From the NCBI GenBank assembly GCA_965235115.1, contig OZ249436.1:31498001-31562000 (forward strand): a stretch of 64,000 nucleotides of DNA. Reading direction: 5' to 3'. This document shows, piece after piece, positions 1 to 64,000 of this stretch. Origin of the DNA: Laetmonice hystrix. Taxonomy: Eukaryota. Below the pieces are notes generated by a model. The model searched no databases. It saw only the letters and a program-made list of their open reading frames with translations, and had not been told where the DNA came from. A program made the position numbers and the translations under genes. Numbering within the stretch: position 1 is the stretch's first letter; every line of letters starts with the position of its first letter.

Positions 1-2837
1 ACACATTCTGATTGCTCTTTCGATCAAATAACAAGTTTAAGAATTGTCACCAGTCGAAATCATCGCCGATGACGATGCGTTTCCATGCTTTAAGTTTGTT
101 TACAAACACCGACCGATCCGTGGCCACACACACACTGAGTCTGAGTGAAACGGGAATGGCAGGGTGGAAACAGACCACTAACTAATGCCAAACTTGGCCG
201 AAATTGATGTAAATCGAGATTTAATTGATATCCATGGCCCATAGACTCGATGATAGAGTAGGCTCCTAGGCCCCTATAGACGAGATCTAGGCTTTTCGTG
301 ACAACTAGATCTAGGCCTAACGTTATAGTTAGTATAGGTAAACGGTGGCGGATCCTGACTGTCACTCAGTCTCAGGTCTTCTGACCGTCACCCTCACAGC
401 TACACTGCCGTTACAGTCAGGCATGAGCTACAGTCAGGCTGCCATGGTGAGTTTGTCTTGACTTTGGGTCCGCCCCTCCTACAAACCTATAAAGATTAGG
501 CTAAACCCAACTTGTATTTTGCCCAGTTGTCGGAACAATCGGCAGCACAACGTACAGCACTGTCAGCAGGCTTGTGCCAAGTTGTGGGCGGTGGCTCCCA
601 GACCCAGTGGCAGAGCGCTCTCTAGTCTACTCTGGCCTTGACAAATATTTTTCGGATGCTGCTGAGTGCTGATTACTCCAAGGAAACTAAAAAAATTTGT
701 TGTCCTGGTGGTCACAGAACATAGCTACACACCGTCGGGACATTTTTCTAACTTAAAATTTATTTTTTAAAATGAATATCACTCTAGATCACAGGCTACA
801 TAACGGCTCGAGCAATGGCACACACAGGGGAATCCCGAAACGTCACAAAGATCGTTCTCGATTTGACGTCATTATCTGGTGCGGGTTTTCAATAGCATTT
901 CGTTTCTAGGGCCGTTGCTATGGGCCGTTCTAATTAACGGGTGGACATAATAAAACGCAATTAACGAATTTTATTCCTCTATCGTATTACATTCAGTACA
1001 TATCATGAGATGCCTTCTAAATGACAGTAGACGGTACATCTTTAAATGTCCTCGCTTTTCTGGATGTAAACATAGCGTCATCAGTCCCCACACCTGCTAC
1101 GGTCTGCATACGCAGGGGCATGTTGGCCACTCCCGGCCACGCTCCAAGTAGAAGTCGGTCACTCTGTTAACGGAACCAACGGAACGGAAGCGGAAGTGCT
1201 TGGAGATTAATCACTTCCGTTTCGCAGCTTTCTGTTAGCCATCACCTGGCCTAACATATAGCGGATGCGTATGGTAGGCACAGGGCACCAGGCTATGCTC
1301 GCTTGTCCGCCATGTTGTTTTTCTGTACTACTTCACGCATGTGCAAATGGAACCGGCCGGTGAACATACGGCTCTGGTTCTTTCATAGACTATAAGCCGA
1401 TATATTATGACCTCCTCACCGACGTCGCTTTCCAGTCTTTACAGAGGAGTTACAGCGACGGATAAAGGAAGTGACAATTAAAGAGCCCAACCCGACAGTT
1501 TGGCGTATACAATGCCGATCAAATACTTCCACTTTGTGTCTTTTCTACAATATGCAACATACCGCTTTCAGCTCTCTAATGCATTCCGGAAATCGTTTAA
1601 ATAGATTTTAAGAAAGAGTGACAGACATTAAACTGTCTGAGGATCCCTGTATGAATGGATATATGTCAAACACCGATCAGTAACAGACGCCTTCGTACAT
1701 GTCAGAGAATGCTGTAATAATCTCATGAAATAGACTTAGTAGCCTATACTTCAACATGCTGGGACAAATGCAAACAAAGCACGTGTCAAATAAAAGACTC
1801 GATTGATTTGATACACTAGGCACGTAACAGACCAATCTCATACAATCCACAATTGCTACATTTTGACGATATATCACTTGAGGCCAATGGCGAGGTGGGA
1901 CGGAAGGACGTTTTTAATACCTTCACGATATCCGCAGGGGTCTGTCAGGGAACGACCAGTCGGGCTGGTGACGCAGGGCGGAGGTGGGGGGGGGGGGGGG
2001 CTTAATTCCATTAAGATTCAGTGTCGGTCTCCCCCGACAGTTTTCGATTGTATGTTGCCTAGTGACAGAACCGCGCCTTTGGATTTCATTTAAACAGCCA
2101 TGCGCCCTCAGCGTCCTATACAGCGTCCTGGAGACGGAACCACTTATTGGGCTCAAATTATTGGCTGGCGCACTGAATGCGACATTCAGCCGACCCGTCG
2201 AGGAAGTATCCCTCTCATTGACTGCCGAACGAAACACCTGAATTGGGATTCGATCCGTATTTTGTCAGTCACTTCCGCATGTCGATGTACGGTATGACAA
2301 GGCCGCCAGCTGCCGTGGCTGCCGAAGGCTAGTTCTTGCATGGGCAACGGACGGACCTTTAACCTTAAAACAGGGTGACGTGGGGTGTCAAGTCATGATG
2401 ACAATGTTAAGGACCATACAGATACTGTCTGTGAGTTTCAAGAATAGAGCCCATTTCAAGTATCCGAGGACGGATCACAAGGACATATTGCAGACTGCAT
2501 TTTTTATCTTTCAACAGGAAATCGCACGGGCGTCATAGATCAAACTTCTAGGCCCTACATGCCGACCTGCACCCGCGGGCATTCCGGTTTCTTCCACCAG
2601 CAGTAAAATTGCCGACTCGATGTGTCCTCTGTTTTTGCTAGGGCGACCCACCCTCTCCCCCCTCCTCCGAGCCCAATATACCATAGTTCTGAATGCGTGA
2701 CGCAGAGGCATATTGGCACTTGTCTGATTGAACCACTTTTTTGCGTTTAATTTGAAAGCCGTCTTTCTGTCTGCCATGATGCAGACAGTTGCGGCGCGAC
2801 CAAACCTTTAGCTTTGCCGGCATGTCACGACATGTCG

Positions 2838-3937
2838 CAGGGCTCGATCTTCCCATTTTTTGCCACTAGCCAGCCGGGCTGGTGGCTGGCAAAAGTCACT
2901 AGCCCGTGACAGATTTCACTAGCCCGAACAGAAAAATTATAGCTAAATGATCATGATGCTATATCTATGTCATGACATTGCCAATCATGGCAATGTCACA
3001 ATAGATCATTTTATTGTCCAGAACCACAATTAACTGTCCCTGGTTGATTCCTCCTCAAATCAATCTAATTAAAATTAGATCTTAGTTATTTCGCATGCGC
3101 TACATACTAGGATCTAACGGCATCCCGTATGGGGTCACCTCAGGCTGACCTTTGACCCAGATTCAAGTGTGCCGTTGAAAATGCCTACGAGCGCACACCG
3201 AAGATTTCGTAGGCGGCTCGCTGATTGGCTGAATCCCGAGGTCAACCTGAGGTGACCCCTAATGGGATGTCCTTAGATCTAGGTATGGAGCGCAGCCAGC
3301 ACCGACACAGCCGAGAGAGACGCGGAATACCAAGATCTAATTTTAATTAGATTGTCCTCAAATCTGCCCAAGGTCAATGGCGTCAAAAAACCGGAAGGTA
3401 ATAAGTTAGGCTAGTCTATCATTCGTTTACCTCCCCCGGGTATTAAGCACAGTAACATGTAACTGTTGTACGTAAAGTTAATTTGCATACGTGGGTGAAA
3501 GCAAGCGTTGGCACAGCCTAAAAGCAAAGACAAAACTCTGCTAAAATCAATTTGCATACGTGAGCTTCCGCTAATCCAGCATCAGTTACCCTCCCCCGGC
3601 TGCCACAGAGTAACAGATACTCTGTGGTAGATAACAGGTTAATTTGCATACGGGAGTGAAAACAATTGCTGGCAAAGCCAATGCAAATGATGCAGGTCAC
3701 CACAACCCACCAACCCTTTACAGCATCAATGAACTCTCTGCCATGGCGGTGCGACGGGCGACTCCACCTAAAGTAGGGGTGTCAGGTTGCGAGCTGCCTG
3801 CCATGGGGGGACATTCACGGGGGGAAAGGCTGCCAACTTCTACTCGCCAGCCGGGCGACTAGACTGGGATTTTTCAGTCGCCCGAGCCGACTTTTCACTC
3901 GCCACGGATCCCGGGCGAGTGCGAAGATCGAGCCCTG
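2838..3937. mobile_element. Non-autonomous hAT-like DNA element (hAT5-type, 5-bp TSD)
   Basis: TIRs CAGGGCTCGATCTT (2838) / AAGATCGAGCCCTG (ends 3937); perfect flanking duplication TGTCG at 2833-2837 and 3938-3942; repeated subterminal motifs (CACTAGCCCG on the left, CACTCGCC/GTCGCCCG on the right); no transposase ORF. Confidence 0.85.
3061..3354. mobile_element. Nested palindromic MITE with 9-bp TSD (Mutator/MULE-like)
   Basis: TIR CAATCTAATTAAAATTAGATCTT / AAGATCTAATTTTAATTAGATTG, internal inverted repeat GGGGTCACCTCAGG..CCTGAGGTGACCCC; TSD TCCTCAAAT at 3052-3060 and 3355-3363. Confidence 0.85.
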
Positions 3938-5407
3938 TGTCGTCAAACGATCGAGGCTTTAACGACGCGGTCGGTCGCCATTGAAAGCACTTTGTTCTAA
4001 AACCACAGTAACATTTCAAAATTTCCGACGTTATGGTAATATCACGAAGAAACGGGAATTTGGGAGCAAGAACAAATTCTAAGGTTGTATTATGTTTATC
4101 GCTTAGACCTGTGGAAAATAGAATATGAACCAGCCTTCACTTTCTATGACGATTACGGCATATACAGCAGTTTAGTGCAGTTTGTTCAATCTTGACTATA
4201 GAATAAGATATAGGAAAACAAGAGTGATTTGATATTTCACTGGCTGCATCCTCCTAAGTTTGCATTATGTGAGTACGATGTTACGGCGGGGAGAGTCTAA
4301 AAGAGCCACACAAAAATCAATCGCTGAAACGGCCCGGGTGGAGACCTTGCTGCTTAATTGTCCGTATACTTGGGGTCTTCTTCTTCCTTTCTTTCTTCTT
4401 TCTTCTTTCTTCCTCTGTGAGAATCACTTGCTGCCAAGCCCACTCAGTTTCACCAGCCCTGCACTGCTCTGATCAAGTGACGCTTTGTCTTGTCATAATT
4501 ATACTCCACTGATCTAACCCTCAAACTCAAAAAGGTCCTATCATTTTACAACTCGATGCAAAGAATGTTCTTAATAGGTTATGAGGTTTTAATTGAAATT
4601 CTGTCTACTGGCCTTCTAGTTACCTTCTAGTTACCTGTCACTCTGTGATTAGCCAATCAGAATTGAAGCATAAGTCAAGATTCTTGAGTTTTAAAATCCA
4701 GGATCAGTGCTTGTAGGCCCCTATATTATCTTCATTATTCCTTAAATTGGAAAACATTTTTAGAAATATTATTATGTACATATTATAGGGCAGATCTTAT
4801 ATACGAAAGGGTAAATCCCTTTGTATATGCCTACTTCATATCGAGAAGGCACTACAGGCATACATACTGATGGAGGCTTCGGGGAGACCATAAGCCGAGA
4901 CAATTTTTCTTCCAAATAATTCCCCATCCCCTCATTTTTGTCTCCTTCCTAGCAGAAAACGTCACATTCAGTTGACACAAGAGAATGAAGTTAATTATGC
5001 TATTTCCAGTTTGGCTTCAGGTTCTTTTTTAATTGGATATCCTATGTCGCAAGGAAACTAGGAGGGAGATGGAACAGTTTATAGCGGACTATCTGTCATG
5101 CAGTGTCAGTGTCGGTGTCCAAAAATTAATTTCACTAATCAGTGGGTATTGATTATCAACTATTTTACCGTTTGTTCTTCCAAATGCAAATGTATTATGA
5201 TACTTTGTAAATTAGAGTAGGCCTGTCTATGACACATTATTGGACGGTTTGGATAATTATTTGTTAAACGCTAAATAGTTGTGTGCCGTGCACGAAAGTA
5301 ACGAGGCAGGGGTGGTTTCCTAGAGCCATGTTGTTATATGGACAGCGGTAGGCCTATTTCTAAAAAAAACACATTATAGTATAGTTCTTCAGTCAATTTG
5401 ACTGTAA

Positions 5408-7270
5408 AGGCCCTTATCCACAGACCGTTTCGCACGGCCGATTTTCCCTCGTACGACGATCGTGTGAAAAACTGGGAAAATCGTGCGTCGTGCGTGTTCA
5501 TGGATGACTGTCGGCCCGACGCTCAGAATTTCAGCCGACGCTGTACCGTCGTGCGAGTGTCGCACGATGGTATTAAAACTTTTAAATATTCCCGCCGGCG
5601 ATTGAGCCATCGCACGACTAGTGCTTAGTTCCACCACATGGGGACAGTGTGTAGTCCGGCAGATATATGTGAAATATTTGGGGAAATTGTGCCTTTAATG
5701 ATAGAAGCATGAAATTTGGCACACAGTTAGGGGATGTCATAAGAAAGATATTTGGCTATAGGGACATCGCAGATTTGGCCCGTGACAAAAATGGCGGCCA
5801 TTTTCCAAAATGGCCATCCAACATTTTTTGCGAACACTGTGTCGCTGATAGTTTTCATGTTTTCCTCAATATTTCTGTGGTATAACGTTTGGAGACCAAC
5901 ATACTAGAAGTTTACCGAAATCGGGTCAGCAAAAAGGGTCAAGATGGCACAAAATCAAAGATGGCCGCCATTTAACTGGAACAGGCCGTATTTCAGGTCC
6001 CAGTGGACAGATTTTGATGAAATTTGAGGCCATTCCAACGTTTAGCCGGATGCTGAATTCATTTCTTACATTTTCGAAATTCAAGATGGCTGCCAAATCC
6101 AAGATGGCCACCATTTAACTAGAAATAGCTGCATTTCCGCTCCGAGTGACCCGATTTTGATGAAATTTGAGTTGATTCCTAGGTTCATACAGAGGGTGAA
6201 TCCATTTCTGACATTTTCAAAATTCAAGATGGCCACCAAATCTAAGATGGCCGCCATCTAAACCGGAAATGGCAATATTTCAGCTGCCGGTGAGGCTAAA
6301 TTAATAAAATTTGAGCTGAATTCCGAGCTTATTAACGATGCTGAATCAATTCCTCACATTTTTCAAACTTAATATGACCACCCAGGCCAAGATGAATGCC
6401 ATTTTAGAAGTAATCATTCGCCGGACCTTTTCATGCATGGAAGTGTGGCCGGTGCTGCCGGTGTCATATGGAAAATGGTAACCCTCTGTACCTGGGGTCA
6501 AATTTCTATTATAGAATCTGGACCCCCTGGTCTATATTCTATAATAGAAAATGGCCGCCCATCTTATGGAAATTGTACCCCCCACCATCCGTTTTGCTAC
6601 TAGCTGTTTTACATGAACTATAAAACAATATTTATTGCATGTAATAGGACTTTTGCGAGATCATCATTGAGAAAACAGTTACCCAGTGAAGTAAATTTCT
6701 TGCTAACAATTATATAGTCGGTGTAATTTTTTTCCTGACAACTTGATCAGCCGGACCTAAATTCTACTTAAAGGTAATGTCCTGGGATGGGTCAAGTCAT
6801 AAATCGTCAAGTTACAATAATAACTTAATAATTATCCAGAATTGCTTGAAAGAAAACATGAGGTTATATATAACCGACGGCTTACCAATTCCTTAGCCTA
6901 ACTCTTATGAAACACGTGAACATCGTCATCACTCATAAAGGTCCTATACATGATGTATTTATTATGATTCGATATTCCTTATAAGTATATTGTATAAGCT
7001 CTATTTCATGTTTTTAGGTTGTACATGCAGTATTTTGGATGTATGCAGAATTTTGAATAGGATGTAGTTCACATAAATTGGGCGGGAATTACAAAATATG
7101 ATTTTACCTACTCACGATACTTGCAGTCGCTGTGGATAGTACCATCGTGCGAACCATCGGCTGGTTCACACGACGGGTTTTCGCCCGATGCTTGCCATGA
7201 CACCCACACGATGATCATCGTGCAATGCACCATCGGCCGGCCGTGTCAAAGTTTCTGTGGATAAGGGCAC
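5408..7270. mobile_element. Degenerate Harbinger-like non-autonomous element interrupted by other repeats
   Basis: Inverted ends GCCCTTATCCACAGA..CACGGCCG (5410) and CGGCCGTG..TCTGTGGATAAGGGC (7268); CG-rich arms at 5410-5625 and 7120-7270 share TCGCACGATGGTA/TACCATCGTGCGA; TSD not clean. Confidence 0.55.
5900..6405. repeat. Diverged tandem repeat, period about 142 bp, with paired AAGATGGC motifs (TE-internal array)
   Basis: AAGATGGC pairs at about 5941/5959, 6083/6101 and 6226/6244; recurring GATTTTGATGAAATTTGAG. Confidence 0.7.
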
Positions 7271-7523
7271 AGCCGCTCCGTCACAGGGACATGTATCCTG
7301 TTCCGAGGTGGCCACAGGTCGACCAAAAGGTCATGATGCATGCACGAAGGCGATCGTCCTCGAATTCCAGTCCAGCAGTGCTTTTCTTTTATTTTACTGT
7401 CATTTTGAGATAAAAGGGTGGAACCCATTTCCAGAAACGGGTAAGGCCAGCCATGAAAAATTACAGAGTGAAGTTCCACCATTAAATCAAAAATCGTATG
7501 GCCGTCGCAAGGACAATCGCCTT

Positions 7524-7657
7524 GGCCCAGATACACATGTGCAGACCATACACAGACCGATTTTGAGATACGGCCGATTTTTCTCCATAGGACATAATTA
7601 TGGCGATAAATCGGCCGTGTCTAAAAATCGGCCGTAAATCGGTCTGTGTATCGGGCC
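7524..7657. mobile_element. Short palindromic Harbinger/Tourist-like MITE
   Basis: GGCCCAGATACAC...GTGTATCGGGCC inverted ends with ACAGACCGATTT/AAATCGGTCTGT arms; same family as 11664-11764. Confidence 0.7.
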
Positions 7658-10600
7658 TTTAGTGGATAAAGGTCGCCACAGGTGGACTTTACGACGTGCC
7701 AAGAGAGTCAGCGATTGGCTTTTCAGGATCACGTCAGAGAGTCTGAGACACGATCTAACCTGTTCCCAACGACCGCACACGTTCCCGGTTTTACGACCTG
7801 AGCGTATTCTGCCCGATGCCGACGGTTTCGTCGCGGCGCAAGCACTCGTAGGTGCGCCTGTTGCCACCTCGTGCTATAGGCTGTGTTATAGGCCTACACA
7901 AAAACCGTTTTGTTCATGCAAGGTTAATATCAGCGGCGCCTTCACAGTAAGTTGATCTATGAGAGTAGAATGTCGTCTAAAGAATGTATTGTTAAAAACA
8001 TGCTGACAAATGAACCTGGGCGGAATGAGAAGTCTTTCTTTGAGTCAGATACGTTCGGCTTGGAAAGGCCCACCTCCTCTGAGTATTGCATTGAAATGAA
8101 CTTATTTACACGATATTGCTGTGGTGCATCGCAATTTCTAGTCGATAGATGGAATTCACCGCATCATGGACTGGGGAATTACACAGGGACCAGAACATAG
8201 GTTATGGAAGGGATGTCCTTCAATGTATTATATGAGAGAAACAAATGCCCATAGACATCCTTTGTACATGCGCCCTGTCAGGCAAACCGACGGCTCATGA
8301 AAGTCGCAGCAAATTACTCCTCGCGCCTCCATGCCGAGAAGAACATTAAACGATGGCGGAAGGCGTTTTGTTTATGTATGCCCGACTTCAGGTTTGCCGA
8401 GCCAGGCGTAGATGCAAAATTGCGTTCAAACAATAATATTTGTATGACAGCCCTACGGCAGTGCAAATACTGCCAATCATAACACTGGCGGCATTGCGCA
8501 GGGATCAAACGGAAAATATATTAGTCGGCTGGAGCCAACCTAATCGATCCTTCTGCGTCTTTCTATCTAACAGCAGGTATGCTGCTGTATACCTGCCACT
8601 CAGTTACAGCAAAAAAGAGTAGGAATTGGGGACACCTGTGACTGGCCCTTTCTGGGAGCTGGATATATAGAGACTGTCGTGCGATGGCAATGGTGATGCT
8701 TGGAAACCGTGGATTGCTACGATCTTCACATCAAAGGGCGCGGAGAATTATATTATATATTGGGAGCGTTAATACGTAGGCGTAGATCTCGTCATGCTGT
8801 AGAGAATAGCGAATCGCCAAGCCAGGGGAGTAACCAGAAATATTCTTCATCGTTATGGAGCTAATAATAATGATATCAGGATAATCTGAAATATTGGAAT
8901 ATAGTGCCAGGACTTACTTATACCGCAAAGTATGAATTAAGGAAAGCATGCGGGCTCTACAACTGATGAAGTATCACATACCCGGATGTTTGGTTAAGTG
9001 GTTGCATCACGGTCACAAGGCATACATGCAGGGTGAGCATGAGTCCATGTATAAGTTTTTAGCACTTCTTTCCTGTGCTAATCAGTAGAGGGCCGCGGTG
9101 AACCCGGGTCAAGTAGACGAGTTAGCCATACCTGTGTCCATCCCTCTAGAAATATTCCGATCATCGTGCAACCATTTTCTTGCATGCAATCTCTTTTACA
9201 TGGTACATTGTTTTAAATACCCTTGAGCTGTGAGTACCGTGCCTTCGGGAAAGTTGCGCTTATTGTGATAAGAATGAAGTACACAATGTCTAAAAGGCTT
9301 ACAGTCGACTGACCTTTTCCGTGCTGACAAAAAACATTACCTACCTTATCACCAAGCTTCCTGACTAACGTCATATTGTAAATTTGGCCTCTTTACCAAG
9401 AAGATACCCTTACCACGCATGCAAACACTCTCCTGAGACTTACTGAAGAGGGCGTGATCATATTTATGCGATATAATCGTGAGACGATATTATAATACTG
9501 AAATGTTCAACCATGAGAAAACAATTCCATGCTATCTGGCTTTCGCTCGATCTTTGTTCATCAAAATTGCATCAGTTACTAGAAATTATCCACTGTGACG
9601 TTTGATACAGCTAAGCTCAATACTCCTTTGTTATAAAATTGTCTATTTTTACATTGTCGTACACCTTACCGCACCATCACAATCATCGTTAACATTGTCG
9701 GTCTTCTTTTTTTCCAGATGATCGTGAAATGGAATGAATAATACAATTGTACGTGTGTAATGGTCGGATTGTTATTTGCGCTGATGAATGCATCAAATTC
9801 AGCAACAGGAAATATTCATGTTGCTCAACGCCTCCGTGCAAATTACCCTAGAGCTCAAGAGCTGATTTCCACAACTCTTCAGTTGTGAATGCAATTAAAT
9901 TTCTTTTATTGCCACAATTGTGGCGTCAGGCCTTTCACACTTTACAATAGCGGCGGATATAATCTGTTTATAGCTGCATGCATGCACATTTACTGTAAAC
10001 CGTAATTTTTAAAAATAAAATCACACAGGGGCCGTCAACATGCCTGTTTTTAACGATTTTAAAAAGATAATTATTTATTTCACCTGTCCCACTTTTCCAT
10101 CTTAAAATGGGGGAGGGAACTCGCGTGCGTAGAATATTATTGAAATTTCTGTCTCAATATAGAAACACGTCAACATTTCACGCATGTCATGAATTGTACG
10201 ATTTACACTAGTCGATACGCTTCTATAGGATGATCCCTGGTCGCTAAAACTGCTTATCCAAGTACATGTGACAGATCTTGAGAGAATGTATAGGTTTGGC
10301 AATCCATTGGCCTTCTTCGAGGTAAGTCCAGAACCATTGGCATCACACAAAAGGTAATAACGCCTAAGGCTGCATGGTTAGAATCATGCAGACGCCCCTA
10401 CATTCAGAGAAATATTTTAACCCTCAGAGTTCTATCTGTGGATATTGACAGCTACCAAGGGATACGCCCATTAAAAAAACACTCAAAGGTGGGCCGTAAT
10501 ATTTCAGACCATTTTGTTGAGACCTGCTATCTGACAGATGCCCATTACGGTAAGTAGGCCATTAAAGTCTGCAGTTTGTGGCCGGCCTCGTTAAAAGGCT

Positions 10601-11663
10601 GTGGGATTTTGCGGACGATCGCCCCATCAAGCACGAGCTTGGATATCACCCTATACCTATACCTGGTGGGGAAGAGCATGAGATTTTCGCCTATATTCAA
10701 AGATTGAATATTCTGCCGCCATCGGAATGGTCTTAGCTTTCTCCCTAGACCAAATGAAAACTGACGTATCAGAGTATCAGCCATCCTATATGCCGACAAG
10801 TATAACGCATATAATTATAAGCTCGGCGATTTCTTTTTTATAAATATTTTCTTTTTAACAAAAAGTCGAGCCATTGGAAGTGGCACTGTATTCAGACGTA
10901 GGCCAATCTAGTTTGTAATTGCTTAATCATTTTTTTTTTAAATTTACGCATGACCCTGAAGGCTGCAGAAACTTGAGGGTGTTCATTTTCAGTTCTTTGG
11001 AAGAAAACCATGTAAAACAGCAGGGGCTTGTCGCATATACATGTATGCGTCTCAGGAGGCTTCATCGTTTCTAAGCTGCTAGCATGACGAGAAAGAGTAA
11101 CTTTAACAATCGCAATGTAAGATAATGTCATCAAATAACACTTTCTATTTCAGACCAGGATGCAGCAAAGAAAAGATTATGTTTCCCCAAAACGTGTGTA
11201 TTCTGATTTTTTACATCCCCTTAAATAGACCTATCGAATCTGATGAGAATCGGGCATTTATGACACTGACCGTTAGCCGTCCGGGCTCTTATACCCGACC
11301 CTTCACTTCACTTCACTCTCTTGACAACCTTGGCCTGCTAAAAAAACACATTCAAGTGACCACATGACATGATAGTGGGCCCAGTGACGCGGAAAGATAA
11401 CCCTAGACCGGAGGGTCTGATGCCTGGATGAATGAAGTCAAAATCAACAGCTTCCCTTGTGAGCGCAGTTACACTTCTGCCATGGAGAAACGATCGGCAC
11501 TGCAAGATGGAGTTTTCATAGCTACATTATGTTCGTTTCCGCAGTAACACTGGCCAAGCAACGTTAAAGGTGGTTCGTTTCCATAGTGGACGATGGAGAA
11601 ATATTTCGCTGCAGTACAAATAACAAAGGGAAACGAGCCAACGGATTTCCAGGTTTCAGTAGC

Positions 11664-11764
11664 AGGCGCAGATATACAGACCGATTTACAGCCGATTTTG
11701 AGATATACGGCCGATTTTTCTTCATAGGAAAATCGGCCGTAAATCGGTCTGTGTATCTGGGCCT
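11664..11764. mobile_element. Short palindromic Harbinger/Tourist-like MITE (second copy)
   Basis: AGGCGCAGATATACAGACCGATTTAC...GTAAATCGGTCTGTGTATCTGGGCCT, near-perfect hairpin related to 7524-7657. Confidence 0.7.
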
Positions 11765-13365
11765 AACCGTTGTGTTCGGGCGGTAAGCTTTGTGGCTATC
11801 CATGCAGCTCATGGTCAGGATAGCCGTTCATAGTGAGTGAGGATCTCACGCCAGCTCGCTAGACGAATGTGGTCCTTTTAAAGCCATTGGTGGATGGGAA
11901 GTTTGCATTTCAACGCATCAACCATGATCTTTCTTCGAGGTTATAGGTTTATCCCAGCGAGGTGGTTTTCTATAGCTTTAAAACTGTCGTGTGATCAAAT
12001 TGAAGGTCGTGGATGGGCGACAAGGATCGGAAGTTATTCTGACGGCAGGCTGTGAAAATAGCTTTGGTCGTATAATAATACAAATACAAAACATCTGTAA
12101 TGATAGCGAACAGGTCATCAAATCCTTGTGGTACAATAGAACACGCATTAAAAAGCCGTTGCACGCCAACTGCGTCCCTCAGGCGTCAATAAAATAGTAT
12201 ATTCTATATACAAAGGGATTTGTTTATCTTTGTGTCAATATATATGACAGGGTCAGGGAAGAACACTAGTACGCTAAGAGGGAAGGTCGTTTTTTCTCTA
12301 AGCTGAGCATCGCCTTTGTGCTACATCTATTTTCCGTCGATTGAATTACCTTTTTAAAAAATCACTTCTGCACGCAACAACATTCCGTTCAGAATGTTAT
12401 GTGTCAGAACTTGCCTCGCCTCATGAACACAATACAAAAGAGACAGATACAGGTAAGTCTTTACAAGACGCATGCAAATGCCTTCATAATTCTAAATAAT
12501 GTAGGAACAGTTGAAGCGGAGAAATCCCCACCCATATAGTATAAATTTGCGCCATTATAAGCTATCTTTACCGCTACACGACTCCGTCGTGGAAATATTC
12601 TCACTGTTACCCAAGATATTATGTCCGAACGGCTAGTTAATATGTCCGATAGGAGATATGTAAAAATGTGTCCGGAGAAATTGATATGTCCGCCAGTTGA
12701 AACTATATATGATGAAACCCGTAACCCTAATATATGTCTTAACATTTTAATTTTAGTCCCCATATAGGCCTACTTCAGGCTGCATCATACGGCCATTTCG
12801 TCTGCTGCCGTGCTCTGTACCGTTCACTGCTCTGACACCCGACCACTGGAGAAAGTATGTGTTGTACGAATAATCAATGTGTAAGGCTGGCCGTATTCGA
12901 TGTTAGGCCAGCTGCCCCTGTGTGCAATCCACATTAATTGTTCTCATCAAGTATAACTGGCTTCTAAGTAAAAGATCCATAATAAGATCGATCTGGACGG
13001 CAAGTTCCGACAATAACAAAAAGAAAGAGTGTCGCAACAAACGTCGTAGAGGGTCGGACGGCGATATCTGATTAATGTCTGATCAGCCTGACCGCTAACA
13101 ACATTACTATAGACTGTAGATTCCTTCTCCGGCAACATGGCACTCGGGCATACACAAGACGGGGAATACGAAACTAATCGATGGTCACGAAACGATCCCG
13201 ACGCCCCATCAAAATGATCACACAATCATTATATACGGGTAGATGTCTATAGCAGTGTTACTGCCCCCCCCCCCCACACACACACACGTTTCATCTCGAA
13301 AGATGTGTGTATAGGGGGGAGGGTCCATTGTCCTGCTCGACCACCAAAGCTTCCTTTTTAGGGAA

Positions 13366-13462
13366 GTAGCGGTGGCCGAGTGGGCACGGGCGTTGATACC
13401 TTATGCTATGCGAATGGGTGCAGTAATCTTGGGGCCGGAGTTCCATTCCAATAGAGGGCTAT
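13366..13462 (+). mobile_element. tRNA(Ser/Leu)-derived SINE head or tRNA pseudogene
   Basis: 5' GTAGCGGTGGCCGAGTGG (A box, resembles tRNA-Ser/Leu 5' ends), degenerate B box GTTCCATTCC at 13440, 3' GCTAT able to pair with 5' GTAGC; no intact cloverleaf. Confidence 0.5.
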
Positions 13463-14916
13463 ACAACTTTTCTCTTTCCAGACATTCTCAAAGTAACTGG
13501 GTTACGCCTGATGCCCGTGGACTTAAAAAGAAAAATAGGCCCTCGATCCCCTGCCCTCCCATAATACACTCATCGCCAGGACCCATATGGATTTATCAAA
13601 CCGTGCGGCGTGCAATTATACCGTCAAAAAGCGTGCAATTATCAAAGCATAAAATGCACACGTGCATTAAAACCACCGGTATCTTATCAGGGTCCACGAT
13701 TTTTATGGCTCCGTTAATATTTAGACCACAGCGGGACACGAGTAGGCCTACATGTCGCCATTTTTTTTATTTATGTACAATAGATTCTATGAACCCAACA
13801 ATACATAGATCTAGTGTCGATAGTGGGTATATTGTCATGCTGCTGAAGTCGACAACAGTTCAGTGAAATTCACGTCAGCAAAGTCAACAGCTCCACTGAC
13901 GTCGAATTATAAACGGTTCGGGTGCCAACAAGACGGACGGCCGTCGAGAGCAGTGTCCACCTCCAGTGGCACGTTCATCTCGCTTTTATGGTTGTGTCAA
14001 GCGGCAATGGCCTCTTTTGGGAGCACGTCGGGTGTCCCAAACGTGCTTAGTCAACCCGGATGTGGTTTAAACACACTCATTTTTATCCATTAATAGTTAC
14101 GCTTTCACACATAAACACCCCTGGACAAATACGACCTAGATAGACGCTGGAATTCGCATTCATTCGCAGTCAAACAAGCCATAGGCTCACGCCGATTTAT
14201 TGTAGTCGAAGGAATAGAATGAGTTATCAAAAATATGACACCCAAAAAGGGCGGGTTCCAGGAAGGGGGGGGGCAAGGGTCTGGCTAACCCTCCTGGGAC
14301 CCCCCCCCCCTCCCTCCGAGCAACTTCCTTCGAAGAATCCCTCTCCAAATTCCTACACCCACTCCTGCCCAACGCCCTCCCCTCTTCCTCTTGTAATCGA
14401 AAGACTCCTGGAAATCCGTGTCTAAGTCCCTCGGCCCGTCGATCACGACTCTGGTTGCATCTGTCATCGTAACACATCAATAAAGACCATAATTAACAAC
14501 AGAGGGCGTGATGAACCAGAGATAGGAACGGCCATCCCCGTGGACATGACGTAATCATGCCTGAACACACGCCACGGGACTGGTGGCAAAGTATGGTTTC
14601 GTAATGCGCATGATACAGCCAATCGGGAAAGAGTGCATTTCACTGAGTCAGTGGTTCAGGACTACATGAACAATGCCTCCTCCAGGGTGAAGCAGTTTAA
14701 TTAGCATGAAGCGTCTGATAGGTCTACAAGGAAAAAACTATTTCAAGCGGACCCCCTCCCCCTCCCTCCCCCAAACTTGAGCTCGAGTTCCGCTCCTGGC
14801 TGGTTCCCTGCCTCATTGTGTCTTGATCCACCTATATGCCTACTCCTATGATTTGAATAGTCCCCAAGAGTACCGCTCTAGAGAAAAACGAACCACCCAC
14901 CCCTGGTTACGCCCCT

Positions 14917-15035
14917 GCTAGAGCCAAGTTCGGCTTGTCTTGACCGTATACATATAGGTTTCACACAGCAGTATAGGAACTATAGGCGTGCTAGAGCCAG
15001 GTTCGGCTTGTCCTCACCGTATAGGCTTCACAGCA
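14917..15035 (+). repeat. Left part (about 2 units) of the 66-bp minisatellite split by the LINE insertion
   Basis: Same unit as 19804-21233 (CTAGAGCCAGGTTCGGCTTGTCCTCACCGTATAGGCTTCACACAGCA...). Confidence 0.9.
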
Positions 15036-15278
15036 TGGAACCAAAACGCAAGCACCATTATGTTTGACCTCTTAAAGATCAAATTCAGCAGTGCCAGATT
15101 GAAGAAACTTCTTCTGGACACAGGTGATCAGCACCTCTATGAGGCAACTAAGACCCCACAATGGGGATGCGGCTTCAGCCTCGGTCAGGCGCAGCAGATC
15201 GTGCAGGATCAAGTGCAGGGCAATCTACTTGGGCGTCTACTTGAACGTATCCGTGATGATATCAAGACTGAAGGCTAA
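15036..15278 (+). pseudogene. C-terminal remnant of LINE ORF1 encoding a NADAR (YbiA/DUF1768-like) domain
   Basis: WNQNASTIMFDLLKIKF...LKKLLLDTGDQHLYEAT..QWGCG...QGNLLGRLLERIRDDI matches the NADAR pattern W..IM...L..KF...L..LLL.T....L.E....WG.G...G.N.LG.LL..R; the first residues of the ORF-track protein come from the satellite. Confidence 0.85.
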
Positions 15279-16347
15279 CCAATGGTAAACTGCACTGACA
15301 CTGAAGCCTAACAAACACTTGAACTGGACTGGATTGGACCCCCAACGATTAAGCCTAAACCGCAGGGTTTTTCAAATAAAAATCAATGGGACTTCAGCGT
15401 ATTTCTCTTGTTAAAAGTCAAACATTTCGTACAGTAACCTTACAAACATTGAACACTTTTTTCAACGTAATGAATTGAATTTATATACAGCTCTTCTCCT
15501 CAACATGTTATCTCAATAACATGTCACAACATTATTACCATTATGTCAACCAGCTGTGTGCGGGCTGCATGTGCTGCGAGCCGCAAGGTCACGGTATGTG
15601 GTGTTCCATGGCCAGAAGGGTCAGGTGAGGTGAAAGAGGTGCACACTCGGTACTTGAAAGTTTGTTTGCTGATCTAAGGGTGGTAGTGTGCGCCGGCGAA
15701 AATTTACCGTGTATGATACGGACTGAGATTGTGTGTGTGGGGTGTGGGGTGTGGGGCTGCTGTTCCTGGATATGTCCCAGTTGGAGGTGTCTTCAAAATT
15801 AATGGAGGTTGTAAGCAATAGTTTATGCTTTCTATAGCTTTGCAGCCGTTGGCATGCCATACATTTAGGGGGCGCTCACCTCAACTGTGGTGGTGAACGC
15901 GGATTAGTATCCATGTATAGGTAATAGGTGTTTCTTTTCTTTTGACTTCAATCACCGTGATGTAATGACCTTCTATGGAATAGTTCCAATGTAACAAGTA
16001 TTAATATAATTACTAATATATATATCAGCCACGGTGTCTGATCCTCCGACGTGTTGGTCAAACTTCCATATTATACTGACTGGAAGACCGTCAGACATTT
16101 GTTAACAATATGAACACATGTATATGCATCAAGAGGGAAAACTCGCGTTATACTGCTATCTTAATGTATAAACTTACCTTCCTATATTGTCAATGCCTGT
16201 TAAAACGATACTGTATCTACATATGCTATTGTACATGTACATTTTGTATTGTGAATCTGCTCTGGGCTAACGTGTCTAGAACGATCATTGATGTTCCGTC
16301 CGTCCTAACAAGGCAAGCTATTTGGAACTTTTTAACACTAAATCGCT

Positions 16348-19300
16348 ATGTTTGAATATAGCCAGGACATTGACCTACAGGAACTGCTAGAGTCTGAAAA
16401 TAATTCGGACTCCCCACTGTCCTTGATAAACTTGCAGTGTGAATACACAGAGATGGGAAATAATGCAAATTTCTTAAACAATGCAAATAACATGACTTAC
16501 ATGCATTTGAATATTCGTAGTTTGCCAGCTAAGTTTGATAGACTCAAAATGTTGATCAATAGTCTTGATGAAAGGGACTCCAGCCCAGATTGTATACTTT
16601 TGTGTGAGACATGGCTTAACAAGTTGAATTATAACTTGTTTCAAATATCAGGATATAATTTTGTTGATCATCACCGTGTTCAATCAAAGGGCGGTGGAGT
16701 AGCCATCTATATTAAAGATGGGATAAACTTTAAAATGCGTGATGACCTAATGGTCTTTGAAGAAGGTTCGTTTGAGTCCATCTTTATCGAAATTGTGAAC
16801 GGTAAGAAGAGTACAATTATTGGTGAAATGTATAGAGTTCCTGGCACAAATGAAAAGCATTTTCTTAATATTTATGAGGGTATCTTAAAGGAGTTTCAAA
16901 AAGAAAACAAAGGTATTGTCATTGGGACAGACCAAAATATTAATCTTCTAAATTCCCAAATTCATTCAAATACTGCCGCACTTATTGACCTTAATTTTGC
17001 GTATGGATTCATACCAACTATAACTAAACCTACCCGAATTACTCATAATACTGCTACTTTGATTGATAATATATATATATCATCAAAAAAGCCCCCAAAA
17101 ATTATCTCTAAAATCTTATTATCTGATATCTCAGACCATTTCCCAATTCTAGTTTATGAACTTAGCCAAAATAAGCCTACAAGATTGCCGCTCAAATTCA
17201 AAACTAGGGATACAAATAGCATCACACTAAATAAAATTAGATCTTACTTGAGACTCATCGACTGGAGTATTTTGGAAACCATGACGGTACACGAATCATT
17301 TGAATTACTAAATAGTATTATCCTAGAAGCTCTTGATCTGTTTGCACCTGAGAGAGAAGACTTAGTAACAATCCCGGCTAAACATATAATTAAGGAAAAA
17401 TGGATGACAAAAGGACTTTGTAAATCTTCATCTACTAACCATAAATTATATGTAAGAAGTTTAGGCAAACCTAAACATGATCCCATATACCTTAGGTATG
17501 TCGCTTACCGAAATCTATTTAATAAACTCAAGAGAAGGGCCAAGCAATCGTTTTATTCCAAGCAGCTAAACCTATTTAAAAATGATATTTCCAAAACATG
17601 GCGAATAATAAAAACCCTAACTGGCAAAGTAAACGACAAAACTTCACTTCCAGATGAATTTACACATGCAGGTATCAATCTAAATGACGCAAAACAGATC
17701 AGTAATGGTTTCTGTAACTATTTTACAAATGTAGGAAACAATTGTTCAAACAAAATTCTTTCATCTAGATATAATTACCAGCACTACTTAAAAACTAGTT
17801 ATGCAAATTCTATGTTCTTATCGCCAACTGATCCTGAAGAGGTAAAAAAAATCATTAATGAAATCAAGCCAAAAGCAAGCGCTGGCTGGGACAATATAGA
17901 TACCAAGTTACTTAAGAGTTTATCAATAGAAATTTCCGCACCCCTGTCAAATATCATCAATAAATCATTCGATCAGGGAGTAGTCCCCGATTGCTTAAAA
18001 GTAGCCAAAATAATACCTATATATAAATCTAAGGATAACCAACTCTTTTCTAACTATAGGCCCATATCATTACTCCCATCAATCTCTAAAGTCCTTGAAA
18101 AGGTTATGCATCATAAAGTTTATAATTTTCTAACTTCTCAAAATATCCTATTTGAAAGCCAATATGGTTTCCGAAAAAAACATTCAACTAATCAAGCTAT
18201 AATCGAACTTATTACAAAAATATATCAAGCCTTTGATAATAATAATTACACTGCTGCCGTTTTTTTAGATCTGTCAAAAGCTTTTGATACCATAGATCAC
18301 ACGATCCTGGTAAATAAATTAAAACACTACGGTATTAGAGGTAAACCTCTACAATGGTTTACAAGTTATTTAACTGGGAGGAAGCAGTTTGTGGACTATA
18401 AAGGCACAAGGTCCGATGTCCTAGACATAACATGTGGTGTCCCACAAGGCTCTGTTCTGGGACCCTTGTTATTCATTTTGTATACAAATGACTTACCTGC
18501 ATGCCTTAAATATTCTAGTGGAATTCTGTTCGCTGATGATACCAGCGTCAATTACACAAATAAGAACCTGCAAACTTTATTAGAAAATATTAATAGCGAT
18601 ATGGCTGTCCTAGATGACTGGTTTAAGGCAAATAGATTATCCCTAAATGTCTCGAAATCAAATTATATCATTTTTAGACCCACTTATAAAGTACTTCCGG
18701 ATCTTGAATTAGATATACAAATTGGACCAGATAAGATCGAACGTCAATCCACTGTTAAATTCCTTGGAATGTTTATTGACGAAAATTTAAAATGGTCTGA
18801 CCAGGTCAAGCACATTACACAAAAAATGGCCAAATCACTATATGTAATAAACTCTCTGAAAAATATTTTGCCCAAAAAGGAACTTAAAACCTTATATTAT
18901 ACAATAATTTACCCATATCTAACTAACGGAATAGAATTATGGGGGTCGACTCAGAAAGGTGTCCTAAACAAAATTATCACTATGCAGAAAAAGGTTGTAC
19001 GTTGTATAGGACGGGTGAAATATAATGACAGTACTATTCCCATTTTCAGAAAATTGCACTTCCTCCAGGTCAAGGATATCTATGAACTTCATATTCTCAA
19101 ATTTATGTATGCATATATCCATAATGATGTACCCTCGCCTATCACTAGAATGTTTACTAGAAATTTTGAGTTTCATAACTACGACACTAGACAAAACACT
19201 GATCCACGTATTCAGAAGAGACATACTATGATGGGCGCAAAGAGCATTGTTCACCGAGGCCCATTATTATGGTCTAGATTACCTCCTGACTTAAAAAACA

Positions 19301-19359
19301 AACCCTCTAAAAAGTCATTTGTAAAGAGTTATAAAAAGCATGTACTAAATAATTATTGA
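16348..19359 (+). CDS. LINE ORF2: apurinic-type endonuclease + reverse transcriptase (1003 aa, uninterrupted)
   Basis: APE motifs HLNIRSL, LCETWL, TxIDNIY, SDHFPI; RT motifs NYRPISLL, QYGFR, FLDLSKAFD, GVPQGSVLGPLLF, FADDT, KFLG; C-terminal HNYDTRQ..LWSRLP. Confidence 0.96.
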   Translation: MFEYSQDIDLQELLESENNSDSPLSLINLQCEYTEMGNNANFLNNANNMTYMHLNIRSLPAKFDRLKMLINSLDERDSSPDCILLCETWLNKLNYNLFQISGYNFVDHHRVQSKGGGVAIYIKDGINFKMRDDLMVFEEGSFESIFIEIVNGKKSTIIGEMYRVPGTNEKHFLNIYEGILKEFQKENKGIVIGTDQNINLLNSQIHSNTAALIDLNFAYGFIPTITKPTRITHNTATLIDNIYISSKKPPKIISKILLSDISDHFPILVYELSQNKPTRLPLKFKTRDTNSITLNKIRSYLRLIDWSILETMTVHESFELLNSIILEALDLFAPEREDLVTIPAKHIIKEKWMTKGLCKSSSTNHKLYVRSLGKPKHDPIYLRYVAYRNLFNKLKRRAKQSFYSKQLNLFKNDISKTWRIIKTLTGKVNDKTSLPDEFTHAGINLNDAKQISNGFCNYFTNVGNNCSNKILSSRYNYQHYLKTSYANSMFLSPTDPEEVKKIINEIKPKASAGWDNIDTKLLKSLSIEISAPLSNIINKSFDQGVVPDCLKVAKIIPIYKSKDNQLFSNYRPISLLPSISKVLEKVMHHKVYNFLTSQNILFESQYGFRKKHSTNQAIIELITKIYQAFDNNNYTAAVFLDLSKAFDTIDHTILVNKLKHYGIRGKPLQWFTSYLTGRKQFVDYKGTRSDVLDITCGVPQGSVLGPLLFILYTNDLPACLKYSSGILFADDTSVNYTNKNLQTLLENINSDMAVLDDWFKANRLSLNVSKSNYIIFRPTYKVLPDLELDIQIGPDKIERQSTVKFLGMFIDENLKWSDQVKHITQKMAKSLYVINSLKNILPKKELKTLYYTIIYPYLTNGIELWGSTQKGVLNKIITMQKKVVRCIGRVKYNDSTIPIFRKLHFLQVKDIYELHILKFMYAYIHNDVPSPITRMFTRNFEFHNYDTRQNTDPRIQKRHTMMGAKSIVHRGPLLWSRLPPDLKNKPSKKSFVKSYKKHVLNNY

Positions 19360-19803
19360 TTCTTTTTGGTTTAACTTAATATAATTGAGTTATCTATGTG
19401 TATAAGCAGTATTCTAAACGATTTTCCCCTATCTATTGTATCAAATGAATGTAACCGTCCGCTTATAAATCCTATCTAGTTGTATCGGCAAATTAGTTAG
19501 CCTAAGGCAACATCCGCCCAGGTACTGAATTAATCAAAATAGACTCTCATTTGTTACTTCTTAGAATTGTGTACCTGGATTTACAGTCTATATTGACTCA
19601 GGGTGTTTTGCCTTGACCCACCCAGAGCTATTTTTTGTCACTGTATTATTTATGATTCCTGAGTCACTGGGACTCACTTATATCACTGCATATTACTTCG
19701 CCACATGAGTGTATTTACCACAGTACTCAAGGTTTCTTTTTGCGAAAATACCTTCCTGTAACTCTCCTTGGGTCTAAAATAAACATACATACATACATAC
19801 ATA

Positions 19804-21233
19804 CACAGCAGTATAGGAACTATAGGCGTGCTAGAGCCAGGTTCGGCTTGTCCTCACCGTATAGACTATAGGCTTCACACAGCATATAGCAACTATAGGC
19901 GTGCTAGAGCCAGGTTCGGCTTGTCCTCACCGTGTATAGGCTTCACACAGCATATAGCAACTATAGGCGTGCTAGAGCCAGGTTCGGCTTGTCCTCACCG
20001 TAGGCTTCACACAGCAGTATAGGAACTATAGGCGTGCTAGAGCCAAGTTCGGCTTGTCCTCACCGTATAGGCTTCACACAGCATATAGCAACTATAGGCG
20101 TGCTAGAGCCAGGTTCGGCTTGTCCTCACCGTATAGGCTTCACACAGCATATAGCAACTATAGGCGTGCTAGAGCCAAGTTCGGCTTGTCCTCACCGTAT
20201 AGGCTTCACACAGCATATAGCAACTATAGGCGTGCTAGAGCCAGGTTCGGCTTGTCCTCACCGTATGGCTTCACACAACAGTATAGGAACTATAGGCGTG
20301 CTAGAGACAAGTTCGGCTTGTCCTCACCGTATGGCTTCACACAACAGTATAGGAACTATAGGCGTGCTAGAGCCAAGTTCGGCTTGTCCTCACCGTATGG
20401 CTTCACACAGCAGTATAGGAACTATAGGCGTGCTAGAGCCAAGTTCGGCTTGTCCTCACCGTAGGCTTCACACAACAGTATAGGAACTATAGGCGTGCTA
20501 GAGCCAGGTTCGGCTTGTCCTCACCGTATGGCTTCACACAACAGTATAGGAACTATAGGCGTGCTAGAGCCAAGTTCGGCTTGTCCTCACCGTAGGCTTC
20601 ACACAGCAGTATAGGAACTATAGGCGTGCTAGAGCCAGGTTCGGCTTGTCCTCACCGTATAGGCTTCACACAGCATATAGCAACTATAGGCGTGCTAGAG
20701 CCAGGTTCGGCTTGTCCTCACCGTATGGCTTCACACAACAGTATAGGAACTATAGGCGTGCTAGAGACAAGTTCGGCTTGTCCTCACCGTATGGCTTCAC
20801 ACAACAGTATAGGAACTATAGGCGTGCTAGAGCCAAGTTCGGCTTGTCCTCACCGTATGGCTTCACACAACAGTATAGGAACTATAAGCGTGCTAGAGAC
20901 AAGTTCGGCTTGTCCTCACCGTATAGGCTTCACACAGCATATAGCAACTATAGGCGTGCTAGAGCCAGGTTCGGCTTGTCCTCACCGTAGGCCCTATATA
21001 GGCTTCACACAGCATATAGCAAATATAGGCGTGCTAGAGCCAGGTTCGGCTTGTCCTCACCGTAGGCCCTATATAGGCTTCACACAGCATATAGCAACTA
21101 TAGGCGTGCTAGAGCCAGGTTCGGCTTGTCCTCACCGTATATAGGCTTCACACAGCATATAGCAACTATAGGCGTGCTAGAGCCAGGTTCGGCTTGTCCT
21201 CACCGTAGGCTTCACACAGCAGTATAGGAACTA
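19804..21233 (+). repeat. 66-bp minisatellite, about 21-22 units with two interleaved variants
   Basis: Unit CTATAGGCGTGCTAGAGCCAGGTTCGGCTTGTCCTCACCGTATAGGCTTCACACAGCATATAGCAA; period 66 (e.g. 20041 to 20107); 22-aa repeats in the ORF track. Confidence 0.97.
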
Positions 21234-22236
21234 GGCATTTCGTACTGCATGGCCACTACAAATCACCGAATCGACAAGAACAGGTTATGAGTTTGTAATT
21301 TTAAAGTTGACAATAGACATTCTGAACTTAGGAAGAAAGGTCGTTTTGATTTTATACGAACCTGGAGAGGATGTAAATAATACTTCTAAGCATTCTGTGT
21401 ATTCCTATGACATTCTGCCAGGAATAATCTGAACAGAAATACTAGCAGACAATCCCGAAATGAGGTGAAGTTGCCAATATACGAGGATACAATAACTGTA
21501 AATGTCAGGAAGTCGTCAACACACTGCCATCTAAGCTCTTTGACATTTTAATCACATTTAATCTACTACCGGTATCCTGATGAAAGGATGCATTTTTGAG
21601 CGATTATATTACTAGTATAACCAATATAAAACACTGTTTTATTCTTGTTTTAAATTTAGGCATATTAAGCATAATCAAGCTGTCGATAATAGGCCTATGT
21701 CTAAACTTCAGACTTGCACAGGCATAGTGCTGAGTTGAAACAGTTCTCCGAAAAAATGGTTAATACCAGACCAGCTAGTACAATCCTTCCAGCAAATCAT
21801 TCTAAATCAAAATTAAATATCGTCTCCATCTTGTCATGCTAATAAAGCAGGTCATACCCCCACCCTGCAGTAGTCATGCATTATAATACTAACTGACTAC
21901 TGAAGATTGGCACGTTATGGTTTTTTTCTTTGTGAGGCATTCTTTAGTTAAATGAAAAACATTTGGGTGAAACCGTTGTCTTGGCGGAGAAATGGTATAA
22001 CTTCCAACGGGGTCACTTCGGGTCACACACCCCTCTACAATGCTACTGAATTTCGGTATACACCGAAATTCACTTTGGGGGTACTTTGGGGGTACCTGTG
22101 GCTTGATTGCAGGCCAAGCAACGCTATTTTCAGAGTAGGAATATTTATTTCGGAGTTCTTTACACTATCATATAAAAAAAAGTCAGTCGAAAAATTGTGC
22201 CCCTTTAATATACACGTGTCATTTAGACTTTGATTT

Positions 22237-22391
22237 GATCGGTGGTTATTTAGGAGCATTATAGTTCCTCCCGTCAATGATCGGTCATTCAGGAGCATTA
22301 CAGTTCCTCCCGTCAATGATCGGTCATTCAGGAGCATTACAATTCCCCCCGTCAATGATTGGTTATAAATTTAGGAGCATTACAGTTCCCC
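22237..22391. repeat. 39-bp tandem repeat, about 4 units
   Basis: GATCGGTCATTCAGGAGCATTACAGTTCCTCCCGTCAAT repeated. Confidence 0.9.
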
Positions 22392-22476
22392 GCGATGCAA
22401 GTAGGCATAAATGTTTGAGGCATTATTAAAACAAAACCCACTGTGACTTGCCCCTAGTTTTTGCTGAGATGATTAT

Positions 22477-22747
22477 CAGTGGCGGATCCAGGATTTCAGA
22501 AAAGAGGGGCCCAACTTTTGTTGGATAATAAGTGGCCGATTTTCGGGGGGTCTGGGGGCCCTCCCCCAGAATTTTTTGTTCAGGAACGTCAGAAACATGT
22601 TTTCTGAACATGTAGGGTAGAAATTTCTCACAAATTCTTGAACGAAATTCCATTATTTTTAAGCATAAAACATCAAAAATAGCCATGGTTTTGTAAAATA
22701 GGGGGCGCCCGGGCCGGGTGCCCCCCCCCCCCCTGGATCCGCCACTG
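22477..22747. mobile_element. hAT-like MITE with 5-bp TSD
   Basis: TIR CAGTGGCGGATCCAGG / CCTGGATCCGCCACTG; TSD ATTAT at 22472-22476 and 22748-22752. Confidence 0.85.
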
Positions 22748-23024
22748 ATTATTCCCAAAGAAAATCGCGCTGTCAGCAAGGTCTCGGCGAAGAATTCAAC
22801 AAAGATCCTAATGAGAACATTATGAAACACTCCAGGCGCCACATATAATGGGTAAATGGAACTAAAGAGCTGCAACAGCGACATCTAGCGTTGAGTACCA
22901 CTCCTTACTGTAGTGTAGAGCCCAGACCCCAGAGTGTGAAAGTTAAATCCACCAAAGCCACCACTGACAAAATAGTAATTAGTTAGCCCCGATGTTTCCC
23001 AAAACTGGACACGAGCAGACACCG

Positions 23025-23191
23025 GGCCCCAGTTTCAAGAAAGTGGTTAAGTTAACTAAGTTGGTTAAGATGAATTTGACCCAAAGATTAACCAATCAGG
23101 AAACAGAAAATTAACCAATCTTGGTTAAAGTTAGAGTTAACCACGATTTAACCAACTTAGTTAACTTAACTACTTTCTTGAAACTGGTGCC
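23025..23191. mobile_element. Palindromic MITE (Harbinger-like termini)
   Basis: About 45-bp inverted arms GGCCCCAGTTTCAAGAAAGTGGTTAAGTTAACTAAGTTGGTTAA / TTAACCAACTTAGTTAACTTAACTACTTTCTTGAAACTGGTGCC. Confidence 0.8.
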
Positions 23192-23953
23192 TGATGATTT
23201 AAAAGAAGTTTACGGGGTAGATCTATAGGTTAGCTTATTATAAATTATCTGGAGAAAATTTAACATAGGCAAAGGCCTATAGAATGGTTTACCCATATAA
23301 TTACATAAAATCACGCCACGACGCACCTATCCCAGGTTATAAATTGGCTGTATCATTATGGTTGGTACAGTAGACCAGATAATGATATGGAGGATTTATT
23401 TAGCTGACTCGACTCAGGCCTCACGAAAACATAGGCCGATCTGGATCACGTTTTAACACATTGGCTGTCACAGTTCTTGTTCATAAATTTTACAAGAACA
23501 TTATTAGCCCTAAGTGACAGTAAAAATTTAAATCATCCCGCTAACACGCGTCACGCAGAAATCGGTCAAATTAAGCGGTAAATCTCGAGCCGACTGCCTA
23601 ATTTATATTCTATTCGACATGCAAACGACATTCTTTTCTATTTTATGAGCGTGTTAATTCTGGCTTGATAGAATTGTATCTTCTGGAAGCTTAAACATGA
23701 AGAAGAAGATCAGCCTAATGACGGCAATACGTTAAAGCAGCAAGAGGATCGTCCTCTGAACGTCTGGTCTAAAATTCTGGTCACTAGCGCCTCCATGTGG
23801 CAATTTGTGGAACTATTGGATTGTCTCAGTTCGGAGGACTATTTTAGGTGCTATCATAGACTATGGTGGTCGCAGACAACAAGCAGTCATTGCCGCCAGG
23901 GGGCGTTCGGCACGGGCATGTAGGTACACACTGGTCGTTACCAGTCTACTTTA

Positions 23954-25067
23954 AGCCCGCCGTACACTTTCCCGATTTTGCCCAACTCGAGTCGGTAACC
24001 ATGGTTCCCGACTGCTCCCGACAGCTCCCGACTGCAGTTGGAGCAAATCGTAGCCGATTCGAAAAACGAATCGGGAGCCGAGCGTGGTTCCCGATTACGG
24101 CCGACTAAGCTTAGCTTTTCCAACCTTGGGTTCTTCAAAACACGCTCGCGGTGGTAATAACAATGAATCAATTCAGATGGAAATTATTGCAAAGGAAACT
24201 AGAGATATGTGGCTTTTGTCCAGTATAAAATTTAATAAATAGATTTAAGGATTCTTTTTCATACGGCCATTCGAAAATCATCAAAAACGTATAAAAAACC
24301 TGAAAACGCGTGACTTCTCTACCTTCTAGGTCTTGCCATGCAAAATCTGTCGCGACGACCTATACAAAAAAGTACCCAGAATTTTTCCCCACATCGTAAG
24401 GTTTCCATAGATGTCTTTCTTTTAGCGAGACTCCTTTTAGTTATGAATACAGCGAGCTTTGTTTGGAAATTTAAAAGTTCCCAAAACTTTGATAATGACG
24501 TTAAATATCACAATAGACAGCCAGGCGCCAATCGAAGCTGTGTAGGATCAGGGGCCTATAATGATGTTTACACAGATATTATAATGCTATAATTTTCAGA
24601 GAATATCTACTGACCTTTGAAGTTTCTGTGTCTGTAGTATTTTAATGCATCTGTTGATAAAACGAGAGCTAGACAGCAAAATAGTGCAGTCTACGTTAGA
24701 TCTAAGCCTTCTCTTCACGGCTCTGCCGCACGTCCTCTTTATGACGCCACAGCTTTTTGTCAGTGAAATATTGTAATATTATGTATCAAAATACGTAGTT
24801 AACTAATTATGATGTCACAAGTGACAATGAAAGCTAAACAGGTCGATCAGTTAGTCTTCACACTATTATCACCTAGGCTAGAAAGATTATAATAACACTT
24901 TCTGGGGGTTCAAGTGGGGGTTGAACTGGATGACCTCTCAACTACGGTGCCGATCTATGGCCACCACACTGCATGGGTCGGGAGCAAATAATCGGGAGAG
25001 TGTACGGTGGTCAGTCGGGAGTCGGGAGTCGGGAGTTGGGCAAAGTCGTGACAGTGTACGGCGGGCT
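23954..25067. mobile_element. 1.1-kb PIF/Harbinger-like non-autonomous element, copy 1
   Basis: TIR AGCCCGCCGTACACT / AGTGTACGGCGGGCT, TTA TSD (23951-23953, 25068-25070), subterminal CTCCCGA repeats. Confidence 0.9.
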
Positions 25068-25211
25068 TTACACGATTTACGCTTTTCTCCGATGGAAACA
25101 GTCTCTAAACAGTTTCCGAATATTAGTCTATTCGGCCGACAGGCGCATGTGCAGGTCTAGATCTATAAGTTGGAGAGTCAGGCGCCTACATTTACACCAA
25201 TAGGCCCCCAA

Positions 25212-25426
25212 CAGGGGCGTATCCAGAAATTTGTTAAGGGGGGGGGGGGAGTAACAGATATTAAATAATGCAATCTCAGAACGTCTTATTTGGAAATATC
25301 AGGATTTCATTTAGTTAAAATAATGCACTTCTTACACTCCTGTTTTAGAAAAAATGTCCTTAATGTAGTAATTTTTTCAAGGTGGGGGGGTCCGGGATAC
25401 TGGAAACCCCCATGGATACGCCACTG
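25212..25426. mobile_element. hAT-like MITE with degenerate 5-bp TSD
   Basis: CAGGGGCGTATCCA / TGGATACGCCACTG; flanks CCCAA / CCTAA (1 mismatch). Confidence 0.7.
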
Positions 25427-27628
25427 CCTAAGTCTAACTTACTTACAATAAAGTCATTTCATTACAATACACTGTCTTAATCTGATGTATCGATAGGGGG
25501 CACGGACTGGCCACACTCAGGTCATCGTGGTCACAGTATTTTTACATAAGCTTGCGCCTAATGTAGGCTGCCTGTTGCTTTGTTTTATTATCCCCCGGCC
25601 CCGCAGATGTAGGCCTACACGTTTTGTATAGTATAGAGTGGATATATTATCGATCTGCTATTTCTCAATGCTACATTGAATGTAACCCTGTCACTGTCGA
25701 TCTGACCCGAGTAAAGTGGCCTTCCTCAGGCATCAGTCCGACTTTGAAATGGCGTCTGGGCGTCTTTCAGTTTTGGGTCATTCCGTCTGCGACGTGCTGG
25801 GATCTAACGTGAGTAGTATATGGAATTGTTACACATGCCACAGCTTAAAGGAATGCTTTTCTCGAGCTAAATCATATTTAGAATTGAAGAAGGCATAATT
25901 CTACAACCCATGTTATTTTTTTAACATCAAACAGTTTATATTATATTGTCAAAAAGAACTTTAATGCAGATTCATAGTCGCCGCCATTGGCGCACCGCGC
26001 GCCCTCTTGCGGCAATAATAGCAATTACTTGGCTACATCTTTGACTACGTCACGAAGGGACTCACTCAGCCCTGGATATTATGCCTCGGCCCTCGTTAAA
26101 CAAGTGTTGACAAGTAGGCGGTCTGCTCATGTAGCGACCTGATAGTTTAAATAGGGACCTGTTAAATAAGTTTCGGCAATGATATCTAGTTCTATAGTGT
26201 ATTTATTTTAATAGTGGCCCAAAAAAGTGAGAGGGGTTCGTCAGAACCCTCGGGACCCCCGCCCCCTCCCCCGGCTACATCCATCATCCATGGCATAGAC
26301 ATAGCCATACCCATAGCATTAGCCTAAGGAAGTAGGTCGAAAATATGCCCTAGCCGGTTTCCAAAATAATATAAGCTATGGAGGTAGGCCCTACACAAAT
26401 TTCTGAGGGGGGGGGGCAGCAGTAGCAGTAGGCTACTAGTAGTAGGCCCTGCCTAAGGCTAAGCCCCCCCCCCCCCCCCGGCTGACTCCAGCCAGTCCAG
26501 GCTGAGGGTTATCATTTTGCAGTGTGTCTATGTCAGACTACGGCGCACCTAGCTAGGTCAAGCCCCCCCCCCTTGCAAAATTATTTTTTTATGCACAATC
26601 CTGGATCACCCCCCCCCCCCCCCAATGGCCTTAGTATGGGTGTCTGTCCTCGGCTCACTCAGTGCCTGAGCCCGGCGTGCAGCTTGGCGACGGAGTTGGC
26701 GGGGGCGACTTGCTACAGTAGGCCTGCTACAGGCCGGTCACGCCCACGGGTTGTCTTGGAAAACCGGTCTTTGGTAAATACTCCCCCACCCCTCAGAATT
26801 TTCAAAGTGTAAATTGGTGGTATATTGGGCCGTTTGCCCCCTCCTTCAGCCAATTTACTAATCACTGCCACTGCACTGGTGACTGGACAGTAGAAATACT
26901 AGAATGAGATTAGATCTACGGGGCCTAGACTAGTCACTAGACTGCACTCTCGACTCTAGTCACAGCAGAAACGGAGTCTAGGCCTAATCAGTTAGGTAGA
27001 AGTTTAAGACTGACAAGTTTAGTTAGTCACAGAAAAAAATCGAGACATTCACACTATGCGGGTGGATCGCTGTTGCAGGAACAAATCCACTTTACTTTAG
27101 CTTAGCCTTAGGCTTAGCTTAGCCTTAGGCCTACCTCGACGCATGTATTGTTGTGCACCCACCTCTTCAGAATTATAACGTTACAGCCTACAGGTTTTAT
27201 TTTAGAGGGGAAAGCATGAAAGCTCCTTTGTTGATCCAAATTCTTAATCCAGTTTCGGTTGTTACAACCCCACTGCCGCACAAAGTCCTGGAATACTCCT
27301 TGTTGTGGGCCAAACTCGCGGTAAGTTTAGCTAGTCTACGCCTTCATTCTACGCTGTAGGCCTAGGCCTACCAAAGTTGTTGTCCCTTCGTGACGTCACG
27401 ACCAGCATTTTGCCAGGTGGCAGCTATAGTTCTGTAGATTTCCGCAAGGCGTCAGCATGTGTCCTTTTTGCAAGATGGCGAAAAGACTATCAACTACTAA
27501 GTCCCGTTTTTGATTAATAATCATTAATTACAAGGGCAGCCTAAAAATATGAATATGGTATAGACGGGCTCTAGTACTATCAAGTTAACATCTGATAACT
27601 CAATAAGCAGGAGAAGAGTGTTCCTTTA

Positions 27629-28743
27629 AGCCCGCCGTACACTTTCCCGATTTTGCCCAACTCGAGTCGGTAACCATGGTTCCCGACTGCTCCCGACAGC
27701 TCCCGACTGCAGTTGGAGCAAATCGTAGCCGATTCGAAAAACGAATCGGGAGCCAAGCGTGGTTCCCGATTACGGCCGACTAAGCTTAGCTTTTCCAACC
27801 TTGGGTTCTTCAAAACACGCTCGCGGTGGTAATAACAATGAATCAATTCAGATGGAAATTATTGCAAAGGAAACTAGAGATATGTGGCTTTTGTCCAGTA
27901 TAAAATTTAATAAATAGGTTTAAGGATTCTTTTTCATACGGCCATTCGAAAATCATCAAAAAAGTATAAAAAACCTGAAAACGTGTGACTTCTCTACCTT
28001 CTAGGTCTTGCCATGCAAAATCTGTCGCGACGACCTATACAAAAAAGTACCCAGAATTTTTCCCCACATCGTAAGGTTTCCATAGATGTCTTTCTTTAAG
28101 CGAGACTCCTTTTAGTTATGAATACAGCGAGCTTTGTTTGGAAATTTAAAAGTTCCCAAAACTTTGATAATGACGTTAAATATCACAATAGACAGCCAGG
28201 CTCCAATCGAAGCTGTGTTGGATCAGGGGCCTACAGTGATATTTTCAGAGGTATTATAATGCTATAATTTTCTGTGAATATTTACTGACCTTCGAAGTCT
28301 CTGCTTCTGTAGTATTTTAATCCATTCTTTTATAAGACGAGAGCTAGACAGCAAAATAGTGCAGTCTACGTTAGATCTAAGCCTTCTCTTCACGGCTCTG
28401 CCGCACGTCCTCTTTATGACGCCACAGCTTTGTGTCAGTGAAATATTGTAATATTATGTATCAAAATACGTAGTTAACTAATTATGATGTCACAAGTGAC
28501 AATGAAAGCTAAACAGGTCGATCTGTTAGTCTTCACACTATTATCACCTAGGCTAGAAAGATTATAATAACACTTTCTGGGCGTTCAAGTGGGGGTTGAA
28601 CTGGAGGAGCTCCCAACTACGGTGCCGATCTATGGCCGTCCACACTGCATGGGTCGGGAGCAGATAATCGGGAGAGTGTACGGTGGTCAGTCGGGAGTCG
28701 GGAGTCGGGAGTTGGGCAAAGTCGTGACAGTGTACGGCGGGCT
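27629..28743. mobile_element. 1.1-kb PIF/Harbinger-like non-autonomous element, copy 2
   Basis: Same TIRs and TTA TSD (27626-27628, 28744-28746); same orientation and mostly near-identical to 23954-25067. Confidence 0.9.
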
Positions 28744-29939
28744 TTAAAGCCCTGTGGGGTTCTACATGTATACATAATGAAAACTCTACAAGATCAGCCT
28801 ACGGTTACTATTAACGACGACCAGGAGCTCATGCCTGGTCTTTCATTTGCCACCATTTATTTTGTCATAGCATGAAGTAGAAACGTCTAAGTAGGCTATG
28901 CAAACTTTTGGCACCTTTTCAAGTGGCTAGATTTTGGAAACCGTGTGAGGCAGATCTATATTGACTATTAAACCGGACTCCCTGCCCCAGGTCCCCCTCA
29001 CTCCCTACCCCAGGCTCTCTGAACTCCCCACCCCAGCCCCCACGGATTCCCACAGTGATTGTGACAATGAGGGAATCCCTATTGAACTCTAAATAATTTA
29101 TGAAGATCCCCATTAGAAAACAACCCTTTACATAGGCCTATAGTTAACAATTCAAGAACATCTGTTACCAAAAAAATCCTTTTTACCTATATTATTACAT
29201 TGATTACTGTCTGTAAATGAAGCAATTAACGGTCTTCATTGCTGCTAATTTCGTTCACATTCAGGAGGAACCCTTAATCCTTAATATTTCTAAGCGATGA
29301 GCAAAGGGAATTTTTGTCACCAATGTTTGGGAGACATCCACACTGCGCAGAATCGTACTCTATGGACTACGACTCGCCCGTCTAGGAATTGTGGAAAACC
29401 AAATCGTTTCCCCACAATGCAGTGGTGATAATGCCTGGACCAATGGCCTGGACCTACATACACCGGTCAAAAAATAGTCCAGCAAAATAGTTTGCATATG
29501 AATTGTTTAAAGTTAAAAGCAGTTGAATCTTTTAAGGAAAATGAAGTTAAATTGAAATTGAAACAACATCTAATAATGTAATATTATGTTTGATTTAAAT
29601 TATTGTGCGAGTAGCAGTTCTTGCACATGCCCATGTTGACAGATCGTCAATAGTCTCAGCCTATCCCGAAATCCTGAACCAGAAGAGGTTTCAGCAAAAA
29701 ACAACCTCAGTACAGTGACCTCATTGTGATATCACAATAAACAACCCTGCCCTAATGACGCAGCAAAGCATTCTCCCCCAGGGTTCAGCGCGCCGGGGAA
29801 GATGGCGCTTGTTAAATCAGCGCGCGGTGAACCCTGGGAGAGATTGGTAGCACAGGTGAAACCACGAACAGTACAGCTCAGGTGACCCCATATTGTGATG
29901 TCACCATTATGAACACAATGGACAAATGGCTGACATGAT

Positions 29940-30270
29940 TACAATGGATATTGACATCTTCTAAGGCTTATAATTTCATAAACCATGCAAGATAAAGCCA
30001 CGAATAGGAAGTCATACATGCTCTTTCAACTGACACCAAAATTTATGACGTAGCGTGAAGTATGACGTTATAATGACATCATTGGAATCTTCTAAGGCTT
30101 ATAAGTCATCAGATAGGGCTATAGTTACTATTGACCACGAATAGGTTTGAATATTGTCTTTCATTTAGCACCATTCATTGTGAGGTAGCATGACGTTACT
30201 GGCACACACGTCATGTACACGTAGGTCTATGGGATATGGGATCCGGTGTTGCCCAGCAACACCTTCTATT
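29940..30270 (+). mobile_element. Possible 3' end of a Helentron/HINE-like non-autonomous element
   Basis: Diverged internal repeat of about 131 bp (TCTTCTAAGGCTTATAA at about 29957 and 30088), terminal hairpin GTGTTGC-CCA-GCAACAC (30246-30262) then CTTCTATT. Confidence 0.4.
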
Positions 30271-30275
30271 GCCTC

Positions 30276-30276
30276 G

Positions 30277-30329
<53 letters not shown>
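30276..30329. repeat. (GTT)18 microsatellite
   Basis: Perfect trinucleotide run. Confidence 0.98.
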
Positions 30330-33300
30330 AGACTAGTCTTTTACAACAAACTTGAATTAACGCAATATTCTTAATTTCAAAAAAACTGAAATGAAGCCTC
30401 GTTATAATCAGTAGATCAACCATCACGCTCTTTCCCCTTCAATTGATTTGAGTGGACTTGATAATGCCAAATAGCAAAAGGTTTTGTAATCATATTTGAC
30501 TGCTGACCCTGCAAACTTCTTCTTCGCCCGACAGGCCTATTTGCCAGTGTAAGGTCGTCGTGAACCTGCACGGAAGTCATTATGATGCCCAAGACGGTGG
30601 GCGCCCACGTGCCAAGTATAGTCGTTACAAACCGTAACGGCAGCTGGTTGACCTTCTCTGCACTGGATTTCTTTGCCTATCACGTGACTACAGAGCCAAA
30701 AATAGAATGAAGACAATTGCAGTTGACGCTGCCGTAACTGATTACGTGACCTACTTTCCTCTAAACCGTATGTTCACTTTGACCTGAGCTTTCCTTCCAG
30801 ATCCTGACACAAATGATTTTTCAAAAGGTCGGTCTAATATTTCTTTTCCTAGGTCCTTTCAACGACCTTGGTCGCGGAAAATATGGGTCTATTGATAGAT
30901 CTGATAGAGTATGAGGCTGGAGGGAAGCGCTTTCTCATTCGTCCATTAATTGGCAGGTGTTTTACTTCACACATTCATGGTTGAGATATTATTAATAGAA
31001 ATGATAAAAACTAGCAAAAGGATAATTGCGGAACAACTCTGAACTTTAACAGGACGAGCAGCTGTGGTGGCCGAACCATGGACGGCAGAATGTAGGCCTC
31101 TAGACTAGACCTTGAATGAGATATGCTGCCTTAAGACGGACCTTTCGAAAAATAGTTTAAATTATGTAGGCTTATGAACATGCCTAATAATTATAGCCTA
31201 CGTCTCTTCTTACAAATCTCCGCACATCCTTTGGGCAAGAGGACATAATTTTATTCAGTGCTGAATTCCGATGTCTCCTCTATGTTGTTACAGTGCTGCT
31301 AATAGCCACTGATTCAGTGATTGTATAAAATGTCGAATCCCCGCCAGCAATCTGCTCTATAAGGACACCGGGCGTCCACCTTTCCTAGCACTCTTGGGAC
31401 TCCCCTGTGGTCCAGAGGACAACTTAACCCCGACGGCGTTCTTGTGTACTCGAATCAGTGCATGTGTGAATGTAAGTAGTACAGTGCAATGGCCGGTGGA
31501 AGCAGGTCCTTGTGGATTGTCGATGGAGGTGCCAGCCTAAGTAGTTTATGGAAATGGCCGATAAGTTCAGGCCACTCTCGATCGCCATAATAGCCATTAT
31601 GTGGCCAGATACTGTAACGGGCCCTACTGAAGACGACGGAATACTAAACACTGATGGCCGTGCATATTTCCCACATCAGAAGCGAACACAACCCATGTTT
31701 TAATACAACAGATTCAATTTTCTAATTTGGGCTCCAGAGAAAGAAGGACTTTAGAGCGCAGAAGCTAGGCCTATACGTCCTGTCGTATGTTGCCGCCTCG
31801 CCCCGTCGAAAGATGCGAGAGAGAATTGGGAGCTACATCGTGGCAGAGTAGATGGATTGCGACCCTACACGTAACAAGAAATTTAGAACGTATATCATGT
31901 TAGTGTCCATTAGTCGGTCGGCGCTGTAAAAACACACCTCATCCATCATGCAATATCCCAATCTCATTTAGACTTGGATTAAGTCATGCCATGACTACGC
32001 ATGACTTGATCTATTTCTTTATATATAATTCATATAAAGCACACAGACAGCGTTGCACAGAATAGCCCTGTAAAAATAGTCTATGGAGCAGAAGCCAGGC
32101 ACAGTTACCTGGGGCTGGCGTGTAGTCATTACAGACAACGTCGCAAATAATAAGCTTAGCTTTTTGGTTTGAAACCAAAGAAAGAAAATGCGGTATAACA
32201 GTAACATTTCCCCGAAAAATATCCATCGGCTACTGTAACACAGTATGTATAGATTTTATCCATGTGTATCCTTATTTTATAACACAGCGTACACTAATAG
32301 AGTCATGTGCATCAAGATGGTCGACCTTCAGCGGCCCCAGTGATGGGCTGTGGAATGTGGACCCCAATATTGTTGTGAATCTGGCCATGCTGTCTATCTG
32401 ATGAAGAGATGCAGACTGGACGAGGCCGGGGCATCACCCAGGTAACGGTGAAAGGGTGGAACAGAATAAAATCTCCACCAGGCACGTCCTCTGGTCCCAG
32501 ACCAATCTTAGCGTCACCATCCCTGATTAAGTCGACCTTGTCCTGTTTATAGAGTGCATGCGTTAACCCGGCAACTCGCTGCAACTTTACGCGGCCTTAG
32601 GGAAAGGTTGCGCATATTGGATGGTGCCCCCAAGAACGGGACGGTGATTATGGGGGTGAGGGGTGAGGGATGGATTGGGGGTGGGGGTGGAGTCTGGTCC
32701 GGTGTGCTGGGTGCCGTGTAATATCACACGGGATAATGAGCTCTGCCCGCTGCATGCATGCACACTTGTTACACGTCGGCAGTGGGGGAGGGGAGGTGAA
32801 GAGTTAACATGTGGCGTTCTCTACTAACCTGCGGTCCACTTGTCGAACAGGCCGATAGACATGGCGTCTGAGGTTATGAGTGGGTGAGTGAGCACACCGC
32901 TCTCCCGCCCGCCCGCAGGTCGTAAGCCGTACTTTGTGTAGTCGTCAGTGCACCGTCAGTCGGCTGGTCTCTCACTTCATCAGCGGCCTACATACATCAC
33001 CTGTTATTTTACATCCTCCGGCGGTGCCTGGCACTCCGCTCTGGCAATCGCCCTGTTGATCGCCGCCACCGTCGTCGCATCAGTCGGTGCTGTTACTTTC
33101 TACAATGAACGTTACTGTATCGGCCCCATAGGCCTACCTGCACGGAGTTCAGCAGTGTTGTAACATCGCCATGCGGCCACACGACAGCAACCAGTCATGC
33201 ATCCTCCTCCACGGCCCGCCGTAATAATTTGAAACCTTAATTCATTATGCATCAAGATCTCAGTGCAGTCTGTCTGACCGACGTGGATGGTGGCGTGTCT

Positions 33301-35167
33301 TGGTTGCCGCCTCAGGTAGCCCCGTCCTTCCTCCTACACCACTGCCTTCATTCTGAAAGCACGTCGCAGGGAATGAAAAGGTGTTCGCTGGGAATGAGAT
33401 CAACATGCATGCCTCTTGCAAGAACAGATTTTTTTACAGTTTATCCATGCACTAGTGACACCTAACAATCACACGCATGCACGCATGTCATCATTCACGA
33501 CAATGCCGTCCCTGTCTGGATGATCAGCTAGCATCCTCCTGTGGTAAGCCAAATAGAGCGGGAAGTAAGCCGTAGGCCTATAATGCCCCCACCTTGATAC
33601 CCCTTGTCCGATGGTGTTGTCCGGCTAGGGACTGGACACTTAAAGATCTGTGGCTGGCTCACCAGGGAGTTCACCTGGTGACTGTCAGATTTGTTGCTGA
33701 CCAAGGAGAGATGGTCGTGCCGTCGGTTTGTGCGCCGAGGCACTTGACGGGTGACGGTGACGTGTGACGCGTACGGCCGACCTTCCCGCAGAGTACGCCG
33801 TGCCGGGCCTGCGGGAGGCCGCAGCGGACAGGCTGGAGAGTGAGGCTGGTTGGGGGACGACCGACCGACAGGCCGGCCTGGTGAGCTGGAGACGGAAGGC
33901 GAGCTGCATGCACAGCTCTCAGGGTGCTTGCATTGGGCAAGCAGGCAGCGGGTCCATGCAGCACACGTATCCCGTCATGATTTTTTTAAACCGATGGGCA
34001 GTGGAGGAACAGGATCGGCCGGAAATCGATGCTCAAACGACCGGATGTCTACAGACGATTGGTCGTAAGTCTCAGAGTCCATCGCTGATGTCTCCTTATC
34101 AGCTCTGCGTGGGTCTTTCTCTCTTTCATGGTTGGCCGGAGTGTGGATCGCACATGGGTCAAGGCCTTGTGAAACCATGGAAATGGCAATTGTTGCAATC
34201 AAATAGGCCGACACTATAACCCCTGACGGTTTGACCATATCACTGGCATGTATTAAGCTCATTCAGCCTACAAAGGGTTAATCTTTTTTATACTGTTGGC
34301 CAAGATAATGCTATATCGAACCAACAAATCTAAGCCGTGAACAAATACACATGTAATTAATTAATTTTAACAGCTGATGAAACTATAGACATAGTCCTCA
34401 TCCAAAACCATGCTGGGAACAATAATCTTATGGTTTCCTTCAAGAGTTTTGTGATTAGGCCCACATTGCTTGACCTTTATTCAACCTTCGAAGGTTACAT
34501 CACAACAGAAGCCAGCTCTTGCATTTTCAAACCATTGGTTCACCCTAAGACCTCCAGTTTGCTTCGTTCGCTTAAATGTGTTGATGCCACCTGACCAACG
34601 AGACTAGACAGAACTAGTCTAGTCTCGTTGCGCAGACCAACTAAACGATGTGTGACCTTAACCAAAGAGGGCTTTGCCTTAACTGACATCGCCACTTGTC
34701 TTCTATCCGTTAGACTTTGAAAACGAGGACTTGATGAGGACTGGGGAAAGATTACAATGGTAGTGCTCCCACTGATGATGCTTCGTATAGGCTGTCGTTT
34801 TGGCCAAACAAAGATACCCGTGTTTATCAGTCGACCCACTGTCTAGACATTTTGATCTACAAAGGCTTTTGATCTCTAACAGATGTCCAGATATTTTGCA
34901 ACTTGACGGCCAACATCAAAGTCATCCACATGTTGGGACACACGACTCAGTCTTATCTCCGTCCTGTACTGCCCACTCTCACGAGACAAACTCAAAGCCG
35001 AACTGCGCAAGTTCAAATATGAACCAGGCGGTTTAACAATCAACAACAGGAAGGAATCTGCAAGTAATTTGATAGATGTTTTAGAAAGAGCCAAACTAAA
35101 ATTTCTACTTCCGAACGGCATAATGACCCAAGTTGGCTATTACAAATCTCTCCCTTCCACCCTTTAA

Positions 35168-36056
35168 AGGAGAAGTCCAGTCAAAAATCACATTTGGACA
35201 GCTGCAAGGCCTCTATAATTATATACTCACCTTTCAGAGTAGTGGTTGGAAATAAATGTCCCCCCATTCCAAGAAGTCATATGTCGAACATGACAACCGT
35301 GTCAAAATCACTGGCTTCAGCGGCGCAGCCATTTTGTGCCCATCTTTGCATCTATTGAGCATGCGCTGAATTGATCAGTTGAGGACGGGGTTGTCGGGGC
35401 TAGACTAGGCTAAAGGCGGTCGAGGCGGGTGGGCGAATCGATGGGGGTCAGTCCCACAGTCACAGTCACAGTCACAACTAAACGCCACAGGTCTGTGCTG
35501 ACACTGCCCGGATCTCAGTGCCCGGTTGTAGTCAGAGTGGGGGCCTAGCGGCAGCAGGGCTGAGCTCCTTCAACATCACACCTCCGAGCGGGACGAATTG
35601 AAAGCAGGCGGCCGAAACCCACGGCTGCCCAGATCCGTGTCCACCCTGATATATCTATACACCCTGATATCGGTAGGCTTAATTCCTAGCCATTCCTCAT
35701 CACTATCGATGGTTTCCGTCTATGTTCTAAGAAATATAGCTTGTAAGCTGTCAACGTTCGCTACCTTCCGAATCGTTCAACGCAACATGTGCGCCAGTTT
35801 TTAGTTCCTCCCAAACTGGAGAGTAGTCGTGCTGTGATTGGCCAGGCCTAGGTCGAGCATGCGCAATTTGGGTTTAGCCCAACGAACAGACGCTATGGCG
35901 GTCTCCACCAGTTCAGCAGGCTCTCAGCAGGCTCCGGCACTAAAGTGCTTATATCTTAACTATTTGAGCACCAATTGTGTTCAAATCTTTTTTAACTTGC
36001 TTAGAGGTTCACGGCCTGTGTGTCTAGCCTGTACACATTGGCGGTGATCGCTTCTT
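35168..36056. mobile_element. Possible Kolobok-like non-autonomous element
   Basis: TTAA on both sides (35164-35167, 36057-36060) with AGGAGAAG.. / ..GCTTCTT ends; TIR match is weak. Confidence 0.35.
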
Positions 36057-36466
36057 TTAAGAAAAGGTAACAATATTGTTCATAAACCACTATCTCATCG
36101 GAATGACGAGGATTTCGGGGTTTAAAACTCTTAAACAGATTACATGTATTTTGTTAAAATGAAGTGGTTATCTTGAAGGGTTTTCTAATATGAATCTTCG
36201 AAAAGGGCCCTGACATTGATTGACCTCACATGGTCACTCACCTCCGAGTTCACGAGTGGTGTTCACGGGTCGTAATACCCTTCGGTAGAAATTTACGAGT
36301 TGATACTCGTATATACGACTCGTGACCTCGTTACCGAACGCAGCATTAGAATGTCCCTGATCATGATGTAATGTTTCATGTCAGATTATGTCGTTATCTT
36401 CAACGGGTTTGGAGATATAGGCCACTGAAAATATGCATGACCTTGATTAACTCAAGGTCAAGGGAC

Positions 36467-39423
36467 CCCCACACTGATCGTGCGCCTATTTTCGCTAATT
36501 ATGATCCTATTTTCACAATCTTATGGTCGTTTTGGGGGTTTCAATGATGCTGAATCCATTTATGACACCTTTAAAGCGACCGGAAGTGGCTATCACCGAC
36601 TTCCGGTGTGACACGTAGTATTATGAAAATAGTTCCCATAGGATGTTTGTGGTAAAATTGATTTTTTGCTTTATTGGGTGGATTTCGGGTCAAATTATTG
36701 GAAAATAATGAAGTTAAAGTCTTCTGACGCCTCGACCCCCCCCCCCTTTGCGGGCCCTATTCGTCCTGGGGCCCCCAGCCTACCCCGGGGGGGGGGGGGG
36801 GGTGCGTGTGTGCCTGGCAATCATGATGATGGGGTTTCCCCTGCTCTTCCACTTAGACCTATTCATGAGAAATGTGCTGCCCTCAAGAGGACTCTCCACA
36901 AAAGGAGTCCAGATATGGTTGAGATCTACAATGACGTCCAGTCCTGGTATTCCGGAAATCGCAAGCCACATGAAGAATGTGAAGAAGACATCGGGGAGCT
37001 GGCTCAGTTTCTCAAGCAGTATCTCGACCAGGTGAAAAGCCAGGTTATCAAGTATTTTTTGGCACACGATCTTCTAAACTGATGCCTGATGCCAGTCCAT
37101 CTCGCTCAAATGAACGCTCCGGAACCGGATGATCCTGCTAAATGGGAAGCACTGAAGTCAGGAGACTTTGTTGTGGCAAAATCAGGGGTTCCTTTCACTC
37201 ACCTGTTCACCGACTAGACCTTGAGCAGGAGATCAAGGGATTGAAGCGTCATGGTGGGATAGTTGGACTGAGTCAACATGAAGCTGCTGTGGACCGACTT
37301 GTTACCGCTTATCTCGCTCATATAGTGAAGCAGTATACCTAAATAGCTTCCCTCAAACCTCCAAGTCGTCTAAGCAAAGGGAATACTACCAGCTCTCAGG
37401 AGATGTTGCTGTGAGGTCAAGAGCAAATGCTCTGAAGCTCCGTCAGTCCATTGAGTTGCATTGCACAGACAATCCGTTCACAGTGAAATATCCTTTGAAG
37501 AGTCTGGTTTCACCAACTCTTGTACTATACCAGAAGATGCAAAGGATGGCCTTCTGCACTTTGCAGAGAAGGGCCAGAAGCGATTTGAGGAGTTCATTCA
37601 TGACAGATTGCTGCCCACATCAACACTCTCTGTTTGGGACTCAATGAAGAAGCTCAAGCTGAAAACCTTCTCGAACTGGATGGAGAAAACCAAAGTACAC
37701 GTGGGTGACAAGGTAATCAATTGCGTGAGGAGCGTGAACTTCTCGGCCGATTTCTCATCATCCAAGGCAGCCGACCTGAGCTGATGACTAAACGGAGACT
37801 ATCGGTGAGTATGAGATGTCAGTACTACCATATTATGCTCCCTTTGTTCTGTTGATGGCTCTCTCTATATCCCGGCGGATAAGGCCAGTTTGATGCACGC
37901 AGTTGAATGATCTAAAGCTCATCCACTTCAACAATCCGTCCCTCCTGTCGATATAGCACCCACAGGTCGTCCGACCCGAGTTCTCATTGTTGACGCCATG
38001 GCTGTGCTTTAGAGCATGAAGAAAATACCTATCATGCGGAAGCTCTCGATCTGACCTTGACCTTTCAACAAGCGCATTGAGTTTATGATGGTTGGCTACA
38101 ATAATGGTGGAGTGGTCTATGACCGTTATCTGGATCAGTCGCTAAAGAACAAGCATCAGAAGAGAACAGCGACGTCCACAGAATTTGAGATCCATCCAGA
38201 AAATTAATGAAGCACCCCATGTCTCCCATGGAGCTTCTATCTGCCTCAAGGACCAAAAGTAGCCCGACATCTATGTTCGCTCAGGGGTTGCTGGAACATT
38301 TCTCAAGAGCCACCATTTTGAAGAGAATCATTCACACGAAGAGGCTGATACTGATTCCTTATCAAGTCCTGGCTTCTATAGCTGAGAGTACCGAGATATT
38401 GATGTGGAGCGAGTGCGAGTGATGTCAAGGGCTCATTAGACTCCACAATTTCTCTGGTGCTGACAGGGCGCGGGATATTTGTGGGTAGGCCTACGTATAA
38501 CCAAAAAGACTTGGGTTGGTGTCTATATGAAGATGACCCTGCCATCAACTGCTTCTGGCAGCTTGGTACAGTACATGTGTATAGGCCCTATCCTTACTGA
38601 GCTGATCAACAGTGTACTGCCACCACAAGTCAAGGGTGTGAAGCAGTTTGTCTGGCGCGTGTACTGCTCGGCAGGTCCCATAAGCCTACCAGAACTGAGG
38701 GAGCTGTTTCGCTCCAAAAACTTTGAGGGCGAGATGTTACTTCCTACTCGCAGTGGCTTACGACCTTACGACTTACACGCGCAAATTACATCGCCATGCG
38801 TGACCATACGTTACCAACTTCCCTGCTCTTCCTCCAGTGGAACAAAATGGCTGGAGCGTAGAGAAAGGGGGTTACGTTGCCATGAGGCATCTCGCCCTCC
38901 CCGCCCCCCGAGCGGTGATGGAGCTTATCAAATGTGGTTGTAAATTAGGGTACAAAGGAATACGCTTTGGTGCAAAGGTGCAAAGTTGTTCCAGGAACAG
39001 TCTTCCTTGCACTCCTCCCTGTGAATGTAATGTCGGTGATTGTGCAAATGTGATCAAGATTAATGTGCTTGGGGATGAGGTCAATGAATAATTTGTCATG
39101 TAGGATTAGTTGTGAAGCTATTCACTTGCTTGAATTGTTTTGTATGTTGTTTCCTGATCTACTCTCTGCTAGGTTGATCGATACCATGGTTACGACCCCA
39201 AACGTAACCGGAAGTTGGTGAGAACCACTTCCGGTCAAATAAAAAGTGTCATAAATCGAAAATCCATAAAACGGCCCTAAGATCGTATAATAGGTTTATT
39301 ATTAGCAAAGATTAGTTTCAGGGTCAGTCGCGGTGGGGGGTGGGGGTGGGAGCCCCAGGACGAATAGAGCCCCCCAAAGGGGGGGGGGGGTCGAGGCGTC
39401 AGAAGATTTGAACTCATCATTTT
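36467..39423 (+). mobile_element. Decayed DNA transposon with long inverted subterminal repeats
   Basis: 36705-36790 is inverted at about 39340-39423 (TCTTCTGACGCCTCGACCCCC..TATTCGTCCTGGGGC); 36467-36612 is inverted at about 39203-39340 (GACCGGAAGTGG..ACTTCCGG); encloses transposase-like fragments. Confidence 0.75.
36810..39091 (+). pseudogene. Frameshifted transposase-like gene with PIN/NYN-like nuclease motifs and C-terminal CXC (tesmin/TSO1-like) Cys cluster
   Basis: Fragments across frames: GDFVVAKSGVPFTHLFTD / LEQEIKGLKRHGGIVGLS; KKLKLKTFS; LIVDAMAVL; VYDRYLDQSLK; HSHEEADT; NGW..APRAVMELIKCGCK..CSRNSLPCTPPCEC..CAN; many stops and frameshifts. Confidence 0.75.
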
Positions 39424-40415
39424 GGTTTAAAGTCCCTCGTAAAATAGGCTAATTATTAGGCACCACTGAAAATATTGGAAGGGGCTTAACCACCACCCCC
39501 AGCCCTCCCCCCCCCCCTTCTGAGATTACGGCCCTGAGCATAGCCAAGTCAGTGGCGTGTTTCAATAGCAGGGGGCACTCAACCCGTGGTCAGTACTATG
39601 GGGTTCACTAGCCGTAGTCAGTTCAACGCTTCGCTGCTGGCTGTCTGGTGACGGAAAGGAGGGGGCAGATGCTAGTCCGAACCCCCCCCCCCCCCTCCCT
39701 AAACGGGCAGATGTCCACTTTTCAAAAGGTCCAATCCCGCCCCCCCCCCACGATCCACCCCGTTTAAGGTCCTGGCTACGGGCTTATTTTAAAAAATCCT
39801 ATCCCCCCCCCCCCCCCCCCAGCCCAAAGTATCTGATCTCGACCTAAAAAACTATAGATGTTAAGATATTCAGATGGTTAAATGGTACTTCTTCAAATGG
39901 CACGTTGCTTTGGTATAACACGAGGAGCAGGACCATCGATGGTTGAGACAGGTGTCTTCCAGACCGTAATCGTACCAGCAGAGCGCTCTGGCGACTAACA
40001 GGAAAGTCAGATCAATTCTTGCGACGACTCCCTTCATTTTTACCCAAGAACATCTCGAGGACGACCGCGCGATCTACTCTCAGGGCAAGGAAAGGGCGTG
40101 GGACTGCTAACTAAACAAGATTCCGTAGCACTAATCAATACTATTTTTTGCCCGGATGCTTGGCACATGCGTCGAATACATCGAGTAAAGTATATACGTA
40201 TGCCAGTCCTGCTACATACTGCAGTAAGTGTATTGGGAATTTGTACATCGCATACCCCTATACCTAACACTTTACCCATTACATGTCTGCATGTAGTTGA
40301 AGCAATGGCTTCCCTCTCCCTACATAACGATTTCAGGACAAACAAATCATTAGTAAGAGTTTACTACTTTTAAACGGATAAACAAACTACTTTTTTGTCT
40401 GTATTCCTTTTAACT

Positions 40416-40450
40416 TTATTTGCTTGTGAAAGTTTCGCTACATTTTTATT
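40416..40450 (-). other. Candidate polyadenylation signals of the DDX5-like gene
   Basis: Two TTTATT (AATAAA on the minus strand) about 0.8 kb after the stop codon. Confidence 0.5.
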
Positions 40451-41218
40451 CGTACGACTATAAAAGACACAAAAATAAGGATACAAACTACTTGGCGTTT
40501 TGTTCTGCCAAACCTTATTAATCGGAAGAACCAAAGCATGGTAAACCAGCAGTTACAATCGACTCTCAATGATTCCGAGAACCCCCGGCAATTTACCACA
40601 CACCAAGTAGTTTGAGTCCAATGACAATAAATAAAATAACATGGTCCTCATGGTTATATCGTTCTCAACATTTTTATACTGATTCCTTGGAATATTCTCG
40701 GCTTCGGTTTCTCTCATCGGTTACACAAGTTCCTTATCGCCTGTCTGCAACATTCACTGAGACTCGTTACTATGCCTATATAGGAATTAGAAGGTGTGAT
40801 AAGTTCCACACTATACATCCCACCGTGCGGCATCCACAGTCTGCCCAAACTTGTCAACAGTCTTTCCAACACTTTCGAAAAAATTTCTCGCGCAATGAAC
40901 ACAATTTTCATCCCCTGACTTAGTTTCTACAAGAACACTGAAACGTAGCAAAAAGATTACCAGACCCTTTCACCCAAATATTACTTACCACGACGACTGA
41001 TACTATATTCGCAGGGGAACACTTTTTTTTCAATCTGTGGACGCCACATTACATCCAAAGTGGGGTACATGTGGCTAGCTAACATGTACTGGCAGATCTC
41101 ACGTTACATTAGGATGACGCACTTTCCTGTAAGTCTGCTAGCGAAAACAAACAACAATAACAATCAAATCTCGACACTTAGATGTCAGAACTATAACTAC
41201 TAATAATTTTGGATAACC

Positions 41219-56311
<15,093 letters not shown>

Positions 56312-56399
56312 ATTAACAGTGTATACGTTGCAGTAAGACTTAAGGAACTTGTGTAGCCGATAAATGTGTTTCTTCAGTTAAGGAATACAGTATAAAACA

Positions 56400-56810
56400 A
56401 AATTTCACGCCGACACAGGGAAACGTTTCCCCGCTGTATGTTACAAGATGGCGTTAGAGAACGAGTCCTTGCACACCCCTCATATATCAATGCGCCGAAC
56501 TGTTTATGAAATCAGTCTGGTATTTATCTTGGTCAAATGTAAATAAAACCTTCCTTTTATACTAAATAAAACATACTGAACTTTCGTCTAATATGAGAAC
56601 TGTAATTGATTATCCTTAACTAATATAGTCAGCTGAGGTTTGCATTGGTACTATTTCTTATAGGGCGTAGATGCGTTGGGTGTTGTACAGCATATCCGGT
56701 TGATGCGCGTTGGCCGCGTTTATCATGTGGTGACCTCGTGTTGGACTTGGAGTGGAACGTGCGTCATCGTCATCACGGATGTTGAACAGGAGGTACAGAA
56801 GGAAGAGGTA
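56400..56810. promoter_or_regulatory. Probable divergent promoter region between the DDX5-like gene and EXOSC5
   Basis: YY1-type CAAGATGGCG at 56443-56452, TATA-like GATATATGA on the minus strand near 56480-56488, AT-rich spacer, then a CpG-rich plus-strand segment ending in donor-like GAG|GTATAT (56807/56808). Confidence 0.5.
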
Positions 56811-57892
56811 TATTATTGATTGGTCAAAGTTAACTACCAAGTCTGTGAAGTTCACTTGGCTTAGATGTTATTGTTAATGTAATAACGTTACAGTAAAAAA
56901 GGATAAATATGGGGGGAGGGCAGTTCATCTCCAACGTATCTAGTCCCACTCCCACTCCCAGTGTGACCAGTCTGACTCTGACCCCCCCCCCCCCCCAATC
57001 TATTGTTTGCACATTACATTACAGACTCGTATAGTCATAGATGTAGATTATAGTACTTAGTAGGTCTATGATTACAGCAGCAGACCTGCCAAGTCCCTCG
57101 GTTTTTAACCTGATCCCCACCCCCTGGCCCTGGTATGTCACAATTTTCTCATGGTAAATTGAAAACTCATGTAATGATGTAGGCCCCCTAATGGCCCTAT
57201 GACTATGTGTAGGCTATGTACACAATTATGTACACAAAACACAAGAAAAAAGATAAATAAATATGTTTGGTCTGAAAGTTTGGACAATTTTAAGTCTAAA
57301 ATATAAAGAAAAAAATAATTTTGATGCAATGCAGAACACTAAAAAAGGATGGATAAGGGCACACTTTTTTTATTGTTTGGTTTATGGGCCTGCCGACATG
57401 GGAAAATGCAAAAGTAGAAAAAAAATAAAATTGGAAATATCACTTTTTTATTCCCTACAAACTTTCCGATGTGCCAGTCAGAACACAGAAAAAAAAAATC
57501 GACATTTTTTTAAATCCTGCCCACATCAGCTTGTGTAAATATTGGCATGTTAGACTTTACTTACTTTTACTTTTTACAAATTGGAACAAAATCTGTTTCC
57601 AGCTCATCCGACATTCCCTGGTTGTTTGGCAGGTCTGCAGCAGACCCCCCCAAGTGACCCGCAGGCACCAAAATCCGCTGACCCGCGAGGTCGAGGACAG
57701 CCATAGTACCCACATGAATGATAGCCCTAAATCTAGGCCTAGCGTTTTAGGCCTAGATTTATCATTCAGGTGGGACCTGTCCTTCCTAACTTTGTGTCGT
57801 TTGTTGACATCCATGGTTGAGGATAGTCTCTAAGTCTGCGGCTTGATCACGCGTCTCAGCCACAACATCACAAGCCCCCACATCATGAATTA

Positions 57893-58003
57893 TAGTCCAT
57901 TCGCCCCAGGTCGGTTTCGACCCAGGTCGGTTTCAACCCACAACCTAGTCAATTCGCCCCACCCCTAGTTGTTTCGCCCCACACTTGAAGTCGTTTCGCT
58001 CCA
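57893..58003. repeat. Short degenerate tandem repeats (GTCGTTTCGCCCCA-like), TE subterminal type
   Basis: About 6 copies of GTC(C/G/A)..TTCG(C/A)CCC. Confidence 0.6.
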
Positions 58004-58437
58004 CTCGATGATCTCGTAGTTCATTTGCCTCAACCTCTCAGAAGTTCGTTCACCACGGCATACTGGAGCTTTTATAGTTAGTTATTACAAGGGTTATAGG
58101 CAGGCAAGTTAAACTCTCACCGGGACGGGGAGGGAAGGGAAGGAGCGGGCCGGGCCGGGACGTCCCAGCACCCGTTCGAAGGGTTGGGCGTCAGGGCGAA
58201 AGCGGGGCCTGGATTGGTCCGGTGGAGTGGGGCAGGGGCAGGCCGGTTGTCTGCGGGTGGGTGGCTGCAATAAATATATAAATATAAACAATAAATATAT
58301 TAATTTACATTAAAAAATAATACTTCCTACTAAAGCTGACATGGAGTTCTACAAAACTGTAATGTGACTGTACAGTGAGCAAGGGATATTTTGAATATAT
58401 TTTTTTCTATGTCTACTTATTCAGTTCATGAAAAGGA

Positions 58438-59118
58438 ATGAAGATGCCGATGACCATGATTGATGATCCAAATACAGCATCAACTCAGCTTAGACCGTTG
58501 TCCAGTGAGATGAGCTTACTGAGTCGTCCGGATGGATCTGCTCAGTTCAACCATGGTGACACATCTGTGCTAGCTGCCGTATATGGGCCTGCAGAAGTCA
58601 AGATCAGCAAGGAGAAACTAGATGGAGCCACGGTAGAGATTGTCTACAAACCCAAAGTTGGCCTCCCTGGGTGTGCAGACAGAGTGAAGGAGAAACTAAT
58701 CTGTGATACATGCGAAGCGGCCATCTTGGCCAGCCTCCACCCCCGGACAGCCATCTTGGTGGTGGTACAACAGATGCAAGACTCTGGTGCATTTGTTGCT
58801 TGTGCCATCAATGCTGCTTGTTTGTCCCTACTTGATGCAGCACTACCATTACGGTACACATTTGCAGCAGTTGCCTGTGTCATAGACTCCGAAGGAGAAA
58901 TTATTGTGGATCCAACACTTAAGCAGGAAGCTGAATCCACTGCAAACATGACATTTGTTTTTGAGAGTAACAGCCAGGGTGTTGTAACAGCACTATGTGA
59001 GGGAAGTTATAGTAGTGAACAGTACCAGAAGTGCCTGGTGCATTGTAAACGCACAGCCACACAAATATGGGACTTCTATAGAGCTGCTGTAAAACGCAAG
59101 GTGTTGAAAGCCACTTGA
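58438..59118 (+). CDS. EXOSC5: Exosome complex component RRP46 (RNase PH-like core subunit), single coding exon, 226 aa
   Basis: LRPLSSEMSLLSRPDGSAQF.HGDTSVLAAVYGPAEVK..ATVEIVYKPKVG..HPRTAI..QDSG..ACAINAACLSLLDA..DPT.KQE; acceptor TTATTCAG just upstream (58424); AATAAA at about 59328. Confidence 0.93.
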   Translation: MKMPMTMIDDPNTASTQLRPLSSEMSLLSRPDGSAQFNHGDTSVLAAVYGPAEVKISKEKLDGATVEIVYKPKVGLPGCADRVKEKLICDTCEAAILASLHPRTAILVVVQQMQDSGAFVACAINAACLSLLDAALPLRYTFAAVACVIDSEGEIIVDPTLKQEAESTANMTFVFESNSQGVVTALCEGSYSSEQYQKCLVHCKRTATQIWDFYRAAVKRKVLKAT

Positions 59119-60123
59119 CCAAACTAGAATCAAGTCACATTTAAAGTGTGGTCTCCCAAGGGCTATTCGTAGTATGCATAATCGAGTATCAAAAGGTCTC
59201 ATTTTTATTATTGGTCAGCGAGGTATACATGTATCCTCTGATGTATGGTGAAAGAAGGCATGGTTTGGTAGAATTAAATATTGTCATCTGTTATCAACTA
59301 CACTCCATACCACCTGTGTACATGCTTAATAAAACTCATCCATTATCTGATGCTTGTCTTTAGTTGTTCTAGTTGGAGCAAAATGTCCGGCATGTCCAAC
59401 CTTCTCCAAACCAAACTCTCAATTGACCTGAATGCACCAAACCACATCTTGCATGTTCTCGAGTCTCGCGAGATCTGCTGGTAGAATCTATCAGGCATGT
59501 TGGCGAGGTATAATGAAATCTCCACAATACCAAGCCAAGTACAAAAATGTAGTATTGGGCAGTAAATTTTTAGGAGAATTTTGGTCTATTTACAGTTGCA
59601 GCCTTTTATATTTAACGGTTTGGGCGAGTTGCCATTTCCTTCCACATGTATCAGAAATTACAAAAGAGGTTCTTAGGAAGTCATCTTTGTCTTTATTGTT
59701 TCATTCCAGAGAGCTTTATTCCTGGATTACATTACACAATTGAAAATCTTCCTTGAGACGAGACCCATCATTTCTTTAAAACCTAGTTGAACATTGTTAA
59801 GTATCGACAAATGGAACCACACCTGTCTGGTGCACAATTCCAGAACTTGTGGGTGGTCATCAGACCAGTAAATGTAAATATACGCGAAGGCACCATATAG
59901 ACCTAACACTGAAGGCTTGCTCAAAGGCAAGAGACAAACTTTGGCTTGCTGGTTTACAAACATTAATACAAATCACACACTTGGGTGATGTACATGCACA
60001 AAACTGTACAAGACAATGAACAATTTAGCACATGAACTGTATGTACATGGAAGGCGTTGAACCTTTAGCCACAATTAAACTGGGCAGGTCTTAAAATTTT
60101 AGAATGAAGGAGGGCATCAAATG

Positions 60124-60329
60124 CTGTATAACAAGTGATTTTAGCGAGGTATTTAATTAAGCAATTTTGCCATTTTCCCTAACAATAATAGTTGCCGCTA
60201 AATTTCGAACATAAAGCCTTCCATACTAGCGCCATTGCAACGCGGTGCCAGGTGTCTCTCTCAAACTGTTAAATTTTTACCCGCTAAAATTCTCTAAATT
60301 TTATACCCGCTAAATTAAACTGTTATACA
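60124..60329. mobile_element. Tc1/mariner-like MITE
   Basis: CTGTATAACA..TTTAGCG / CGCTAAA..TGTTATACAG followed by TA; internal CCGCTAAA repeats. Confidence 0.6.
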
Positions 60330-61911
60330 GTAGTTGTGCCCATATACCATTTCTAGAACAGTCCCTCACGTTCACCAACATTCAGTCGTCAACACAATCT
60401 TATCCCATTTGCTATGCGTTGTTAAGTGAAACTCCTCAATGACTGGGTTGTATTCAGAAAGACCTGGTACGGCGACCACGGTGCATTTCTACTTGAGGCA
60501 GCCCAACTAGGCTGGGAGAAATACAAAGCTTATTCGTTCATTATATAACGGTCAGAATGAAGAAAAGAACTTTGCTTCAAATTGATGCTACTCCACCTTA
60601 TCCAGAAACGATGGGGGGAGTGTTGCGTTTTCAGTCCCCACTGAATATGCCATCTCTTCATGTTCGGCAGCCAGAAACTGGTACCTGGCTGCCCTCAGAC
60701 GAAGTTCTTGCAAAGAAATGGAATTTTCGGCCCATTATGGAAAAGAGTTTTAGTATACAAGGATGTAATGACCATAGAGTTTGCACAATGCTGAATGAGC
60801 ACATCAAGGGTGCATTTCACTATTCGCGATAAGCTTCTCATGTTGATAAAATTGTGTCATTTAACACAGTCCAATGGTTGAGAAAGACATCATCGAGTTG
60901 AAAATTTAACTTATTGATGCGGCTTTTACCATAGAAACGTTTCATGGGGTGTTTTGTATATTAAATTACCATTTACATTCACTGAACACACAATACATCT
61001 ACTGAAAATAGATATACAAATAGAAATGCGCCCTGTAGCACATAGCGAAATAGTCCTTGGCCTACAGACAGTGGAGAAACAAAATCACTCAGATACGATG
61101 TAACATTATCAGCACCATATTTGTCATCAAGTTGTTAACATCAATGCAAGTGTGCATTGCAGTTTGTATTTTTGATAGAGGTGACGTTTTTCCCTAGCAA
61201 AATTGAACAAACCGAAAACTTGACTTTATTATGATGTGAAACTTCACGAAGTGTCACCTGACTGGCTCCTTAGAAATATACTTAACATTTACATGACCAA
61301 AATTCAAAAATTATCTTGTTGGTCCCTTTTCTTCGATATTTTTTCATATTTCCGTTAGATCCGTTAATACTGACAGTGAGCTGCAGCAATGAAATCTAAT
61401 GCTCTACCTTGCCAGTCGTAGTTCAAAATGTTACAAAACATGCTGGTATTTACGTTAATAATCCAGCTAGCAAAGAACGTTTACAAGACCTTTCAATGTA
61501 TGAATACAACGTTTTAGCTAGTTCATAGCGCACACTTATGACTGGTTGAGAGGTCCTCGTTCCATCTAGGTGCTGTCAGGAGATCAGAAACCACTCTGAC
61601 GTCATACACATTAGTTTCCCACGGCATCATACGACCACAGTGATGCCGTTGCCTGAACACTGTGTATTGTGACGTTTTATCGGGGTCAAAATTAACACTA
61701 CGGCTGATCATCGCGGTCTGTTTAAATGATCAGAAGTAGAAAGGTGTCTTATTTACAACAGCACTAATCACATTTCAACCTGTCCACTCCATGAGTGTCC
61801 TACAACTAAAAACATTAAAAATATTATCAAACCACTTTGTTCCTTTCCCAAACAGGTAGAAATTTAATTAGTCATGTTCCGACAGCTTTCCCAATTATCC
61901 ATGTATACATT

Positions 61912-62027
61912 GTCTAGGTTTCACACTGACGTTTCACATACCAACAGCACCAACACCTTGTTGGAAAGTCTAGGTTTCACACTGACGTTTCACATACCAA
62001 CAGCACCAACACCTTGTTGGAAAGTCT
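61912..62027. repeat. Perfect 56-bp tandem duplication
   Basis: GTCTAGGTTTCACACTGACGTTTCACATACCAACAGCACCAACACCTTGTTGGAAA twice, then GTCT. Confidence 0.95.
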
Positions 62028-64000
62028 CTTAAAACAGTATTTCAAGGAACAGACTTATATAAATCCCAGGTGTATTTTGGGCCGTCAATTAAGCATCGTC
62101 CACTGCACATGTGAATTACAATGTATATATACAAATATTATCCAAAGAGAAAACTGCTATGAAATACAATACTAACATGTACAGCTGCTATCATTTGGAA
62201 TTCTGTGTGATCTGAAACAATGTCTACGGATTGCTTCCCTTGAAACCTCAAGAATACACTTCCTCATGTGGGCACTAATGATTTAAATTCAATTGGCGCT
62301 GCGGGATTTCATGCAGTGCAAGTGTAAATCGGAAGACCTGCATTTCGGCATCGCAGTCTACCGTAATGGTTTACGTTAACATGCAATGAATGACCAGTTC
62401 AGTAAACCGTTGTCTCCGCCATTGTTTTTGAGGATAAACAGTTGCGTGAACTGACGGGTGAGATCGGGGAGCAGTCGCCACTACCACAAAACGTACGGCT
62501 AGAATGGAGAAACACTGAGGTGGAGGGCCTGGCAGGAGGGGAGATTTTCTGCACCTTATATACCGTAGCTTAGCAACTCAACAACAACAGGGATGTCACG
62601 GACACTGACGCAAAACGTACACATGTCTATAATTAGACTGCCTACTATAAAACCACTCTGTCTGGATCGGTAACGATCAACTTGAATAGTTTCTGTATAA
62701 GAATTGTTCTTCTGACGTTAGAGGTCAGGGTGGCTTGGTGCAATAACTCTTGTAAATTTAGACATAGTAAAATATTTGTTCTCAAGAAATAATTTCGATG
62801 CTTTGTACATTCTACAAAAGAGCAGATATCTGCTATACTATATCATGTATATAATATAATCTTTTGTGGAAACTGGTGATAAAGAATGCAGTCTTTTATA
62901 AATCGATACCTTTTAAGTTTTAATAAAAAACGACGCGTATAACCCACAGATAGAAAGACCTTAACCTGCGTTTTATGGGCTAATGGCCAAATCAACCAAC
63001 GACAATCCATATAGTATCTCTTTGAACAGGAATCTTTATAAAGGTTATCACAGAATAGATTCCAACTTCTTTTAATGAGCGGTACATATGAGGAAGTCTA
63101 TTACTAAACTTGAACTAATGTTAAAATAATTTCCTCAAACTTCTGTCTACGATTCTCACAAGATTCTTAACATATTCATGTACATACCTAGATTATGGGG
63201 GCTTAGCATGATAAATCCCAAATCTTGTTCTGTTCTTAAATTCCATTATTTTTTCATTAAAATCTTAACAAATAAGCAACACTTAAAGGGGGAAACAGAG
63301 TGGCAGAAATGCACGGTGTTGGCCAAATTTGTTATTACAAAAACTAGAAAATAAATAGGGTAATTGAAAAAAAATATATAAAACTTGTCTGCGTTTAGAC
63401 TACCTTTTCATTTTTTTGTGAATGGTAAGATACTACACGTAGAACGACCACTCCTGCTGGCAGATCTGTGTGCCAGGGTTCAATACTGATGAAAAACAAC
63501 AACTAAGTGAAAGCTGAGCCTGCTGACTGTTGTTTCGTATGGCACAAAGCTCCAATGGTATTCTGCCACCTTTCAGATCATCTGGCCGGCTCAAATATCA
63601 GAAAATTACTCTACTATAGGTTAGCCTTGATGATGATCAGCCTAACAAAGGTTATCACATATAACTGCTGTAGTGTCGAAAATCTCCATGAAACTTACCA
63701 CTGGATTACATAACTAACTCACCTCACGTACATCAGAAAAATTGTCTATTGGTAAACTCCTACCTATGTAACAGTTTAGTTCTGGGAAAATATTATGTCA
63801 GGTCTTCCATAATTATCGTTTCTTTTTAGACCCAGCAAACCACATTCTTTAATCTCTTATAGATTCATCAATTCATTTTGGTACAAACATATGCGTCTCT
63901 GACACAAGCGTGAAGATCTGTACCTAATGCTAAGTGTACCGAAACCCCACGATACAGCCAAAGTACATTTTCTTCTTTGATTACATAATATCTATATTAC

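Follow-up and report, generated by a model that had tools for sequence, protein, structure and literature searches.

E. coli YbiA (2b3w), the P. nicotianae NADAR (8bau) and the DarT1-NADAR antitoxins are treated here as NADAR hydrolases of the YbiA family (PMC11543638, PMC11125620). Four NADAR subtypes, one of them the His type, were assayed in vitro in PMC11125620, and each removes ADP-ribose from guanine; YbiA-type NADARs and a sponge NADAR are described in the corresponding part of PMC12945103 as acting on cytidine and RNA too. Other roles, namely, on riboflavin intermediates and in the trans-splicing factor SNA-3, are mentioned in PMC11125620. The NADARs of animal RNA viruses have been suggested to counteract ADP-ribosylation by the host (PMC9503650). 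As for retroelements, PMC12477816 reports a NADAR in the ORF1 that Crassostrea gigas LINE families of the Tx1 type encode, and another at the Pol N-terminus of Ectocarpus Gypsy lineage IV; the fusion of a NADAR with a LINE ORF1 is already in print for oyster Tx1 LINEs.

The LINE copy at 15036–19803 and its family

The window analyzed here, a 64,000-nucleotide stretch of the Laetmonice hystrix genome (contig OZ249436.1), contains at positions 15036–19803 a young, 5'-truncated LINE copy inserted in a 66-bp satellite. Satellite units flank the element on both sides, in agreement with the insertion proposed in the preliminary description. The upstream remnant occupies about 14917–15035 (plus strand) and was delimited using the sequence, the satellite unit and the sister-copy matches, which start at 15031. 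The downstream array of about 20 units (19804–21233, plus strand) opens with the second copy of a probable 7-bp target-site duplication (15029–15035 and 19804–19810). At the 5' junction, a microhomology of 5–6 bp overlaps this duplication, and positions 15031–15035 are also element sequence.

All parts of the element are read on the plus strand. It begins with the 3' end of ORF1 (15036–15278, stop codon at 15276–15278), which represents a NADAR domain reduced to its C-terminal half, as identified by Pfam, the match to 8bau and the full ORF1 of a sister copy (P0002). An inter-ORF spacer of about 1.07 kb follows (15279–16347), in which the largest frame has at most 91 codons and which is 99% identical to the sister copies. 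ORF2 (16342–19359, 1005 open codons, first ATG at 16348) encodes an AP endonuclease and a CR1-type reverse transcriptase (RT) without zf-RVT. The 3' UTR (19360–19803) contains a polyadenylation hexamer at 19778–19783 and ends in a 4-bp tandem-repeat tail; two sister copies (C11 and C2) end identically. The NADAR frame thus has the ORF1 position and orientation described earlier. A spacer segment at about 15375–15512 is repeated elsewhere in the genome; it is accompanied by no NADAR or RRM-CTD match at 19 of 19 loci (L012–L030) and has no match in 60 NADAR loci, which rules out that it is tied to the NADAR cassette.

According to a Pfam search, the translation of 15036–15275 (residues 1–76) aligns with positions 85–162 of the NADAR profile PF08719 (163 positions) with 48.7 bits (E 1.4e-12), above the curated cut-off of 35.1 bits; the full sister-copy ORF1 reaches 79.1 bits. 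In addition, the window translation matches the P. nicotianae NADAR 8bau (E 6.5e-5). The identity of the domain, initially proposed from the letters alone, is confirmed by the profile, and a chance match is ruled out by the Pfam score and the structural alignment. Single-sequence homolog searches were weak, with 2 matches each, and a cluster look-up returned no names for any of 10 proteins.

The preliminary description had noted that ORF2 copies lacking the upstream segment would speak against it. The opposite was found: the segment is present in all four other copies found that extend this far 5' (identity of 97–99% in C2, C11 and C10, and 88% in C5), three of which reach a common 5' end. The ORF1 of full-length sister copies is 419 aa long, and 15036–15278 corresponds to its residues 340–419, including W340, E375 and W382. 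Because the 5' truncation falls inside the NADAR, the window copy has only half of the domain and therefore cannot make the enzyme. The sister copies, the full ORF1 and the fold match bear out that a NADAR-ended ORF1 is a family trait of this CR1-type LINE; a one-off capture is ruled out by the sister copies and by the 741 NADAR candidates found in the genome.

In the predicted structure of the 419-aa ORF1 (pLDDT 88.9), helices at residues 20–117 form a coiled coil followed by an RRM and a CTD with the L1 ORF1p fold and then by the C-terminal NADAR. Residues 77–263 align with L1 ORF1p 2ykp (Z 10.4, rmsd 3.7, 176 aligned), and residues 257–419 align with 8bau (Z 19.6, rmsd 2.4, 161 aligned) and with YbiA 2b3w (Z 16.4); the Foldseek comparison also indicates the YbiA fold (E 5e-9). 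By the coiled coil, RRM and CTD of the model, the ORF1p of the window family is classified as a type II LINE ORF1p, from which trimer formation and RNA chaperone activity may be inferred. In the Transposase_22 family search, none of 40 candidates passed.

LINEs of the CR1 group encode an AP endonuclease and a reverse transcriptase in about 1000 aa, lack a C-terminal zinc knuckle and have a tandem-repeat 3' tail. The window element shows all of these traits; the RT tree in which it was placed comprises RTs of this genome alone. When its ORF2 was compared with human L1 ORF2p, no match was obtained at E ≤ 1e-5, and the set of features typical of L1/Tx1 (ORF2 of about 1250 aa that resembles L1 ORF2p over its full length and has a zf-RVT) is absent from the element. 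This set is present in other NADAR-bearing elements of the genome, such as L073, which scores 367 bits against human L1 ORF2p.

Spread of NADAR domains and exchange of ORF1

Macro domains show no comparable expansion in the genome, with 9 candidates against the 741 of NADAR. Sixty NADAR loci were picked, of which 53 lie upstream of a LINE ORF2 and 2 within Gypsy Pol. The 58 NADAR domains compared represent 47 distinct variants at 80% identity, and they accompany L1-group, CR1-type and Gypsy enzymes. The NADAR cassette is present in dozens of jumping-gene families of this genome. At the Gypsy locus, the NADAR is located between the protease and the RT, and no pair of long terminal repeats was found within the 9.5 kb covered at this locus. 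Among the best 150 public representatives, 145 have both RRM-CTD and NADAR. The spacers between the two ORFs ranged from 133 to 1878 bases in the 14 elements examined.

A phylogenetic tree was constructed for 48 RT sequences, all of this genome; L1-group elements with the NADAR fusion account for 8 of the 48. Related ORF1s sit on both L1-group and CR1-type ORF2s, and the comparison of trees shows that the whole ORF1 has moved between these groups (AU p < 1e-44). One exchange, judging by near-identical ORF2s under two different ORF1s, is very recent. Shuffling of ORF1 between LINE lineages was proposed earlier (PMC4120745), and the genome studied here is an unusually clean case of it. A young sister family (ORF2 66% identical; its copies L126, L128, L129 and L131 are about 98% alike) has no ORF1; since it multiplied in this state, the cassette is not required. 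The NADAR tree (81 rows) contained no supported deep branch and left the Gypsy sequence unplaced; the hypothesis that all NADARs carried by elements go back to one origin was not rejected (p-AU 0.48).

Active site, selection and possible role of the ORF1 NADAR

The active sites of the 58 domains were compared by alignment using the numbering of the P. nicotianae NADAR (PMC11543638). E43 and W89 are present in all 58 domains, W133 in 56 and D130 in 54. The position of K50 is occupied by Lys in 52 domains and Arg in 4, and that of E125 by Glu in 50 and His in 7. The window family retains E298, R305, W340, E375 and W382 (sister-copy ORF1 numbering): E375 represents the last-strand glutamate (E125) of the YbiA family, and E298 and R305 represent the second acid and the phosphate-binding lysine (E43, K50). 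By these residues, its NADAR belongs to the YbiA family. A K-to-R change left the E. coli C7 NADAR active in vitro, according to the part of PMC11543638 on this protein. Equivalents of D130 and R93, which contact pyrophosphate in 8bau, are absent from the window family, and the branch on which this family sits is long.

In 16 of 16 between-family pairs, pS was 0.72–0.88, at or near saturation, and NADAR pN was 0.14–0.37, similar to that of the RRM-CTD. This shows that the NADAR is under purifying selection. That the NADAR is a functionless passenger, derived from a single capture of a gene from the host or a bacterium, would be compatible with a single origin and with the multiplication of the sister family without ORF1. 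However, selection in every pair, an active site that is invariant at an overall identity of about 30–40%, and a NADAR that is in frame in every intact ORF1 make this extremely improbable; residue conservation and selection, as read from the sequences, largely refute it. The earlier idea that the ORF1 NADAR processes ADP-ribose is plausible and is strengthened by the conserved catalytic residues and by the selection acting on the domain.

Our tentative reading, close to but short of an even chance, is that the NADAR is an active ADP-ribosyl-base hydrolase on the RNP with an accessory role in counter-defence. The element is an ordinary CR1-type LINE whose ORF1p combines the architecture of an L1-type RNA chaperone with a C-terminal YbiA-family NADAR. 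Trimers of ORF1p would coat the element RNA and thereby may place many NADARs on the RNA template, beside the single-stranded DNA of target-primed reverse transcription. ADP-ribose adducts on bases would stall the reverse transcriptase, and the NADARs would release ADP-ribose from guanine or cytosine by cleaving its N-glycosidic bond. The cassette would be useful enough to be retained and swapped among unrelated ORF2 lineages, yet dispensable to some families, and the opposing transferase may be of host or symbiont origin. This reading is weakened by the sister family without ORF1, by the loss of the D130 and R93 equivalents and the long branch of the window family, by the other roles of NADARs, and by the limited predictive value of in vitro activity: according to the relevant part of PMC11125620, activity on ADP-ribosylated guanine in vitro did not predict cell protection for YbiA or phage NADARs.

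Nor did the Scabin-like and DarT family searches detect in the genome a transferase acting on guanine or cytosine, the controls being equally silent and thus uninformative; PARP-type matches were few (14). This result also suits an active N-glycosidase whose substrate is not a base of the element, which might clear a small ADP-ribose derivative (an RNA end-repair by-product or an immune signal) or aid processing of the RNA intermediate. The conserved active site fits such an enzyme equally well, RNA processing is suggested in a passage of PMC12477816, and NADARs have been connected both with the repair of RNA and with ADP-ribose derivatives of low molecular weight (PMC9503650). Nevertheless, we consider it rather unlikely: fusion to an RNA-coating protein puts the NADAR on RNA, which is needless for a scavenger of diffusible molecules, and the parts of PMC12945103, PMC11543638 and PMC11125620 devoted to activity document for this fold no action on macromolecules other than removal of base-linked ADP-ribose.

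The two phosphate contacts lost in the window family would also be compatible with a NADAR that binds but does not cut, reading ADP-ribose or RNA so that the RNP is positioned or a long bicistronic RNA gains the factors for its processing or translation. The long inter-ORF spacers agree with this, a binding pocket would retain many identical residues, and the possible role of the NADAR in the nematode factor SNA-3, mentioned in PMC11125620, is a precedent. On the other hand, the 47 variants and public relatives retain the catalytic lysine as well as the two catalytic acids, E125 is mainly replaced by His, which active phage NADARs have at this position in the accounts given in PMC11543638 and PMC11125620, and a NADAR inside Gypsy Pol fits a purely structural role less well. 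Binding without cleavage is, in our estimation, unlikely.

A broader extension of the counter-defence reading, possible but doubtful, is that some invertebrates silence retroelements by base ADP-ribosylation of RNA or cDNA, and that a mobile NADAR eraser cassette, freely exchanged, is the response of two distant LINE groups and one Gypsy lineage. No eukaryotic case of endogenous guanine or cytosine ADP-ribosylation has been found, as stated in the part of PMC12945103 on this modification. That dozens of retrotransposon families carry, on the protein that coats their RNA, an eraser under selection indicates where to seek it, and the ORF1 NADARs are small enzymes open to testing.

Comparison with known systems

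Type II (L1-like, transposase-22) ORF1p of CR1, L2 and L1 elements (PMC4120745; human 2yko/2ykp) has the same order of coiled coil, RRM and CTD, to which the window family adds the C-terminal NADAR; NADAR is mentioned neither in PMC4120745 nor in the 2026 survey of the vertebrate CR1 group (PMC13343379), with 0 occurrences in each. The esterase-type ORF1 of CR1, L2 and RTE, as outlined in part of PMC13343379, likewise carries an accessory domain of enzyme fold that is gained and lost and apparently dispensable, although its fold and chemistry are unrelated to those of NADAR.

The Crassostrea gigas Tx1 and Ectocarpus Gypsy elements likewise have a YbiA-family NADAR in LINE ORF1 and Gypsy Pol. 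Unlike the oyster LINEs, as PMC12477816 classes them, the window element lies outside L1/Tx1, without zf-RVT or an L1 ORF2p match, and the Gypsy NADAR found here is between protease and RT rather than at the Pol N-terminus. In its passages on these fusions, PMC12477816 gives a database match only; the architecture of ORF1, a test of residues, selection, the scale of copies and the exchange among LINE groups do not appear there.

With the YbiA-family hydrolases, the NADAR of the window family shares the fold and the catalytic Glu, Lys and Glu positions. Compared with YbiA, 8bau and the DarT1-NADAR antitoxins, it is fused to a retrotransposon chaperone and has no linked transferase. It also differs from a DarT1-NADAR toxin-antitoxin system: Glu occupies the family position at which DarT1-linked NADARs have Asp, and neither ORF1 nor ORF2 contains a transferase domain. 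Further parallels are the NADARs of invertebrate nidoviruses and other viruses (PMC9503650), in which a selfish element likewise carries a stand-alone ADP-ribose eraser without a writer, and the orphan antitoxins of T4-like phages, also erasers without a writer in the description given in part of PMC11825919. If the extended reading is true, a eukaryotic counterpart of the arms race between DarT1 and phage NADARs would be at hand, with a retrotransposon, instead of a virus or phage, as the carrier.

The window element and its sister copies

The preliminary description had placed a NADAR domain at the ORF1 end of the LINE at 15036-19803 (+), and this is borne out. The translation of the first 243 bases (15036-15278, +) corresponds to positions 85-162 of the Pfam NADAR family (48.7 bits, cut-off 35.1) and also matches the P. 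nicotianae NADAR structure 8bau. The window copy retains half of the domain only and lacks the ORF1 start. Its insertion site is a 66-bp satellite; 5-6 bases at the 5' junction are common to satellite and element, and one 7-bp word occurs at both ends, the pattern expected of a 5'-truncated insertion. ORF2 (16342-19359, +; 1005 open codons) contains AP endonuclease and reverse transcriptase (RT) domains, lacks zf-RVT and has no match to human L1 ORF2p at E<=1e-5. The LINE ends at 19803 (+) with a polyadenylation hexamer followed by a 4-bp tandem tail. The length of ORF2, the tail and the motifs are CR1-group traits, and the element is probably CR1-type, a class assigned from these features.

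Several other features were noted in the window. The spacer segment ~15375-15512 matches numerous other places in the genome at 75-88% identity, away from NADAR or ORF2, and is possibly a short dispersed repeat. The segment 13287-13535 shows a 91% match to the flank of C11, another copy of the LINE family with similar sequence on its 5' and 3' sides, and appears to be a dispersed or tandem repeat. Judging by motifs in reading frames, a gene for a DDX5/DDX17-like RNA helicase presumably has exons in 41219-54516 (-); the intronless 228-codon frame at 58432-59118 (+) resembles exosome subunit Rrp46/EXOSC5.

A search of the assembly (627 Mb, 35 contigs) indicated that the upstream NADAR segment is a family trait, since it is present in all four other copies found that reach this far 5' (C2, C11 and C10, 97-99% identical to the window's copy; C5, 88%). 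Three of these share one 5' end, each in a different flank, and C2 and C11 are ~5.9 kb long. Rebuilding ORF1 from full-length copies, as had been suggested, succeeded with C2, which gives an unbroken 419-aa frame (P0002); ORF1 is frameshifted in C11 and C10. In a Pfam scan of P0002, NADAR was the sole family over cut-off (275-415, 79.1 bits). In a structure model built from 46 aligned ORF1s (pLDDT 88.9), residues 77-263 resemble human L1 ORF1p (Z 10.4, rmsd 3.7, 176 aligned), and residues 257-419 resemble 8bau (Z 19.6, rmsd 2.4, 161 aligned) and E. coli YbiA (Z 16.4). The full ORF1 thus consists of coiled coil, RRM, CTD and NADAR, in that order.

NADAR-bearing elements in this genome and beyond

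According to the PF08719 search, the genome contains 741 NADAR candidates, and all 150 that were scored exceeded the cut-off; a Macro domain search gave 9 candidates. Sixty loci were chosen from the 150; varied scores and long frames were preferred, which biases the sample towards intact ORF1s. A window-ORF2 match lies downstream on the same strand in 52 of them, and an RT was detected by profile in one more. In five loci the stretch contains no RT, but their ORF1s are copies of types found linked to an RT elsewhere. In the other two, NADAR lies within a Gypsy Pol frame, flanked by protease and RT. These LTR retrotransposon frames (L115:1948-6927, +, 1660 codons; L122:2607-7553, -, 1649 codons) have a NADAR of 103.9 bits with His at the family position.

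At 80% identity, the NADARs of 57 loci and the window family form 47 groups (three loci were dropped, as a motif or stop broke the cutting rule). The RT tree of 48 rows comprises 28 with the window's element, 8 of the L1 group and 12 of other non-L1 lineages. L1-group rows are ~1240 aa long, with zf-RVT in 4/4 scanned (two over cut-off), and one of them, L073, matches human L1 ORF2p with 367 bits. Some ORF2s open with a PHD-like finger (a weak Pfam match in L109, a Cys/His pattern in L068).

NADAR-ORF1 is dispensable in one family. Among 20 loci selected for DNA similarity to the window ORF2 or spacer, one has RRM-CTD and NADAR upstream, and four (L126, L128, L129 and L131, a young sister family with ~66% ORF2 identity) extend as far as the ORF2 start but contain no ORF1; in the 1.9 kb of 5' sequence common to two copies, no frame exceeds 83 codons. 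The remaining 15 are truncated or decayed and hence uninformative on ORF1 presence. Short tandem repeats occur in the 5' region of the ORF1-less family.

Beyond this genome, 145 of the 150 top-ranking representatives of public clusters (50%-identity clusters) contain both RRM-CTD and NADAR. Atlas look-alikes include Annelida-labelled clusters, the label coming from very few records, and one named relative, from the annelid Paralvinella palmiformis, has an ORF1-like piece upstream. Five public proteins (P0005, P0006, P0026, P0030, P0150) contain 3 to 7 tandem NADAR domains without RRM-CTD.

Exchange of ORF1 between LINE lineages

The ORF1 cassette passes between distant LINE groups, and the evidence is direct. 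ORF1 history conflicts with RT history: on a quick ORF1 tree of 36 rows, using groups taken from the RT tree, a single clade was rejected both for L1-group ORF1s (p-AU 3e-45) and for those in the RT clade of the window's element (p-AU 8e-65). CR1-type L070 and L1-group L073 are 26% identical in RT versus 60% in NADAR and 61% in RRM-CTD, and each ORF1/ORF2 pairing was seen again in further copies. L074 and L085 represent a very recent ORF1 swap; their ORF2 DNA is 95-96% identical and their NADARs 42%, with the break in the spacer ~150 bases before ORF2 (near L085:2849) and both forms multi-copy. In the tree, the RT closest to that of the window's element is the one of L065 (65%), yet the L065 NADAR is just 30% identical. 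Since RRM-CTD and NADAR identities mostly rise and fall together, the entire ORF1 is the exchanged unit.

Active site, possible function and known systems

Active-site residues in the 8bau numbering, as given in PMC11543638, were mapped onto 58 NADAR domains. E43 and W89 are kept in all 58, W133 in 56 and D130 in 54; the K50 position holds K in 52 and R in 4, and the E125 position E in 50 and H in 7. The window's family has E298, R305, W340, E375 and W382, and lacks equivalents of D130 and R93. In 16 between-family pairs, picked as near neighbours, pS was 0.72-0.88 and NADAR pN 0.14-0.37, similar to RRM-CTD and lower than the coiled coil; five young within-family pairs were noisy (0.16-0.83). 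The NADAR-ORF1 fusion is real, selected and widespread, and it is highly improbable that NADAR is a passenger.

As ORF1p would coat the element RNA, a hydrolase fused to it would be placed on the template and beside the single-stranded DNA of the insertion site, positions at which adducts on bases would be a block to reverse transcription. We tentatively suggest that the ORF1p-borne NADAR acts on such adducts. Guanine-linked ADP-ribose is removed by NADARs of each of the four subtypes assayed (PMC11125620); the YbiA type and a sponge NADAR also remove cytidine-linked ADP-ribose, on DNA and RNA (PMC12945103), and animal RNA virus NADARs are proposed to reverse host ADP-ribosylation (PMC9503650). 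Service on another ADP-ribose substrate or in RNA processing seems rather unlikely, as does a domain that binds only. The weak link of the ADP-ribose-removal reading is the writer enzyme: Scabin-like and DarT searches for the transferase gave no matches, the controls being silent as well, and PARP matches in the genome are few.

The preliminary description left open whether the fusion was catalogued. It is in print for Tx1 LINEs: PMC12477816 reports, from a Repbase query, NADAR in ORF1 of several C. gigas Tx1 families. A search of the openly accessible literature found no paper on NADAR in CR1-group ORF1s, nor any test. ORF1 shuffling was already proposed in PMC4120745; NADAR is unmentioned in the accessible text of that paper and of PMC13343379. 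Added here are CR1-type carriers, scale, an intact active site and direct evidence of cassette movement between distant LINE groups. The ORF1-less family resembles the ORF1-minus variants described in PMC13343379, and the L115 and L122 Pol frames are an animal parallel to the Ectocarpus Gypsy Pol in which PMC12477816 reports NADAR.
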